NCBI GenBank assembly: GCA_045615665.1 | Contig: JAZLFJ010000008.1 | Location: 5,254 to 69,253 of the forward strand | From: Bacilli bacterium | Lineage (GTDB): Bacteria > Bacillota_I > Bacilli_A > RFN20 > CAG-826 | Direction of reading: 5' to 3' | DNA: 64,000 bases | Part shown: in pieces, positions 1 through 64,000 of the stretch | How positions within the stretch are numbered: position 1 is the stretch's first letter | Layout of the letters: every line of letters starts with the position of its first letter | Made by a program: the position numbers and the translations under genes | Notes under the pieces: generated by a model | Seen by the model: only the letters and a program-made list of their open reading frames with translations | Told to the model about the DNA's origin: nothing | Databases searched by the model: none

Positions 1-129
1 ACGTATTGGAACGAACTTCATTCTTCATTTGCATATAATTATATGAATTTATTTCGACTTTTTAAAAGACGAAATCTTAAAAATATAAACGTTTAAAATA
101 TTTCCAAATGACAAGTTTTTTGAATACTA

Positions 130-135
130 TATAAT
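130..135 (+). promoter_or_regulatory. Candidate -10 box (TATAAT), 7 nt before the ATG at 143
   Basis: TATAAT at 130-135. No Shine-Dalgarno sequence lies between it and the start codon. Confidence 0.4.
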
Positions 136-142
136 AGTAAAT

Positions 143-1327
143 ATGCGAATTCTTGTTGTTTCACAGCATTATTATCCAGAACGTTTTTCAGTTAATGATA
201 TTGCTGAAGGCTTATTTAAACTTGGTCACGAAGTAACAGTTTTAACAGGTAGACCTAACTATGGACTTCATGAGATCATACCCGAATATAAACATGTAAA
301 ATTCGAAAAGATTAATGGTATCAATGTTCACCGTGTTAGAGTTTATCCTCGAAAACTTTCAAGAATGTCAGTTATCAGAAACTATCTTTCTTTTCATCGC
401 ACAGCGAAAAGAAAAGTAAATAAGCTTGGTGAATTCGATTTAGTTTTAACTATTTCATTATCGCCAGTTATTTCGATTGCTCCAGCGATTAAATACGCGA
501 AGAAGCATAAAGTTCCATGTATTCTTTATTGCCAAGATTTGTGGCCAGAATCAACAGTTGTTACAGGAGCGGTCAAAAAGAATTCTTTATTATATAAACT
601 TTTATACAAATGGAGTGTTTCTCTTTATAAAGAGTGTGATCGAATCATCATCTCTTCACCTTCGTTCAAAGATTATTTTGAAAATGAACTCCACATTAAA
701 GACAAAGGCTTTAAAACGATTTATCAGCCAATTTTAAATTCAAACAAGAATCTGGAACCTGTTGTTTTTGAAAACAAACACAACATCGTTTACGCTGGAA
801 ATATCGGAAAGATTCAACTCACCACCCAATTAGTGGATGCGATGAGATATGTGAAAAGCGAAGATACAAAACTTTATTTAATGGGAATGGGAAGCGAACT
901 CAACAATATCAAACACAAAATTGAATCCGAACATATAACAAATGTTGAATACGCTGGAGCGTTACCGATCGAAAAAGCTGAAACATATTATAAAAACGCT
1001 GATGCTTTGATTGTTTCCTTAAAAGAAGGTGGAACAGTCGGAAAAACGATTCCAAATAAAGCCATTCAATATCTAAAATATGGTCGCCCGCTTCTCGGTG
1101 TGATCAAGGGCGACGCCATAGAGTTGCTTAACAAAGCAAACGGAACAGTTTTCAGCGATGAAGATCCAAAAGAAATCGCCAAGAAAATTGATGAACTTTT
1201 AGCAAAATCAGATAAAGAAAAAGCCCAAATGGGCCTTAATAATAAGAAATTTTTCGAAGACAATTTATCTAGCGAAGTGTTAGTTAAAGAGTTAGATCAA
1301 GAATTGAAAACATTAGTTAAGAATTGA
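143..1327 (+). CDS. Glycosyltransferase, GT-B fold family 4 (WbuB/WcaI-like)
   Basis: 394-aa ORF. The N-terminus MRILVVSQHYYPERFS...GHEVTVLTGRPNYG is typical of GT4 sugar transferases. Confidence 0.7.
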   Translation: MRILVVSQHYYPERFSVNDIAEGLFKLGHEVTVLTGRPNYGLHEIIPEYKHVKFEKINGINVHRVRVYPRKLSRMSVIRNYLSFHRTAKRKVNKLGEFDLVLTISLSPVISIAPAIKYAKKHKVPCILYCQDLWPESTVVTGAVKKNSLLYKLLYKWSVSLYKECDRIIISSPSFKDYFENELHIKDKGFKTIYQPILNSNKNLEPVVFENKHNIVYAGNIGKIQLTTQLVDAMRYVKSEDTKLYLMGMGSELNNIKHKIESEHITNVEYAGALPIEKAETYYKNADALIVSLKEGGTVGKTIPNKAIQYLKYGRPLLGVIKGDAIELLNKANGTVFSDEDPKEIAKKIDELLAKSDKEKAQMGLNNKKFFEDNLSSEVLVKELDQELKTLVKN

Positions 1328-2460
1328 GTCATTCTTTCGCCTTGATTCTTGACCCCATAAATTTCGTAAACTTTAACTCGAGCTGTAGTGGCTTTTTTTC
1401 TTAATTCTGTTTTATTTTCTCTAGCGAATTCATTTAAAGCCTGTTTCATTCCTTCAGTAGAATCGTCTTTAATCCAAAACACTTCTTCTTGGAATATATC
1501 GAAAAGTCTTGAATGAATTGTCGATATCGTTGGCACTCCACTTGCTAAATATTCGAGAAGTTTCGAAGGAACAGATTCATCATCTAATTTACGATTGAAA
1601 GGTCGAGGATTGATATTGGCAATTGCATTTTGCTCTAAACCATAAATCTTATTTTTTGGAAGCTGTGATAAATAAAGTATTTTTGCATCTTTTTCTGTAT
1701 TTTGGAAAATGTATTTTTTAAGTGGTCCGTTTCCTGCAATAACTAATTTCTCGGAAATATTAGAATTAATAAAGGCGTGAATCAAACGTTTAACGCCATA
1801 TCTTTCATACAAAGATCCACCAAAGAAATAATAATTTCCGATCGGTAATTTTTTCATAGGTTCGACTTCATCGACGAGGCCTTCGAAAACATAATTCATC
1901 TTTTGCGAAACTTTAAAGGCTCTTAGTAGGCCATTTGATAAAGCGAAAAAAGCATCTAATCTGACTGTGTTTCGATAAACCGTTTTAACATAGGAACGCT
2001 TAATATTACTGAGATTTGCGGGGTTATCAGTTAAAACCCCAACAATTTTAGCATTATATTTTCGAGCAAATTTGATTGCGCCTTTAACAAGATTAACTCT
2101 AAGCACATCAACGACGATGATGAATTTATCACTATTCATATCTTGAAGTGCTCTTTCGCCACAAAAAGCAATCTCGTCAACTTCGTCAAACATTTTGTAA
2201 GAGCGCGTTAGTTCTAATTTTGTGTAATAGTATTTAACAAGACCATCACTTGTGTGTTTTCTTTCTAAAACATCATCATCAAACATCCCTTTTACAAATG
2301 GTCTATGTGAAACCACTGAAACATTATTCTTAAAAGACAACGCTTTAATAAGTTTTGAGTAAAAATTTTGGTTTGATGGATTTGGTTTAATATTTGCTAC
2401 TTCTTGATATTTAGCAAATTCAGAATCAACCATCGCTGATGTGAAAACAATTATATTCAT
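1297..2460 (-). CDS. Glycosyltransferase (GT-B fold, GT1/GT4-like)
   Basis: 387-aa ORF. The C-terminal region has the pattern PSKLLEYLASGVPTIST, typical of the nucleotide-sugar-binding half of GT-B enzymes. Its 3' end overlaps the convergent gene by 31 nt. Confidence 0.55.
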   Translation of the reverse strand: MNIIVFTSAMVDSEFAKYQEVANIKPNPSNQNFYSKLIKALSFKNNVSVVSHRPFVKGMFDDDVLERKHTSDGLVKYYYTKLELTRSYKMFDEVDEIAFCGERALQDMNSDKFIIVVDVLRVNLVKGAIKFARKYNAKIVGVLTDNPANLSNIKRSYVKTVYRNTVRLDAFFALSNGLLRAFKVSQKMNYVFEGLVDEVEPMKKLPIGNYYFFGGSLYERYGVKRLIHAFINSNISEKLVIAGNGPLKKYIFQNTEKDAKILYLSQLPKNKIYGLEQNAIANINPRPFNRKLDDESVPSKLLEYLASGVPTISTIHSRLFDIFQEEVFWIKDDSTEGMKQALNEFARENKTELRKKATTARVKVYEIYGVKNQGERMTQFLTNVFNS

Positions 2461-2462
2461 AA

Positions 2463-3557
2463 TTAGAGAATCCTCTTTAAAATTTCTAAATGGGCTTCAA
2501 CCATCTTTTCAATCGTGTTTTGGTAGGCTGTTTCGATCGCGTTTTTTGCAAGGTTAGACGCTAAAACATTATGAATTGATTGTTCTAAATCCTTGCTTTC
2601 TACCGACTTGATAATGTACCCATTATAACCATCTTTAATTAACTTTTTGGACGCATTGACATTTGGAGTTGAAATGACTGGAAGTCCTTGCGACATCGCT
2701 TCATTAATAACGTGACCGTAGATATCTTCGTCTGAAGGGAAAATAAAGCAATCCGACAAATGATAGAAATTGAACATGTCTTTTCGATTCATATAGCCGA
2801 GAAGATGAACATTTTTAATTTTATTATCATCGATATATTTTTGGAGTTCGATTTTCTGTTTCCCATCTCCAATGATATATAGGCCATATTTTGCATCAAA
2901 ATCTTTCCATTTTTTAATCAATTCAAAATAGTTTTTTCTTTTAATCAGTTGGCCGCAGGAAACGAATACTTTTTCTTCTATAACGGAAGCATTAAGTCTC
3001 ATCTCATTTTTAGCTTGTTGATCATATGGAATGGGTAAAATTTCGTTAGCATATATAGTTGAATATGGGTAACTATAAATCTTAGATTTATCTGCTCCAT
3101 AAAACTCTAGATATTTATTTGAGTTTTCATCAGGCGAAAAATAATATTTAGCGTTCGAAATGTATTTCTTTTTAAGATTTCGTTTAATTGGATTTTCTTT
3201 TTCTTTAGCGATACCACCATTGATATAAAGAGTGTAAGGAATGCTGTGCTTTATTAAATAATTCAAAGCCTTCATTTCAGGAAACATTGAATAGCCGTTC
3301 ATGATTATTAAATCGTAATGGTTATTTTTTATGTGATTAAGAACGCCATTTGACAAACGGTTTTCTCTTCCAATTTTTAGGCCACCAATCTTTGCGGTTT
3401 TAAATTTATATTCATTTTCGCTATAAAAAGTTTTGTTTCGATCACTTGCTGAATCGCGTTCAAAAATGACTGTTAAATCAATGTATTTAGAAAGCTCATT
3501 GAATAACTTAACCTTGTATGGAGCGGGGTGATTGAATACGATTAGAACTTTGCTCAT
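2463..3557 (-). CDS. Glycosyltransferase family 4
   Basis: 364-aa ORF with the GT1/GT4 C-terminal signature FPSDEDIYGHVINEAMSQGLPVISTP...DGYNGYI. It lies 2 nt upstream of the next GT on the same strand. Confidence 0.7.
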   Translation of the reverse strand: MSKVLIVFNHPAPYKVKLFNELSKYIDLTVIFERDSASDRNKTFYSENEYKFKTAKIGGLKIGRENRLSNGVLNHIKNNHYDLIIMNGYSMFPEMKALNYLIKHSIPYTLYINGGIAKEKENPIKRNLKKKYISNAKYYFSPDENSNKYLEFYGADKSKIYSYPYSTIYANEILPIPYDQQAKNEMRLNASVIEEKVFVSCGQLIKRKNYFELIKKWKDFDAKYGLYIIGDGKQKIELQKYIDDNKIKNVHLLGYMNRKDMFNFYHLSDCFIFPSDEDIYGHVINEAMSQGLPVISTPNVNASKKLIKDGYNGYIIKSVESKDLEQSIHNVLASNLAKNAIETAYQNTIEKMVEAHLEILKRIL

Positions 3558-3602
3558 AAAGTTTACAACAATTATACATTGTTATTCCTTTTAGTGAATA
3601 GT

Positions 3603-3608
3603 TATAAT
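3603..3608 (+). promoter_or_regulatory. Candidate -10 box (TATAAT), 7 nt before the ung ATG
   Basis: TATAAT at 3603-3608 and ATG at 3616, with no SD sequence. Confidence 0.4.
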
Positions 3609-3615
3609 TGTAAAT

Positions 3616-4272
3616 ATGATATCTTGGAAACCATTCTTTGATGAGATAGCTAAAAAAGACTATTCTAAGTCGCTTCACGAGTTTTTGAATTACGAATATT
3701 CTCATCAAATAATTTATCCTCCAAGACAATTGATGTTCAATGCATTTGAGCTTACGGAAGTTGAAAACATTAAGGTTGTTATTATCGGACAAGATCCTTA
3801 CCATCAACCTGGGCAAGCTATGGGATTATCATTTTCTGTTCCAAGCGGAACAAAACTCCCACCTTCTTTAGTGAATATTTTTAAGGAAATTGAATCAGAT
3901 TTGGGAATAAAGATGCGAAATGATGGGGATTTAACTTATCTTGCTAAACAAGGGGTTTTATTAATCAACGCTTATCTTTCAGTTAGAGAAGGGCAGCCTC
4001 TTTCTCACCACCGAGAAGAATACGATTTATTTATGGTGGATTTAATGAAATATTTGGATAATTTGAACCAGCCAATTGTCTTTATGATGTGGGGGAATTT
4101 TGCTCAAAAATTTGCAAAATACGTTGCAAATCCCAAGCATATTATTTTAAAGAGCGTGCATCCTTCGCCTCTTGGAGCTAACCACGGAGGATGGTTTGGC
4201 TTGAAACAATTTTCGCGTTGTAATGACTACTTGGTTTCTAAGGGTGTGAAACCTATTGATTGGAAAAACTAA
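3616..4272 (+). CDS. ung: Uracil-DNA glycosylase (family 1)
   Basis: 218 aa with the motifs GQDPYH and HPSPLGA and overall UNG-like length. Confidence 0.9.
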   Translation: MISWKPFFDEIAKKDYSKSLHEFLNYEYSHQIIYPPRQLMFNAFELTEVENIKVVIIGQDPYHQPGQAMGLSFSVPSGTKLPPSLVNIFKEIESDLGIKMRNDGDLTYLAKQGVLLINAYLSVREGQPLSHHREEYDLFMVDLMKYLDNLNQPIVFMMWGNFAQKFAKYVANPKHIILKSVHPSPLGANHGGWFGLKQFSRCNDYLVSKGVKPIDWKN

Positions 4273-4284
4273 AGTAATATAATA

Positions 4285-4375
4285 ATGAAGAGGGTGCTGG
4301 ACGTAATCCGGCTGAGATTGCTCTTACTTGAGAGCTGACCTAACCTGATCTAGGTAATGCTAGCGGAGGTACGTT
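4285..4375 (+). promoter_or_regulatory. TPP (THI-box) riboswitch
   Basis: Contains GGGUGCUGG...GGCUGAGA...ACCUAACCUGAUCUAGGUAAUGCUAGCGGAGG, which matches the conserved TPP aptamer core (CUGAGA and ACCUGAUCUGGAUAAUGCCAGCG). It sits directly upstream of a ThiT-like transporter gene. Confidence 0.85.
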
Positions 4376-4384
4376 TTAGTCATT

Positions 4385-4409
4385 TCCGCTATGAAAGGCG
4401 GATTTTTTT
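4385..4409 (+). terminator. Putative riboswitch expression platform (short hairpin plus U7)
   Basis: tccgc(4385-4389)/gcgga(4398-4402) followed by ttttttt. The 3' arm overlaps the only purine-rich SD-like stretch (aaaggcgga), and the ATG follows at 4410. Termination versus SD sequestration cannot be decided from sequence. Confidence 0.4.
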
Positions 4410-5441
4410 ATGGAAGAAGTAAGTAGATTTGACAAGGTTAAAGGCTTTTTAATTAAGTATTTGCCGTATATTTTGATTGGAATCGTTGTTTTATGTATCG
4501 GCTTAAGTATGATTGGTCCTTTCTTTGATTTAAGAGTAAAAATAGATGGCAAAAAGATTGACACAGTTTACCGTTTAACTGATCTTCTATTTTCAAACAA
4601 TGCGGGCAAGAGCACACAAGTTTTCTTTATATTAACTTATCTGGTCCTTCCGCTTCTTGGTTGTGGTTTTATCTTTTTAGGAAAATTTAAAAATAGTTTC
4701 TATACCATTTCTGTTCTTTTGTTTTTAGTTGCTGCAATGTCAGCAATTTTAGCAAATGATGTCACCGCAACAGTTGTAAGTTTAATTACAGAAATGAGTT
4801 ATAACGTTCATGATGTTTATTTCTGCTTCGTTCTTCCAATTATTATTTTCTTTATTGCGGCCTTCTTATCTTTAGCGATCGCTTCAAAAGAAATAAGTAT
4901 TACTGTTTCAGATATCACAGAGATGGGTATTTTGATTGGTCTTGCTCTTGCTCTTAACTTTGTTAAGATCGTGCAAATGCCAACTGGAGGATCAATCAAT
5001 TTCCAAATGTTGCCTTTATTTATATTGGCACTAAGAAAAGGGCCTATTAAAGGTTTCATTGGCGCAGGTATTGCCTATGGTTTAATCTCATGTATCACGG
5101 ACGGTTATGGAATCGCAACTTATCCTTTTGATTACTTATTAGGATTCGGTTCAGTTTGCGTTCTTGGATTCTTCACCCCATATATCTTTGGAGAAAACCA
5201 AAACAATTATAATTTGAAAGGTGAAATTTTCATCTTTGTTGGTGCTTTAATTTCAACTCTTATTCGCTTCATCGGAGGAACCGTTTCTTCATTGATTATT
5301 TATGGATATGATTTAGTTCCTGCAATGGAATATAACTCGTTATATGTTTCAATCTCTGGATTAATAAGCATCGCCTTAATTATGGCGGTTTATGGCCCAT
5401 TTATTCGCGTCAATAAGCGTTTCTCAACGTCGAATAAATAA
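4410..5441 (+). CDS. thiT: Thiamine transporter ThiT-like ECF S-component with a ~165-aa N-terminal multi-TM extension
   Basis: The C-terminal half (GILIGLALALNFVKIVQMPTGGSINFQMLPLFILALRKGPIKGFIGAGIAYGL...) resembles ThiT/YuaJ. The gene is controlled by the TPP riboswitch. Confidence 0.65.
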   Translation: MEEVSRFDKVKGFLIKYLPYILIGIVVLCIGLSMIGPFFDLRVKIDGKKIDTVYRLTDLLFSNNAGKSTQVFFILTYLVLPLLGCGFIFLGKFKNSFYTISVLLFLVAAMSAILANDVTATVVSLITEMSYNVHDVYFCFVLPIIIFFIAAFLSLAIASKEISITVSDITEMGILIGLALALNFVKIVQMPTGGSINFQMLPLFILALRKGPIKGFIGAGIAYGLISCITDGYGIATYPFDYLLGFGSVCVLGFFTPYIFGENQNNYNLKGEIFIFVGALISTLIRFIGGTVSSLIIYGYDLVPAMEYNSLYVSISGLISIALIMAVYGPFIRVNKRFSTSNK

Positions 5442-5503
5442 AAGCACTATATATTATTTCATTTTTCATATACAATTTATTTACTTAATAAATAGGTGAT
5501 CAT

Positions 5504-6508
5504 ATGGAAAACGAAAACGAATTAGAAGTATTAGAAGAGGCGCAAGAAACTGCTCCTACTGAAGAGAGCAAGGAAGAGACTCCAGTTGAGGAAGTTCAAC
5601 CTGTACCAGAGCCAATTACTTATTCTTCCTCATATCTTGAAGCAATCGAAAAAGCACGCGCAGATTTTTTAAAGATTTATAGAACTCAAAATGTTTTTAA
5701 ATGGGTTGTATCTTTTATTGCCATCGCTGCAGTCATTGTAGGAGCGGTTGTCATTCCTAATTTAGGAATTTCTAATTCGCTCTATATTATGATTGGAATG
5801 CTCGTTGGTGCCTTAGCACTTACAATTTTATTTACTGTTTTTGCACGTAAATATATTCGTCAAAAGATGAACGCATATTTCAATCTATATTACAAAAATA
5901 TCAACGATTTTGTCTTTGGTGATATTGCATGCAATATCGAAGCTCAATTTCCTGGCAAGATTCAAAATGATGCATTTTTAGATAACAACCTTTTCAAAGA
6001 TATTGTTGATGTTGGTAGTAGAGGTCTAACAGAATTTACTTATAACAATGTACCAATTGCAGTCGCAGATGCTGCCGCTCAAATTCGAAAAGATAAACGC
6101 TTATATCCAGCTTTCGTTGGTAAATATTTATATGCCGCTTCAAATTATAAAGATGATGATGGACTTTATATTTATTTCAAAGGTGATAAAAGAGCGCTTC
6201 CGCCAACCAATCTAGATGGTGTAAAAATGGTTCAAGAAGATAAGAAAATGATTATCTATTCCAACAATAAAGAATGGAAGAAAGTTATCTCTATAGATGT
6301 TAAGAAGATTCTTACTTCAATTGATATGAATAAAGAACTTGTCGATTTATCTATTTCATTACAAAAGGGTCGAATCTTTGTTTGCATGGGCTATGATGAT
6401 CCTTTGATGGTCTTACCACTTCAACAACAATTTGATCCAAAGCCAACCGAAACATATAAGAAAGATGTTATTAAGGTTTTGAAGTTAATTGAGGAGTTCA
6501 ATAAATAA
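5504..6508 (+). CDS. Hypothetical protein: acidic N-terminus, two TM helices, ~210-aa C-terminal domain of unknown function
   Basis: 334-aa ORF with SD AGGTGA upstream. Its stop abuts the ATG of the next gene. I recognise no family motif. Confidence 0.6.
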   Translation: MENENELEVLEEAQETAPTEESKEETPVEEVQPVPEPITYSSSYLEAIEKARADFLKIYRTQNVFKWVVSFIAIAAVIVGAVVIPNLGISNSLYIMIGMLVGALALTILFTVFARKYIRQKMNAYFNLYYKNINDFVFGDIACNIEAQFPGKIQNDAFLDNNLFKDIVDVGSRGLTEFTYNNVPIAVADAAAQIRKDKRLYPAFVGKYLYAASNYKDDDGLYIYFKGDKRALPPTNLDGVKMVQEDKKMIIYSNNKEWKKVISIDVKKILTSIDMNKELVDLSISLQKGRIFVCMGYDDPLMVLPLQQQFDPKPTETYKKDVIKVLKLIEEFNK

Positions 6509-7039
6509 ATGTTTTCTTTAAAAAGAAAATGGATAATTATTCAAGCCTATAAGCATAACGAAGAACTTCATCGTGAATGGTCACATTCATACGTGCTTGA
6601 GGATAACGATGAATATTTTGTTGCCGCTTCAATAAGAGCGTCTGTTGTTGAATCCGACGGAAGAAAGTGGCACACCAAAGAACCTGCGATTTTTATTCTT
6701 CCAAAGAACAAATGGTTCAATGTTATTGCGATGCTAAAAGAAGATGGTGTTTCCTATTACGTTAACATCGCTTCTCCTTCTTTATATGACAAAGGTTTCA
6801 TCAAATATATCGATTATGATCTTGATATTAAATTATATGGTGATGGAACAACCAGGTTACTGGATGTCAGCGAATATCGTAAACATGCTGAAGAACAAGG
6901 CTATCCCGATGAAATTAGAGAGATATTACAGAAATCGGTTGAGAATGTATATCGCCTAATTCAAGAGAAAAAATTTCCTTTCATCGACCAGGAAATTGAA
7001 AAATATTACAGCCAATTTCAAAAAGAAACTTCTAATTGA
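6509..7039 (+). CDS. DUF402/UPF0374 family nucleoside tri/diphosphatase (Ntdp-like)
   Basis: 176 aa. The pattern IQAYKH...REW...YYVNIASP...YIDYDLDIKLY is characteristic of the Firmicute UPF0374 (DUF402) family. Confidence 0.7.
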   Translation: MFSLKRKWIIIQAYKHNEELHREWSHSYVLEDNDEYFVAASIRASVVESDGRKWHTKEPAIFILPKNKWFNVIAMLKEDGVSYYVNIASPSLYDKGFIKYIDYDLDIKLYGDGTTRLLDVSEYRKHAEEQGYPDEIREILQKSVENVYRLIQEKKFPFIDQEIEKYYSQFQKETSN

Positions 7040-7940
7040 TAATATTAAAGACAGCATCAGCTTCCTCGATCGAAGGTTGGATGCGTCTTTTTTTATTTTC
7101 ATAACTTGCCACATCACCTATCGCAAAGATATTTTTTGTGATTGAATAGGTGGCTGGATTAACTTTTAAAAATGAACCATCTTTTTCAAAATTAAAGCTT
7201 GTTGCTTCGGCCACATTTCCGTAGTTAACAAGTATTAAATCTACGGGAATTGCAGTGAATTTTGGTGTTTTCCTTTCTTCAACAACCTCTCTAATTGTTA
7301 TCGAAGTTGCCTTGTTATTTTCTACATCAATGTGATCAGGAACATATGGTAAATAAACTGCCAAATTATGACAATCTTTTATCGTATCTGCGTTGCCTCT
7401 AAATTCGAGGCGGCGGTGAATAAGTGATACATTATTTGAAATCTTGGAAAGATGCTTGGCCCAGTCAAGAGCTGAATCGCCTCCGCCAAAAATAGCAATT
7501 CGTTTATCTTTAAGCTGAGAATAATCATCTAATTTATAAACAATGTTTTTAACTTCGAATTCATGGTCGGCACCTAACGGTCGTGGAGTAGAGCTACCTA
7601 AACCGGTTGCTATTATTAGATAATCACAGCTAAAAAATAGTGTGCTAGTTTTAACTTCAATTTCATCACCAGGAATAATATCTACTACTTTAGTGTTCAG
7701 TAGCACCTTTTCCTTTTTAAGATTATTCGCTAATTTTGAAGCGTAATCTTTTGCTTTAATCACATCGATGCCTTTAATATCAACAATATCTTTTTCGGGG
7801 TAAAGTCTTGGAAGTTGCCCTCCAAGAGTATCGCTAGCTTCAAGTAAAAGATAATCAAGACCATTGTTTTGACATTTGTTTGCAAAATAAAGACCAGCAG
7901 GTCCTCCACCGATAATAATGATGTGATAATGCTTTTGCAT
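7032..7940 (-). CDS. Ferredoxin--NADP+ reductase, thioredoxin-reductase-like type (YumC-like)
   Basis: 302 aa with FAD motif IIGGGPAGL, the LEASDTLGGQL...YPEKDIVDI pattern, and NADPH motifs GGGDSALDWA and HRRLEFRG. There is no CxxC redox pair. Confidence 0.75.
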   Translation of the reverse strand: MQKHYHIIIIGGGPAGLYFANKCQNNGLDYLLLEASDTLGGQLPRLYPEKDIVDIKGIDVIKAKDYASKLANNLKKEKVLLNTKVVDIIPGDEIEVKTSTLFFSCDYLIIATGLGSSTPRPLGADHEFEVKNIVYKLDDYSQLKDKRIAIFGGGDSALDWAKHLSKISNNVSLIHRRLEFRGNADTIKDCHNLAVYLPYVPDHIDVENNKATSITIREVVEERKTPKFTAIPVDLILVNYGNVAEATSFNFEKDGSFLKVNPATYSITKNIFAIGDVASYENKKRRIQPSIEEADAVFNIIN

Positions 7941-7969
7941 AAATTTATTATATAATAAATATTCTAATT

Positions 7970-7978
7970 TGCTATAAT
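7970..7978 (+). promoter_or_regulatory. Extended -10 promoter TGcTATAAT for the tsaE operon
   Basis: Exact TGnTATAAT, ending 16 nt upstream of the ATG at 7994. Confidence 0.5.
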
Positions 7979-7993
7979 GTATCGGGGTTAAAA

Positions 7994-8455
7994 ATGTTGA
8001 AATATAAAATTATTTCAAAAAATACTGAAAAAACACGTCTTCTTGCATCTAAGATAATTAAGATGCTTAAGGTCGGAGACGTTGTTTTGCTGACGGGTGA
8101 TTTAGGCGCTGGCAAGACCACCTTTGTGTCTGGCGCTCTTGAGTCGCTTGGTTACAAAGATCACGTCATTTCACCAACGTTCAATATTTTAAAATGCTAT
8201 TTCGAAGTTAAGCCCATTATCTATCATATTGATGCTTATCGTTTAGAGGATCAAAATATCGATATCGGATTAGAAGAATATATCGAAGGAAATGGTATCT
8301 GCTTTATTGAATGGCCTGTTTTTATTAAACCTTTAATCCCTAACAAGCATTTAGAAATTTCTCTTAAGAGAATCTCAGATAATGAGCGAGAAATTGAGAT
8401 TATTGACGAGAATGGTTTTTATAAAGATTTAATTGAATCTTTGGAAGTTAAATAA
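7994..8455 (+). CDS. tsaE: tRNA t6A37 biosynthesis ATPase TsaE
   Basis: 153 aa with P-loop GDLGAGKTTF, in the operon tsaE-tsaB-rimI-tsaD. Confidence 0.9.
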   Translation: MLKYKIISKNTEKTRLLASKIIKMLKVGDVVLLTGDLGAGKTTFVSGALESLGYKDHVISPTFNILKCYFEVKPIIYHIDAYRLEDQNIDIGLEEYIEGNGICFIEWPVFIKPLIPNKHLEISLKRISDNEREIEIIDENGFYKDLIESLEVK

Positions 8456-9046
8456 ATGTATCAGTTGTTACTAGATAGTTCGAATATATATTTAGCGGTC
8501 GGTCTCTCTAAAGACGGAAAAGTTATTGATTCGATTTTTTATAATGCTTGGCAAAGACAAAGCGAACTAATGGTCAACGAAATCGAAAACATTTTCAAAA
8601 GAAATAATATCGATGAAAAGGACTTAGACGCTGTTGTTGTTGGCATCGGTCCAGGCTCATACACGGGCGTTAGAATTGGTGTCACGATTGCCAAAACAAT
8701 TGCTTACGCATTAAAGATCAAGGTGTATGCTAAAAGCTCGCTTTCTCTGCTAAGATGTGGCGAAGATCCTACTATTTGCTTATTTAACGCTAGAAGCGGT
8801 CGCTCCTATTTTGCGGTTTATCAAGGTAAAAAAGTTTTGGAAAAGGAATGTGTGATTCCTAATGAAGAAGTTCTTTCTTATATTCAAAAGCATCCTGACT
8901 ATAAAATTGCTGGCGATACCGCTCAAATCGAAAAAGAGTCTGAAGAATTAAATATCATCGCAAATCTCGCCGATTTTGATGAAAATGAGTTTGTTAAAAA
9001 CATCTTTACTCTTAACCCAATCTATTTAAAGGATTTGCTTAAATGA
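8456..9046 (+). CDS. tsaB: tRNA t6A37 biosynthesis protein TsaB
   Basis: 196 aa with GIGPGSYTGVRIG, in the conserved operon position. Confidence 0.85.
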   Translation: MYQLLLDSSNIYLAVGLSKDGKVIDSIFYNAWQRQSELMVNEIENIFKRNNIDEKDLDAVVVGIGPGSYTGVRIGVTIAKTIAYALKIKVYAKSSLSLLRCGEDPTICLFNARSGRSYFAVYQGKKVLEKECVIPNEEVLSYIQKHPDYKIAGDTAQIEKESEELNIIANLADFDENEFVKNIFTLNPIYLKDLLK

Positions 9047-9495
9047 AAATAGTGGAAGCGACGTTAAAAGATTTTGAGCAAATTTGCGAGATTGAACAGG
9101 CGTGTTTTGTTGAACCTTATACTCCTGAGCAACTTATGTATGAATTTAGTGAGAATCCTTTAAATCAAATTCTTGTTGCGTATGACGAAGATAAGATTGT
9201 TGGTTTTGTTGATTACATGATCACATTTAATTCGGCAACAATTTCTCAGATTGCAGTTCTACCTAACTATCGTAAAAAAGGGTTAGGAAGCAAGTTATTA
9301 GAAGAAATGGAAAAGTCATTTCCGAAAGAAATTGATGATGTTGTAGAAACGATCACATTAGAAGTAAGAGAATCAAATATTAATGCTATTTCTTTTTATA
9401 AAAAGAATGGGTATGAAAATGTCGTTATTAAAAAGCATTATTATAAAAATGGTGAAAATGCTGTTTATATGATTAAGAGGTTATTATGTCAATAA
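9043..9495 (+). CDS. rimI: Ribosomal-protein-alanine N-acetyltransferase (GNAT)
   Basis: 150 aa with GNAT motif VLPNYRKKGLGSKLL, lying between tsaB and tsaD. Confidence 0.8.
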   Translation: MKIVEATLKDFEQICEIEQACFVEPYTPEQLMYEFSENPLNQILVAYDEDKIVGFVDYMITFNSATISQIAVLPNYRKKGLGSKLLEEMEKSFPKEIDDVVETITLEVRESNINAISFYKKNGYENVVIKKHYYKNGENAVYMIKRLLCQ

Positions 9496-10496
9496 TACTA
9501 GGTATTGAATCAAGCTGTGATGAGACTTCAATCGCAATCATTAAAGATGGCGAACTTTTAAGCAATGTTGTCGCTACGCAAATTGAGATGCATCAAAAAT
9601 ATGGTGGAGTTATGCCTGAACTTGCTTCTAGACTACACTGCGAAAATGCTCTATTTGTCTTAGACGAAGCTCTTCAGAAAGCCAATATTACTTTAGACCA
9701 AGTTGATGCATTTGCATTTACTAGAGGACCAGGTTTAATTGGTGCGCTTCACATTGGAATGCAAGTAGCTAAAACTCTTGCCATGTTATACAAAAAACCA
9801 CTTATTCCAGTTCATCATTTAGCGGCACATATTTACGCTAATGAATTTGTAAAACCTCTGCAATTCCCTCTTCTTTCTATAGTTGTATCCGGTGGAAATA
9901 CTGAATTTGTTTATATGAAAGAATCGATGGATTTTGAAATTATTGGCGAAACTAAAGATGATGCAATCGGCGAATGTTTTGATAAAGTTGCTAGAACGGT
10001 CGGGCTTCCATATCCAGGTGGTATACCAATCGACAGACTTTCTAAAGAAGGTAAACATACCTATGAGCTACCATTCCCACTGCATGACGACAGTTTGAAT
10101 TTCTCTTATTCTGGACTTAAAACTGCTGTAATAAATTTAGTGAATAATGAAAAAGCTAGAGGAAACGAAATACGAATTCCTGATTTATGTAAATCTTTCC
10201 AAGACGTTGCTATTTCAATGATTATGGATAGATTAGAAAGAGCTTTGAAAAGATACGATATTAAACAAGTTGTTTTAGCAGGCGGAGTTTCCGCGAACTC
10301 TTATCTAAGAGAACAGATGCATAAACGTCTTGATAATACGAATATAGATTTAATCGTTCCACCAATTTGGTGTACGACAGATAACGCCGCGATGATTGTG
10401 CGACTTGCCGAGCATTTATGGAAACTTGGAGTGACTGCTCCAAGCACCATTTCATGCGATCCTAACTGGCGTATTGATAAATATAAAACATTTTAG
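9486..10496 (+). CDS. tsaD: tRNA N6-adenosine threonylcarbamoyltransferase TsaD
   Basis: 336 aa starting ILGIESSCDETS, with the Kae1/Gcp pattern throughout. Confidence 0.95.
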   Translation: MSIILGIESSCDETSIAIIKDGELLSNVVATQIEMHQKYGGVMPELASRLHCENALFVLDEALQKANITLDQVDAFAFTRGPGLIGALHIGMQVAKTLAMLYKKPLIPVHHLAAHIYANEFVKPLQFPLLSIVVSGGNTEFVYMKESMDFEIIGETKDDAIGECFDKVARTVGLPYPGGIPIDRLSKEGKHTYELPFPLHDDSLNFSYSGLKTAVINLVNNEKARGNEIRIPDLCKSFQDVAISMIMDRLERALKRYDIKQVVLAGGVSANSYLREQMHKRLDNTNIDLIVPPIWCTTDNAAMIVRLAEHLWKLGVTAPSTISCDPNWRIDKYKTF

Positions 10497-10516
10497 ATAA
10501 CAGTAATTTACTGTTT

Positions 10517-10525
10517 TGGTATAAT
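10517..10525 (+). promoter_or_regulatory. Extended -10 promoter TGgTATAAT for asnS
   Basis: Exact TGnTATAAT, 24 nt upstream of the ATG. An SD (GAGG) follows. Confidence 0.5.
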
Positions 10526-10549
10526 GTTAAAGATAAAATGAGGTAGCTT

Positions 10550-11953
10550 ATGGAATATCAAGGTGTAACAATTGCCGACTTATATATGTTGGTGTATTCA
10601 GAAGATCCTGAATATAAGAAGATTTTATCTTCTTTAAAGGAAGTTTTTGTTGAAGGTTGGGTTAGAACAAACCGCGATAATGGTTCAATTGGATTCATTG
10701 CTTTAAATGACGGTACTTGTTTTAAAAACTGTCAACTTGTCTATGACGAAAAAGTTGTTAAAGATTATAAAGATTTAAGTCACATCAATACTGGTGCGGC
10801 TATTGCTGTAAAAGGAAAACTTGTCTTAACTCCTCAAGCAAAACAACCATTTGAAATTAATGTCGATGAATTTGAACTTGTTGGTGATGTTGCGGAAGAC
10901 TATCCTCTTCAAAAGAAGGCTCACTCCTTAGAATTCCTACGTGAAATTGCTCATTTAAGACCAAGAGCCAATACTTTCAATGCTGTCTTTAGAATGAGAA
11001 ACGCTATGTCTATGGCAATACACGAATTCTTCCAATCAGAAGGCTTCATGTATGTTCACACCCCAATAATTACCGGTAACGATGCTGAAGGTGCAGGAAA
11101 TACTTTTGGCATTTATACCAATGACAAAAATCCTAAAACCGATTTCTTTGGTAAAGAAGTTGCGCTAACAGTTTCTGGACAACTTCATGTTGAACCATTC
11201 GCTTTAGCGTTTAGAGATGTATACACATTTGGCCCAACTTTTAGAGCGGAACATTCAAATACAACTCGTCACGCTTCTGAATTCTGGATGATTGAGCCTG
11301 AATTAGCATTTGCTGATTTAAATGATGATATGAACTGTATCGAGTCATGTATCAAACATTGCATCGACGTTGCTTTGCATGAATGTAGAGATGAGATGGA
11401 TTTCTTTAATAATTTTATCGACAAGACTTTAAAAGACCGTCTTCATCATGTTCTCCATTCCGAATTTAAGCGCTTAACATACACCGAGGCAATCGAAGAA
11501 CTCAAAAAAGCCCAACAAAACGGCCATAAATTTGAGAATAATAACATATTCTGGGGTATGGATTTGCAATCAGAACATGAACGTTATATTACTGAACAAG
11601 TCATTAAAGGCCCTGTTTTTGTGACTGATTATCCAAAAGAGATGAAAGCGTTCTATATGAGACAGAACGATGATGGAAAAACCGTCGCTGCCTGTGACTT
11701 ATTGGTTCCTTATGTCGGTGAGCTTGTTGGTGGCTCTCAAAGAGAAGAACGCTATGACGTTTTAAAGAAACGTATGGAAGAAGTTGGCTGCCTTAAAGGC
11801 CTTGAATGGTATCTTGATACTAGAAAATATGGTGGCTGTCCACACGCTGGATTTGGTATCGGTTTTGATCGCTTACTAATGTATGTCACTGGTATCCAAA
11901 ATATTAGGGACGTTCAACCATTCCCAAGAACGAGTGATAAAATCAAATATTAA
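10550..11953 (+). CDS. asnS: Asparagine--tRNA ligase
   Basis: 467 aa with class IIb motifs FRAEHSNTTRHASEFWMIEPE and GGCPHAGFGIGFDRL. Confidence 0.9.
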   Translation: MEYQGVTIADLYMLVYSEDPEYKKILSSLKEVFVEGWVRTNRDNGSIGFIALNDGTCFKNCQLVYDEKVVKDYKDLSHINTGAAIAVKGKLVLTPQAKQPFEINVDEFELVGDVAEDYPLQKKAHSLEFLREIAHLRPRANTFNAVFRMRNAMSMAIHEFFQSEGFMYVHTPIITGNDAEGAGNTFGIYTNDKNPKTDFFGKEVALTVSGQLHVEPFALAFRDVYTFGPTFRAEHSNTTRHASEFWMIEPELAFADLNDDMNCIESCIKHCIDVALHECRDEMDFFNNFIDKTLKDRLHHVLHSEFKRLTYTEAIEELKKAQQNGHKFENNNIFWGMDLQSEHERYITEQVIKGPVFVTDYPKEMKAFYMRQNDDGKTVAACDLLVPYVGELVGGSQREERYDVLKKRMEEVGCLKGLEWYLDTRKYGGCPHAGFGIGFDRLLMYVTGIQNIRDVQPFPRTSDKIKY

Positions 11954-11955
11954 TT

Positions 11956-12120
11956 ATGGAAGAAAAACAAACCTTAGAAGAAGTAACTCCTGAAGCTCTT
12001 AAAGCGGAAAAGGAACAAAAAAGCCGTAGAAGAATCCTCGGGCTTTTCGTCATCATTGATATCGCATTATTCGCTATTCTTATTTATGAAATTATCGCAC
12101 TAGCGATGAGCGCACGCTAA
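11956..12120 (+). CDS. Small tail-anchored membrane peptide (54 aa), not in the supplied ORF track
   Basis: My manual translation is MEEKQTLEEVTPEALKAEKEQKSRRRILGLFVIIDIALFAILIYEIIALAMSAR. The ATG is 2 nt after the asnS stop. The peptide has a charged N-half, an RRR anchor and one TM helix. Confidence 0.4.
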   Translation: MEEKQTLEEVTPEALKAEKEQKSRRRILGLFVIIDIALFAILIYEIIALAMSAR

Positions 12121-12122
12121 TA

Positions 12123-12761
12123 TTATTCAGGTTTAATTGGCGAAGACGGTGGAGTTACATTCTCCATCGTTTTTCTAAATGCTTTTCTTGAAAGTTTATA
12201 AATTCTAAATGCCCTTGCAATGTAGCCTTGGACTTGGAACATAAACCAGCTTCCGCCAACAATCATTGATGGCACAAAGATATATGAAACCCATGCTTCA
12301 CCTGAAAGGTGTGGTGAAGAAACAAGTTTTGGCCAAGTAATCGTAAATCCTTCTGAAGTCGAAGTGTAGAACGATGACCAATCGTGAACAAAGAATAAGG
12401 TATTGAACCCTTCTTTTTGTGAATCCCAAATATTATATGACCAGTTCTTGGAGAAGATGAAGTAGAACAAAAGTAGAGTTGAAGCAAACAACATAATTAA
12501 AAATGGAATCCATGCTCTTCTAAAGAATTCACGCCAATTCTTTCTAACGCCAAATAACAATAATTTCTTTTCAGAGGTAATCACGCCTGCCTCAACTACG
12601 TCGTGAAGCATGTCGTCCGCTTTTGCGGCTTGAGACTTCATAATCTTTTTAACTAATAAACCTACATAACCAGCGATGACAAAAAGGAGAATGACCACAA
12701 GAAGGATCACAATGATTAATCTTTTATCATTTTCGGTTAGTTTAATAAGAGACACCATCAT
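12123..12761 (-). CDS. Hypothetical membrane protein (about 3 TM, aromatic-rich loop)
   Basis: 212-aa ORF with no recognisable motif. It overlaps the upstream ORF by 20 nt. Confidence 0.55.
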   Translation of the reverse strand: MMVSLIKLTENDKRLIIVILLVVILLFVIAGYVGLLVKKIMKSQAAKADDMLHDVVEAGVITSEKKLLLFGVRKNWREFFRRAWIPFLIMLFASTLLLFYFIFSKNWSYNIWDSQKEGFNTLFFVHDWSSFYTSTSEGFTITWPKLVSSPHLSGEAWVSYIFVPSMIVGGSWFMFQVQGYIARAFRIYKLSRKAFRKTMENVTPPSSPIKPE

Positions 12762-13155
12762 CCATATCCTCTATTTTATTTTCTTCGCTATCCTGATTGT
12801 TTTCAGTTACAAAATTCTCTTGTGGCTGAACAGGTTCGCTTTGTTGTTGATTCTGTTGAGCATAAATTGTTTGAATAATTTGCATTTGGCTTTGCGTAAT
12901 CGCATCTGCTAATGCTTGAGTTGAGTTCTCTGGTGTAGCGGTTGCTCTTTGCATTAAGATACGTTTTGCCTCGACATCTTCAGGAAGGTCTCCTAAAGGA
13001 GTTCCGCCCATAAAGAAAACAATTATTGATCTAATTGCGATATAGATAAAAACAAAAACACAATATACAGCGTAACCTCCTAGTATTAGCAAAATAATAG
13101 GTAGAGTTACCACATATAATAAGCCTTGAAGAAAGATTTTAATAAAACCAAGCAT
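12742..13155 (-). CDS. Hypothetical membrane protein (2 TM plus a Gln/acid-rich tail)
   Basis: 137-aa ORF with a hydrophobic N-terminal hairpin, then LGDLPEDVEAKRIL and a Q/E-rich tail. Confidence 0.55.
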   Translation of the reverse strand: MLGFIKIFLQGLLYVVTLPIILLILGGYAVYCVFVFIYIAIRSIIVFFMGGTPLGDLPEDVEAKRILMQRATATPENSTQALADAITQSQMQIIQTIYAQQNQQQSEPVQPQENFVTENNQDSEENKIEDMDDGVSY

Positions 13156-13170
13156 ACTGCTTTCCTATTT

Positions 13171-14076
13171 TTATTGTATCTTTTCTTTTTTCTTATTCAA
13201 GTAAGAAAATACGATTGATATTAAACAAATACACGCACTAGTAAAACCGAGTAACAAAAAGCTTGATGCGACTTTCATATATTGATTTAGTGCAGCCACT
13301 AAAATGATATTAACTCCAATCGAAACACCAATTGGGATTAACCACAAATATTTACCTTCATAGATGAACATGAAAGTTTTATAAATTGCAAAATATAAGG
13401 CAATCATTAAAAACAAATAAGCAAAGTCCAACAAGATGAAATAAAAAGGGATAATAAGCAAAGAAATTCCTAAACCAATTCCGCTAGAAATGTTTTCGGA
13501 AATAGTCTTATCAATTTCCTTTATTCCAAACTTTTGTAATTCTTGCGAAACAATCAATTGAGAGAGTGAAACTTGAATAAGAGAAATGACAAAAATAAAT
13601 GAAGGAATCATCGTATCAACATATGTCATTTCCTTTAATCCAAGAGCAGTTTTGAAGGTGAGAATAATATCGACTTGGAAGATGAAATTAACGAGCGGAA
13701 TTAAAGCGTAACTCATAGCTGTTTGTGCGAGAGTTGCGGCGATAATTGACCAAACAACTGGAATTTTATTCTTTGCTAATAGCCCAAAAATATAGCCAGT
13801 TACAATCGAAGGAAGAACATAGAAAATAGTGGTCTCTAAATTCCAAAATGTTAAGGCTAAAGATAAACCAAATGTTGCAACTGCATAAATTGGAAAATAC
13901 CTATCTTTACAGCACAGTTCAACGACCGCCGAAGTCAATGGAAGAACTAAAATTAAGAATAACGAAACAATTGGGGATAGACCCGCTAGCTCGGCAACAA
14001 TGATGTTTATCGCCGCCATCAGTGCCATTAGCGGAATTGATTTAGTTAAGGTCTTTCTTTCGTAAATTAATTTCAT
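13171..14076 (-). CDS. Hypothetical polytopic membrane protein (about 8-10 TM) with two vicinal Cys pairs
   Basis: 301-aa ORF. Its only cysteines are ELCCKD and SACICL. No recognisable family. Confidence 0.6.
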   Translation of the reverse strand: MKLIYERKTLTKSIPLMALMAAINIIVAELAGLSPIVSLFLILVLPLTSAVVELCCKDRYFPIYAVATFGLSLALTFWNLETTIFYVLPSIVTGYIFGLLAKNKIPVVWSIIAATLAQTAMSYALIPLVNFIFQVDIILTFKTALGLKEMTYVDTMIPSFIFVISLIQVSLSQLIVSQELQKFGIKEIDKTISENISSGIGLGISLLIIPFYFILLDFAYLFLMIALYFAIYKTFMFIYEGKYLWLIPIGVSIGVNIILVAALNQYMKVASSFLLLGFTSACICLISIVFSYLNKKKEKIQ

Positions 14077-14117
14077 ACAATTTTCATTATTTTCGCACTT
14101 TTTTCATTTTTCTTCAG

Positions 14118-14123
14118 TATATA
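14118..14123 (+). promoter_or_regulatory. Candidate -10 box (TATATA), 6 nt before the ATG at 14130
   Basis: TATATA at 14118-14123 with no SD sequence. Confidence 0.3.
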
Positions 14124-14129
14124 TTTATT

Positions 14130-14585
14130 ATGAGATGCCGTATTAAATTATTGTTATCAGCTTTGGCTATAGTTCTGACTTCTTGTGTCGATTCAAAAAG
14201 CGAACCTAGTGGAAAAGTAATAACTTATACTTCCTCTTATAAAGAACGTTCCTATGATGAAGTTAAAGATAAGCACGTTTTTTATTCGGATATCTTTTCA
14301 ATTGAATACGACATTTTTTATGTCTATTTTTATTCAACAACCTGCTCTCATTGTAATAATTTAAAAGAATTCATTATTCCATTAGCTTTACAACGTGGTG
14401 ACATTTATTTCGTTGAAGCCTCTCAGGAAATAGTGTTTCTTAAAAGTATCGAAGAAACAATTGGTCTAACATCAATCGAAGGTTTTGGGATTTTAGGCTA
14501 TCCATCTTTAATAAAAATAGAGGAACATATCGTTAAAAAGAATCTAGCAGGAATATTACCGATAAGAAGTGAATTATTAAATTGA
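14130..14585 (+). CDS. Thioredoxin-fold lipoprotein (CxxC)
   Basis: 151 aa. It has a signal peptide with lipobox LTSC (MRCRIKLLLSALAIVLTSC) and YVYFYSTTCSHCNNLKEFI, a Trx-like CSHC active site. Confidence 0.6.
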   Translation: MRCRIKLLLSALAIVLTSCVDSKSEPSGKVITYTSSYKERSYDEVKDKHVFYSDIFSIEYDIFYVYFYSTTCSHCNNLKEFIIPLALQRGDIYFVEASQEIVFLKSIEETIGLTSIEGFGILGYPSLIKIEEHIVKKNLAGILPIRSELLN

Positions 14586-14626
14586 GTAAGCCACATTAAT
14601 GTGCTAAGATATTACATAGTAATAAA

Positions 14627-18840
<4,214 letters not shown>

Positions 18841-18854
18841 TATCAATAATTGTT

Positions 18855-19151
18855 ATGAAAGAATACAATATCGAAGTCTTAAAAGACGCTGCAAATAGAC
18901 TACTACTAGACATGTCCGATTCTGAATATGAAACTCTTCTTTCGGAATTTGATATCGTCACAAAGCAAATGAAACCAATCGGAGATAACCGCGCTCTTGA
19001 TAAATTTGAGCCGATGGTTTTTCCTTTTGAAATTTACACTACTGAATTAAGAGAAGACGTAGCCGAAGAACCTTTATCTAGAGAAGAAGCTTTAAGAAAC
19101 TCTAGAAGAAAAGTCGGTGGACAAATCAAACTTCCAAAGGTGGTCCAATAA
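18855..19151 (+). CDS. gatC: Asp/Glu-tRNA amidotransferase subunit C
   Basis: 98 aa, in position upstream of gatA and gatB. Confidence 0.8.
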   Translation: MKEYNIEVLKDAANRLLLDMSDSEYETLLSEFDIVTKQMKPIGDNRALDKFEPMVFPFEIYTTELREDVAEEPLSREEALRNSRRKVGGQIKLPKVVQ

Positions 19152-19152
19152 T

Positions 19153-20610
19153 ATGTATCGCGGATTATCTATTGAAGAACTTCACAATTTATTAGTGGCT
19201 AAGAAGGTCACTCCTTTGGATCTTGCTAAAGAAGCGATTGAACTCGCTAAGAAAGATACAAATAATGCCTTTGAATACATCATGGAAGAAGAAGCATTAA
19301 AAATCGCTTCCGAATTAAAAGAACCAGAAGTTAATAATCCTCTCTGGGGAATTCCGTTTGTTATCAAAGATAATATGTCTACAAAAGACGTTCCAACAAC
19401 CGCAAGTTCAAACATCTTAAGAGGCTATGTTCCTGTTTTTGACGCAACTGTTGTTACCAAATTAAAAGAAGCACATGCTGTTCCAATCGGAAAAACAACC
19501 CTTGATGAACTCGCTATGGGCGGAACTGGTACGACTGGTCACCTTGGAATTACTTACAATCCCTACGACCGCAAACATACACGTCTTATTGGCGGTTCAA
19601 GCTGCGGATCAGCTGCCGTTACCGCTGATGGAATTGTTCCATTTGCATTGGGCAGCGACACAGGCGACTCCACAAGAAAACCTGCTAGCTATGGTGGACT
19701 TGTCGGGTTAAAACCAACATGGGGAAGAATTTCTCGTTATGGTTTGTTCCCATTTGCTCCATCTTTAGACACAGTTGGAATCTTTACTAGATCTGTTAAA
19801 GATTGCGCTTATGTCTTAAATGCAACTGCAGGAAAAGATGATAAAGATATGACCTCTTCTATTAATAAGATCGATGATTATGCGAGCAATATCGAAAGCT
19901 TTGATAAGAAACGCAAGATTGCTGTCATTCAAGAAATCTTTGATGCCGTTAAGGATCAAGGTTTGCGTAAAGCATTTTTGGATAGCATTGAAAAATTAAA
20001 AAAATCGGGTTTTACCGTTGATTTTGTTCATATGAGCAATGAAATGCTTTCAACAATTTTTGCGACATATTTCGTAATTTCTTGTGCAGAAGCCACATCA
20101 AATAATGCAAATCTCGATGGAATTAAATTTGGACCACTTTCAAAAGGTGATACTTATGAAGATGTTATGAAGGATGCTAGAACTAAAGGTTTTGGTGAAC
20201 TCATCAAACGTCGCTTTATTATCGGTAGTTTCGCTCTTATGAAAGAAAATAAAGACGAATTATTTATTAGAGCCCAAAGAAATAGAAGAGCTATCGTTGA
20301 AAAACTTAATGAAATCTATAAAGACTATGACTTTATTTATTCTTTAGCCGCTCCTAATGTTGCACCTAAATTTGGTGAAGCTAGCGATCGTCTTTCTGAT
20401 GAATATTTAATAGCAGATAATCATCTAGTGTTAGGTAATTTTGCAGGTTTGCCGTCTTTAACTTTACCACTTGGTTTAAAAGAAGGTCTTCCATTTGGAG
20501 TTAATGTAATGGGCAAAGCCTTCGATGAAGTTGGCGTTTTCCAATTGTCTTATCAAATTGAAAAGATGACCGGATTAAAGAATTTATGTGCGAAAGGAGA
20601 ACAAGAATAA
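19153..20610 (+). CDS. gatA: Asp/Glu-tRNA amidotransferase subunit A
   Basis: Amidase signature GGSSCGSAAVTADG...GSDTGDSTRKPA. I moved the start to the ATG at 19153, just after the gatC stop; the ORF-track start at 19117 overlaps gatC. Confidence 0.9.
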   Translation: MYRGLSIEELHNLLVAKKVTPLDLAKEAIELAKKDTNNAFEYIMEEEALKIASELKEPEVNNPLWGIPFVIKDNMSTKDVPTTASSNILRGYVPVFDATVVTKLKEAHAVPIGKTTLDELAMGGTGTTGHLGITYNPYDRKHTRLIGGSSCGSAAVTADGIVPFALGSDTGDSTRKPASYGGLVGLKPTWGRISRYGLFPFAPSLDTVGIFTRSVKDCAYVLNATAGKDDKDMTSSINKIDDYASNIESFDKKRKIAVIQEIFDAVKDQGLRKAFLDSIEKLKKSGFTVDFVHMSNEMLSTIFATYFVISCAEATSNNANLDGIKFGPLSKGDTYEDVMKDARTKGFGELIKRRFIIGSFALMKENKDELFIRAQRNRRAIVEKLNEIYKDYDFIYSLAAPNVAPKFGEASDRLSDEYLIADNHLVLGNFAGLPSLTLPLGLKEGLPFGVNVMGKAFDEVGVFQLSYQIEKMTGLKNLCAKGEQE

Positions 20611-22040
20611 TGGAATTTGAACCTATTATTGGTCTTGAGATCCACGTCGAACTTAAGACAAAGAGTAAAATGTTTTCTACCGCACCTGTTGTATATGGAA
20701 AAGAGCCAAATACGCAAGTGGCTCCTTTAGATATGGCGTTCCCTGGTACTTTGCCTGTTGTTAATAAACAAGCTGTTATCGACGCAATTAGAGTTTGCCA
20801 TGCCCTTCATATGAGTATTGACCAAGAATTACATTTTGATCGTAAAAATTATTTCTATAGTGATCTTCCTAAAGGTTATCAGATCACTCAAGATAAAAGG
20901 CCTATTGGAAAAGAAGGTTATTTGGAAATCGAAATTAATGGCAAAACTAAACGTATAGGTATCGAAAGACTTCATATGGAAGAAGATACTTGTAAACAAC
21001 TTCACTTCTCGACATTTACTTTGCTTAATTATAACCGTGCCGGAACGCCTTTAATTGAAATTGTTTCTAAACCAGAAATGAGATCAGGTGAAGAGGCAAT
21101 GAAATATGTCGAAAGAATTCGTTCAATCGTCGTTTTCTCTGGCGTTAGTGATGGCAAAATGGAAGAAGGCTCATTAAGATGTGACGTCAATGTTTCAATT
21201 CGAGAAAAAGGTAGCGATAAATTTGGCACCAAAGTTGAAATTAAAAACATCAACTCAATTTCTTATATTCAAAAAGCAATCGATTTCGAAGTTGAAAGAC
21301 AAAAGAAATTAATCGAAAGCGGTGAAGAAGTCGTTCAAGAAACACGCCGTTATGATGATGTGAAAAAAGAAACAATTAGAATGAGACTTAAAACCGATAG
21401 TGTCGATTACAAATATTTCCCAGAAGCAAATATTGTTCCAATTCGCTTATCAGATAAATTTGTCAAAGATGCTATTGCGTCTTGCCCAGAACTTGCTGAA
21501 TCAAGAAAAGGAAGATATATCAAACAATTTGGTTTGAATGATTACGATGCTTCCTTGCTTGTTTCTGAAAAATCTATTTCGGATTATTACAACGAGTTAT
21601 GCAAATACTCGAAAGCTTATAAACTATTGGCAAACTGGGTTAATGTTGATGTAGCAGGTTATTTAAATAAGAACAATCTTGCTATTGAAACGTTCCCATT
21701 ATCCGCAGAAAAACTTGCCGGACTTGTAAATATGGTTGAGAAAAATGAGATAAGCTCCAATCAAGCTAGAGAAATTTTTGCCAAGATGTTAGAAGATAAC
21801 GTCGATGCTCAAAAAGCCAAGCAAATACTTGGTATTTCTTCGCAAATCTCCGATGAATCTTATATTAGGCAAGTCGTTGATGAAGTCCTAAAAGAGAACC
21901 CACAAGCAATCATTGACTTTAAAGAAGGCAAAGGACGTGCAATGGGTTATTTAGTTGGACAAGTCATGAAGAAAACTCAGGGAAAGATTAACCCGAAAAT
22001 TACAAGTGATGTTTTGCAAGAGGAGTTAAAGAAAAGATAA
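20610..22040 (+). CDS. gatB: Asp/Glu-tRNA amidotransferase subunit B
   Basis: MEFEPIIGLEIHVEL... is typical of GatB. I chose the start at the TAATG overlap with gatA, where an SD (AAAGGAGA) lies at 20594-20601. Confidence 0.9.
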   Translation: MEFEPIIGLEIHVELKTKSKMFSTAPVVYGKEPNTQVAPLDMAFPGTLPVVNKQAVIDAIRVCHALHMSIDQELHFDRKNYFYSDLPKGYQITQDKRPIGKEGYLEIEINGKTKRIGIERLHMEEDTCKQLHFSTFTLLNYNRAGTPLIEIVSKPEMRSGEEAMKYVERIRSIVVFSGVSDGKMEEGSLRCDVNVSIREKGSDKFGTKVEIKNINSISYIQKAIDFEVERQKKLIESGEEVVQETRRYDDVKKETIRMRLKTDSVDYKYFPEANIVPIRLSDKFVKDAIASCPELAESRKGRYIKQFGLNDYDASLLVSEKSISDYYNELCKYSKAYKLLANWVNVDVAGYLNKNNLAIETFPLSAEKLAGLVNMVEKNEISSNQAREIFAKMLEDNVDAQKAKQILGISSQISDESYIRQVVDEVLKENPQAIIDFKEGKGRAMGYLVGQVMKKTQGKINPKITSDVLQEELKKR

Positions 22041-22041
22041 C

Positions 22042-23061
22042 ATGAAAAAAATTTTAGTTACTGGTGGTTTAGGTTTTATAGGATCTCACACAGTTATTCA
22101 GCTTATTGAAAATGGTTACGAACCAATAATTGTCGATAATCTCGTTAATTCAAAACTCGAAGTTCTTAATAGATTAGAGAAGATTACAGGTAAACGACCA
22201 ACTTTTTATCAATATGATGTTAGAGACGAAAAGAACCTAGATAAGATTTTTTCCGAAAACAACATATTTGCTGTTATTCATTTTGCTGGTTTAAAAGCGG
22301 TTGGTGAATCAATTCAAAAACCACAACTCTATTATGATAATAATATTGGTTCTTCAGAAGTTCTTCTAAAAGTCATGGAAAAACATAATGTCAAGAAACT
22401 TGTTTTCTCGTCTTCTGCAACTGTTTATGGTAATCCGAAACGAGTTCCTATTTATGAAACAGATCCAATTGGCGAGACAACCAATCCTTATGCTGAAACC
22501 AAAGTAAGAATCGAATATATGCTCAAAGATTTGTTTGCCAAAGATAAGAGCTGGGATTTAGCTATTCTTAGGTATTTTAATCCTATTGGGGCACACAAAT
22601 CTGGTTTAATCGGAGAAGATCCTCAAGGTATTCCGAATAACTTGATGCCATATGTCACTCAAGTAGCTGTTGGAAAGCTATCTCAATTATCGGTCTTTGG
22701 TGATGATTATGACACAAGGGACGGAACATGTATTCGTGACTATATCCATGTCATTGATTTGGCTAGAGGACACGTTCTAACTTTGAAGAAACTAGAAGAA
22801 AAACCTGGTTTAGTTATTTATAACTTAGGAACTGGAGTCGGAACCTCTGTTCTTGAATTAGTGCATGCCTTCGAAGAAGCGAATAATCTAAAAATTAATT
22901 ATAAAATTGCACCACGTAGACCTGGAGATATTCCAGTTTGCTATGCAAATGTTGATAAAGCATTTAAAGAAATTGGTTTTAAGACCGAATTTAATATCGT
23001 GGATTGCTGCCGCGATTCATGGAATTGGCAGTCCCATAATCCAAAAGGCTTCGATAAATAA
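22042..23061 (+). CDS. galE: UDP-glucose 4-epimerase
   Basis: 339 aa with TGGLGFIGSH, the YxxxK pattern (PYAETK), and GalE-like sequence throughout. Confidence 0.9.
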   Translation: MKKILVTGGLGFIGSHTVIQLIENGYEPIIVDNLVNSKLEVLNRLEKITGKRPTFYQYDVRDEKNLDKIFSENNIFAVIHFAGLKAVGESIQKPQLYYDNNIGSSEVLLKVMEKHNVKKLVFSSSATVYGNPKRVPIYETDPIGETTNPYAETKVRIEYMLKDLFAKDKSWDLAILRYFNPIGAHKSGLIGEDPQGIPNNLMPYVTQVAVGKLSQLSVFGDDYDTRDGTCIRDYIHVIDLARGHVLTLKKLEEKPGLVIYNLGTGVGTSVLELVHAFEEANNLKINYKIAPRRPGDIPVCYANVDKAFKEIGFKTEFNIVDCCRDSWNWQSHNPKGFDK

Positions 23062-23072
23062 AGGAGAATTTT

Positions 23073-23984
23073 ATGGCTAGAGAAAAACTTACTTTAAAAA
23101 CCATCAATGACGAAACTCTTCATGGTTATTCATGGAAAGGTGAAAAACCAAAAGCTAACGTCGTTATTGTTACTGGTATGGAAGAGTATCTTTTAAGATA
23201 TGATGATTTTGCAAATTATCTAAATTCTCAAGGTTTTAATTGCTATGGCTTCGACCATTATGGACAAGGCGAAACCGCTGGAGAAGAATCAAAATTAGGT
23301 ATCGTTCCAAGATCATTCTTCTCTAAATCGGTTAGAAATATAAATGATCTTGTTAAGAAGGCTAAAAAAGAAAATGGACTTCCAACTTATGTCTTTGCGC
23401 ATTCTATGGGTTCATTTATGGCTCAAGACTATGTCCAAAGATTTACTAATAGCGCTGACAAGGTTGTTATTTGTGGCACCAATGGTCCAAATGGTTCTGG
23501 CGCATATAAAGCTGGTTATCCATTAGCGAGATTCATTTGTAAATGCAAAGGCGAAAATAAGAAAGCAAAATTTTTAGCATCGCTTGCAATCGGTGCGTAT
23601 GTTAAATCGGTCAAGGATCGTAAAACTCCTGTTGATTGGCTTAGTTATAACGAAGAAAACAATACTAAATACTTAGCTAATCCATATTGTGGCTACGGTT
23701 CAACAAACGGCTTCTACCGCGAATTATTAAAAGGTAATCGTCGTCTCTATCAAAAGAAATTTATGACGAAGATTAGAAAAGACCTTCCAATCTTTGTAAT
23801 CGCCGGTGAAGAAGATGCTGTTGGTGCAAAAGGTAAAGGCCCAACAAAATTAGTTAGACTTTATAACAAATATGGTTTAACAAAAGTTGAGCTTAAATTA
23901 TATCCACACATGAGACACGAAATTCTCAATGAAGTGGAACACGATAAGGTCTACAAAGACATCGTCGAATTCTTCAATAAATAA
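23073..23984 (+). CDS. Alpha/beta hydrolase (lysophospholipase/monoacylglycerol-lipase-like)
   Basis: 303 aa with the nucleophile elbow AHSMGS and a C-terminal H in MRHEILNE. Confidence 0.65.
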   Translation: MAREKLTLKTINDETLHGYSWKGEKPKANVVIVTGMEEYLLRYDDFANYLNSQGFNCYGFDHYGQGETAGEESKLGIVPRSFFSKSVRNINDLVKKAKKENGLPTYVFAHSMGSFMAQDYVQRFTNSADKVVICGTNGPNGSGAYKAGYPLARFICKCKGENKKAKFLASLAIGAYVKSVKDRKTPVDWLSYNEENNTKYLANPYCGYGSTNGFYRELLKGNRRLYQKKFMTKIRKDLPIFVIAGEEDAVGAKGKGPTKLVRLYNKYGLTKVELKLYPHMRHEILNEVEHDKVYKDIVEFFNK

Positions 23985-23985
23985 A

Positions 23986-24025
23986 GAAAAAACGGAGATT
24001 TGCTGGTGAATTCTCCGTTTTTCTT
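23986..24025. terminator. Bidirectional intrinsic terminator
   Basis: aaaaaacggaga...tctccgttttt hairpin flanked by an A-run and a T-run, between convergent genes. Confidence 0.75.
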
Positions 24026-24031
24026 TTGTTT

Positions 24032-25723
24032 TTATTTCATGAAACTTGTGATAAGTTTTTTGAAGTGAGTTATTCTTTCATCGCCGTTTGCGAAGACGTA
24101 TGCTTTTAGTTTTGGTTCTGTGCCAGATGGCCTAAAGATTACAGTTTCGTGATCATTAAGGAAGAATTTGATGACATCTGATTTTGGTAAGCCCGTATCT
24201 TCCTCGTGATCTGAATAAAAGATTTTTGCAAGTTTATAGTCACCAACTTTTTCAACTGTTCCAATTTCTTTCTTAAAAGATTCTTCACGGAAATGGTTCA
24301 TCAATGACTGCATTTTATCTTTGCCATCGAGTCCTGGGAATTCAAACGACAAAGTGACAGTTTTATAATGGCCAAATTTGTCATAAAGTTGATTGAGCCT
24401 ATCTAATAAAGTTAAGCCTTTATGCTTATAGTAGTTCGCCATTTCGGCGATTAATAACATGGCGTTGACGCCATCTTTGTCTCTAACATCGTGATTTGTT
24501 AAATAACCATATGATTCTTCAAAACCAAAGATGAATCTGTCCTCTTCGCCTTTCTGCTCCAAGAATAGGATTTGTTCACCAATGAATTTGAATCCGGTTA
24601 GGACATTGCGAATTTCAACGCCATATTCTTTGCCCATCAAATCAACGAGATCACTTGAAACAATTGATTTAACAACAACGGGCTTATTGGGAAGTTTTCC
24701 TTCTTCTTTTCTAGCGGTGTAGATAAAATCAAATAATAATATGCCAATTTCATTACCGGTTAAAATAATGGATTTGCCATTTTGATTAATCGCCACACCA
24801 GCTCGATCTGAATCAGGGTCGGTCGCGACTAAGATATCATTATTGTTTTTAAGCATTAGTTTCATACCTAAATCCATCGCTTCTAAAATCTCGGGATTTG
24901 GATATGGACAAGTTGTGAAATTGCCATCTGGCAGTCTTTGTTCTTCGACAATATCGATGTGTTTAAATCCATCGCGTTCTAGAACAGTTGTGACTGGGAT
25001 ATAACCCGCACCATGAAGAGGAGTATATGTGATGTTTAAGATGCGCGGAGAGACTTTTTCTGATTTGATGCTTTGTGACAAAACCGAAGCATAATATTCT
25101 TCAACTAATTCATCTGAGATATATTCAATTTCTCCAGCTTCAATGCCTTTTTCAAAATCGATATATTTAACATCGTCAAACATCTCTAGTTTATTAATGT
25201 TTGCTAATACTTTATTTGCAGCGTCAATTGTCATTTGGCAGCCATCGCTACCATACACTTTAAAACCGTTGTAGATTTTTGGGTTATGCGAGGCTGTAAT
25301 AACAACACCGGCAGAGCAATGCAAATGACGAACAGCAAATGATAGAGTTGGAACCGGCATCAATGTTTTGAAAATATGAACTTTAATGCCGTTAGCGGCT
25401 AAAGTTGATGCCGCTTCTTTGGCGAATAATTCAGAATTATTTCTTGAGTCATATGCAATTGCAACACTTGGTTTAGTTTCTTCGCTAAGTAAATACTGAG
25501 CAAGTCCTTGTGAAGCGTGACGAATCACGTATTTATTCATGCGATTCGTGCCCATGGCCATAACGCCTCTAAGACCAGCGGTGCCGAATTCGAGATCTGC
25601 AATAAAACGTTCTGTGATTTCCTTTTCGTTATTAGCGACGCTAAGCAATTCTTCCTTTTCTTCACTTGAAAGGCGTTTTTCGTTTAGCCAGCGATTATAT
25701 TTTTCTAAGACTAATTTTTCCAT
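24032..25723 (-). CDS. Phosphoglucomutase/phosphomannomutase family phospho-sugar mutase
   Basis: 563 aa with the active-site TASHNP, GTAGLRG, and the metal loop DPDSDR. Confidence 0.85.
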   Translation of the reverse strand: MEKLVLEKYNRWLNEKRLSSEEKEELLSVANNEKEITERFIADLEFGTAGLRGVMAMGTNRMNKYVIRHASQGLAQYLLSEETKPSVAIAYDSRNNSELFAKEAASTLAANGIKVHIFKTLMPVPTLSFAVRHLHCSAGVVITASHNPKIYNGFKVYGSDGCQMTIDAANKVLANINKLEMFDDVKYIDFEKGIEAGEIEYISDELVEEYYASVLSQSIKSEKVSPRILNITYTPLHGAGYIPVTTVLERDGFKHIDIVEEQRLPDGNFTTCPYPNPEILEAMDLGMKLMLKNNNDILVATDPDSDRAGVAINQNGKSIILTGNEIGILLFDFIYTARKEEGKLPNKPVVVKSIVSSDLVDLMGKEYGVEIRNVLTGFKFIGEQILFLEQKGEEDRFIFGFEESYGYLTNHDVRDKDGVNAMLLIAEMANYYKHKGLTLLDRLNQLYDKFGHYKTVTLSFEFPGLDGKDKMQSLMNHFREESFKKEIGTVEKVGDYKLAKIFYSDHEEDTGLPKSDVIKFFLNDHETVIFRPSGTEPKLKAYVFANGDERITHFKKLITSFMK

Positions 25724-25827
25724 AAAAATCTATCCTTTTAATTTGCTATTTATATCATAACATTTTAATAATGTTTGGTTGAAATAACTTTTGCATTGCG
25801 CTCGCACATGTAATAAAATTTCTATCA

Positions 25828-27939
25828 ATGCTCACGAAAAGAAGTGCGGTTTCAAACCTATTACTATATGCGATTATCATTGTCGCCATATATATCGTTC
25901 AGAGAATGATCGTTTTTGAACCAAATTCTGTAGGGGTTAATTTCGCTATATATCGCGAACTTCTATTCCCAGAATATTTAATAGCTTTTAGCGTCCTTCT
26001 TTTCTTAAGTGCTTGGTATATTTATGCCGAGTATAAAAGAGGCCAATTAAAACTTCATATTCCGCTTATTATATTGCTATCTTGCTTATTTTTAATAAGC
26101 ACTATTATAATTTTAACATTTCCATCTAAACTTGAAATTTTGGTGCCGGTCTATGGCCCATTAAGAGGTGATGATGCAGAATTGCTTTATTATAAGAATG
26201 CTGTAATGAATTTAAATGCTGAACAAAGAGGATTGTTTATTCTCGTTAGTTTTGCTGCTTTATATTTAGCGTATTTACTTATATATGTATTACCACGAAA
26301 GATTAGATATACTCGCCAACTCGAATGGTTAATGTACCTCATTTTGATTTTTAATGTCGTGTTAATCGCCGTTTCACTTTCCACAGAGATTAATGAATAT
26401 ATTAAGTTTTTCCAAGTGGTTCCAAACAAAGACTTTTCATTGTCGGTTAAGATTCAAGGTTTCCTCGGAAACAAGAATAGCTTTGGCGCTGCGATGATGT
26501 TTGGTGTTTTTGCTTCGATTTATTTGCATCATTTAAACGGAAAGTGGTGGTTCTTACCATTTCCAGTTATATTTACCGCTTTTGCTTTAGTGGCCACTTC
26601 CAAGACCAAAACAATGATTTGTGTCATTGTAGTAATCGTTTATTTCATCACTTGCTTGTGCATGCGTTTCAAAAAGCACGTTTTATCGAGTCTTATCATC
26701 ATAGGAGTGGTGCTTGCACTGATTGTAGCAGCCGTCTCGCTATATTTGGTTTACTATTTCAATAATGATTTCATGACTTTAACATTCGAATCTGCTGAGA
26801 ACATTTTCGATTCATTCTTCATAAAAGCTTTTGGAAACGTTACGCACTTAAGCGGAAGACATCGTCAATATGACAAAGTCATCATTTTACTTAACAATGG
26901 TTATTGGGCCTTTGGATCAGGGTATGGCTTATTTAATTACCTCTTCAGAGGCATGGAAAACATTTCCATTAATAGCGGCTTAATTGCTTGGAGTGCAACA
27001 TCAATTACGAAGCTTCCAATCGATAGCGCCCATATGACTGATTCTCCACACAGCTTCTATTATCAAATTATGGGTACAGGTGGAATCGCTACTCTTGTAA
27101 TAGAGGCAATGCTGATATTGTATGTTGTTTTTGCCGCGACAAGAGTTTTCAAAAGACACAAAAAGACAGTCATCATTTGTCTTTCGTTCCTTTTAGGCGC
27201 AATTCTTGAAGGTCTTACAGAAGGAACATCCCTTTTCTTCCTTGGTCCTGTTTATATTGATTCGCTTCTATTTACAATTTTTGCGACAACCATTATTCTC
27301 AGTCTTTATCATCACGAAAAACATCCGAGTGAAAATCGCGTTTTCCTTGCAAATTACGGACAAAACACTACAAAATTCAAAGACGTCAATAAGTCAGCTT
27401 TGATTGCAAAAACTCTTTATTTCTTCTTAGCACCAGCTACTGTTATTATGTGTGTAATTACGCCATTACTATATGGAGAAGCCCTTAAAGACAATCTTCC
27501 ATTTGTAGTTGCAATCATCGTTGTAGCTTCATTATTTGTTGTCGCCCCTATTGCTGCCCAACTAATTTCTGATCGAAAAACCAAATTCACAAAATTTTTA
27601 TTAGATGTTGTCGCCCCTTATTATGGATTCGTTATTGTCTTTGGCGGTTTCATTTACATTTATTATTTGCTCGTGGGCGGTTTCGGTCATGGACTCGCTG
27701 GAATATTGCTAATTGCTACATGTCTAGCCGAATTCACTATCTTTTCTGTATTCAAATATTTTAAAGACAAAGCTGGTATCATAAGTTATTTGCTAGATAA
27801 ACTTTGTGATTTAGTTCATAAACATCAAGCAAAATATATTGAAGTTTCAAATAAAAAAGATTCTCAGACGCTTCAAGAAAAATTCTTTGCTTTAATTACT
27901 CCAAAGAGGTTTAAACAAAATGAAACAACAAACAATTGA
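25828..27939 (+). CDS. Large polytopic membrane protein, O-antigen ligase/polymerase (Wzy/WaaL)-like
   Basis: 703 aa with more than 12 predicted TM segments. The central region GFLGNKNSFGAAMMFGVFASIYLHH resembles the O-antigen ligase domain. The assignment is tentative. Confidence 0.45.
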   Translation: MLTKRSAVSNLLLYAIIIVAIYIVQRMIVFEPNSVGVNFAIYRELLFPEYLIAFSVLLFLSAWYIYAEYKRGQLKLHIPLIILLSCLFLISTIIILTFPSKLEILVPVYGPLRGDDAELLYYKNAVMNLNAEQRGLFILVSFAALYLAYLLIYVLPRKIRYTRQLEWLMYLILIFNVVLIAVSLSTEINEYIKFFQVVPNKDFSLSVKIQGFLGNKNSFGAAMMFGVFASIYLHHLNGKWWFLPFPVIFTAFALVATSKTKTMICVIVVIVYFITCLCMRFKKHVLSSLIIIGVVLALIVAAVSLYLVYYFNNDFMTLTFESAENIFDSFFIKAFGNVTHLSGRHRQYDKVIILLNNGYWAFGSGYGLFNYLFRGMENISINSGLIAWSATSITKLPIDSAHMTDSPHSFYYQIMGTGGIATLVIEAMLILYVVFAATRVFKRHKKTVIICLSFLLGAILEGLTEGTSLFFLGPVYIDSLLFTIFATTIILSLYHHEKHPSENRVFLANYGQNTTKFKDVNKSALIAKTLYFFLAPATVIMCVITPLLYGEALKDNLPFVVAIIVVASLFVVAPIAAQLISDRKTKFTKFLLDVVAPYYGFVIVFGGFIYIYYLLVGGFGHGLAGILLIATCLAEFTIFSVFKYFKDKAGIISYLLDKLCDLVHKHQAKYIEVSNKKDSQTLQEKFFALITPKRFKQNETTNN

Positions 27940-28237
27940 TAGAATCAGACATTTCTCTAGCGATCGTGATTGGGATAAGTATCACACACCTGCAAACTTA
28001 GCGAAGACAATCGTCATAGAGGCTACCGAACTACTTGAATGTTTCCAGTGGGATGATGACAAATTTGACGTCGAACATATGAAGGAAGAATTAGCAGATG
28101 TTATCGTAAATTGCCAAAATTTGGTGGATAAGCTATGCTTAGACGTTGATGAAATCGTCAATAAAAAGATGGAACAAAACGAAAAAAAGTACCCAATAGA
28201 TAAGTTTAAATCCCTCGATAAAAAGTATAATGAGTGA
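27920..28237 (+). CDS. MazG-like nucleotide pyrophosphohydrolase (small all-alpha NTP-PPase), paralog 1
   Basis: 105 aa with FSSDRDWDKYHTPANLAKTIVIEATELLECFQW...EELADVIVNC...KKMEQNEKKYP. It is a paralog of 47509-47838. Confidence 0.7.
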   Translation: MKQQTIDRIRHFSSDRDWDKYHTPANLAKTIVIEATELLECFQWDDDKFDVEHMKEELADVIVNCQNLVDKLCLDVDEIVNKKMEQNEKKYPIDKFKSLDKKYNE

Positions 28238-28243
28238 AAATAT

Positions 28244-28263
28244 GAATGTCTTTAAAGACATTC
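28244..28263 (+). terminator. Perfect 20-nt palindrome after the MazG-like gene (candidate terminator hairpin)
   Basis: gaatgtctttaaagacattc. The downstream U-tract is weak (agtgattt). Confidence 0.3.
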
Positions 28264-28391
28264 AGTGATTTGAATTTTCTTTGTTTCATAATCCGAAATA
28301 AAAAATACGATTAAATCATTGAAAATTAGTGAAAAGTTGTACAGTGTATGACTTTTTATTTTTTTTCATTAAATTTCTAAACATGTTTATA

Positions 28392-28397
28392 TATAAT
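28392..28397 (+). promoter_or_regulatory. Candidate -10 box (TATAAT) for nrdD
   Basis: TATAAT lies 83 nt upstream of the nrdD ATG. The SD AAAGGAG is at 28468-28474. Confidence 0.35.
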
Positions 28398-28431
28398 GTA
28401 TTCACCAAACGGAAGCTGAAATAATTCCGGA

Positions 28432-28451
28432 ATACTCTGTGCGCAGAGTAT
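28432..28451 (+). promoter_or_regulatory. 8-bp hairpin in the nrdD 5' leader
   Basis: atactctg-tgcg-cagagtat followed by atttta. This could be an attenuator or a stabilising hairpin. Confidence 0.35.
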
Positions 28452-28480
28452 ATTTTAAAAACGCTTAAAAGGAGAATTAT

Positions 28481-30862
28481 ATGATTAGAGTAATCAAAAG
28501 AGACGATTCCAGAGAAGAATTTAACATTGGTAAAATCAGCTCCGCTATCGAAAAAGCCTTTATGGCAGAACATAAGTTCTACACTAAAGATATTATTGAA
28601 ATGCTCGCGTTACGCGTGACTGCGGATTTCAATAAAAAGATTAAAGACGAAGAAATTTCACTCGAAGACATTCAAGACTCAGTTGAAGTTGTCTTAATTC
28701 AAGCCGGTTACATTGATGTCGCCAAGAGCTATATGGTGTACCGTAAACAGCACGAAAACTTAAGACAAATTAAGGAAACTAGCATTGACTATAAGAACGT
28801 TATTAATAACTACTTAAAGATCAATGACTGGAGAGTTAAGGAAAACTCAACTGTTACATATTCTGTTGGTGGATTAATTCTTTCCAACTCAGGTGCTGTC
28901 ACCGCAAACTATTGGTTAAGCGAAATCTATGATAAGGAAATCGCCGATGCACACCGCAACGCTGATATTCATATTCATGATTTATCGATGCTTACCGGTT
29001 ATTGTGCAGGATGGTCCTTAAAACAACTTATTACTGAAGGTTTGGGTGGTGTTACTGGCAAGATTACATCTGCTCCAGCTGCTCACTTATCAACACTTTG
29101 TAACCAGATGGTTAACTTCTTAGGTATCATGCAAAATGAATGGGCAGGAGCACAAGCCTTCTCCTCGTTCGATACATATTTAGCACCATTTGTTAAAGCT
29201 GATAACCTAAACTACAAACAAGTCAAACAATGCATTCAATCCTTTATCTATGGTGTTAACACTCCATCTAGATGGGGTACTCAAGCACCATTCACCAACA
29301 TCACTTTAGATTGGGTTGTTCCAAATGATATGGCCGAACTCAACTGTATTGTTGGTGGCAAAGAAATGCCATTTAAATACAAAGATTGTGTCGAAGAAAT
29401 GGCGATGGTCAATAAAGCTTTTATTGAAATTATGATCGAAGGTGACGCTAATGGTCGTGGATTCCAATATCCAATTCCAACCTATTCAATTACCAAAACA
29501 TTCGATTGGTCTGAAACTGAAAACAACAAGTTGTTGTTTACAATGACCGCTAAATACGGAACTCCATATTTCTCTAACTACATCAATTCCGATATGGAAC
29601 CAAGCGATGTTAGAAGTATGTGCTGCCGTCTACGCCTTGATTTAAGAGAACTTCGTAAGAAATCAGGTGGTTTCTTCGGTAGTGGTGAATCAACCGGTTC
29701 CGTCGGTGTCGTCACCATCAACTTACCAAGACTTGCTTATTTAGCAACCGATGAAAAAGATTTCTATTCTAGATTAGATAAAATCATGGATATCTCTGCA
29801 CGTTCACTAAAAGTTAAACGTAACACAATTACCACTTTGCTTGAAGCTGGTTTATATCCATACACCAAACGTTATTTAGGCACCTTTAACAACCACTTCT
29901 CCACAATCGGTTTAGTCGGTATGAACGAAGCTTGCTTAAATGCTAGATGGTTAAGAAAAGATTTAACCAATCCAGAAGCTGTTGAATTCGCTAAAGATGT
30001 TCTCAATCACATGAGAAATAGACTTTCTGATTATCAAGAACTCTATGGAGATCTTTATAACCTTGAAGCCACTCCAGCTGAATCAACTGCTTATCGTTTA
30101 GCTAAACACGATAAGAAGAAATATCCAGACATCATCACCGCAAGTGAAAATGGCAAGACTCCTTATTACACCAACTCTTCACACTTACCAGTTGGTTATA
30201 CCGAAGATATCTTCAAAGCTCTTGATGTCCAAGACGAATTACAGACTCTTTACACATCAGGAACAGTCTTCCACGCTTTCTTAGGACAAAAACTCCCATC
30301 ATACAAATCTTGTATGAATCTTGTTCGTAAGATCGCCGAAAATTACCACATTCCTTATTACACAATGTCTCCAACATATTCAATTTGTAAGGAACATGGT
30401 TATCTTGAAGGCGAACAATACATTTGTCCAAAATGCGGTCAAAGAACCGAAGTTTATTCTAGAATCACTGGTTATTATCGTCCTGTTCAAAACTGGAACG
30501 ATGGTAAGACCGAAGAATTCAAGAATCGTAAAGTTTACGACATCAAGAATTCTCATTTAACTCATGACGCAAACGGCTGTGCAATTGAAAACGAACAACC
30601 AACCGCTGAAGAAAACACCAGTGAAAAACTTAATAAAATCTTGTTATTTGCTACCAAAACCTGTCCAAACTGCAAGATGGCCAAAATGCTTTTAGATAAA
30701 GCGAATATCAAATACGAAGTCATCGACGCTGAAGAAAATGTCGAATTAACTAGGAAATATAACGTTAAAAAGGCTCCAACATTACTTGTTCCAAACGGTA
30801 ATGGAATTGATGTCTTTGAAAATGCTTCCAACATCAAAGGATTTATCGAAAGAGTAAATTAA
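28481..30862 (+). CDS. nrdD: Anaerobic (class III) ribonucleoside-triphosphate reductase with an N-terminal ATP-cone and a fused C-terminal thioredoxin/glutaredoxin-fold domain
   Basis: 793 aa. It has an ATP-cone (MIRVIKRDDSREEFNIGKISSAIEKAF), the NrdD core (TGYCAGWSL, SMCCRLRLD), a Zn site (CKEHG...CPKCG) and a glycyl-radical motif (SRITGYYRPV). The extra domain is KILLFATKTCPNCKMAK...KKAPTLLV. Confidence 0.9.
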   Translation: MIRVIKRDDSREEFNIGKISSAIEKAFMAEHKFYTKDIIEMLALRVTADFNKKIKDEEISLEDIQDSVEVVLIQAGYIDVAKSYMVYRKQHENLRQIKETSIDYKNVINNYLKINDWRVKENSTVTYSVGGLILSNSGAVTANYWLSEIYDKEIADAHRNADIHIHDLSMLTGYCAGWSLKQLITEGLGGVTGKITSAPAAHLSTLCNQMVNFLGIMQNEWAGAQAFSSFDTYLAPFVKADNLNYKQVKQCIQSFIYGVNTPSRWGTQAPFTNITLDWVVPNDMAELNCIVGGKEMPFKYKDCVEEMAMVNKAFIEIMIEGDANGRGFQYPIPTYSITKTFDWSETENNKLLFTMTAKYGTPYFSNYINSDMEPSDVRSMCCRLRLDLRELRKKSGGFFGSGESTGSVGVVTINLPRLAYLATDEKDFYSRLDKIMDISARSLKVKRNTITTLLEAGLYPYTKRYLGTFNNHFSTIGLVGMNEACLNARWLRKDLTNPEAVEFAKDVLNHMRNRLSDYQELYGDLYNLEATPAESTAYRLAKHDKKKYPDIITASENGKTPYYTNSSHLPVGYTEDIFKALDVQDELQTLYTSGTVFHAFLGQKLPSYKSCMNLVRKIAENYHIPYYTMSPTYSICKEHGYLEGEQYICPKCGQRTEVYSRITGYYRPVQNWNDGKTEEFKNRKVYDIKNSHLTHDANGCAIENEQPTAEENTSEKLNKILLFATKTCPNCKMAKMLLDKANIKYEVIDAEENVELTRKYNVKKAPTLLVPNGNGIDVFENASNIKGFIERVN

Positions 30863-30863
30863 T

Positions 30864-31763
30864 ATGGTTGATATAATCATCGTTGGTGGTGGACCATCAG
30901 GAATGAGCGCGGCGCTATATGCGCTTCGCTCAAATAAATCCGTTCTCGTTTTAGAGAAGGAAAACTTTGGTGGACAAATTGCAAACTCTCCTAGAGTCGA
31001 AAACTATCCTTCAATAAAAGAAATATCTGGTTTGGATTTATCAGATAGAATGTTTGAACAAATCACCGATCTTGGTGCTCAGTTCGAACTTGAAGATGTT
31101 TTAAAGATTGAAAAAGTTGAAGATATGTTTGTTGTAACCACTAACTATCGAACATATGAATCTAGAGTCGTAATTATCGCTAACGGAGTTAAACACCGCT
31201 TAATGAATCTTCCTAACGAAGAAAATCTCATTGGTAATGGTGTTAGCTTCTGCGCTGTGTGCGATGGACCAATGTACAAGGGCAAAGAAGTATATTTAAT
31301 CGGCGATGCTAATACGGCGCTTCAATATGCGCTTCTATTAGCAAATTACTGCACTAAAGTTCATATGTTCACGTTATTTGATAAATTCTTTGGTGATAAG
31401 ATTTTAATCGATAGATTATTAAGCAAAGAAAGCATTATTGTTAAACAAAACATGAATCTTGTTCAATATTTAGGCGAAGATAAACTCGAAGGACTTGTGT
31501 TTGAAAACACTAAGACCAAAGAGAAGAGCGAATATCGCACCGATAACGTCTTTGTGGCGATTGGACAAATTCCAAACAATGAAAAATTTGCCAATCTAGT
31601 CGATTTAGAAAATGGATATATTGTCACTGACGACGCCATGTGCACCAAAACCCCAGGCGTTTATGCGTGCGGTGACACTAGAAAAAAAGAAACACGCCAA
31701 GTTGTTACGGCGTGCAATGATGGAGCGATTGCTGCGCTAAGCGCAGTTAAATATTTGGGTTAA
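30864..31763 (+). CDS. Thioredoxin-reductase-like flavoprotein (CAVC) lacking canonical NADPH-binding motifs
   Basis: 299 aa with FAD motif VGGGPSG and redox pair FCAVCDG. It has GDANTA where TrxB has GGGxxA, and HMFTLFDKFFG where TrxB has HxxHRRxxFRA. It starts 1 nt after the nrdD stop. Confidence 0.75.
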   Translation: MVDIIIVGGGPSGMSAALYALRSNKSVLVLEKENFGGQIANSPRVENYPSIKEISGLDLSDRMFEQITDLGAQFELEDVLKIEKVEDMFVVTTNYRTYESRVVIIANGVKHRLMNLPNEENLIGNGVSFCAVCDGPMYKGKEVYLIGDANTALQYALLLANYCTKVHMFTLFDKFFGDKILIDRLLSKESIIVKQNMNLVQYLGEDKLEGLVFENTKTKEKSEYRTDNVFVAIGQIPNNEKFANLVDLENGYIVTDDAMCTKTPGVYACGDTRKKETRQVVTACNDGAIAALSAVKYLG

Positions 31764-32446
31764 TAACCTCTAAGTTCTACGTTTAATACGTAACTAGCTA
31801 AAATATCCTTATATGATAAAGCCCAAACCTGTTCAACCGGGTGGAGGCCTTTTTTAATTACGCCTTCGCGGTCTACGAATTTCTGTAAGAAAAGTTTTTT
31901 AGCGCCTTTAATAAGTTTACCCATTTCTTTAATTGATTCTTCAGAATGATATTCTGCCACCAATGTGGTTCTAAATTCATAATCTATTCCTGAATTCATA
32001 ATGATGGAAATAGATTGTTTAATTTTATCCAATTGAGGGTTTTTAACACCAGTTGTTTCCGGATAGATTTTCTCACTGTTTTTAATATCCATTGCAACGT
32101 AATTTATCAGGTCTTTGCGGAGTAATTCGCCTAAAACATCAGGATTTGTACCATTCGTATCCAGTTTAATTTTAAAACCTAATTCTTTAATTTTTTCAAT
32201 CTTTATAACGACATCATCCATAAGTGTTGGTTCTCCGCCTGAAACGACAACAGCATCGATTAAACCAACTCTAGTTTTTAAAAAAGATAGTATCTCATCG
32301 AAAGGAATTGAAAAATGGCTTCCTAATACTGAATCGCCGTTATGACAAAATGGACAACGATAATTACATGTGGGTGCGAATAAAACAACTGATACATTTT
32401 CATCGTAATCAAGTAATGAGAATTTATCTATTCCTACGAAATCCAT
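31760..32446 (-). CDS. nrdG: Anaerobic RNR activating protein (radical SAM)
   Basis: 228 aa with the CNYRCPFCHN cluster motif and GGEPTL. Confidence 0.85.
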   Translation of the reverse strand: MDFVGIDKFSLLDYDENVSVVLFAPTCNYRCPFCHNGDSVLGSHFSIPFDEILSFLKTRVGLIDAVVVSGGEPTLMDDVVIKIEKIKELGFKIKLDTNGTNPDVLGELLRKDLINYVAMDIKNSEKIYPETTGVKNPQLDKIKQSISIIMNSGIDYEFRTTLVAEYHSEESIKEMGKLIKGAKKLFLQKFVDREGVIKKGLHPVEQVWALSYKDILASYVLNVELRGY

Positions 32447-32452
32447 GCTTTA

Positions 32453-32458
32453 ATTATA
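32453..32458 (-). promoter_or_regulatory. Candidate -10 box (TATAAT on the minus strand), 6 nt before the nrdG ATG
   Basis: The minus-strand sequence reads tttATAAT... as TATAAT-taaagc-ATG, with no SD. Confidence 0.4.
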
Positions 32459-32499
32459 AATTAAATTATCAAAAATTCTATATAATGACACGATTTGTT

Positions 32500-32508
32500 T
32501 GTTATAAT
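32500..32508 (+). promoter_or_regulatory. Extended -10 promoter TGtTATAAT, 6 nt before the folD ATG
   Basis: Exact TGnTATAAT. The A of the ATG (32515) sits at the expected +1. Confidence 0.5.
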
Positions 32509-32514
32509 GCTTTT

Positions 32515-33303
32515 ATGACCATTAAAGAATACATAAAAACACGTAAAGAAGAACTTAAAAAGGAAATTGCTTCGATGGAAGTGGTTCCTAATTTTGTGAT
32601 TGTCCAGCTAAATGAGGATGATGCGAGTAACGCTTATGTTCGCGGCAAACTTAAAGATGCTGCCGAACTAGGAATTAACGCAAAACTTATCAAATTAGAT
32701 ATTTCAACAAGCGAAGCAGAACTCTTAAAACTCATTGATAAACTGAATAACGATAAAGCTGTGGATGGTTTTATTGTCCAAATGCCTCTTCCAAAACAAA
32801 TAAATGAAGAAACAATCAAACTTGCGATCTCCCCGGATAAAGACGTCGACGGTTTTCATCCATTAAGTAAGCTAAATCCCTGCACTCCTCATGGAATTAT
32901 GAATTATTTAAAACACGAAGGAGTAGAATTTTTGGGAAAAAATGCTGTAGTGATTGGAAGAAGCAATATTGTAGGAAAACCTATGGCAAAACTCCTATTA
33001 AAAGAGAGTTGCAACGTAACTGTGCTTCACTCCAAAACATCTTTCGATGATATGTATCGCTACTTAGAAAATGCTGATATCGTCGTCGTAGCGGTTGGCC
33101 GCAAATTCTTGATTGATGATAAGTTTAAATTTAAACCATCTGCAATTCTCGTAGATGTTGGAATTAACCGCGATGAAAATGGGCTCCATGGAGATATTCT
33201 TCCAGATCGCTCAGTCAAATTTCAAACCCCTGTTCCTGGTGGAGTGGGGCTATTAACAAGACTTGCGTTAATGGAAAACGTTCTTAAAATAAAAAGACCT
33301 TAA
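32515..33303 (+). CDS. folD: Bifunctional methylene-THF dehydrogenase/methenyl-THF cyclohydrolase
   Basis: YVRGK, DGFIVQMPLP, DVDGFHP, GRSNIVGKPMA and PVPGGVG are present. The ORF-track start at 32308 overlaps nrdG and is not credible, so I chose the start at MTIKEY. Confidence 0.9.
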   Translation: MTIKEYIKTRKEELKKEIASMEVVPNFVIVQLNEDDASNAYVRGKLKDAAELGINAKLIKLDISTSEAELLKLIDKLNNDKAVDGFIVQMPLPKQINEETIKLAISPDKDVDGFHPLSKLNPCTPHGIMNYLKHEGVEFLGKNAVVIGRSNIVGKPMAKLLLKESCNVTVLHSKTSFDDMYRYLENADIVVVAVGRKFLIDDKFKFKPSAILVDVGINRDENGLHGDILPDRSVKFQTPVPGGVGLLTRLALMENVLKIKRP

Positions 33304-33313
33304 GGTCTTTTTT
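33291..33313. terminator. Bidirectional terminator hairpin embedded in two convergent stop codons
   Basis: aaaagacc-ttaa-ggtctttt, flanked by A and T runs. It spans the folD stop (33301-33303) and reaches the lipoprotein stop (33312-33314). Confidence 0.7.
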
Positions 33314-34634
33314 AATACACCATTGGAAGTATGGCTTCAATCGCCATCATTTTCCACAGGTGATTGGATGTGTCGTAACTTCGTATCGAAAAGTAAACTG
33401 TCAACGGATTATTTACACCAACATAAGTGTAGAATGGACAATAGTCTAAATCATCATCGTCAAGACCAGTACAATTGACTAGATAAAATCCTTTAACAGT
33501 TGATGTTGATCCAGCATCAGATAGTGAATCGCCGAAATTATCAACCATTCCAAAGTTATAGGAAGTTGTGATATCTGAGTTATTTGTTACATAACCAGTT
33601 GCTTTATATAGTTTGTAATAATCATCATTTGTAGCAGGGTTATATTTACTCGAAGTTAGATTCCATTTTGCAAAATAAGAAGGAGAAACTTCGGTTGCAT
33701 TACTGATATCAATAGTGGATTCTTCTTCAGCGGTGTGCGAAACATATTTACATTCAATTCCTAAAATTGCAGGAATAGATGTTTTGACTGAAATAATGCC
33801 GATCCAAGTGTAATATTTTCCAACATCTTCTTTGTTAACCATCTTTTTATCATCACCAATAACGGTAACGGTATTTCCATCGGCATCTAGAATCATTGTT
33901 TTCTTATTGGCGTCCGTATATTCGTTTTGAACAACTTGAGAGGTAAATTTAACCAAGTCACCTGAAGCGTGGCCCTTATTATTTAGATGAAGTTGTCCGG
34001 ATTTTGCTTTGATTTCTGCAATTCCTGACACTTCAATAGGTGTTGTTTCAGAATTGTAAGAAAGTGGTGTTCCATCAGGGAAATTCACTACCGTTTGTTG
34101 AGGAGTAAGCGAACTATCATAAACCAATTCTATTCCGTCATCTGTTTCAGCGACTTTGGCAGTCACTGTGTATTCGCTCATATGATATCTATTTGCAAGG
34201 TAGCCTGTGTAACTTCCTGTAGGCACTCTTAAACGAATCATGTCGTCTGCGTCTGCAAAGAACATTAGATCTTCATTTGTCCAGGCAGAATCTCTAAGAT
34301 ATGTAGCTTTAAAACTAACCCTTTCACCAACTTTCTTTTCAGCTTTAATTTGGCTAATTGTTTGTAGGCTAACCGGTGGAGGAGTTTCTGTAGTAGAAGT
34401 ACTAGAGGTACCACTAGTTCCAGATGTTCCGCTTGTTTTAGAAGTGCCGCCAGACGAACCACCCGAAGTTAGAGAAGTCCCGCCACTTGTTGTAGATCTA
34501 GAAGTTGATGATTCTTCGCTAGTTAAAGAGGACTCAATAATCGAGCTACTTTTAGATTTCTTCTTAGAAGGAGAAGTATTGCAACCAGCAATTAATAATG
34601 CGGGAATTAATAAAATTAATAACGACTTTTTCAT
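33312..34634 (-). CDS. Surface lipoprotein with a Ser/Thr/Gly-rich linker; globular part of unknown function
   Basis: 440 aa. It has the lipobox LIAGC (MKKSLLILLIPALLIAGCNTS), a ~65-aa S/T/G low-complexity linker and a ~350-aa domain. Confidence 0.7.
   Translation of the reverse strand: MKKSLLILLIPALLIAGCNTSPSKKKSKSSSIIESSLTSEESSTSRSTTSGGTSLTSGGSSGGTSKTSGTSGTSGTSSTSTTETPPPVSLQTISQIKAEKKVGERVSFKATYLRDSAWTNEDLMFFADADDMIRLRVPTGSYTGYLANRYHMSEYTVTAKVAETDDGIELVYDSSLTPQQTVVNFPDGTPLSYNSETTPIEVSGIAEIKAKSGQLHLNNKGHASGDLVKFTSQVVQNEYTDANKKTMILDADGNTVTVIGDDKKMVNKEDVGKYYTWIGIISVKTSIPAILGIECKYVSHTAEEESTIDISNATEVSPSYFAKWNLTSSKYNPATNDDYYKLYKATGYVTNNSDITTSYNFGMVDNFGDSLSDAGSTSTVKGFYLVNCTGLDDDDLDYCPFYTYVGVNNPLTVYFSIRSYDTSNHLWKMMAIEAILPMVY
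34380..34571 (-). repeat. Low-complexity Ser/Thr/Gly-coding tract (lipoprotein linker)
   Basis: Encodes SKKKSKSSS...TSGGTSLTSGGSSGGTSKTSGTSGTSGTSSTSTTETPPP and contains short degenerate ACT/AGT/GGT repeats. Confidence 0.6.
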
Positions 34635-34637
34635 AAT

Positions 34638-36623
34638 TTATTCTAATTCAAACGCTCCTGTATAAAGTTGATAGTAATAACCTTTTTTAGCGATTAAATC
34701 ATCATGATTTCCACGTTCAATAATCTTTCCATGGTCCATGACCATAATCGCCTCGGCGTTTTGAATTGTAGACAATCTATGAGCGATGACAAAGACCGTA
34801 CGTCCTGCCATTAATTGATCCATACCTTTTTGAACAAGTCTTTCGGTTCTAGTATCGATTGATGATGTAGCTTCATCGAGAATCATAACAGGTGCGTCCG
34901 CTACAGCGGCACGAGCGATTGAAAGTAATTGTCTTTGTCCTTGAGATAAATTTGCGCCATCGCCAGCAAGCATTGTCTGATAACCTTCTGGTAGACGCAT
35001 AATGAAGTCGTGTGCATTGGCAATTTTAGCAGCTTCAATGCATTCTTCGTCAGTTGCGTCTAATCTTCCATAACGAATGTTATCCATGACAGTACCAGTG
35101 AATAAATTAACATCTTGTAAAACAATGCCTAAAGAACGTCTTAAATCCTCTTTTTTAATTTTGTTAATATTGATTCCGTCATAGCGAACTTTTCCATCGT
35201 TAATTGGATAAAATCTATTGATTAAGTTTGTGATAGTTGTTTTTCCTGCACCAGTTGCACCAACAAGAGCAATCTTTTGGCCTGGATGAGCGTAAATAGA
35301 AACATCTTGTAAAACAAGCTTGGATCCATCATAGGAGAAATCAACGTGGTCTAACAAGATATCTCCTTTAAGTTCGGTATATGTTGTCGTGCCATCCTTA
35401 TGAGGATGCTTCCAAGCGAAGTCTCTGGTTCTTTCGTCAGTTTCGATTAAGTTACCATCTTTATCTTTTTTGATATGCACTAAAGTGACATAACCTTCAT
35501 CTTTTTCGGGTTTTTCATCAATTAAATCGAAGCAGCGAGAAGCACCAGCCATACCCATGACAATAAAGGTGATTTGTTGTGAAAAGTTATTGACGTTATT
35601 CGCAAACATCCTTGTCATCATTAAGAAAGAAATAACAATTCCCCAGAATGTCGATATTGAAATTGGTGATAATCCTTCTAATAAAGACAAGTTATAGAAA
35701 CCTGGTACAACTAACATTAAGAAGGCAACAACAGCAGTTAAGACATACATGAAGTTACCAATATTCATGTTAATTGGACCAGTGATATTACCATGTATAT
35801 TTGCAGTGGTGGAATAATCTTTTAATTGATCATTGATTTCATCAAATTGTTTGGTGGATTCTTCTTCGTGAGTGAAGACTTTAATAACCTTTAATCCATT
35901 AATGGATTCTTGAATGTTTCCTTCTACGACAGCGACTTGTTTTTGTTGCTTAATAAAGTATTTACCAGCGCGCCCACCGATAACTTTAATAACGTAGAAC
36001 ATAGCAGCGGCAAACACGATTGTAACTAAAGTTAACCAGACTGAATTCATGAGCATTGCGGCAAAACAGAAGATGACCGCCAAACCAGCTTGTAACATTG
36101 TTGGAAGAGCTTGTGAAATGAATTGACGAATCGTATCGATGTCATTTGTAAATAGTGACATGATCTCACCATACTTATGAGTGTCGAAATATTTAATTGG
36201 TAAATCTTGAAGGTGATTAAACATTTCCTTACGGAATCTATTCATATATTGTTGAGTGACAATCGCCATCGTGCGGTTCCACCACCAAGCAGCAAAGATA
36301 CCAAAAGCATAAATGATTCCCATTGTTAGCAATAGGTAAGTAACATTTGTATTTAAAGAAATACCCATCGCTTTGATTTGGTATGTTCCGATAAATGGAT
36401 TAGATGGACCTGCGCCCGGCATTTCCGGAGAAACAGCAGTTTTGATACAAACAGTCACAAAGTTAGCGAATATCGATGAAGATAAGTTTGCAAAGACATT
36501 GAAAACAATACAGAAAATAGCGAACGATAAACGAATTGGATAAAGTTTAAAAAGAGTTCTAAGCAAACGCTTAACTGTACCTTTTTTGGCTCTTGCTCTT
36601 TCTTTTATTCTCATCGGTGGCAT
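34638..36623 (-). CDS. ABC exporter, fused permease/ATPase (heterodimer subunit)
   Basis: 661 aa with a 6-TM domain, then Walker A GATGAGKTT, signature LSQGQRQ and Walker B ILDEATS. Confidence 0.85.
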   Translation of the reverse strand: MPPMRIKERARAKKGTVKRLLRTLFKLYPIRLSFAIFCIVFNVFANLSSSIFANFVTVCIKTAVSPEMPGAGPSNPFIGTYQIKAMGISLNTNVTYLLLTMGIIYAFGIFAAWWWNRTMAIVTQQYMNRFRKEMFNHLQDLPIKYFDTHKYGEIMSLFTNDIDTIRQFISQALPTMLQAGLAVIFCFAAMLMNSVWLTLVTIVFAAAMFYVIKVIGGRAGKYFIKQQKQVAVVEGNIQESINGLKVIKVFTHEEESTKQFDEINDQLKDYSTTANIHGNITGPINMNIGNFMYVLTAVVAFLMLVVPGFYNLSLLEGLSPISISTFWGIVISFLMMTRMFANNVNNFSQQITFIVMGMAGASRCFDLIDEKPEKDEGYVTLVHIKKDKDGNLIETDERTRDFAWKHPHKDGTTTYTELKGDILLDHVDFSYDGSKLVLQDVSIYAHPGQKIALVGATGAGKTTITNLINRFYPINDGKVRYDGININKIKKEDLRRSLGIVLQDVNLFTGTVMDNIRYGRLDATDEECIEAAKIANAHDFIMRLPEGYQTMLAGDGANLSQGQRQLLSIARAAVADAPVMILDEATSSIDTRTERLVQKGMDQLMAGRTVFVIAHRLSTIQNAEAIMVMDHGKIIERGNHDDLIAKKGYYYQLYTGAFELE

Positions 36624-38485
36624 TATTTATTACCTCCAATTCGATTTTGAGACATATAAACTTCTTTATAAATTTCACATGATTCAAGAAGTTCATTATG
36701 CGTTCCGATTGCGTTGATTTTTCCATCGTCTAAAACGACGATCAAATCAGCATCTTCAATAGAAGATATACGCTGAGCTATGACAATCTTAGTCATTTCG
36801 GGAAGATCATTTTTCAAACCTTTTCGAATTAATTTATCAGTTTTGGTATCAACCGCTGAGGTTGAATCATCAAGAATCATAATTTTTGGTTTCTTCAAAA
36901 TCGCCCTAGCGATACAAAGTCTTTGTTTTTGCCCGCCAGAGAAATTCGCTCCACCTTGTTCGACAACTGAATCAAAGCCTTCTGGTTTTGTTTCAACGAT
37001 TTCCATTGCTCGGCAAATCTTACAAGCATGTTTCATTTCTTCTTCGGTGGCGTCTTTATTTCCCCAGCGGAGATTAGAGGCGATTGTGCCAGAAAATAAA
37101 ACGTTCTTTTGTAAAACAACTGCGACGTTATCTCTTAAAACTTTAAGGTCATAATTTCGAACATCTTCATCGCCGACTAGTATTGAACCTTCGCTGACAT
37201 CATAAAGACGACTAATCAAGTTAACTAAGCTAGTCTTGCCTGAACCGGTCGAACCTAAAATACCGACAAATTGTCCAGATTTAATCTTAAGATTAATATT
37301 GGATAAGGCGCATCTTTCGGCAGTTTCTTTATATTTAAAGGAGACATTTTTAAATTCAATATCTCCATTTTTAACTTCGTAGATAGGATTTTCTGGATTC
37401 TTAATAGTGGGCTCTTCTTGTAGAACTTCCGCGATACGTCTAATTGCTTCTAAAGACATGACAAGCATGACCATGATCATCGAAATCATCATGACAGACA
37501 TTAAAATTTGAATACCGTATGTGATTAATGATGACATTTGTCCAACGGTTAATTTTGCCCAGTAATTTGAATCGATTGTCGATTGATAGATGATATATGA
37601 GCCTAAACCGATAACAACGATATTTGAAACGTGAATAGTGGTGTTTAATAACGGGCTATTGAGAGCGACAATTTTTTCAGCTGTGACAAAGTCACCGGTC
37701 ATATTATCTGAAGCAGTATTGAATTTTTGTTTTTCGTAATCTTCACGAACATATGATTTAACAACGCGAATGCCAGAAACGTTTTCTTCGACAGATTCAT
37801 TGAGTTTGTCGTAACGTTTAAAGACTCTTAAGAAAATCTTCATTGCTTTGCGGATGATGAGGAATAAACCAAATGCAATAATTGGGACTAGCACCACAAA
37901 GATGGTTGCCATAATTCCTCCAGCAATAAATGCCATTACGGCAGAGAATATCATCATGAGTGGAGCACGAATAACGATTCGAATTAACATTTGGAATGCC
38001 ATTTGCACATTCGAAACATCGGTAGTCATTCTTGTTACTAAAGATGCACTAGAGAATTTATCAATATTTGCAAATGAGAAGGATTGAATTTTCTTATATA
38101 AATCACTTCTTAAATTTGTAGCCATTCCAACGGAAGCTTTGGCGGCAGTTCTTCCCCCAAGAATACCGCATGTTAAAGATAAACCTGCTAAAACAATTAA
38201 CGTAATCATTAGACCAAAAACAGTTACGTTCATGGTAAGGCCTAAAGTTTCGTTAATGTATGGAGTGGATCTAAAGATATCGCTTAAAGTATTGATAGTT
38301 CTTTCTTTTGGGAGGCCTTTATAGGTGGTAGAAATACCATAATCAACAGTGTCAATTAAAGCCGACATAAGGAATGGCATAACGCATTCAATAAGAGCTT
38401 CGAAAAGCATAAAAATAGGCGTTATGATAGCGTATTTTTTATATTGCCTTACACTTTTTAAAATTAACTTAATTTTCTGCCACAT
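36623..38485 (-). CDS. ABC exporter, fused permease/ATPase (heterodimer subunit)
   Basis: Walker A GSTGSGKTS, signature FSGGQKQR and Walker B ILDDSTS. I chose the ATG at 38485 (MWQKIKL). The ORF-track start at 38515 is a TTG that contains a TATAAT box at 38509-38504. Confidence 0.8.
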   Translation of the reverse strand: MWQKIKLILKSVRQYKKYAIITPIFMLFEALIECVMPFLMSALIDTVDYGISTTYKGLPKERTINTLSDIFRSTPYINETLGLTMNVTVFGLMITLIVLAGLSLTCGILGGRTAAKASVGMATNLRSDLYKKIQSFSFANIDKFSSASLVTRMTTDVSNVQMAFQMLIRIVIRAPLMMIFSAVMAFIAGGIMATIFVVLVPIIAFGLFLIIRKAMKIFLRVFKRYDKLNESVEENVSGIRVVKSYVREDYEKQKFNTASDNMTGDFVTAEKIVALNSPLLNTTIHVSNIVVIGLGSYIIYQSTIDSNYWAKLTVGQMSSLITYGIQILMSVMMISMIMVMLVMSLEAIRRIAEVLQEEPTIKNPENPIYEVKNGDIEFKNVSFKYKETAERCALSNINLKIKSGQFVGILGSTGSGKTSLVNLISRLYDVSEGSILVGDEDVRNYDLKVLRDNVAVVLQKNVLFSGTIASNLRWGNKDATEEEMKHACKICRAMEIVETKPEGFDSVVEQGGANFSGGQKQRLCIARAILKKPKIMILDDSTSAVDTKTDKLIRKGLKNDLPEMTKIVIAQRISSIEDADLIVVLDDGKINAIGTHNELLESCEIYKEVYMSQNRIGGNK

Positions 38486-38576
38486 AAAAATCGATGCTAA
38501 ATCATTATAAAACAATAAATAAATTTAACAATTCAAAATTTAAATTTTGTATCTGATTCTATATAATATTTAAAGG

Positions 38577-39125
38577 ATGAATGGAAGAGTGTCCAAAAGA
38601 ATAACCCAAATAATTTATGTTTTCTCGATTGTTTTTTATCTAACAATTGGAACGGTAGCTTTCGTGTTCGCTAAACCTGAAAATGGTGGAAATGTGAATT
38701 TTCTTGGAACTTTAATTTTATTAAGCAGTGTTCCTCATCTTTTAATTTATCTAATTCATAGAGATAGGCAATCCTATCTAATTATTGGTTTGGTTGGCAT
38801 CGTTTTTGGGACAATTATCTTGTCAACAAATGTTTTTGACCCAGATATTGTCTGTATGGTTTGGGGCGCTATCGACATATGCCGAGGCGCAACCGAAATC
38901 ATTGTTGTCGCGCCACAGATTAAGCATAATAAGTTTGAATTCATCGAAATTGCTGTTTCACTTGGCGATATTGGAATCGGTATTTTGCTTTGCGTCCATA
39001 TGTCGGATGGCATCGTGCTTCACTTAGTTTATTTAGGAATTGAATTTATAATTAGCGCTGCTAAAAATATCGCTGATTATTTCATTGAGAAGAAAAGGTA
39101 TGCTAAAAGGACTGATAATAACTAA
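38577..39125 (+). CDS. Hypothetical membrane protein (about 5 TM)
   Basis: 182-aa hydrophobic ORF whose 3' end overlaps the next gene. Confidence 0.5.
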   Translation: MNGRVSKRITQIIYVFSIVFYLTIGTVAFVFAKPENGGNVNFLGTLILLSSVPHLLIYLIHRDRQSYLIIGLVGIVFGTIILSTNVFDPDIVCMVWGAIDICRGATEIIVVAPQIKHNKFEFIEIAVSLGDIGIGILLCVHMSDGIVLHLVYLGIEFIISAAKNIADYFIEKKRYAKRTDNN

Positions 39126-39975
39126 CGGTTACGCCATTGCAGATGGAATCAAACATCAAGTTTCTCGTCTAAGCGAGGAATTTTTAAAACTAGGCGTTGA
39201 AATTGATGTTAAAAAGAATAATGAATTACATTCTTATATCGATAGAGGAAATATAAAAGCAAATTTAGGTCATTATGACTTTATAATGTATTTAGACAAA
39301 GACAGATATATCGCCGATTTATTAGAAAGAAGCGGTTACCGTCTCTTCAATAAAGTTTCTTCGATTGTCCGCTGCGACGATAAGATGCTTACTCACATCA
39401 GCTTATCAGATCAAGGGATTAAAATGCCGACAACTATTTCCTCAACCCTTTGTTACCACGATGATGGGAATAGAGATTATTTAAATGATGTTGAAAAAGT
39501 ATTAGGTTTTCCACTCATTGTAAAAGAGAATTATGGTTCACTTGGAAGACAGGTCTATTTTGTAGAAAACGCCGCAGAACTTAGACAAATTGAAGATAAA
39601 CTTATTCATATTCCGCATATTTTTCAACAATTTATTTCCACCTCAAAAGGTGTTGATTATCGCGTTATTGTAATCGGGCATAAACCAATTGCTTATATGA
39701 AAAGAGAAAATAAATATTCTTATCTATCAAATCTTGCTACGGGTGGTCATGCAACAAAAGTAGAACTACCAAAGTCATATTTGGATGCCGCTATCAAAGC
39801 GAGCGAGATTCTCAATATGGATTATTGCGGAGTCGATTTGTTAATCGGGCCAAACAATGAACCAATCTTATCAGAAGTAAATTCCAATGCCTTCTTTGAA
39901 GGAATAGAAAAAACAACCGGCATCAATGTTGCGGGTTGCTATGCAAAATACGTAATAGAAACTATTTCTAAATAA
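39100..39975 (+). CDS. RimK/LysX-family ATP-grasp ligase
   Basis: ATP-grasp pattern with GFPLIVKENYGSLGRQVYFVEN, VDYRVIVIG and GVDLL...SEVNSNAFFEG. The start is ambiguous (39085 or 39100). Confidence 0.65.
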   Translation: MLKGLIITNGYAIADGIKHQVSRLSEEFLKLGVEIDVKKNNELHSYIDRGNIKANLGHYDFIMYLDKDRYIADLLERSGYRLFNKVSSIVRCDDKMLTHISLSDQGIKMPTTISSTLCYHDDGNRDYLNDVEKVLGFPLIVKENYGSLGRQVYFVENAAELRQIEDKLIHIPHIFQQFISTSKGVDYRVIVIGHKPIAYMKRENKYSYLSNLATGGHATKVELPKSYLDAAIKASEILNMDYCGVDLLIGPNNEPILSEVNSNAFFEGIEKTTGINVAGCYAKYVIETISK

Positions 39976-40699
39976 GTTTACTAAAAACTTCTTTTATATC
40001 ATCATGAATGACTATTTTTGCGTAGCCATCAAGAGGCGTTGGATCGCGGTTAATGATTACAATATTGTCGCCATGGAAATAATTTGGGATTCCTGCTGCA
40101 GGATAAACCACTAATGAGGAACCGATGACAATTAATAAATCAGCTATTTCAGTTGCTCTAACCGATTCGTGAATTGCTTCATAATCAATTCCTTCTTCAA
40201 ATAAGACGACATCAGGTTTAATAATTCCTTCACATTTTTCACAATGGGGTACACCTTTTTGAGACAAAACATAATCTAATGTGTATTTTTCTCCACAATC
40301 TAAGCAGGTATTTCTTTGAGTAGAACCATGGAACTCAATGACATTTTTTGAACCCGCGACAGTGTGTAATCCGTCTATGTTCTGGGTGATGATTGTAACG
40401 TCTTTTCTTTGTTCAAGTTTCGCTAAATATTTATGTGTAACATTAGGTTTGGCATCCTTAAAAATCATCTGCTCTTTGTAATAAGCATAAAATTCTTCCG
40501 TTCGATTCATAAAAAAAGTGTGCGAAACAATTGTTTCATAACCGTATTTATATTTTTTAATCAAATCTTTATTGTTCGCTGCCCCGTTAACGGATCTAAT
40601 ATCCGGAATACCAGAAGCAGTTGATATGCCAGCACCTGTAATGACAACGATATGATTAGCGTTATCTATTAGTTTTTGTAGTTCAACAATCTTATCCAT
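39968..40699 (-). CDS. NAD-dependent protein deacylase (Sir2 family)
   Basis: 243 aa with GAGISTASGIPDIRS, QNIDGLH and the Zn site CLDCG...CEKCEG. Confidence 0.85.
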   Translation of the reverse strand: MDKIVELQKLIDNANHIVVITGAGISTASGIPDIRSVNGAANNKDLIKKYKYGYETIVSHTFFMNRTEEFYAYYKEQMIFKDAKPNVTHKYLAKLEQRKDVTIITQNIDGLHTVAGSKNVIEFHGSTQRNTCLDCGEKYTLDYVLSQKGVPHCEKCEGIIKPDVVLFEEGIDYEAIHESVRATEIADLLIVIGSSLVVYPAAGIPNYFHGDNIVIINRDPTPLDGYAKIVIHDDIKEVFSKLI

Positions 40700-41253
40700 T
40701 ATTTCGGTGTTTTGCCCATTAAACCAATATCGACCTTTTGAGCCGCTTCTTTTCCAAGCAATCGTTCAATAATTGTAAGAGCAAAAGGTATTGAATATTT
40801 CATACTTCTAGCAGTAATAAAATTGCCTGAAACTTCAACTTCGTTTCCGGTAAAATCACCAGCAAAACCCTCATTACATCCAGCAAAACACGTATATTTT
40901 TCATTTTGCAAATAACCATATTTTCCGAGTATCGACGGGGCAGCACAAATCGCGCAGACAAGTTTATGATTTTTAACGAATTTTTCGATATACATTTCGA
41001 CCAATTTTGATTCAGAGAGATTTCTTGTTCCTCTTCCTCCGCCTGGAAGGACAAGAAAATCATAAGGAGTCGTATCGAAAATTAGTTTTAAAAGAGCGTC
41101 TGCTAAAACACGAACTCCAAAACTGGATTCAACTTCAAGTCGATCTGTTATTGAAGCGGTAGTAATTTCAATTCCTGCACGAATTAAAACATCTCTAGTT
41201 GTTAGAGCTTCAGTGTCTTCAAATCCGTCAGCAAGTAATAGTAATCCTCTCAT
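40699..41253 (-). CDS. DJ-1/PfpI family protein
   Basis: 184 aa with LVLPGG and the nucleophile elbow AICAAP. Confidence 0.8.
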   Translation of the reverse strand: MRGLLLLADGFEDTEALTTRDVLIRAGIEITTASITDRLEVESSFGVRVLADALLKLIFDTTPYDFLVLPGGGRGTRNLSESKLVEMYIEKFVKNHKLVCAICAAPSILGKYGYLQNEKYTCFAGCNEGFAGDFTGNEVEVSGNFITARSMKYSIPFALTIIERLLGKEAAQKVDIGLMGKTPK

Positions 41254-41296
41254 ATTTGTTCTTATATATTATAATAAATAATAGGTCTTATATGTT

Positions 41297-42007
41297 ATGA
41301 ATCGAAAAAATGCATTATTAGCAATTCTTAGTGTCACGCTTCTTTTATGTGGCTGTAATTCAGGCTCAAAAGGCGGTAGTAAGAAGAAAAGCAGTTCAAT
41401 CTCATCCGATAGTTCTTCAAGCTCAACATTAACTACTACAGGTGAAACTTCATCTACTTCTCAAACTCTAACAAGTTCAAGTTCTCTGCCATCTGGAGAA
41501 TATAAGGTTTATACAGCAGGCAACGCCTTGCCGTTCAGTGATTTCGGAATTCACATTGGCGATTTGGAGTCTGAAAAAACTAATAGAGATATCCTAATGA
41601 ATTCTATTAATAGTCAGGCGGGAACAAATATTGTTTCTTCAATAAATGCGGTTAATTGTCAGATTTCAACTGATGATGGCAGTTCTGTAAAAGAGCATTT
41701 GCATTTAAGCATTGGTTCTGGAGCAAATTCTGGTTCGATTCAATTTAACCTATCTCAAGTTCTTAAGAAGGCTGTCATTGAGGCTAATGGATATTATAAA
41801 GATTATGGGAGTGGAGTAAGTACAGACCCAGATGCAAAAATCATAATCAATGGTATCGAATATAACTTTTCAACACTTGATAAAAGTCCTCATCCTGATG
41901 TCGAAACATTTACTGTGGAATATCCTGATGGTGTTAACTATTTGAAATTTGCAAATGACGCCGATCATCAGCGATTCTTCCTTAATTCAATTCATTTGTT
42001 CTTCTAG
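41297..42007 (+). CDS. Lipoprotein with a Ser-rich linker, unknown function
   Basis: 236 aa with the lipobox LLCGC (MNRKNALLAILSVTLLLCGCNSG), followed by SSSISSDSSSSSTLTTTGETSSTSQTLTSSSS. Confidence 0.7.
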   Translation: MNRKNALLAILSVTLLLCGCNSGSKGGSKKKSSSISSDSSSSSTLTTTGETSSTSQTLTSSSSLPSGEYKVYTAGNALPFSDFGIHIGDLESEKTNRDILMNSINSQAGTNIVSSINAVNCQISTDDGSSVKEHLHLSIGSGANSGSIQFNLSQVLKKAVIEANGYYKDYGSGVSTDPDAKIIINGIEYNFSTLDKSPHPDVETFTVEYPDGVNYLKFANDADHQRFFLNSIHLFF

Positions 42008-42015
42008 AAAAAATG

Positions 42016-42049
42016 ACGCTTATCTTAGTTAGGTAAGCGTTTTTATTTT
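42016..42049 (+). terminator. Intrinsic terminator
   Basis: acgcttatct-tagtt-aggtaagcgt (about 10 bp including G-U pairs), followed by ttttatttt. Confidence 0.75.
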
Positions 42050-42112
42050 CCCCAGTCTTGACTTTTAGAGTATAGATAATTTATTATCTTATTCGCAAAG
42101 AAGGAAATATAT

Positions 42113-43411
42113 ATGTCAACAAAAATTAAATCCATTCACGGTCGTGAAATTCTTGACTCCCGTGGAAATCCTACCGTTGAAGTCGATGTCGTTTTAGAAA
42201 ACGGCATGATGGCTCGTGCAGAAGTCCCAAGCGGTGCTTCTACCGGTATCTATGAAGCTCTTGAGCTTCGTGATGGCGACAAAACTCGTTACCTTGGTAA
42301 AGGCACATTAAAAGCTGTTGCTAATGTAAATGAAATTCTCGCTAAAGAATTGAAAGGTTTAGATGCTTCTAATCCTGATGCAATCGATGAAAAGATGCTC
42401 GCAATTGATGGTACTAAAGGTAAAACCAAATTAGGCGCCAACGCAATTCTTGCAGTTTCATTAGCAGTAAATAAATTAGCTGCTCAAATCAAAGGTGAAC
42501 CACTTTATAAATATCTTGCTAACGACAAAGATGTTTGCTTACCAGTTCCAATGATGAACATCCTCAATGGTGGTTGCCACGCTAGCAACACTGTCGACTC
42601 TCAAGAGTTCATGATTATGCCAGTTGGCGCTCCAAACTTTAGAGAATGTCTTCGCTGGTGTTCAGAAGTCTATCACGTCTTAGCAAAGAACTTAAAAGCC
42701 AAAGGCTTGGCAGTTTCTGTTGGTGACGAAGGTGGCTTCGCTCCAAACCTTGCCTCTGATGAAGAAGTTTTAGCAGAAATCGTTAAAGCTATTAAAGATG
42801 CTGGATATGTTCCAGGCAAAGACTTTATGTTAGCGATGGACGCTGCCGCTTCCGAATGGAAAGACACTGAAAAAGGTGTTGGTTACTACTATTTGCCAAA
42901 ACAAAAGAAACATATGACCAGCGACGAACTCATCGAACACTGGGCCAAACTTCTTGAAGAATTCCCAATCATCTCCTATGAAGATATCCTTGATGAAGAA
43001 GACTGGGAAGGTTGGAAGAAACTTACCGCTAAGATCGGTGGCAAAGTCCAACTCGTTGGCGACGACTTATTCGTTACAAATGTCGAAAGACTTGCCAATG
43101 GTATTAAGGTTGGTGCTGCAAACTCCATCCTCATCAAACTTAACCAAATCGGTTCTGTTAAAGAAACAAAAGCCGCTATTAAGATGGCTCACGATGCAGG
43201 TTATACCGCTGTTACCTCTCACCGTTCTGGTGAAACAGAAGACACCTTCATCGCTGACCTCTGCGTTGGCTTAGCAACTGGCCAAATTAAGACTGGTGCT
43301 CCATGCCGTGGTGAAAGAGTTAATAAATACAATCAACTTCTCCGTATCGAAGAAGAACTTGGTAGCAAAGCTAAATACGCTGGCTTAGGCGCCTTCAAAT
43401 TCCGCAAATAA
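42113..43411 (+). CDS. eno: Enolase
   Basis: 432 aa with [29 protein letters not shown] and [12 protein letters not shown]. Confidence 0.97.
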
Positions 43412-43429
43412 GAAAAGCGAATAACAATG

Positions 43430-43457
43430 AAGAGTCTCGATTTCGAGACTCTTTTTG
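43430..43457 (+). terminator. Intrinsic terminator after eno
   Basis: agagtctcg-attt-cgagactct followed by a T-run. Confidence 0.8.
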
Positions 43458-43459
43458 TT

Positions 43460-43465
43460 TATAAT
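43460..43465 (+). promoter_or_regulatory. Candidate -10 box (TATAAT), 7 nt before the ATG at 43473
   Basis: TATAAT directly follows the eno terminator T-tract, with no SD. Confidence 0.4.
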
Positions 43466-43472
43466 TCTAGCT

Positions 43473-44345
43473 ATGAACAAGAAGGTCTATCATATTCCGT
43501 TTAAAGGTTTCTATACATATTGTTATACATTTGGTGATCTTTCTAAAGGCATCCCTTTAATCATCCTTCATGGTGGTCCTGGAGGTTGTGTAGAACGTTA
43601 TGAACCTTTAGAAGAATTAGCAGATAAAGGTATTCCATTAATCTTTTATGATCAACTTGGTTGCGGATATTCTAAAGTTCCGAAAGGTAATGAACATCTT
43701 TGGATTTTTGAGACATATTTGGACGAACTTGATAACCTAATCAAATATTTCAAACTCAAAAAGTTCAAAATTTTAGGACATTCCTGGGGTGGCATGCTTG
43801 CGTTGGAGTGGGTTACTACTCATGAACATAGCGGCCTCAATAAATTAATTTTATTTTCAACGTTACCGTCGACAAAGATTTGGAATGATGAACATTTTAA
43901 GATGATTGAATTCTATCCAAAGGATGAAAAAGCAGCAATTTTACATGACTATAATGGCGAAGAATGTGACCAAAAAGCTTTGAAGAAAGGCTTAAGAAGA
44001 TTTTATCGAGAACACGTTTCAAGAAAGAAAGATAAAAAATATGTTTTTAAACGTAAGAGATTTAAACGCACAAATAAAGAGATTTACGAAAAAATGTGGG
44101 GCAAATCTGAACTTTTTGGTACTGGAACCTTAAAAGATTGGAATACGATTCCTAATCTTAAAAAAATCGATGTTGAAACGTTGGTTATTTCAGGAAGATT
44201 AGATGAATCAACGGTTGCTATTAATGATTTATTATCGAAAGAAATCCCTAATGCGAAATCCATTATATTAGAAAAATCCCATCATGTGGGATATGCTGAA
44301 GAACCAGAACTTACTTTAAAATTTATTCGCGAGTTTATAAAATAA
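43473..44345 (+). CDS. Proline iminopeptidase family alpha/beta hydrolase (S33)
   Basis: LHGGPGG and GHSWGG motifs. I moved the start to MNKKVYH, because the ORF-track start at 43455 lies inside the eno terminator. Confidence 0.75.
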   Translation: MNKKVYHIPFKGFYTYCYTFGDLSKGIPLIILHGGPGGCVERYEPLEELADKGIPLIFYDQLGCGYSKVPKGNEHLWIFETYLDELDNLIKYFKLKKFKILGHSWGGMLALEWVTTHEHSGLNKLILFSTLPSTKIWNDEHFKMIEFYPKDEKAAILHDYNGEECDQKALKKGLRRFYREHVSRKKDKKYVFKRKRFKRTNKEIYEKMWGKSELFGTGTLKDWNTIPNLKKIDVETLVISGRLDESTVAINDLLSKEIPNAKSIILEKSHHVGYAEEPELTLKFIREFIK

Positions 44346-45327
44346 ACTTCTTTAAATATTCTTTAGTTTCTTGATCTGCAAAACTTGCCTCAATTGTATT
44401 AAGAGCAAATTCCTGCAGATTTTTTTCACTAAATCCAAGTTCAGAAAGTGTCTCATATTCTTTTTTAACTGTAGTATTGCAAACTGTCATATCATCAGAG
44501 TTAATGGAGACCTTAATTCCCATTTTTAAAAACTGCTTAATCGGTAGTTCGTCATATGATTTTATAGCTTTGGTATCCAAATTTGATTTAGGGCAAATTT
44601 CCAAGCAAATCCCCGATTTCTTTAACGTTTTGCAGACATTTTTATCAAAGATCGCATGGATGCCATGACCGATTCGATCTGCTCCATAAGAAAGGGCTGA
44701 TGCGACCGAATCTGCGCCACCTGCTTCACCAGCATGTATTGTTAGGTTTAAGCCATATTTTTTAACGAGGGCAAATTCCATGATAAACATATCGTTAGGG
44801 AATATTGCTTCAGCACCGGCGATATCGACTGCGACAACTTTATCATCTTTATATTTTTTAGCCAGCTCGATAGTTTCTTTGTTTTTCTCGAAGTTATCTT
44901 TGCCACGCATCATACAGACAATTAAGTTAGATTTAATTCCATATAATTTTTCGGCTTCTTTTAAAGCTTCAATCATCGATAAAACAACCTCTTCTTGAGT
45001 TAATCCTTTCGATGTCGAGAGTTGAGGTGCCATTCTAATTTCAGCATATTTGACGCCGTCATCAGAAATACGCTTTAACAAATCTAATGTGCAATATTTC
45101 AAACCATATTTACTTTGCAAAACAAGATTTGGTAAATCAAAACGTTTTAGTAGTTCATTAAGCGATGGGCAATTTTCGGGAGCTTGCAAATAGTCCACAA
45201 GCTCTTTCTCATCGTAAGTTGGAAGTTTGATATTTTCTTTTTTAGCAACATCAATTATGGCTCGAGCAGAAAGTGAACCGTCTAAGTGAAGATGTATATC
45301 TGCTATAGCAAATTTTTCATAGTTCAT
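44335..45327 (-). CDS. add: Adenosine deaminase
   Basis: 330 aa with DIHLHLDGS, HAGE, and SINSDD near the C-terminus. Confidence 0.85.
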   Translation of the reverse strand: MNYEKFAIADIHLHLDGSLSARAIIDVAKKENIKLPTYDEKELVDYLQAPENCPSLNELLKRFDLPNLVLQSKYGLKYCTLDLLKRISDDGVKYAEIRMAPQLSTSKGLTQEEVVLSMIEALKEAEKLYGIKSNLIVCMMRGKDNFEKNKETIELAKKYKDDKVVAVDIAGAEAIFPNDMFIMEFALVKKYGLNLTIHAGEAGGADSVASALSYGADRIGHGIHAIFDKNVCKTLKKSGICLEICPKSNLDTKAIKSYDELPIKQFLKMGIKVSINSDDMTVCNTTVKKEYETLSELGFSEKNLQEFALNTIEASFADQETKEYLKKFIL

Positions 45328-45413
45328 ACAACTTAAATTATAAATAAATTTATTCGTTTTGGTGGAAAATAATTTATTTTATATTAAAATACCTAATGCT
45401 AAAGGAGATTACT

Positions 45414-46745
45414 ATGAAGGAAATTAAAAAAGAGCATTTGGATGAATTGCTCCAAGAATATGAGCAAGATAAAGCCTGTAAAATCGCTAGACATGCTTTA
45501 TCTAACCAAGACATTGCTGTTGCGGCAGCAAGCAAAGATGGCGTCTCTCAAATGGACTTTAATTTTGATATTAATATCAAGACTATGTCCGTCAATAACC
45601 AAAAAGCTTCTGGTAGATGCTGGATTTTTGCGGCATGTAATGGTATTAGAGAACTCATTGGCAAGAAGATTGGCGTTGGTTCGTTCAAATTATCACAAAG
45701 CTACATTGCTTTTTATGACAAATTAGAAAAATTAAATTACACGCTTGAAGCATTGATTGAAACAATCGATTCTGACTACGATGATCGTACCGTTCAATTT
45801 TTAGTCCAAAACGGAATTGGCGATGGTGGTCAATGGGATATGCTTGTTAATGTTGTTAAGAAATACGGCATTTGCCCAAAGAATGCATTTGTGGAAACCT
45901 ATACTTCTAATAACACAAGAATTTTAAATTCTTTGCTTAACGCTGAAGTAAGAAGATTCGCAAGCGAATCTCGCGTTGTTAAAGCAAATAAAGGAATGAA
46001 AGCGGTCGAAGAACTCAAAGAAAGCTACCTGAAGAGATTTTATCGTGCTTTAGTTTCTTGCTATGGTATTCCACCAAAAACATTCGATCTCAAATATACC
46101 GATGATAAAGGTGGCTTCCATATCGAAAGAGGATTTACTCCAAAATCATTCTTTGATAAATATGTTGGAAATAGACTTGATGATTTTGTAAGTTGCATCA
46201 ACGCACCAACAAAATCAAAACCATTTTACAAATCATATACAGTCAAATACCTTGGTAATGTTGCAGGTGGAAAAATTGTTAAACACCTCAATCTTCCCAT
46301 GGAAAGACTTAAAGAAGTCATTGTCGCCCAACTTAAAGATGGCAAAATCGTTTGGTTTGGTAGCGATGTTTCATCCTATGGAGACAGAATGAGAGGTGTT
46401 TGGGATGATAAAGAATTCGATTTTAAATCCTTATTAGATTTAGACATCAAAATGGAAAAAGGCGATTCTTTAGATTTCCGTTCATCTGCAATGAATCATG
46501 CTATGTGTATTACAGGCGTTGCATTCAATGAAAAAGGCGTTCCAACCAAATGGAAAATTGAAAACTCATGGGGCAACGACAGAGGTCGCGAAGGTTATTT
46601 CATGATGTCCGATACTTGGTTTGATCAATTTACATATCAAGCAGTTGTGGATAAGAAATATCTTACCAAAGAAGAACTCGAAGCATATAATGCTGATCCA
46701 GTTGAATTAAAACCATGGGACCCAATGGGCTCATTAGCAGACTAA
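45414..46745 (+). CDS. pepC: Aminopeptidase C (bleomycin-hydrolase-type C1 cysteine peptidase)
   Basis: [11 protein letters not shown] catalytic Cys and HAMCITG. I chose the start after the SD AAGGAG at 45401-45406. Confidence 0.85.
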
Positions 46746-46759
46746 TAAAGGAGAAAATT

Positions 46760-47509
46760 ATGCACAAATTAGTTTTAATTAGACACGGTGAATCAGAATG
46801 GAATAAATTAAATTTATTCACTGGTTGGACCGATGTTGAATTATCTGAAAAAGGTGTTTCCGAAGCTCATAGAGCAGGTAAGACCTTAAAAGAAGAAGGT
46901 TACGATTTCGATATCGTTTTTACCTCTTTGCTTAAAAGAGCAATTCACACGATGAATAATGTGTTGTTCGAACTTGATCGTGAATGGCTCCCAGTTTATA
47001 AATCCTGGAGACTTAATGAACGTCATTATGGTGCTCTTCAAGGTTTAAACAAAGCCGAAACCGCTGAAAAATATGGCGAAGAGCAAGTCAAAATCTGGAG
47101 AAGAAGCTATGATTGCCCACCTCCAGCATTAACCGAAGAAGATCCAAGAAACCCTGCAAATCAGGCTCAATTTAGAGATGTTCCAAGAAAAGATCTTCCA
47201 CTTCATGAATCGCTTGAAATGACTGTCGCACGTGCTGTTCCATATTTTGAAGAGGTCATCAAACCAGAAATGGAAAAAGGCAAACGTTGCTTAGTTGTTG
47301 CTCACGGTAACTCTCTTCGTGCTTTAGTTAAATATTTTGATAATATGGCCGATGAAGAAATCGTTGGCGTTAATATTCCTACTGGTGTTCCACTAGTCTA
47401 TGAATTTGACGACAATATGAAAGCTGTCAAACATTATTATTTAATGGATGAAGCCGCTTTAAAGGCTGAAATGGAAGCTGTTGCAAATCAAGGCAAAGCC
47501 AAGAAATAA
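46760..47509 (+). CDS. gpmA: 2,3-bisphosphoglycerate-dependent phosphoglycerate mutase
   Basis: [12 protein letters not shown] and [10 protein letters not shown] chose the start after the SD AAAGGAGA. Confidence 0.9.
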
Positions 47510-47838
47510 TGAAGCAAGAAACCTACGACCGTTTAATGAAATTCCGTGACGATAGAGATTGGTCACAATTTCATACTGGAGAAAATCTCGCTAAATCGCT
47601 TGTCATCGAAGCTGGCGAACTACTTGAAGTTTTTCAATATGGAAAGCAAGAGAAGTCAATTGACAAAGTCAAAGAAGAACTAGCAGATGTTTTTATGTAC
47701 GCGATGCTTATGGCTGATCATTACCATTTAGACATCGATGAAATCATTAACGAGAAGATGGATTCTAACGAAAAGAAATATCCGGCCGATATGGTCAAAG
47801 GTTCCTCAAAAAAATATAACGAATACAAAAACAAATGA
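47509..47838 (+). CDS. MazG-like nucleotide pyrophosphohydrolase, paralog 2
   Basis: 109 aa with FRDDRDWSQFHTGENLAKSLVIEAGELLEVFQ...EELADVFMY...EKMDSNEKKYP. It has a TAATG overlap with gpmA and an ATGA overlap with prs. Confidence 0.7.
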   Translation: MKQETYDRLMKFRDDRDWSQFHTGENLAKSLVIEAGELLEVFQYGKQEKSIDKVKEELADVFMYAMLMADHYHLDIDEIINEKMDSNEKKYPADMVKGSSKKYNEYKNK

Positions 47839-48734
47839 AAGACGCACTAATATTTTCATTAACCACAAGTAAAGAACTTGCGAAAAAGATTTCAACTAAG
47901 TCAAACATTCCGATGGGTGAATGTGAGGTTGTTCGTTTTGCTGATGGTGAAATTATGGCGAGATGCTTGAGCAATGTAAAAAGGAAAACTTGTTATGTTG
48001 TTCAATCCACAATCGCTCCTTCTAGTGACTCTTTATTTGAAATTTTTATTTTCGTTGATTCCTTAAAAAATGCTGGAGCAAAAGAGATTAATTTAATCAC
48101 TCCTTATTACGGCTATTCTAGACAAGATAGAGTCGCTCAAAAAGGTGAACCAATCACTGCCAAAATCATCGCAAATCTGCTACAAAGTTGTGGAATCAAT
48201 CAATTAATTTCGGTTGATTTACACACTCAACAAATACAGGGTTTTTTCTCTATTCCCGTTCTTAATTTAGAGGCATCAGAATTATTCGGTGAATATCTAG
48301 TGAAAAGATTTGCGCAATTAGGAATCAAACATGAAGACGTGGTGGTGGTTTCTCCAGATCATGGCTCTGCAAATAGAGGCCGTGACGTCTCCTCGATTTT
48401 TAATAATGCTTCTCTTGCCGTTATCGATAAAAGAAGACCTGCCCCAAATCAATCTGAGGTCACAAATGTTGTTGGTGATGCAAAAGGGAAAACCTGCGTA
48501 ATCGTCGACGATATAATTGATACTGGCGGTACGATTAATAACGCTACTGAAGCCTTGTTTAACAAAGGCGCAAAAGAAGTTTATGTAGCTGTCACACATG
48601 CAATTTTATCTAATGATAAATTAGATCCCAGAATTAAAGAATTTATTACAACTGATACAGTTGAAAAACACATTAAAAACGCTACTGTTTTATCTGTAGC
48701 AGATTTAATCGCTAAGGCGATAATCTCAGAATGA
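47835..48734 (+). CDS. prs: Ribose-phosphate pyrophosphokinase
   Basis: 299 aa with FADGE, PYYGYSRQDR and the PRPP loop VIVDDIIDTGGT. Confidence 0.9.
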   Translation: MKDALIFSLTTSKELAKKISTKSNIPMGECEVVRFADGEIMARCLSNVKRKTCYVVQSTIAPSSDSLFEIFIFVDSLKNAGAKEINLITPYYGYSRQDRVAQKGEPITAKIIANLLQSCGINQLISVDLHTQQIQGFFSIPVLNLEASELFGEYLVKRFAQLGIKHEDVVVVSPDHGSANRGRDVSSIFNNASLAVIDKRRPAPNQSEVTNVVGDAKGKTCVIVDDIIDTGGTINNATEALFNKGAKEVYVAVTHAILSNDKLDPRIKEFITTDTVEKHIKNATVLSVADLIAKAIISE

Positions 48735-48934
48735 GAAAACAAGTTGCCCGTTCAATAACTTTTAACGCTATTGTGGCGCGGACTCGTAGCATTTGGTGAA
48801 TATATTTCTCTATCAATTATTGGTTATTTATTGATTATGTATCTAGGAAAACGGCCTGGATTCTTAAAACTCATAGGCGCGAAAAAGAATCATAATTTCG
48901 TTTTCTAATAGTGAAAAGATGCTAAGCATAGTAG

Positions 48935-50070
<1,136 letters not shown>

Positions 50071-50071
<1 letters not shown>

Positions 50072-51099
50072 TGGATATTTCACTTTTCGATTTTGATCTT
50101 CCAGTGGAACTTATCGCTCAGAGCCCAGCCTCAAAAAGAGATGAGTCACGTCTTTTAGTGATTGATAAGAATAAGAAGACTTATGAAGATAAGATTTTTC
50201 ATGACATTCTTGGTTATCTTAAACCAGGCGATGTATTAGTGCGAAATAACACTAAAGTGTTACCAGCAAGAATATTCGGTGAAAAAGAAGACACACATGC
50301 TCATGTAGAAATTTTACTTTTGCGCCAAATTCAAGGTGATATTTGGGAATGTTTAGCGGGCAATGCTAGACCAATAAAGGTTGGTTCTATAATCATTTTT
50401 AAAAATGGAATATTAAAAGCAAAATGTCTAGAAGTAAAAGATGAAGGAATCCGCATTATGGAATTCATCTATGATGGTATTTTCCTAGAAAATTTGAATG
50501 AAATCGGAAATATGCCACTTCCCCCTTATATTAAAAAACAATGTGAAGACAATTCGCGTTATCAGACCGTATACGCTAAGGTTTTAGGAAGCGCAGCGGC
50601 ACCAACTGCGGGATTTCATTTTACTGAGGAATTGCTTGAAAAAATCAAAGAAAAGGGCATCGAAATACTAGATATCACTTTACATATAGGCTTAGGAACT
50701 TTTAAACCAGTTAAAGAAGAACGAGTCGAGGATCATGTGATGCACTCCGAATACTTTGAAATGTCGAAAGAGGTAGCGGAGAAATTGAACAAAGCAAAAG
50801 CCGAGCATCGACGCATCATCGCGGTCGGAACAACAGCTACAAGAACCCTGGAAGCAATTATGCAAAAATATGGGAGATTTATTGAAGCAAAAGAAGAAAC
50901 AGCTATATTTATTAAGCCTGGTTACAAGTTCTTAGCGATTGATGCATTAATCACCAATTTTCATCTTCCTAAATCGACTTTAATCATGTTGGTTTCTGCT
51001 TTTATGGGTCGTGAATTTACTTTAGAAGTATATAAGCACGCCGTCGATGAAAAATACCGCTTTTTCTCATTTGGAGATTCAATGTTTATCCATGGTTAA
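50071..51099 (+). CDS. queA: S-adenosylmethionine:tRNA ribosyltransferase-isomerase
   Basis: 342 aa with [22 protein letters not shown] and [10 protein letters not shown]. Confidence 0.95.
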
Positions 51100-51748
51100 C
51101 AAGAATTACTATTTTGAAAAATCTATGCAAATCATCGACAAAATAAAGGATTTGCCACAAAAACCTAAACTTCTTTTGCATGTTTGCTGTGGCCCTTGCG
51201 CTTGTTATCCATTAACTTTTTTATATGAATATTTTGATGTGACAATCATGTATAACAATTCCAATATTTATCCAAAAGATGAATACGAGCATCGTCTAGA
51301 AGAACTAAAGAAACTTTTGAAGTTTTATAAACGCGACCACGATTATGACATTGGATTAATTGAATGTAATTACGATAATGAAACATACACCAAAGATTTA
51401 GAACCATTTAAGAACATGCCTGAAGGACAAACACGTTGCTTCATTTGTTATGAGAAAAGAATGGATGAAGCGTTTAAGTATGCTGATGAGAATGAATATG
51501 ATTATTTTACAACCGTCATGTCTATTTCGCGTTATAAAAACGCTACAAAAATCAATGAAATTGGTGGTAAACTTCAATTGAAATATAAGCGTACAAAATT
51601 CTTTTATGCCGATTTTAAAAAGAAAAATGGCGAAATTATTGGCAAGCAAATTCGCACTAAATATGATTTGTACGACCAACAATATTGTGGCTGTAAATAT
51701 TCATATGAGGATTATTTAAGAAGGGCGAAGGAAAATGAGACTAATTAA
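51092..51748 (+). CDS. queH: Epoxyqueuosine reductase QueH (DUF208)
   Basis: [15 protein letters not shown]...C..C... is typical of DUF208. The start is ambiguous (51092 or 51125). Confidence 0.75.
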
Positions 51749-53033
51749 GAAATTGGCAAGAATTTTCTTTAAAGTCACGGGTTATATCCCTTTCATGATC
51801 TATTTTAGAATACGTTTTTATCATGCTTCCAAGAAGAATAAGACTCGCCCGCTTAAAGGACCTGCTATTGTCATTGCTAATCACACATCAATTCTTGATT
51901 ATTTCGTTATAACTTTCACTTTTCCGTTTAGAAAGATAAGAACATTAGTCTCCGAAGCTTTATATGCGCATAAAATTCCTGGACTTATGTCTAAACTAAT
52001 GGACGACATTGTTGTTCACCGCGAAAGAAGCGATCTTTCTTTTATGGCTGAAGCTGAAAAATCCCTTCAAAAAGGTAAAGTAATTTCTATCTTCCCAGAA
52101 GGACACCTTGTTAGAAACGGTAAAATCGACACCTTTAGACCTGCGGTTGTTTATCTAGCGCTACGTACAGGCGCGCCTATTGTTCCTTGTTATATTGATG
52201 CGCATTATAACTCAATTAAAAGAACGAGAGTAATAACTGGTTCGAAGATTTATCTTCGTGATTATTGCAAAGAAGAAAACCCTTCGATGGATAAAGTCAG
52301 GGAGCTCTGTGAAATGCTCCGCAAGAAAGTCGAAGAACTTAAGACTCAGATTTATCTGTACCGTAAGATGAAGACTTATAACAAGATTAATTTTAGAGCG
52401 TGGTTCTTAGATTTAGCAAAGCTAACACTCTGGTTTCCAAACTTCTTTATTTTCCCAACTAAATTCCATTATATTGGAAACGCTTCTAGAAAAGACCGCA
52501 AGATAAAAGACCGCGGAATGATTGTTTCTAAACATTATTCATTCCTTGATCCACCAATCTTGGATATGCATTATTTTACAAGACGTATACATATCGTTAT
52601 TGCTCAAGAGCTTTATGTCTCCAATTCATGGCTGTTTAAGCATTTATTATGCATTGAGTATCGTCGAATTGCCTCTGCAAGCGATCCAAAATGTTTCATG
52701 CAAATAATTAATACACTTAAAGCAAATGGAGTAGTTGGCATTTATCCTGAAGGACATATCACAAAAGATGGCGTTGGAAACATCCATAATGGGGCGGCTT
52801 ATTTTGCAATGATAGCAAATTCTCCGATCTATATTTATTGGATGTCTAATCCATATAAATTCTTTAGGCGCAATCATGTTATGATTGGTGAGACAATTTA
52901 TCCTGATAAAATCTTGACTAGTGAAGAGATGAAAAATAAGGAAAATGTCGTTAAGATTCAAGAGGTCTTAAACCAGAGGATTCTAGAGCTAGAAAACGAG
53001 GCTCAAAAGTACGCTCGAAAATCAAAAAATTGA
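51735..53033 (+). CDS. Tandem-domain lysophospholipid acyltransferase (two PlsC-like LPLAT domains)
   Basis: 432 aa with two copies of the HX4D and (F/Y)PEGH motifs: NHTSILD/IFPEGH, then KHYSFLD/IYPEGH. Confidence 0.65.
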   Translation: MRLIKKLARIFFKVTGYIPFMIYFRIRFYHASKKNKTRPLKGPAIVIANHTSILDYFVITFTFPFRKIRTLVSEALYAHKIPGLMSKLMDDIVVHRERSDLSFMAEAEKSLQKGKVISIFPEGHLVRNGKIDTFRPAVVYLALRTGAPIVPCYIDAHYNSIKRTRVITGSKIYLRDYCKEENPSMDKVRELCEMLRKKVEELKTQIYLYRKMKTYNKINFRAWFLDLAKLTLWFPNFFIFPTKFHYIGNASRKDRKIKDRGMIVSKHYSFLDPPILDMHYFTRRIHIVIAQELYVSNSWLFKHLLCIEYRRIASASDPKCFMQIINTLKANGVVGIYPEGHITKDGVGNIHNGAAYFAMIANSPIYIYWMSNPYKFFRRNHVMIGETIYPDKILTSEEMKNKENVVKIQEVLNQRILELENEAQKYARKSKN

Positions 53034-53052
53034 AAAAAAATTAATGAAAATT

Positions 53053-53075
53053 GGACCAAATTTCGGTCCTTTTTT
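53053..53075 (+). terminator. Intrinsic terminator
   Basis: ggacc-aaatttc-ggtcc followed by tttttt. The stem is short. Confidence 0.5.
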
Positions 53076-53108
53076 CGTGCTTTTTATTATATATTTTTAA
53101 AGTTTTTG

Positions 53109-53137
53109 TTGCTTCATATATTATATAGGCGTATATT
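53109..53137 (+). promoter_or_regulatory. Candidate sigma-A promoter of the S10 operon (TTGCTT-17-TATATT)
   Basis: The -35 box TTGCTT is at 53109-53114 and the -10 box TATATT at 53132-53137. This predicts a leader of about 120 nt. Confidence 0.4.
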
Positions 53138-53267
53138 ATTACACGTTATCGTTTGCGTTGACATGCGAGGTTGCTGATACACCAACAGGCGTTGTCATGA
53201 TAGGGTGTCAGGGAATTCGTAAAAGAGCAAATCGGTAAAAGCCTGAAAATATTAAGGAGGACAATTC

Positions 53268-53579
53268 ATGGCAAAATTAAAAACCATTCGGGTTCGTTTG
53301 CAAGCCTATGATCACAAAATTCTTGATCTAGCGGTTGAGAAGATCATCTTTGCGGCGAAGAAGACTGGGGCTGGTGTTGTGGGCCCTATTCCTCTACCAA
53401 CCGAAAAGCAAGTTTATACAATCTTGCGCGCTGTGCATAAGTACAAAGATGCTCGTGAACAGTTCGAAATCAGAACACACAAAAGATTGATCGATATTAC
53501 CAATCCACAAAAGGAAACAGTCGACGCTCTTAGAAAGCTTGACTTACCATCTGGAGTAGATATCGACATCAAGTTATAA
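53268..53579 (+). CDS. rpsJ: 30S ribosomal protein S10
   Basis: 103 aa, [17 protein letters not shown], with SD AAGGAGG. It is the first gene of the S10 operon. Confidence 0.97.
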
Positions 53580-53593
53580 GGAGGTAAGACAAA

Positions 53594-54475
53594 ATGAAAC
53601 AAATCATTGGTCGTAAAATGGGCATGACTGAAGTCTTCGCTCAAGATGGCACTATGTATGCTGTTACTGTCATCGAAGTCTTACCAAATGTCGTCACTCA
53701 AGTTAAGACTCTTGAAAAAGACGGCTATGTCGCTCTCCAAGTCGGATTCGAAGAAAAGAAAGAATCCAAAGCTAACAAAGCAGAAAAAGGACACTTTGCA
53801 AAAGCTGGTGTTCCAGTAATGAAGGTTCTTGGAGAAATCAAAGGTGACGAACTCGCTAACTACAAAGTTGGTGACAAAATCACTGCAGACATCTTCAAAG
53901 CTGGAGATGTCGTCGACGTAATCGGTACCTCTAAAGGCCGCGGTTATGCCGGTGTTATCAAACGTTGGGGACACACAATCGGTCCAAAAGGACACGGTTC
54001 TGGTTACCATAGAGGACAAGGTTCTTTCGCTAATAACGGACGTAACAACGCACGTGTGATCCCAGGCAAGAAGATGTCTGGTCATCACGGAAACTTATCC
54101 GCCACAATTCTCAACCAATTATTGGTCGAAGCAAATGCGGAAAAGAATTACATCTTAGTTAGAGGCTCAGTCCCAGGCGCAAAACGCTCACTCGTCTTAG
54201 TGAGATCCGCCATTAAGGCTCAATTAGGAAAACCTGAAAAAGTCCAAGCTCTCGTCGATTATGAAGCTGCTGCCAAAGCCGCTGAAGAAGCTCGCTTAGC
54301 AGAAGAAAAACGAATCGCTGAAGAGAAGGCTGCCGCTAAAGCTGCGGAAGAAGCAGCAAAGAAAGCCGCTGAAGAAGCTGCTAAAGCAGAAGCAGAAGCT
54401 AAGAAAGCTGAAGAAACCAAGGTTGAAGAAGCTAAACCAGCCGAAGCTCCAGCTGAAGAAGTGAAAGGAGAATAG
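53594..54475 (+). CDS. rplC: 50S ribosomal protein L3 with an ~84-aa Ala/Glu/Lys-rich C-terminal extension
   Basis: 293 aa. The L3 core runs to about residue 209 (...VRSAIKA); the low-complexity tail is at 54221-54472. Confidence 0.95.
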   Translation: MKQIIGRKMGMTEVFAQDGTMYAVTVIEVLPNVVTQVKTLEKDGYVALQVGFEEKKESKANKAEKGHFAKAGVPVMKVLGEIKGDELANYKVGDKITADIFKAGDVVDVIGTSKGRGYAGVIKRWGHTIGPKGHGSGYHRGQGSFANNGRNNARVIPGKKMSGHHGNLSATILNQLLVEANAEKNYILVRGSVPGAKRSLVLVRSAIKAQLGKPEKVQALVDYEAAAKAAEEARLAEEKRIAEEKAAAKAAEEAAKKAAEEAAKAEAEAKKAEETKVEEAKPAEAPAEEVKGE

Positions 54476-54477
54476 TT

Positions 54478-55116
54478 ATGGCCAAGAAAATTACATTAGA
54501 CGTCTATTCTCAAGCAGGCGCAAAGGTCTCAACTGTCGAAGTCTCTTCTTATGTCTTCGGTCAAGAGGAAAATGTCCAAGTCATGCATGATGCCGTTGTG
54601 GTTTATCAAGCAAACATGAGACAAGATACCGCTAAGACCAAGAAAAGAGATGAAGTCAGCGGTGGTGGTAAAAAACCATGGAGACAAAAAGGCACAGGCC
54701 GTGCTAGAGCAGGTTCAAGCCGCTCCCCAATCTGGGTTGGTGGTGGAACAGTCTTCGGCCCAACAGGTGTCCAAAACCACAAAATCAAACAAAACCGTAA
54801 GGAATACAATCTTGCCTTAAGATGTGCATATTCCTCAAAGGTTAAAGATCTCATTGTCGTTGACGAATTCAAGTTTACTGAAAAGAAAACCAAAAATGTC
54901 GTCAAGATGCTCAAAGATCTCAAAGCGGAAGGCAAGGTTCTCATCGTCTTATCTGAAGAAAATGACAATCTCGTCTATAGCGCATCAAACATTGCAACCG
55001 CATGTGTTACACCAGTCAATAACGTTTCCGTTTATGACTTAATGTACTTCGATAAAGTTGTGATGGACAAGGCAACCTTAAAGGTTGTTGAAAATTCATT
55101 AGAGGAGGCAAAGTAG
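54478..55116 (+). CDS. rplD: 50S ribosomal protein L4
   Basis: 212 aa with GGGKKPWRQKGTGRAR. Confidence 0.95.
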   Translation: MAKKITLDVYSQAGAKVSTVEVSSYVFGQEENVQVMHDAVVVYQANMRQDTAKTKKRDEVSGGGKKPWRQKGTGRARAGSSRSPIWVGGGTVFGPTGVQNHKIKQNRKEYNLALRCAYSSKVKDLIVVDEFKFTEKKTKNVVKMLKDLKAEGKVLIVLSEENDNLVYSASNIATACVTPVNNVSVYDLMYFDKVVMDKATLKVVENSLEEAK

Positions 55117-55117
55117 G

Positions 55118-55441
55118 ATGGCTAAAGCAGCAAAGAAAGTTAGCAAAGCTACAATTCATGATTACGAAGTCATTCTTGAACCAGTAATCACTGAAAAAAC
55201 TATGTCTCTCATGCAGGAACAAAACAAGGTGACTGTCAAAGTTAGCCCAAAAGCTAACCGCGCTGAAGTCAAGAAAGCCTTCGAAGCAGTCTTCGGAGTC
55301 AAAGTCCTTGGCGTCAATATCGTAAACGTTCCTAGCAAAGAAACCACAAGAGGCGGCCGCTATAAAGGCTCAATCTCCGGTTTCAAGAAAGCCGTAGTCA
55401 CTATCGCCGAAGGCGAAGCACTCGACTTATTCAAAGAGTAA
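55118..55441 (+). CDS. rplW: 50S ribosomal protein L23
   Basis: 107 aa, by operon position, with ILEPVITEKT. Confidence 0.93.
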   Translation: MAKAAKKVSKATIHDYEVILEPVITEKTMSLMQEQNKVTVKVSPKANRAEVKKAFEAVFGVKVLGVNIVNVPSKETTRGGRYKGSISGFKKAVVTIAEGEALDLFKE

Positions 55442-55477
55442 CCTGAAATAGGGTTTACACAATATAGGAGGTAAAAA

Positions 55478-56311
55478 ATGTCAATTAGAACATTCAGACC
55501 GACATCTGCATCTCGCAGAAACATGACGAATCTGACATATGAAGAAATCACCAAATCAACTCCTGAAAAAAGTTTAACAGTTAAACTTAGCAAAACTGGC
55601 GGTCGTAATAACCAAGGTGTTATCACAACTCGTCACATCGGTGGTGGTCATAAACGCAGATATCGTATCGTTGATTTCAAGAGAAACAAAGACGGAATCG
55701 TCGGTGTCGTCAAAGCGGTTGAATATGATCCAAACCGTAATGCAAACATTCTTCTCATCGTCTATAGCGATGGTGAAAAGAGATACATTCTCGCCCCACA
55801 AGGCTTGAAGGTCGGAGATAAAGTTGTCTCCGGTGAAAATGTCGATATTAAAGTCGGAAACGCTCTACCATTAAGCAATATACCTGAAGGTACATTCGTC
55901 CATAACGTAGAGTTAGCTCCAAAGAAAGGTGGCCAAATGTGTCGTGCTGCTGGAACAAGTGCTCAAATCCTTGGTTCAGAAGGCAAATACGTCATTCTCC
56001 GCCTTGCATCTGGAGAAGTTAGAAAAGTCTTAGGTACCTGCCGCGCTACAATCGGTGTGGTCGGTAACGAAGATTATGCCCTTGTTAACAAGGGTAAAGC
56101 TGGTAAGACCCGCTGGTTAGGCACTCGCCCAACCGTCCGCGGATCTGTTATGAACCCGAACGATCACCCACACGGTGGTGGTGAAGGTAAATCACCAGTC
56201 GGACGTGATGCACCACGTACCCCATGGGGCAAGCGTGCTCTTGGCGTCAAGACAAGACGCAACAAAAAAGCTTCTACAGCCTTAATCATCCGTAGAAGAA
56301 ACGGCAAATAA
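55478..56311 (+). CDS. rplB: 50S ribosomal protein L2
   Basis: 277 aa with [12 protein letters not shown] and [12 protein letters not shown]. Confidence 0.97.
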
Positions 56312-56329
56312 TGAAAGGAGAAATTGAAA

Positions 56330-56620
56330 ATGGCAAGATCAATTAAAAAAGGACCATTCTGTGATGCATATCTTTTGAAAAAAGTGGATGCTTTAAATGC
56401 CGCTAACAAAAAAGAAGTCATTAAGACTTGGTCACGTCGTTCTACAATTTTCCCATCATTTGTTGAACACACATTCGCTGTCTATAACGGCCGCGAACAC
56501 ATCACTGTCTATGTCACTGAAGATATGGTTGGTCATAAATTAGGTGAATTCGCCCCAACAAGAACCTTCAAAGGACATCACGGTAACAATGCAGAAGATA
56601 AGGCTGCAGCCGCTAAATAG
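56330..56620 (+). CDS. rpsS: 30S ribosomal protein S19
   Basis: Starts [11 protein letters not shown] chose the ATG at 56330, downstream of the SD AAAGGAG; the ORF-track start at 56324 is a TTG. Confidence 0.95.
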
Positions 56621-56630
56621 GAGGTAGGTT

Positions 56631-57146
56631 ATGGCAGAAACAAAGAAACCAGCTGCTAAGAAAGCTCCAGCAAAGAAAGCTCCAACCAAAAAGGTTGAAG
56701 AAGTCAAAGAAGCTGAAGTGAAAGAAGAAGTAGCTAAAGTTGAAGAAAAACCTACTAAAGAAGCTAAGAAAGCCGCTAAGAAGGCCAAAGAAGCTCCTGC
56801 TAAACCAGTAGTGACCTCCGCTCGCGCTACCGCGTATGACGTCCGCGTCACCCCACGTAAAGCGCGCCTCGTTATTGATTTAATTAGAGGTTTAGGTGTT
56901 AACGAAGCATTAGGCATTCTCGCCAATGTCAATAAAGCCGCCTCACCAATCGTCGCTAAAGTTGTTAAATCAGCTGCTAGCAACGCCATCAATAACTTCG
57001 GTATGGACGAAGAAAGACTCTACGTCGCCGAAATATACGCTAATGATGGATTAAGAATGAAAAGATTCCTTCCAAGAGCAAAAGGATCTGCATCAGGCTT
57101 AGTCAAAAGAACCAGCCACATCACTGTGGTGGTCAAACAAAGATAG
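56631..57146 (+). CDS. rplV: 50S ribosomal protein L22 with a ~61-aa Lys/Ala/Glu-rich N-terminal extension
   Basis: 171 aa. The L22 core starts near [24 protein letters not shown], and the extension is at 56631-56813. Confidence 0.95.
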
Positions 57147-57158
57147 GAGGAAATACTC

Positions 57159-57833
57159 ATGGGTCAAAAAGTTAGTCCTGTAGGCATGCGTGTTGGCATC
57201 AATCGCGATTGGCATTCTCGCTGGTTCGCATCTGATAACGAATACGCTAAATTCCTTCACGAAGATATTAAAGTCCGTAAATATCTCACCAAAGAATTAA
57301 AAGATGCTCTTCTCTCTCATGTTGAAATTGAGAGACGTAAAGGCGATAAAGGACATGATGTAACAATTATGTTATTCGTCGCTCGTCCAGGTGTCGTCAT
57401 CGGACAAGAAGGCGCTAACATCAATCGCATTAAGAAAGAAGTTAGCAAGATGCTCAAACCATCCAATGTCAAAATTGATGTCGTCGAAGTAAAACAACCT
57501 GACTTAGATGCTCAACTCGTTGCACAATGGATCGCTACTGAGCTTGAAAATCGTGCGTCCTTCCGTACTGCTCAAAAGAAAGCCATTCAACGCGTTCGTA
57601 AAGCAGGCGCTAAAGGATGTAGAACACTCATCTCTGGTCGTTTAGGCGGAGCGGATATCGCTAGAAGCGAAGGTTATAAAGAAGGTATCATCCCTCTAAC
57701 CACTCTTCGCACCAATATCGATTTCGCTATCGCAGAAGCTGTCACTCCTTATGGCCGTTTAGGTGTTAAGGTCTGGATTTGCTTAGGCGACAAGAAAGAA
57801 GAAAAAGAAGAAGCCAAAGGAGGAGAAAGATAA
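57159..57833 (+). CDS. rpsC: 30S ribosomal protein S3
   Basis: 224 aa starting [18 protein letters not shown]. Confidence 0.97.
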
Positions 57834-58246
57834 TGTTACAACCAAAGCGTGTTAAATATCGTCGTCCTCATGGCATTAAATACGAAGGCTTATCCAAAGG
57901 CGGAAACAAAGTTTCCTTCGGTGAATTTGGTCTTCAAGCTGTAACCGGCGCATGGATCACAGATCGTCAAATTGAATCTGCTCGTATCGTTCTCAGCCGT
58001 TACACCAAAAAGGAAGGTAAGGTTTATATTCGTATATTCCCACACCTCGCCAAAACTAAAAAACCAGCTGAAGTCCGTATGGGTTCTGGTAAAGGTAATC
58101 CAGAAAACTGGGTTGCAGTTGTTAAGAAAAATCGCGTCATGTTTGAAATGGGCGGTGTCCCAGAAGAAGTCGCTCGTGAAGCCCTTCGTCTCGCCGCTTA
58201 CAAACTTCCAAACAAATGCCGCGTCATCGCTAAGGAGGGTAAGTAA
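57833..58246 (+). CDS. rplP: 50S ribosomal protein L16
   Basis: Starts [13 protein letters not shown], at a TAATG overlap with rpsC. The ORF-track start at 57779 is spurious. Confidence 0.95.
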
Positions 58247-58444
58247 ATGAAAGTAAATGAATTTCGTGAAATGAGTAACGAAGAACTTAATGAAAAAGTT
58301 TACTTACTCAAAGAAGAATTGTTCAATCTCCGTCGTAAGAAAGCGGTTGGACAACTCGAACACGGTGAAGAAGTTAGAAGAGTTCGTAAAGATATCGCTC
58401 GCGCTAAGCTCGTGCAACGCGAAAGAGAACTCGGTGTTAAATAA
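58247..58444 (+). CDS. rpmC: 50S ribosomal protein L29
   Basis: 65 aa, by operon position, with LKEELFNLR. Confidence 0.93.
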   Translation: MKVNEFREMSNEELNEKVYLLKEELFNLRRKKAVGQLEHGEEVRRVRKDIARAKLVQRERELGVK

Positions 58445-58457
58445 GGAGGATTAGACC

Positions 58458-58961
58458 ATGGAAAGAAATAGAAGAACATCACTTCAAGGTGTCGTCGTTT
58501 CAAATAAGATGGACAAGACAATTGTCGTCGAAGTCGAAACTCATAAGAAACACCCGAAATATCTCAAACGTGTCAAATATTCTAATAAATATTACGCACA
58601 CGATGAGAAAAATGAGGCCAAGGTTGGCGATACAGTTACCATCATGGGCTGCCGTCCACTCTCTGCCTTAAAGAGATTCCGTTTAGTCTCAGTCGATAAG
58701 AAAGCGGTGGAACCAATCAAGGTTGCCGAAGCTGAATTAATCGCTGAAGAAAAGCTCGAAGAAGTTAAAGCGGAAGCAAAAGTTGAAGAAGTCAAAGTTG
58801 AAGAAGTAAAGGTCGAAGAAGTTAAAGCGGAAGAAAAACCTGCCGCTAAAAAAGCTCCAGCCAAGAAAGCTTCCACTAAGAAAGAATCAACCGAAGTAAA
58901 ACCTGCTGCTAAAAAAGCTCCTGCCAAAAAGGCACCAGCTAAAAAAGCAGAAGAAAAGTAG
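58458..58961 (+). CDS. rpsQ: 30S ribosomal protein S17 with an ~86-aa Glu/Val/Lys/Ala/Pro-rich C-terminal extension
   Basis: 167 aa. The S17 core is about 81 aa ([16 protein letters not shown]...). The tail is at 58701-58958. Confidence 0.95.
58758..58829 (+). repeat. Tandem 15-nt coding repeats GAAGAAGTnAAAGnn (EEVKx) in the S17 tail
   Basis: Copies lie at 58758-58772, 58785-58799, 58800-58814 and 58815-58829. The [12 protein letters not shown] coding unit is also duplicated, at about 58838-58870 and 58899-58931. Confidence 0.8.
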
Positions 58962-58972
58962 GAGGTTAAGTT

Positions 58973-59347
58973 ATGATTCAAACAGAAACAAACTTAGTCG
59001 TCGCTGATAACTCGGGTGCACGTTCAGTTCGTGTCTTCCGTCTTAAAGGTGGATCTACTAGAAAATCTTGTAGCATCGGTGATATCGTCACCTGTGCAGT
59101 TAAAGAAGCCATTCCAAACGGCCGTGTCAAAAAATCCGATATCGTCAAAGGCATCATCGTTCGCACCAAACACGCGATCAATCGTCCAGACGGTAGTCAA
59201 ATTGCTTTCGATGATAACGCTGTTGTCTTGATAGACAATGAAGGCGCTCCAATCGGAACACGTGTCTTTGGTCCAGTGGCCAGAGAACTTCGTGATAAGG
59301 GTGAAGGTTATATGAAGATCGTCTCCCTTGCGACCGAAGTCTTATAA
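58973..59347 (+). CDS. rplN: 50S ribosomal protein L14
   Basis: 124 aa starting [17 protein letters not shown]. Confidence 0.97.
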
Positions 59348-59360
59348 GGAGGATGTTAAG

Positions 59361-59669
59361 ATGAAAATCATTAAAGGTGATAAAGTCGTCGTCATCGCTG
59401 GAAAAGACAAAGGCAAAACTGGTATAGTCCAAGCTGTCTATCCAAAGAAGAACAAAGTCGTTGTCGAAGGCGTTAACGTTCACAAAAGACATAAAAAACC
59501 ATCTCAACAATCTCCAGAAGGATCAGTTGTTGAAATGTATGTTCCAATCGATGCAAGTAACGTTGCAATCGTTGATCCAAAAACTAAAAAAGCTACCCGC
59601 GTAGGCTACGCAGTTGAAAAGGGCAAAAAAGTCCGTGTCACCAAAGCCAGCGGTAGCAAACTTAACTAG
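59361..59669 (+). CDS. rplX: 50S ribosomal protein L24
   Basis: Starts [19 protein letters not shown], after the SD AAGGAGG. The ORF-track start at 59328 overlaps rplN. Confidence 0.95.
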
Positions 59670-59680
59670 GAGGAAAAGTC

Positions 59681-60409
59681 ATGGCAGAAACCAAGAAACC
59701 TGCAGCAAAATCTGCAGCAGTCAAGAAAACAACTGCTACCAAGACTGCTACTAAATCCGCTCCTAAAGCCGAAGAAGTAAAGAAGGCTGCTCCAAAAGCT
59801 GAAGTTAAAGAAGCTCCAAAAGCTGCTCCAGCTAAGAAAGCATCTAAAGGTGCTCCAAAAAGAACAGCCACAACTCGTTTACTTGAAAAATACAATAACG
59901 AAATTAAGAAAGCTTTAATTGCTAAATATAACTACAAATCAGTTATGCAAGCACCAAAGCTTGAAAAAATCGTTATCAACGTCGGTGTTGGAGAAGCTCT
60001 CACTAACAACAAAGCAATCGACGAAGTCGTTAATGAGATCGGACTTATTACTGGTCAACATCCAGTAACCACCAAAGCTAAAAAATCTATCGCGACATTC
60101 AAACTTCGTGAAGGCCAAGTCATTGGTGTCAAAGTCACATTACGTGATGTTAGAATGTATGAATTCTTCGATAGACTCGTCTCCATCGCACTTCCACGCG
60201 TTAGAGACTTCCGTGGAGTAAGCAAGAACTCCTTCGATGGTCATGGTAACTATACCTTAGGCGTCAAGGAACAACTTATCTTCCCAGAAATTGACTACGA
60301 TAAAGTCAGCAAAATTAGAGGCATGGATATCGTTATCGTTACTACAGCAGAAAGTGATGACGAAGCATATAGCTTATTAGAAGCTCTAGGCATGCCGTTC
60401 CATAGATAA
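59681..60409 (+). CDS. rplE: 50S ribosomal protein L5 with a ~63-aa Lys/Ala/Thr-rich N-terminal extension
   Basis: 242 aa. The L5 core starts near [41 protein letters not shown], and the extension is at 59681-59869. Confidence 0.95.
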
Positions 60410-60423
60410 GGAGGACGAAAATA

Positions 60424-60609
60424 ATGGCAAAAACCAGTATGAAGGTCAAATGTGCAAGACCTCAAAAATTCAAAACTCGTGAATATACTCGTTGTGAACG
60501 TTGCGGACGTCCTCACTCAGTCTATTCAAAATTCAAATTATGCCGTGTCTGTTTACGTGAGCTCGCTTATAAAGGCGAAATCCCAGGCATGAAGAAATCA
60601 AGTTGGTAA
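60424..60609 (+). CDS. rpsN: 30S ribosomal protein S14, short zinc-binding (type Z) form
   Basis: 61 aa with CERCGRP...CRVC. Confidence 0.95.
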
Positions 60610-60627
60610 GAAGGAGGAAATATCGAT

Positions 60628-61020
60628 ATGATGACAGATCCAATTGCAGATATGCTCACTCGTATTCGTAATGCAAACGCGTTACGTTATGCCTCCGTCA
60701 GCATGCCATCTAGCAAAATGAAAGTTGAAATCGCTAAAATTCTTCTTGAAGAAGGATTCATTTCCGATTTCAAAGTTGAAGGTGATGTTAAGAAACAATT
60801 AACCATCTCTCTCAAATATGGTGCAAATGGTCAAAGAGTTATCTCTGGCCTTAAGAAGATCTCTAAACCAGGCTTACGCGTTAACGCTGGTGCAAACAAG
60901 CTTCCACGCGTGTTAAATGGCTTAGGAATCGCAATTATCTCTACTAGCAAAGGAGTCGTAAGCGACAAAACCGCTCGTACACTTGGTGTCGGTGGTGAAG
61001 TTTTAGCCTACGTTTGGTAA
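60628..61020 (+). CDS. rpsH: 30S ribosomal protein S8
   Basis: 130 aa with [14 protein letters not shown]. Confidence 0.97.
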
Positions 61021-61025
61021 TTATT

Positions 61026-61574
61026 ATGTCAAGAATAGGTTTAAAAGAAATTACGCTCCCAGCTGGAGTTAGCCTTGAAGTCGCTAATGGAGTCGCTACT
61101 GCCAAAGGTCCAAAAGGTAGCCTTGAAGTCAAAATTCCAGAAGTGATCAAAGTTAATGTTGAAGGTACCAGCGTTAAATGCACCCGTACTAATGAAGAAA
61201 AACATACCAAACAACTTCATGGTACAACTCGCGCTAACCTTCAAGATGCCGTTACAGGTGTCGCCACAGGTTTCAAAAAGGAACTTGTAATTGTTGGTAT
61301 TGGTTATAGATGCCAAATGAGAGGAGAAAACATCGTCATGAACGTTGGCTATTCTCACGAAATTGTCATCAAACCAGGACGCACAGTCAAAATCTCTTGT
61401 CCATCCGCTACTGAAGTAGTAGTCGAAGGACTCGATAAACAAGCAGTTGGTCAAACTGCAGCCTTAATTCGTGGTACACGCGAACCAGAACCATATAACG
61501 GAAAAGGTGTCATGTACAAAGGTGAACACATCATCCGTAAGGAAGGTAAACGTGCTGCCTCTGGCGGTAAGTAA
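61026..61574 (+). CDS. rplF: 50S ribosomal protein L6
   Basis: Starts MSRIGLKEITLPAGV. The ORF-track start at 61014 is a TTG overlapping rpsH. Confidence 0.95.
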   Translation: MSRIGLKEITLPAGVSLEVANGVATAKGPKGSLEVKIPEVIKVNVEGTSVKCTRTNEEKHTKQLHGTTRANLQDAVTGVATGFKKELVIVGIGYRCQMRGENIVMNVGYSHEIVIKPGRTVKISCPSATEVVVEGLDKQAVGQTAALIRGTREPEPYNGKGVMYKGEHIIRKEGKRAASGGK

Positions 61575-61590
61575 AATGGAGGTTTCCTAA

Positions 61591-61944
61591 ATGAAAAAAG
61601 AATCTAAAAATGCAGTTCGTGTTCGTAAACACGCTCGTGTTAGAGCCAAAATCAGTGGTACCTCTTCTTGCCCAAGACTCGTGGTATTCCGCTCCAATAA
61701 ACATATTGAGGCTCAAATCATCGATGATGTTAAAGGTGTTACATTAGTTAGTGCCTCTAGCGTCCAATTAAAACTTAGCAATGGTGGTAATGTCGAAGGC
61801 GCCAAAGTTGTTGGAGCTAAGATTGCCGAAGTTGCTAAAGCAAAGAAAATTTCAAAAGTCGTCTTCGATAGAGGTGGTTATCTCTATCATGGTCGCGTCG
61901 CTGCTCTAGCGGACGCTGCTAGAGAAGGCGGGCTCAAGTTCTAA
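61591..61944 (+). CDS. rplR: 50S ribosomal protein L18
   Basis: 117 aa with [13 protein letters not shown] and [12 protein letters not shown]. Confidence 0.95.
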
Positions 61945-61955
61945 GGAGAAAAACA

Positions 61956-62603
61956 ATGGAAGAAGAAAAGAAAGTTGAAGCTCCAGCAACTGCTGAAGCA
62001 AAAGTCGAAAAAGCTCCTGAAGTTGCTCCTAATGAACAACCAAGAGCTAACCGTCCACAAGGTGAACGTCCACATGGTGATCGTCCACATGGAAAACGTG
62101 GTGATCGTCCACAAAGACGTCCAAGAAGCGAAGAACCAAAAGAATACGAAGAAGTCGTCGTCGAAATCAATCGTATCGCTAAAACCGTTAAAGGTGGTCG
62201 CAAAATGCGTTTCTCCGCTTTAGTGGTCATTGGTAATAAGAAGGGCAAATATGGTTTTGGTACTGGTAAGGCAGCCGAAGTCCCAGATGCAATTAAGAAA
62301 GCCCTTGAAGCTGCTAAGAGAAACACTTACGAAATTCATGTCGTTAAGGGTGATACCCTCTCCCATGAAGTCATCGGTAAATTCGGTGCTTGTAGTGTCT
62401 TCTTAAAACCAGCTCCTGAAGGTACCGGAATCATCGCTGGTGGTCCAGTCCGTGCTATTCTTGAACTCGCAGGTGTCCGTAACGTCACCTCCAAAGTCTA
62501 TGGCAGCCGTGCTCCTATCAACATCATCCGTGCCGCTCATAATGGTTTATCAAACCTCAAATCCTATAAACAAGTGCAAGCACTTCGTGCTAAAGCCGAA
62601 TAA
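61956..62603 (+). CDS. rpsE: 30S ribosomal protein S5 with a ~63-aa N-terminal extension containing RPxGx repeats
   Basis: 215 aa. The S5 core starts near [27 protein letters not shown], and the extension is at 61956-62144. Confidence 0.95.
62052..62126 (+). repeat. Tandem 15-nt coding repeats CGTCCACAnGGnGAn ([15 protein letters not shown]) plus truncated units
   Basis: Full units lie at 62052-62066, 62067-62081 and 62082-62096. They are followed by RGD, RPQR and RPR units, ending at 62126. Confidence 0.8.
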
Positions 62604-62617
62604 GGAGGATCTGGACT

Positions 62618-63058
62618 ATGGAATTACATAATTTAGAAAATGTTAAAGGTGCGAAGACCAAAGCATACCGTAAAGGTAGAGGCTTAGGTTCAGGTAACGG
62701 TAAGAACGCCGGCACCGGTAACAAAGGTCAAAAATCACGTTCTGGTGGTTTGAAAGCTCCTGGATTTGAAGGTGGACAAACCCCACTTTATCGTCGTTTA
62801 CCAAAATTTGGTTTTACAAATAACAGCCATAAAGAATATGCTATTGTTAACATTTCCTCATTAAATGGTTTTAAAGAAGGCACAGTGGTTACACCAGCCC
62901 TCTTAATCGAAGCCGGTTTAGTGAAGAAAGAATATGATGGAGTGAAAATCCTTGGTAATGGCGAACTCAAAGTTAAACTTACAGTTCAAGCCAGCAAGTT
63001 CTCTAAGTCCGCTATTGCTGCTATTGAAAAATTAGGTGGCAAAGCCGAGGTAATCTAA
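62618..63058 (+). CDS. rplO: 50S ribosomal protein L15
   Basis: 146 aa with [25 protein letters not shown]. It follows rpsE directly, with no rpmD between them. Confidence 0.95.
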
Positions 63059-63060
63059 GC

Positions 63061-64000
63061 ATGAAGAAAATCGCCTCAATCTTTAAAAACAAAGAAATTG
63101 TTAATCGTATCTTCTTTACGATCGCGATTTTGTTTGTTATCAGAATTGGTGCGGCGATTACGGTGCCAGGTGTTACCGTTAGTGGTGATTTGGCTGATGC
63201 TATGAAGAGTGCGAATGCGGTTTCACTCATGGACCTTCTAGGTGGTGGAGCATTGCAGAACTTCTCAATCTTCGCCCTAGGCGTCTCCCCATATATTACA
63301 GCTCAAATCATCATTCAATTATTACAAAAGGATGTTCTTCCAGCCTTGACCGAATTATCTAAACAAGGTCAATACGGTAGGAAGAAAACTGAGATGGCAA
63401 CACGTTATCTCACCCTTATGCTTGGCGCTGTACAAGCTTATGGCATCATAAGAACCATGGAAAATAGTGAATATATCACTGTTAACATGGAACTCAATTT
63501 CTGGTCCTATGCCTACATTATCGTCATCCTCCTCGCTGGTGCGATGACCGTCATGTGGCTCGGTGACCAAATTACAGAGAAAGGTTTAGGAAATGGTATT
63601 TCCGTCGTCATCTTCGCTGGTATCGTAAGATCGCTTCCAATTCAAATTGGTTCCGCAGCGAATATGTGGATCGGCACTAACTATAAGGAGTCGAGCGAAC
63701 TTATCAAAGGTTCAGTTCAATTTGCCCTTTATATCCTAGCGTTCATCCTCATCCTAGCCTTCGTTGTATTCATTGAACTTGCGAAGAGAAAAATTCCAGT
63801 TCAACACTCTGGCAAAAGTGGTGGTCAAACCGCTTCTATGGCCAAAGCAAGCTTCCTTCCAATCAAGGTCAACTCAGCTGGAGTTATTCCTGTCATCTTC
63901 GCTTCTTCAATCTTGATGGCACCATCCATCATCGCATCGTTTATTACAACCGATGCTCCTGAATGGTTAAAGATCTTCTCTTATTCAGAGATGGTCGACA
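63061..64000 (+). CDS. secY: Preprotein translocase subunit SecY (3'-truncated by the window end)
   Basis: My manual translation from the ATG at 63061 is MKKIASIFKNKEIVNRIFFTIAILFVIRIGAAITVPGV...GGGALQNFSIFALGVSPYITAQIIIQLL. The frame is open to the window end. It is absent from the ORF track because it has no stop. Confidence 0.93.
   Translation, partial: MKKIASIFKNKEIVNRIFFTIAILFVIRIGAAITVPGVTVSGDLADAMKSANAVSLMDLLGGGALQNFSIFALGVSPYITAQIIIQLLQKDVLPALTELSKQGQYGRKKTEMATRYLTLMLGAVQAYGIIRTMENSEYITVNMELNFWSYAYIIVILLAGAMTVMWLGDQITEKGLGNGISVVIFAGIVRSLPIQIGSAANMWIGTNYKESSELIKGSVQFALYILAFILILAFVVFIELAKRKIPVQHSGKSGGQTASMAKASFLPIKVNSAGVIPVIFASSILMAPSIIASFITTDAPEWLKIFSYSEMVD

Follow-up and report, generated by a model that had tools for sequence, protein, structure and literature searches.

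The window, a 64,000-nucleotide stretch of a contig from a small gut Bacilli bacterium (JAZLFJ010000008.1), encodes a class III ribonucleotide reductase (RNR) with a C-terminal thioredoxin-fold domain. The enzyme is probably of the thiol-dependent NrdD2 type, and the domain is probably its captured disulfide reductant, which would be recharged by a flavoprotein encoded downstream. The nrdD::redoxin fusion gene (28481..30862, plus strand, as are all features below unless stated) is a single stop-free frame of 793 aa plus the stop codon. It encodes, in this order, an ATP-cone (aa 3-92, 28487..28756; PF03477, 75 bits), the NrdD catalytic core with the glycyl-radical domain (aa 121-686, 28841..30538; the span matched by PF13597), a disordered 32-aa linker (aa 687-718, 30539..30634) and a 75-aa thioredoxin-fold (glutaredoxin/NrdH-like) domain with a CPNC motif (aa 719-793, 30635..30859). 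The sequence of this last domain, KILLFATKTCPNCK..., begins exactly at aa 719 (nt 30635).

The assignment to the class III catalytic subunits is based on family models and on motifs. NF006126 (1126 bits, cut-off 548) and TIGR02487 (521 bits, cut-off 326) were matched above their curated cut-offs, and PF13597 scored 633 bits (E 5e-190). Conservation is given below as counts in an alignment of 66 relatives; the NrdD core has a mean identity of 84% to 65 relatives from other species. As the earlier note had stated, the core ends with a Zn ribbon (CKEHG...CPKCG, aa 636-652, 30386..30436) and a glycyl-radical motif (RITGYY, aa 661-666, 30461..30478). The ribbon ligands C636, H639, C649 and C652 are conserved in 65-66/66 and G664 in 66/66. 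The gene of the radical-SAM activase NrdG (31760..32446, minus strand; TIGR02495, 190 bits, cut-off 131) adjoins the operon and is convergent with it. The linker, described earlier as an acidic stretch of ~30 aa, is indeed acidic/polar and predicted to be disordered (pLDDT <50 for 698-714). The full-length AF2 model of the fusion is of moderate confidence (pLDDT 76) and is silent on how the redoxin docks to the core.

At the level of sequence, the core carries the thiol-type signature. NrdD2 enzymes are distinguished by a third active-site Cys beside the thiyl Cys and by an active-site Glu, according to the summary of the subtypes in PMC4493059. In the window, the beta-A active-site cysteine Cys175 (29003..29005) aligns to C125 of Thermotoga maritima NrdD and is found in 66/66. 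The finger-loop motif M380-C381-C382-R383 (29618..29629) is of the double-cysteine type and aligns to SCCR of T. maritima, with C, C and R in 66/66 and M in 65/66. Glu529 (30065..30067), the putative active-site base or proton source, is also invariant (66/66), as NLEATPAE aligns to NIEQVPAE (E495) of T. maritima; the P. copri NrdD has Leu at this position. It was Wei et al. (2014) who reportedly defined the thiol/thioredoxin-dependent NrdD2 subtype. The formate-type signature, which would have spoken against the proposal of the earlier note, was sought in the core and is not there. NrdD1, the formate-dependent type, whose finger loop has a single cysteine (MGCR) and whose active site lacks the Glu, was rejected on the basis of MCCR and Glu529, even though Met380 is retained; formate-type NrdDs of the same bacterial family have MGCR and lack both the Glu and the redoxin tail. 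NrdD3, the NrdH-dependent type of methanogens with the third Cys and no Glu, was rejected because Glu529 is present and invariant. These features suggest that the enzyme is run on protein thiols rather than on formate. It should be noted that the finger-loop Met is the residue used in formate chemistry and that Met380 is kept in 65/66, so that sequence alone still leaves room for such chemistry (PMC9669993). AF2 was unsure of the finger loop, with pLDDT <50 for 382-386 and 169-178.

The C-terminal 75 aa bear out the proposed thioredoxin fold, both by HMM and by structure. The score with Pfam Glutaredoxin (PF00462) was 35.3 to 39.5 bits, above the gathering cut-off of 22.9, and all 81 aligned relatives match this family too. 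The AF2 model of the domain (pLDDT 89.5) has a beta-alpha-beta-alpha-beta-beta-alpha topology. Foldseek matched it to thioredoxins (probability 1.0, TM 0.6-0.7), the top match being KaiB, a non-redox thioredoxin-like fold. The CxxC pair lies exactly where it had been noticed (30662..30673): it is a CPNC (aa 728-731), predicted to be redox-active through C728 and C731, with C, P and C in 66/66 and N in 65/66, at the N-terminus of helix 1 (model residues 24-35, straight after CPNC). Likewise, the cis-Pro-like xPT is A765-P766-T767 (30773-30781); A765 and the candidate cis-proline Pro766 (30776..30778) are found in 66/66 and precede strand 3 of the model (E62-67). The domain is therefore placed among the thioredoxin-fold CxxC redoxins by its HMM score, its topology, the CxxC at helix 1 and A-P-T. 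F723, C728, P729, C731, A765 and P766 are invariant despite mean identities of 56% for the domain and 20% for the linker, which indicates purifying selection on the domain as a working CxxC redoxin.

Narrower families fit the domain less well. Members of the NrdH family carry the motifs CVQC and WSGFRP. The domain scored 21.7-25.2 bits with TIGR02194 (cut-off 85.75), has CPNC at its site and no WSGFRP, and NrdH structures are weak profile matches (E about 1e-6). By its sequence, the domain resembles NrdH in its predicted working, as a glutaredoxin-like protein beside a thioredoxin reductase (TrxR), and is not a member of that family. A classical glutathione-dependent glutaredoxin would have a CPYC-type site, glutathione-binding residues and glutathione in the cell; the curated glutaredoxin models all scored far below their cut-offs (e.g., TIGR02181, 23-27 bits versus 90), and by these scores the domain is probably not a member.

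The start codon of a TrxR-like flavoprotein (299 aa, 30864..31763) lies 1 nt past the nrdD stop. This protein has a CAVC motif and an FAD motif and lacks the NADPH motifs: where 7aaw has GGGDSA and HRRxxxR, it has GDANTA and TLFDKFF. As its TIGR01292 score is also below the cut-off (315 versus 343 bits), an NADPH-dependent low-Mr thioredoxin reductase was rejected for this gene. Enzymes of the FFTR type are recognized by a TrxR fold that lacks the motifs for NAD(P)H, by clustering with clostridial FFTRs and by reduction by ferredoxin; the flavoprotein scored 121-137 bits against the FFTR structures 6GNA-D, versus up to 224 bits against NADPH-type enzymes. A TrxR-like gene was directly downstream of the fusion in 63/80 and in 17/20 loci, and it was a canonical NADPH-type TrxR (GGGxSA...HRRxxFR) in 12 loci. 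This linkage points to the domain as a substrate of TrxR, and the flavoprotein is likely the recharger of the tethered redoxin. Against this, no adjoining TrxR-like gene was found in 17/80 loci, in any of the three loci sampled from the sister family f3 (L033-L035) or beside any of the ~40 copies on viral contigs. The cofactor site of the partner flavoprotein comes in three types, GDANTA/TLFD, GGGNSA/QNLP and HRR, which suggests that lineages have come to draw on different electron pools for dNTP synthesis.

The source genome is a 62-contig draft of 1.18 Mb that is 95% complete, so that the absences of genes given here are provisional. A PFL-like gene, a class I/II RNR and GshF were all looked for in it without success. 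All DNA synthesis would depend on the fusion enzyme, as it is the only RNR found in this 1.18-Mb genome. PFOR is present, and flavodoxin gave only a weak sub-threshold match. A strict CxxCxxCxxxCP scan revealed no small 2[4Fe-4S] ferredoxin, Fe-S domains being found only in large proteins (PFOR, hydrogenase-like). PFL and NrdD type did not correlate cleanly among the relatives; the correlation is uninformative, as only 1/5 unfused relatives has PFL.

We propose the following cycle for the NrdD2-type enzyme with its captured redoxin. As expected from its family membership, NrdG would place the glycyl radical on G664. At each turnover, Cys175 and finger-loop C381 or C382 would form a disulfide, with Glu529 as the base, by analogy with the work on N. 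bacilliformis and T. maritima. The CPNC domain would then swing on its disordered ~30-residue linker and re-reduce the active-site disulfide, either within its own chain or in the other subunit of the dimer. Because gene order is conserved, the flavoprotein is taken to recharge the oxidized CPNC; its donor in this lineage is probably not NADPH and may be a PFOR-fed ferredoxin-type carrier, or NADH. The earlier note had the terminal reductant delivered within the polypeptide. The tethering holds, in one frame and across the clade, and the proposal as a whole is supported, with its second part refined: with a TrxR-like gene one base downstream, the best reading of the fused redoxin is that of an intermediate carrier, with the terminal reductant elsewhere.

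A more extended version of this route is possible, though we regard it as doubtful. A low-potential donor, e.g., a ferredoxin-type carrier from PFOR, would pass electrons to the flavoprotein, then to CPNC, to the linker CxC/CC present in ~40% of relatives and finally to the Cys175/Cys381-382 disulfide, forming a private wire that avoids both formate and NADPH, both in this lineage and in a large number of anaerobes of the gut. The linkers of relatives are 23-48 aa long, and 26/66 have a CxC or CC pair; that of the window has one Cys (Cys700). If true, the wire would do for class III what the C-terminal shuttle tail does for classes I and II.

The fusion is a real design and is common in gut bacteria, judging by its distribution. 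In a 400-genome sample of the phylum, all 67 NrdDs of the clade (>=71% identity) were found in frames of 777-846 aa, one of them cut by a contig end, and the next-best NrdD beyond the clade was 56% identical. Among 80 loci taken from other species, 79 also carried the gene in fused form; these loci are from independent assemblies that include cultured isolates and complete chromosomes. The redoxin domain was present in 99/201 genomes of the same order, which answers the call for a survey of related genomes. In total, 1907 protein clusters (90% identity) matched the C-terminal region; a query of a representative library with the tail returned mostly proteins of 70-160 aa, many of which resemble contig-end fragments. 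At least about 600 species-level genomes carry the module, among them records labelled Faecalibacterium prausnitzii, Christensenellaceae and Erysipelotrichaceae, and it also lies on contigs predicted to be viral by IMG/VR. Next to the closest unfused MCCR NrdDs, there is no redoxin gene and no TrxR gene. An assembly or frameshift artefact that had merged nrdD with a small, originally separate redoxin gene, which the earlier note had weighed, is refuted by this conservation together with the continuous frame and the matching clusters; nothing was found in its favour, and we give it practically no credence.

Two other roles for the domain were considered. It might serve maintenance or activation, keeping the cysteines of the Zn ribbon and the glycyl-radical domain reduced for NrdG while nucleotides are reduced by formate via Met380/Cys175. 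Its position only ~70 residues after the Zn-ribbon cysteines and the retention of Met380 agree with this. However, such a role would suit formate-type NrdDs equally, whereas only the MCCR+Glu clade has the fusion and the MGCR enzymes of the same bacterial family are without it; moreover, PFL was not found in the genome, and the presence of a dedicated reductase gene points to an electron flow in stoichiometric amounts. We thus consider a maintenance role improbable. Thioredoxin-fold domains serve as sensors elsewhere, and the CPNC could report or buffer oxidative stress, as an off-switch of the enzyme or a shield of the radical domain, without supplying catalytic electrons. The top Foldseek match to KaiB fits such a module, but KaiB-type proteins have no CxxC, while here neither the CxxC nor the cis-Pro varies at all; the linkage to a disulfide reductase gene and the complete dithiol catalytic set of the core also argue against it, making it very improbable.

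A clade with the redoxin welded to the enzyme and with its own reductase would be a natural Rosetta-stone answer to the question of the in vivo reductant of class III enzymes, raised by Burnim et al. Being self-contained, the fusion is also a convenient system in which to study the access of a redoxin to the buried active site of class III enzymes.

Class I/II RNRs offer one parallel, as their shuttle cysteines sit on a flexible C-terminal extension through which the active site receives the reducing equivalents of a redoxin; here, the cysteine pair is not universal and a whole redoxin is attached. Such C-terminal shuttle cysteines have been stated not to exist in class III (PMC4390871). A glutaredoxin-fold domain is also fused to an RNR subunit in the class I Grx::ATP-cone::NrdB of Facklamia ignava, in which the fused glutaredoxin was shown biochemically to be the RNR reductant (PMC6187632). 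There, the domain sits at the N-terminus of the radical-generating subunit, and the enzyme depends on glutathione; in the class III enzyme of the window, it sits at the C-terminus of the catalytic subunit, and GshF was not found in the genome. The same domain combination as in the window was listed in 2018 as a single RefSeq case, Glutaredoxin:NrdD of Lachnospiraceae bacterium TWA4 (WP_082039398.1; Table S1 of PMC6187632); the listing does not go into the type of active site, the distribution or a partner reductase. This protein probably belongs to the same clade, and Lachnospiraceae MAGs carry the NrdD::redoxin fusion; beyond that supplementary-table listing, we found no characterization of a Grx:NrdD fusion in the literature.

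Wei et al. (2015) reportedly described Methanosarcina barkeri NrdD with an NrdH-like redoxin and a ferredoxin:disulfide reductase. As summarized in PMC9176816, this NrdD3 system likewise has a small Grx-like redoxin that serves a class III RNR, and the redoxin is recharged by a dedicated reductase that is encoded nearby and does not use NADPH. It differs in that NrdD3 lacks the Glu found here as Glu529, its redoxin is a separate protein and its reductase is an Fe-S enzyme rather than a TrxR-like flavoprotein. The use of redoxins is common to NrdD2 and NrdD3 in the available summaries (PMC4493059, PMC9176816). The NrdD2 enzymes of Neisseria bacilliformis and T. maritima (PDB 4COI/4U3E) share with the window NrdD the double-cysteine finger loop, the beta-A cysteine and the active-site Glu (PMC4493059, PMC9669993), and a protein dithiol is the presumed reductant. 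T. maritima NrdD has SCCR instead of MCCR, in which the Met is retained, and its identity to the window NrdD is low (137 bits). Unlike in these NrdD2 enzymes, the redoxin is here covalently attached behind the glycyl-radical domain, and the next gene encodes a dedicated TrxR-like protein.

The class III ribonucleotide reductase (NrdD) of the window is encoded in a single uninterrupted frame of 793 aa (28481..30862, forward strand), whose last sense codon ends at 30859 and is followed by TAA. Three Pfam domains are recognized: residues 3-92 match ATP-cone and residues 121-686 NRDD (E 5e-190), and the tail matches Glutaredoxin at aa 720-769 with 35.3 bits, above the gathering cut-off of 22.9. 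Every peptide quoted in an earlier note, made from the sequence alone, was located in the translation at the position given there, including the KILLF start of the redoxin domain (nt 30635, aa 719) and CPNC (nt 30662-30673, aa 728-731). The core is named ribonucleoside-triphosphate reductase by NCBIfam NF006126 (1126 bits); this model stops at residue 688, and the tail is therefore an add-on to the family. Directly upstream of nrdD is a small gene for a MazG-like NTP pyrophosphohydrolase (27920-28237; PF12643, 59 bits).

The thioredoxin fold that the earlier note had proposed for the tail was borne out by prediction and by searches. Residues 706-793, modeled alone from an alignment of 81 sequences from other species, gave a mean pLDDT of 89.5 and a minimal thioredoxin topology (beta-alpha-beta-alpha-beta-beta-alpha), in which helix 1 begins with CPNC and an invariant Ala-Pro-Thr immediately precedes strand 3. 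Foldseek against the PDB returned thioredoxins and the thioredoxin-like KaiB (probability 1.0, TM about 0.6-0.7), and a profile search of PDB sequences returned glutaredoxin-like protein-disulfide oxidoreductases (E 1e-11), thioredoxins, and NrdH-redoxins (E about 1e-6). PF00462 was matched by the tails of all 81 relatives. None of the NCBIfam curated redoxin models came close to its cut-off with the tail, which makes a classical glutaredoxin unlikely; NrdH was rejected (22-25 bits against a cut-off of 85.75). Taken together, the structure, profile, and curated-model results indicate that the tail is a thioredoxin-fold CxxC redoxin of a separate lineage, not NrdH and probably not a classical glutaredoxin. 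In the full-length model, pLDDT falls below 50 at residues 698-714 and recovers to confident values in the redoxin domain, which fits a redoxin tethered through a disordered linker.

The fusion marks a clade. Matches to the tail region were found in 1907 protein clusters (90% identity), and the best 120 of these all combine PF00462 with PF13597 in about 790 aa. A survey of related genomes, as the earlier note had called for, found the domain in 99 of 201 genomes of the same order, nearly always within a frame of 790-830 aa. Some NrdD was present in 192 genomes of a 400-genome phylum sample; those with a C-terminal core half at least 71% identical were all (67/67) in frames of 777-846 aa, one being cut by a contig end, and came from the same 67 genomes that match the redoxin domain, the next-best NrdD being only 56% identical. 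A scan with one genome per species yielded at least 595 loci, and among the best 80 of them 79 were fused in a single ORF and 76 had CPNC. The possibility of an artefact, also raised in the earlier note, is dismissed by the last two surveys. The record labels of the loci include Bacilli and Erysipelotrichaceae MAGs, Christensenellaceae, Oscillospiraceae, Lachnospiraceae, Faecalibacterium prausnitzii, Pseudoflavonifractor phocaeensis, Butyrivibrio sp., and a spirochaete. Mean identity among relatives is 84% in the core, 56% in the redoxin, and 20% in the linker; F723, C728, P729, C731, A765, and P766 of the redoxin are invariant.

About 40 contigs predicted to be viral by IMG/VR (L129-L169) also carry the fused protein, with MCCR, NLEATPAE, and CPNC, CPKC, or CPRC. 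Many of these copies may lack the ATP-cone, as their match to the window NrdD starts only near residue 99. No TrxR-like gene was found in their flanks (up to 3 kb).

The linker (30539-30634, aa 687-718), compared with the same region in L036-L114 from other genomes, is hypervariable and cysteine-rich, with a cysteine content of 3.6% compared with 1.8% over the entire protein. At least one cysteine is present in 41/66 relatives and a closely spaced pair (CxC or CC, as in CECE, CACE, and CGCE) in 26/66; the window's linker has a single one, Cys700. Such a pair could be a shuttle pair resembling the C-terminal tail of class I/II enzymes; class III has been described as lacking an external cysteine pair (Lundin 2015, PMC4390871).

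In the summary given by Aurelius et al. (PMC4493059), the thiol-type subtype NrdD2 is defined by a third Cys and a Glu. The finger loops of class III enzymes split into MGCR and MCCR/SCCR, MCCR enzymes retaining the Met so that either reductant is usable in principle (Burnim et al., PMC9669993). Aligned with T. maritima NrdD (4COI), Cys175 corresponds to C125, M380-C381-C382-R383 to the SCCR motif, and Glu529 (NLEATPAE) to E495 (NIEQVPAE), whereas the formate-type enzyme of P. copri has Leu at the Glu position. The active site thus carries the signature of the thiol type and not that of the formate type (MGCR, no Glu). C175, C381, C382, R383, E529, and G664 are conserved in 66/66 full-length relatives from other species, and M380 in 65/66. 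Genomes of the same family without the redoxin domain encode a different, tail-less NrdD (27-32% identical) with MGCR and FSLIATPAE (no Glu), which by these motifs we assign to the formate type. Among unfused relatives, the closest share 47-50% identity; they are MCCR enzymes about 700 aa long, with nrdG directly after nrdD and no redoxin or TrxR gene adjoining it.

The ATG of a TrxR-like flavoprotein gene (30864-31763, forward strand, 299 aa) lies one base after the nrdD stop TAA. The convergent activase gene nrdG (31760-32446, reverse strand) overlaps it, both stops sharing one TTAA (31760-31763) with no space for a terminator between them. The flavoprotein can be aligned over its full length with NADPH-dependent TrxRs (7AAW, 224 bits); it carries an FAD motif and CAVC, but has IGDANTA for GGGDSA and TLFDKFF for HRRxxxR; its TIGR01292 score was below the cut-off. 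Such a gene is directly downstream of the fused nrdD at 17 of 20 loci within the order and at 63 of 80 from other species. Across L028-L032 and L044-L115, the cofactor sites of these partners are of three kinds: the window's type (GD[AG]N[TS]A...TLFDKFF, n=39), a second type (GGGNSA...Q[ND]LPxxTGE, n=14), and the canonical NADPH type (GGGxSA...HRRxxFR, n=12, including the partners in the F. prausnitzii and P. phocaeensis records), which suggests, at the level of motifs, repeated rewiring of the electron donor. Because bona fide NADPH-TrxRs fill the same slot, the fused redoxin most likely serves as a substrate of TrxR; the donor would have changed in the lineage of the window, where the recharger has apparently lost its NADPH site.

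In the draft genome of the window (1.18 Mb, 62 contigs, 95% complete), the fused NrdD is the sole RNR found, as no class I or II enzyme was detected. We found no GshF, canonical NADPH-TrxR, or PFL-like gene there; PFOR and one ordinary thioredoxin are present. No internal source of formate is obvious in this genome, and formate could be imported; comparing PFL across relatives was uninformative on NrdD type. The NADPH motifs are likewise missing (VIGNNNIA...LVNSDEKLVG) from another TrxB homologue, which occupies the housekeeping lgt-HAD-trxB-rapZ-whiA position (C19:8123-8995; L002 1483..2385, minus strand). Elsewhere in the genome, a 144-aa frame holds a second Glutaredoxin-family match (33 bits; C42:10890-11024, minus strand).

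The architecture, the fold, the conserved residues, the retention across the clade, and the linkage of the genes were observed; each electron-transfer step is inferred in the best-supported reading, an electron relay through the tethered redoxin to the active-site disulfide. Electrons would pass from a donor to the TrxR-like flavoprotein, then to the tethered CPNC domain, and finally to a Cys175/Cys381-382 disulfide; Glu529 would serve as base, and NrdG would put the glycyl radical in place. The main rival is that formate does the chemistry while the redoxin activates or maintains the nearby Zn-ribbon cysteines, a role that thioredoxin was once reported to have for E. coli NrdD (as cited in PMC4390871); confinement of the fusion to the clade with MCCR and Glu makes this rival less likely. 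The earlier note's interpretation as an NrdD reduced through a covalently tethered redoxin is supported. It had also placed delivery of the terminal reductant within the polypeptide: the fused domain stands, but the redoxin is better seen as a carrier than as the terminal reductant, with the TrxR-like protein encoded directly downstream of nrdD as its likely recharger.

This architecture is recorded in the literature, and we found no study of it: full-text searches returned no characterisation of a Glutaredoxin:NrdD fusion, and a fused redoxin goes unmentioned in Burnim 2022 (PMC9669993), where the extensions of RNRs and the finger loops of class III enzymes were analysed. The fusion may not greatly surprise an RNR specialist, and it makes the open formate-versus-thiol question for MCCR enzymes directly testable. 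A single Glutaredoxin:NrdD protein, from Lachnospiraceae bacterium TWA4 (subclass NrdDd), is listed without further analysis in Table S1 of Rozman Grinberg et al. 2018 (PMC6187632), who showed that the glutaredoxin fused to Facklamia NrdB is a functional RNR reductant.

Follow-up and report, generated by a model that had tools for sequence, protein, structure and literature searches.

A thioredoxin reductase-like flavoprotein without the NADPH-binding motifs, encoded beside a class III ribonucleotide reductase with a fused redoxin in uncultured Bacilli

To our knowledge, the re-reduction of class III ribonucleotide reductases (RNR) is settled for few enzymes, which draw on formate, on NADPH/thioredoxin reductase (TrxR)/thioredoxin or, in one case, on an archaeal iron-sulfur ferredoxin:disulfide reductase. 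The NrdD3 of Methanosarcina barkeri reportedly works with an NrdH-like redoxin and a ferredoxin:disulfide reductase, a result ascribed to Wei et al. 2015. The NrdD of N. bacilliformis is driven by thioredoxin (PMC4493059, PMC9669993). Tethered redoxins have also been found as RNR reductants, as in the Grx::NrdB of Facklamia ignava, which is class I and glutathione-dependent, and a grx::nrdD fusion is listed for Lachnospiraceae bacterium TWA4, with no dedicated reductase described (PMC6187632). Among the reductases, several TrxR homologues are independent of NAD(P)H (PMC8154056, PMC12796991, PMC5627308). The ferredoxin-dependent flavin TrxRs (FFTRs) have FAD and a CxxC motif, make no use of NADPH, and take their electrons from ferredoxin (PMC8154056, PMC12796991). 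The TRi of D. vulgaris (5NII; TQ/NGK motif) and the TrxR of T. acidophilum (3CTY) have lost the HRR motif, and their donor is not established (PMC5627308).

Here we analyze a 64-kb stretch of DNA from an uncultured member of the Bacilli (the window), in which a TrxR-like flavoprotein follows a class III RNR. A first, sequence-only reading held that no flavin-type, NADPH-independent reductase had been described as the electron source of a class III RNR; a literature search agrees with this, as no paper was found on such a pyridine-nucleotide-independent enzyme.

The NrdD fusion and its operon

The nrdD gene (positions 28481..30862, forward strand, as are its features below) codes for a class III RNR of 793 residues composed of an ATP-cone, the NRDD core, and a C-terminal redoxin (Pfam NRDD 633, ATP-cone 75, and Glutaredoxin 35 bits; NCBIfam NF006126, 1126 bits). 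The ATP-cone covers residues 3-92 (28487..28756; PF03477, E=6e-21). Within the core, Tyr174-Cys175 (29000..29005) align with Tyr124-Cys125 of T. maritima and include the betaA cysteine of the active site, a position whose residue roles have been described (PMC4493059). The finger loop carries the double-cysteine motif MCCR (residues 380-383, 29618..29629), aligned to SCCR at 328-331 of T. maritima and present in all 67 loci that cover the loop; class III RNRs have been classified by such double-cysteine loops (PMC9669993). The motif NLEATP (30059..30076) contains Glu529, which by alignment is the equivalent of T. maritima Glu495 and is found in 71 of 71 loci. Glu495 is the proposed proton donor of formate-independent reduction (PMC9669993). 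The glycyl-radical motif RITGYY (30461..30478) aligns to RIVGY around Gly621 of T. maritima. As judged from these alignments, NrdD shows the active-site residues expected of NrdD2 sensu Wei et al., the class III RNRs that thiols can reduce. A finger-loop methionine is compatible with formate use (PMC9669993), and because NrdD keeps this residue the thiol route is possibly not the only one.

The fused redoxin, of the glutaredoxin/NrdH type, follows a variable linker and occupies residues ~715-793 (30623..30859). The NrdD C-terminus passes the Pfam cut-offs of both Glutaredoxin (35.3 bits, cut-off 22.9) and Thioredoxin (24.4, cut-off 23.5), and stays under those of the NrdH profile TIGR02194 (21.7 vs 85.75 bits) and the YruB profile TIGR02196 (28.2 vs 88.55 bits). 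Its CPNC motif (Cys728/Cys731, 30662..30673) is found in 76 of 79 loci, and the domain lies in one open reading frame with the NrdD core in the same proportion (76/79). Apparently split redoxin genes of 72-76 codons also occur; the one inspected, in L179, is an nrdD with a frameshift and not a true stand-alone gene.

The flavoprotein gene starts 1 nt after nrdD and converges with nrdG (31760..32446, reverse strand), which codes for the radical-SAM activase (TIGR02495 NrdG2, 190 bits, cut-off 131; CNYRCPFC at 32345..32368, reverse strand). The two genes overlap by 4 nt, and the coordinates thus agree with the arrangement first proposed. On the reverse strand, 45 nt past the nrdG stop and within the flavoprotein coding sequence, a pattern match identifies a terminator-like hairpin followed by a T-run (31692..31715). 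No convincing NrdR boxes were found upstream of nrdD.

Conservation of the neighbourhood had been put forward as a check on the association, and it holds: the flavoprotein gene follows the NrdD fusion in 80 genomes, counted at species level, of uncultured Bacilli from rumen and gut, at identities of at least 56%, and the linkage extends to 47-48% identity in two metagenome contigs (L081 and L092). The nrdD-redoxin fusion lies directly upstream in every locus having upstream DNA, with a gap of mostly 1-5 nt, and nrdG adjoins in most of the 80 loci. The flavoprotein also co-diverges with NrdD across loci. In two operons, a canonical TrxR with the HRR motif takes the place of the flavoprotein after NrdD-CPNC fusions that are 72-79% identical. 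The linkage between nrdD and a TrxR is hence not peculiar to the form without the NADPH site, and the HRR-type enzyme at the same position suggests that the NADPH-less form is derived. Such gene orders show the position after the NrdD-CPNC fusion to be, by all appearances, a slot for a TrxR serving NrdD, and the HRR-type operons provide a natural control in which the flavoprotein has its NADPH site intact.

The flavoprotein and its rebuilt nucleotide site

The flavoprotein (30864..31763, forward strand, 299 residues; Pfam Pyr_redox_2, 136 bits) has the TrxR fold and retains its catalytic motifs. The FAD-binding VGGGPSG (residues 7-13, 30882..30902) contains G8 and G10, invariant among 62 aligned homologues, as are C130 and C133 of the redox-active CAVC (residues 130-133, 31251..31262), a motif present in all 80 loci, and G270 and D271 of the C-terminal GD motif ACGDTR. 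Both retained motifs had been recognized in the sequence-only reading, which gave 31251-31262 for FCAVCDG; these positions cover the CAVC inside it. The AF2 model (pLDDT 94.1) resembles NADPH-dependent TrxRs in their flavin-oxidising (FO) state (Foldseek TM 0.93-0.94). The TIGR01292 profile scores 315.3 bits, under its equivalog cut-off of 343.45.

Both halves of the NADPH site are replaced. In HMMER alignments the sequence GDANTA (residues 147-152, nt 31302-31319) stands under GGGDSA or GGGNTA of solved NADPH-dependent TrxRs, so that GDANTALQY (31302..31328) takes the place of GGGxxAxE[ED] at the pyrophosphate-binding turn; TLFDKFFG (31371..31394) stands under their HRRDxxRA at the 2'-phosphate site. 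Both replacements are on the forward strand and occur in 80 of 80 loci. The earlier claims that the gene reads LIGDANTA for GGGxxA and HMFTLFDKFFG from nt 31362, and that the arginines of the 2'-phosphate site are absent, are borne out, with L171, F172, and F176 in the place of R. The loss is specific to this gene, as had also been noticed: a second TrxR-type protein of the window, the putative ferredoxin(flavodoxin)-NADP reductase encoded outside the operon at 7032..7940 on the reverse strand, has GGGDSA and HRRLEFRG intact and no CxxC. Its closest solved relatives are the TrxR-type ferredoxin-NADP reductases 6gas, 8c16, and 3lzw (134-136 bits). At the level of sequence it is thus confirmed that the flavoprotein has the FAD- and CxxC-containing low-Mr TrxR fold with its NADPH-binding motifs replaced.

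The substitute motifs are found in all 80 species-level loci, over 56-97% identity. D148, Q154, and Y155 are 100% conserved within the clade (G, E/Q/D, and D/E, respectively, in NADPH enzymes), and T170, L171, F172, and F176 stand where the latter have H, R, R, and R. G147, A152, and D173 are retained. Half of the clade-specific positions (9 of 18) fall in the NADPH site, whose mean column entropy is 0.31 vs a median of 1.07; random resampling gave column sets as conserved once in 10000 draws. No part of the flavoprotein is more conserved than the replaced site, on which ground a pseudogene was rejected, and because this site is under stronger constraint than the remaining protein, it has been re-purposed and is not decaying. 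The determinants of redoxin binding in TrxR (G-K/R-G, F-Y/F) are largely kept across the clade. N125 and M137 of the window protein were considered as an altered redoxin interface and discarded, as the clade overall keeps K/R and F there. Proteins of this type are currently annotated as generic FAD-dependent oxidoreductases or as thioredoxin reductases, and the conserved set D-A / Q-Y / T-L-F / F could be used as an annotation signature for GD-type flavoproteins.

In a neighbor-joining tree of 148 family members all GDxNxA proteins cluster together. The bootstrap of the whole group is 36%, falling to 9% when the motif columns are removed, and that of the nrdD-linked core is 42-56%; at these values we claim neither one origin for phage and cellular forms nor a definite sister group. 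Homologues of the NADPH-less flavoprotein occur in large phages (94-148 kb) with no nrdD nearby, and hence this type of protein is not intrinsically bound to NrdD. A search of INPHARED returned one GD-type match, in which the complete operon, of bacterial type, sits on a scaffold that is unverified. Below the top match, the two others of the best three were examined and are canonical enzymes of the HRR type (L090 and L091); of the other records, many are short and carry no annotation.

Electron path, donor, and alternative explanations

We regard it as somewhat probable that the flavoprotein is an FAD-containing CxxC disulfide reductase dedicated to the redoxin domain fused to NrdD. Electrons would pass from an external donor to FAD and Cys130/Cys133, from there to Cys728/Cys731 of the tethered redoxin, and then to the active-site disulfide of NrdD, made of the betaA Cys175 and a finger-loop Cys of MCCR, and so to the ribonucleotide. 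The flavoprotein would descend from the NADPH-dependent low-Mr TrxRs that are encoded at this point of the operon in related bacteria. In the course of the rebuilding the second Gly of GxGxxA would have become Ala, preceded by Asp, while the three arginines of the 2'-phosphate site would have given way to Leu, Phe, and Phe and an acidic residue to Tyr, yielding a conserved hydrophobic and aromatic surface.

From the state of this site, NAD(P)H is probably no longer the donor. By analogy with FFTRs, the best candidate is a low-potential protein carrier, either ferredoxin or flavodoxin, which we put at slightly less than an even chance. Since the window encodes a putative ferredoxin(flavodoxin)-NADP reductase, the organism by implication has such carriers, and the donor pool would plausibly be shared with the reduction of the [4Fe-4S] cluster of NrdG. 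Motif scans covering the 64-kb window and the flanking DNA of the 80 loci found no gene for ferredoxin, flavodoxin, or rubredoxin, and where extra sequence separates nrdG from the flavoprotein gene in these loci, inspection showed nothing redox-related. In L179 a polyferredoxin-like open reading frame lies 2.3 kb upstream of nrdD; it was set aside, as a gene on the opposite strand intervenes and the occurrence is single. With no donor gene linked, the term "ferredoxin-dependent" applies to the flavoprotein by analogy. Of the dedicated chain first proposed, the segment from flavoenzyme through tethered redoxin to NrdD thus has strong support in the synteny across at least 80 species and in the thiol-type residues of NrdD, but the low-potential donor at its head is tentative.

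Among the other explanations, the one that survives best is that the flavoprotein still uses a pyridine nucleotide, most likely NADH, through a non-canonical site, the operon being a variant of the N. bacilliformis NADPH/TrxR/thioredoxin system. Among solved enzymes, those closest to it in sequence and in structure are indeed NADPH-dependent TrxRs, canonical HRR enzymes serve related operons, and the nucleotide-type domain, kept at full length, still has D173 and, from GxGxxA, the first Gly (G147) and the last Ala (A152). Moreover, NADH-preferring TrxRs without HRR exist in T. maritima and as D. vulgaris TR3 (PMC5627308). We consider it unlikely, however, because both halves of the site are altered, with Asp and Ala for glycines and T, L, F, and F for H and three R, because Q154 and Y155 are invariant at positions that are acidic in NADPH enzymes, and because the replacements are themselves conserved, which fits a new partner better than relaxed specificity.

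It is still less likely that the flavoprotein is a general thioredoxin reductase with many thiol clients, placed beside nrdD because NrdD is a major consumer. Its phage homologues stand alone, without nrdD, the clade keeps the TrxR-type residues for redoxin binding, and the window has no other CxxC TrxR and no WCGPC thioredoxin. Yet this absence of other thiol systems covers 64 kb of the genome only, and two observations argue for a dedicated enzyme: in about 80 species its translation is tightly coupled to that of the NrdD fusion, and it co-diverges with NrdD. Loss of the reductase function, leaving NrdD with a structural, regulatory, or oxygen-related partner such as a flavin redox sensor or a thiol oxidase, would agree with the negative donor search (window and 80 loci) and with the NCBIfam TrxR score under cut-off, but is very improbable, as FAD motifs, CxxC, GD motif, and redoxin-binding residues are invariant or nearly so over 41-97% identity, which is what a functioning disulfide reductase shows.

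The NADPH-less flavoprotein and the fixed operon suggest that many uncultured Bacilli of the gut make their DNA precursors with electrons other than those of NADPH, and as a genomic entity the putative NADPH-less TrxR-NrdD system is well supported. More tentatively, and with greater doubt than attaches to the carrier itself, the flavoprotein could represent a third, independently evolved lineage of pyridine-nucleotide-independent flavin TrxRs, derived from an NADPH-TrxR dedicated to NrdD, coupling anaerobic dNTP synthesis directly to the ferredoxin/flavodoxin pool throughout a large clade of uncultured Bacilli from gut and rumen, and with relatives recruited by large phages. If so, a class III RNR would here be seen for the first time to receive its electrons by a flavin-based, NADPH-independent route. 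Were the donor ferredoxin or flavodoxin, dNTP supply in widespread gut and rumen Bacilli would rest on low-potential electrons derived from fermentation and not on NADPH, and NADPH independence would have arisen more than once in the TrxR scaffold, with a different rebuilding of the site each time.

Comparison with known systems

The flavoprotein shares with the NADPH-dependent TrxB of B. cereus (7AAW), S. aureus (4GCM), and E. coli (1TDE) its length, two-domain fold, FAD motifs, CxxC, and most redoxin-binding residues. TrxB provides its best sequence match (7AAW, 224 bits) and its best structural match (TM 0.93-0.94). The contrast lies in the nucleotide site, where TrxB has GGGxxA and HRRxxxR and the flavoprotein GDANTA and TLFDxFF.

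The FFTRs of clostridia (6GNA and 6GNC) and cyanobacteria (5J60 and 6XTF) are its functional model. No specific kinship to the enzymes of C. pasteurianum and C. acetobutylicum or of cyanobacteria is found: against 6GNA, 6GNC, and 5J60 the flavoprotein scores 125, 137, and 145 bits, where a canonical NADPH-TrxR scores 113, 119, and 158. E. coli-type enzymes align best to its disulfide-domain fragment, with FFTRs near the bottom, and no FFTR is among the 50 best Foldseek matches to its AF2 model. The clostridial FFTRs have a disulfide domain ~20 residues shorter than that of the flavoprotein, which is full length; residues 3-297 span 8-283 of 6gna, and the fragment alignment places a deletion of ~10 residues in 6gnc. 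The cyanobacterial FFTRs carry a C-terminal tail with a flavin-stacking Trp that the flavoprotein lacks, as it stops where NADPH-dependent TrxRs stop whereas 5j60 runs on to residue 320. FFTRs have no described link to RNR, unlike the flavoprotein. Hence, by sequence and model comparison, the flavoprotein appears to be no kin of these FFTRs beyond family membership and resembles the full-length Bacillus-type NADPH enzymes. The TrxRs of D. vulgaris (TRi) and T. acidophilum differ from it by other replacement motifs and the absence of RNR linkage, and are related to it only weakly in sequence (5nii, 84.5 bits).

On the side of the RNR, the Grx::NrdB of Facklamia ignava resembles the present NrdD in having its redoxin tethered to an RNR subunit. 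The M. barkeri NrdD3 system is similar in that a small redoxin and a disulfide reductase dedicated to it reportedly feed a class III RNR, with ferredoxin as the source there, but its reductase is an archaeal one of the iron-sulfur ferredoxin-thioredoxin reductase (FTR) type where a flavoprotein is found here, and NrdD3 lacks the Glu that the present NrdD has at position 529. The thioredoxin-dependent NrdD2 of N. bacilliformis and T. maritima shares the double-Cys finger loop, with SCCR in place of MCCR, the betaA Cys, and the Glu. The present locus differs from it in the fused redoxin, the adjacent reductase gene, and a reductase without the NADPH site, and it forms a compact system of three co-encoded genes, for an NrdD with its own redoxin, an apparently dedicated flavoprotein, and the activase.

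The flavoprotein and its former nucleotide site

The gene at 30864..31763 (+) encodes a 299-aa flavoprotein of the thioredoxin reductase (TrxR) fold, which matches Pfam Pyr_redox_2 (pyridine-nucleotide-disulphide oxidoreductase fold) with 136 bits. It also matches TIGR01292, the NCBIfam equivalog for thioredoxin-disulfide reductase, from end to end, with 315.3 bits and thus below the curated cut-off of 343.45. A sequence-only reading had noted that the FAD motif and the redox-active cysteines are kept and the NADPH signature is lost, and every motif is found as it described: VGGGPSG (residues 7-13), CAVC (residues 130-133, nt 31251-31262), GDANTA (residues 147-152), and HMFTLFDKFFG (from nt 31362). 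When aligned by HMMER with the solved NADPH-dependent enzymes, 'ligDAntalQYall' lies under 'vigGGdsavEEgvf' and 'kvhmfTLFdkfFgdkil' under 'kvtivHRRdtlRaqkil', and an alignment with E. coli TrxB puts the substitute motifs at the same NADPH-motif positions. The flavoprotein fails the NADPH-site test that defines TrxB. Inspection of the gene at 7032..7940 (-) shows the intact GGGDSA and HRRLEFRG that the same reading had reported there; its product, which is without CxxC, has TrxR-type ferredoxin-NADP reductases as closest solved relatives (6gas and 8c16 [136 bits each], and 3lzw [134 bits]).

Scanning one genome per species yielded 80 loci, all from metagenome-assembled genomes of uncultured rumen, gut, or digester Bacilli or 'Erysipelotrichaceae', the best match being RUG11348 (97% identity). 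GxGxxG and CxxC are kept in all 80 flavoproteins. The substitute motifs, which all of them share, read G-D-[AG]-N-[TS]-A for the first and [TA]-L-F-x-x-[FLW]-F-[GA] for the second; HRR is found in none. Against 66 family representatives of the canonical HRR type (NADPH-TrxR with HRRxxxR), one can define 18 clade-diagnostic positions, 9 of them in the former nucleotide site. These nine are D148 and A149 (G and G in NADPH enzymes), Q154 and Y155 (E/Q/D and D/E), Y162, T170, L171, and F172 (H, R, and R), and F176 (R). Among 35 non-redundant clade sequences (mean pairwise identity 58%), the nucleotide-site columns have a mean entropy of 0.31 versus a median of 1.07, a conservation that a single one of 10000 random column sets equals. 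Mere loss of function would let the site drift; the former nucleotide site has instead been rebuilt and stays fixed. At two thioredoxin-contact positions, the window protein carries minority variants, N125 (31236-31241 region) and M137 (31272-31274), where Lys/Arg and Phe are the majority residues, in the clade as in NADPH-dependent TrxRs.

The NrdD-redoxin partner

The flavoprotein start codon comes 1 nt after the end of nrdD (28481..30862, +), which codes for an ATP-cone, an NRDD core (633 bits), and a C-terminal glutaredoxin/thioredoxin-fold domain with CPNC. The convergent nrdG (31760..32446, -; TIGR02495, 190 bits versus a cut-off of 131) overlaps the flavoprotein gene by 4 nt, and a terminator-like hairpin with a T-run (31692-31715, -) lies 45 nt past the nrdG stop, within the 3′ end of the flavoprotein coding sequence. 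A near-perfect palindrome, ATACTCTGTGCGCAGAGTAT (about 28424-28446), closely precedes the ribosome-binding site of nrdD, and upstream of the palindrome is the element TACAGTGTA (about 28339-28350), which recurs 5′ of nrdD in several related loci; a search for an NrdR box upstream of nrdD gave no convincing one.

This neighborhood is conserved in relatives. The NrdD-redoxin fusion is directly 5′ of the flavoprotein gene in every one of the 80 loci that has enough upstream DNA, mostly at a spacing of 1-5 nt, and nrdG adjoins convergently in most. Redoxin and NrdD core form one ORF in 76/79 loci, and the redoxin motif is CPNC in 76/79. Such synteny gives good support to the earlier proposal that the flavoenzyme serves the fusion. 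In some fusions (loci L009-L012), the linker between the glycyl-radical and redoxin domains has an extra CxxC (CEEC or CNEC).

Aligned to Thermotoga maritima (Tm) NrdD, the window protein has Tyr-Cys at the betaA position (Tm Tyr124-Cys125), MCCR opposite Tm SCCR 328-331, and the Glu of NLEATP with Tm Glu495; MCCR and NLEATP are found in every locus covering these positions. The betaA Tyr-Cys, the double-Cys loop, and the Glu characterise those class III enzymes whose active site can form a disulfide and be re-reduced by a thioredoxin-type protein (PMC4493059; PMC9669993), and by these published criteria the window NrdD would be of the thioredoxin-reducible kind. Formate use may also be possible, because the finger-loop Met is kept (PMC9669993); the redoxin fusion is hard to explain without use of the thiol route.

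Relatives and origin

The nearest solved relatives of the flavoprotein are Bacillus-type NADPH enzymes (7AAW, 224.5 bits; 4GCM, 204.8 bits), versus 125-145 bits for the flavin thioredoxin reductases that depend on ferredoxin (FFTRs). Since a canonical HRR-type control, P0128, scores the FFTRs nearly alike (113, 119, and 158 bits), the flavoprotein has no special kinship with them, and the FFTR label entertained in the sequence-only reading is unproven. The disulfide-domain fragment alone aligns best with E. coli/Haemophilus-type TrxB, with FFTRs near the bottom and showing deletions. The AlphaFold2 model, a confident one (pLDDT 94.1, pTM 0.83), can be superposed on NADPH enzymes from B. cereus, S. 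aureus, and others in their flavin-oxidising (FO) conformation (TM 0.93-0.94); no FFTR is among its top 50 structural matches, a ranking that partly reflects conformation.

An exhaustive family search over 50%-identity representatives extends the GD-type proteins (those with a GDxNxA-style motif in place of GGGxxA) to about 40% identity. The family also holds other non-HRR types, e.g., 'GGGNSA ... QNLxxLT', close to PDB 7JYP. Representatives P0132, P0156, P0162, and others form a separate sizeable group that keeps GGGNSA and has Q-[ND]-L-x-x-L-T for HRRxxxR. Among solved structures, the Thermosipho africanus enzyme (7JYP) is nearest to this group, which looks like another lineage without the HRR motif.

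Two GD-type representatives, in loci L081 and L092, have 47-48% identity to the window protein (tblastn), and each follows an NrdD-redoxin fusion. The one in L092 (6001-6915, P0125; nrdG convergent) keeps GDGNSA and reads AIQPRLLA for TLFDxFF, so the latter motif is not universal, even among operon-linked forms. Both HRR-type representatives examined, the best-scoring non-GD match P0126 (GGGNSA/HRRDTFRG; L176, 2885-6912) and its tree neighbor P0149 (GGGSTA/HRRREFRA; L178, 2-1583), directly follow NrdD-CPNC fusions 72-79% identical to the window NrdD. Hence, the module of an NrdD-redoxin fusion with its own TrxR exists with a normal NADPH enzyme as well, and the GD-type is most parsimoniously read as derived from an nrdD-linked NADPH-type enzyme. 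In a neighbor-joining tree all GD-type proteins fall in one group, with weak bootstrap support.

Six other GD-type representatives sit in phage-like contigs. A GDGNTA/TLFDKFFC version is encoded around 10001-10912, between a ClpP-like protease and PhoH, in eleven phage genomes from IMG/VR (94-148 kb; L096-L106), and the phage homologs (these and L082-L088, L094, and L095) have 40-47% identity. With genes for DNA polymerase, exonuclease, helicase, RNA ligase, and polynucleotide kinase nearby, they belong to a replication and nucleotide-metabolism module of genuine large phages; in the eleven IMG/VR genomes no nrdD lies within 10 kb. At 3593-7840 of the public record L089 (MT835493.1, 'UNVERIFIED Bacteriophage sp.') lie nrdG, the gene of an NrdD-redoxin fusion, and that of a GD-type flavoprotein with 54% identity; in spite of its phage label, the contig is probably of bacterial origin.

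Proposed electron transfer and known systems

The clade keeps the redoxin-contact residues G-[KR]-G and F-[YF], and the flavoprotein has all that is needed for electron transfer from FAD through CxxC to a thioredoxin-fold partner. Its neighbor is invariably an NrdD that carries a redoxin on a tether and has an active site of the thiol type. The flavoprotein would reduce Cys728/Cys731 of the tethered domain, which would then swing on its variable linker and reduce the NrdD active-site disulfide. The flavin would no longer be fed by NAD(P)H, because the arginines for the 2′-phosphate are gone, the pyrophosphate turn has Asp-Ala for Gly-Gly, and the charged patch is replaced by an aromatic/hydrophobic one (Y155, L171, F172, and F176). 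Use of NADH through an odd site is a possible alternative to this loss of NAD(P)H as donor. By analogy with FFTR, the donor may be a ferredoxin or flavodoxin (PMC8154056, PMC12796991), a type of carrier that the cell would need anyway for reduction of the NrdG cluster, as established for E. coli glycyl-radical activases (summarised in PMC13450708). A TrxR-type ferredoxin/flavodoxin-NADP reductase is also encoded in the window (7032..7940). Neither the 64-kb window nor any one of the 80 loci showed a linked donor gene; a ferredoxin donor, suggested by this analogy, is unproven. In locus L179 only, a 126-aa polyferredoxin-like ORF (1159-1539) lies 2.3 kb upstream of a cluster of frameshifted nrdD, GD-type flavoprotein, and nrdG, with an opposite-strand gene in between.

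This compact system occurs widely within an uncultured clade and lends itself to direct testing, and the L176 and L178 operons provide a natural NADPH-type comparator for the NADPH-less form. For class III re-reduction, a methanogen reportedly has a ferredoxin:disulfide reductase system, known through citing papers. Re-reduction by formate or by thioredoxin/TrxR/NADPH is also known (PMC9669993, PMC13450708), as are NAD(P)H-independent TrxR homologs in clostridia, cyanobacteria, Desulfovibrio, Thermoplasma, and methanogens (PMC10880999, PMC8154056, PMC5627308); one grx::nrdD fusion has been listed, unstudied (PMC6187632). A flavin TrxR without NADPH site joined to a class III ribonucleotide reductase was not found in the searchable literature, whose coverage is incomplete. 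The flavoprotein has in common with FFTR only a negative character, the absence of the NADPH motifs, and with TrxB it shares the scaffold but not the NADPH site. We see in the finding a new lineage of TrxR lacking this site, combined with a new way of wiring an NrdD of a known type.
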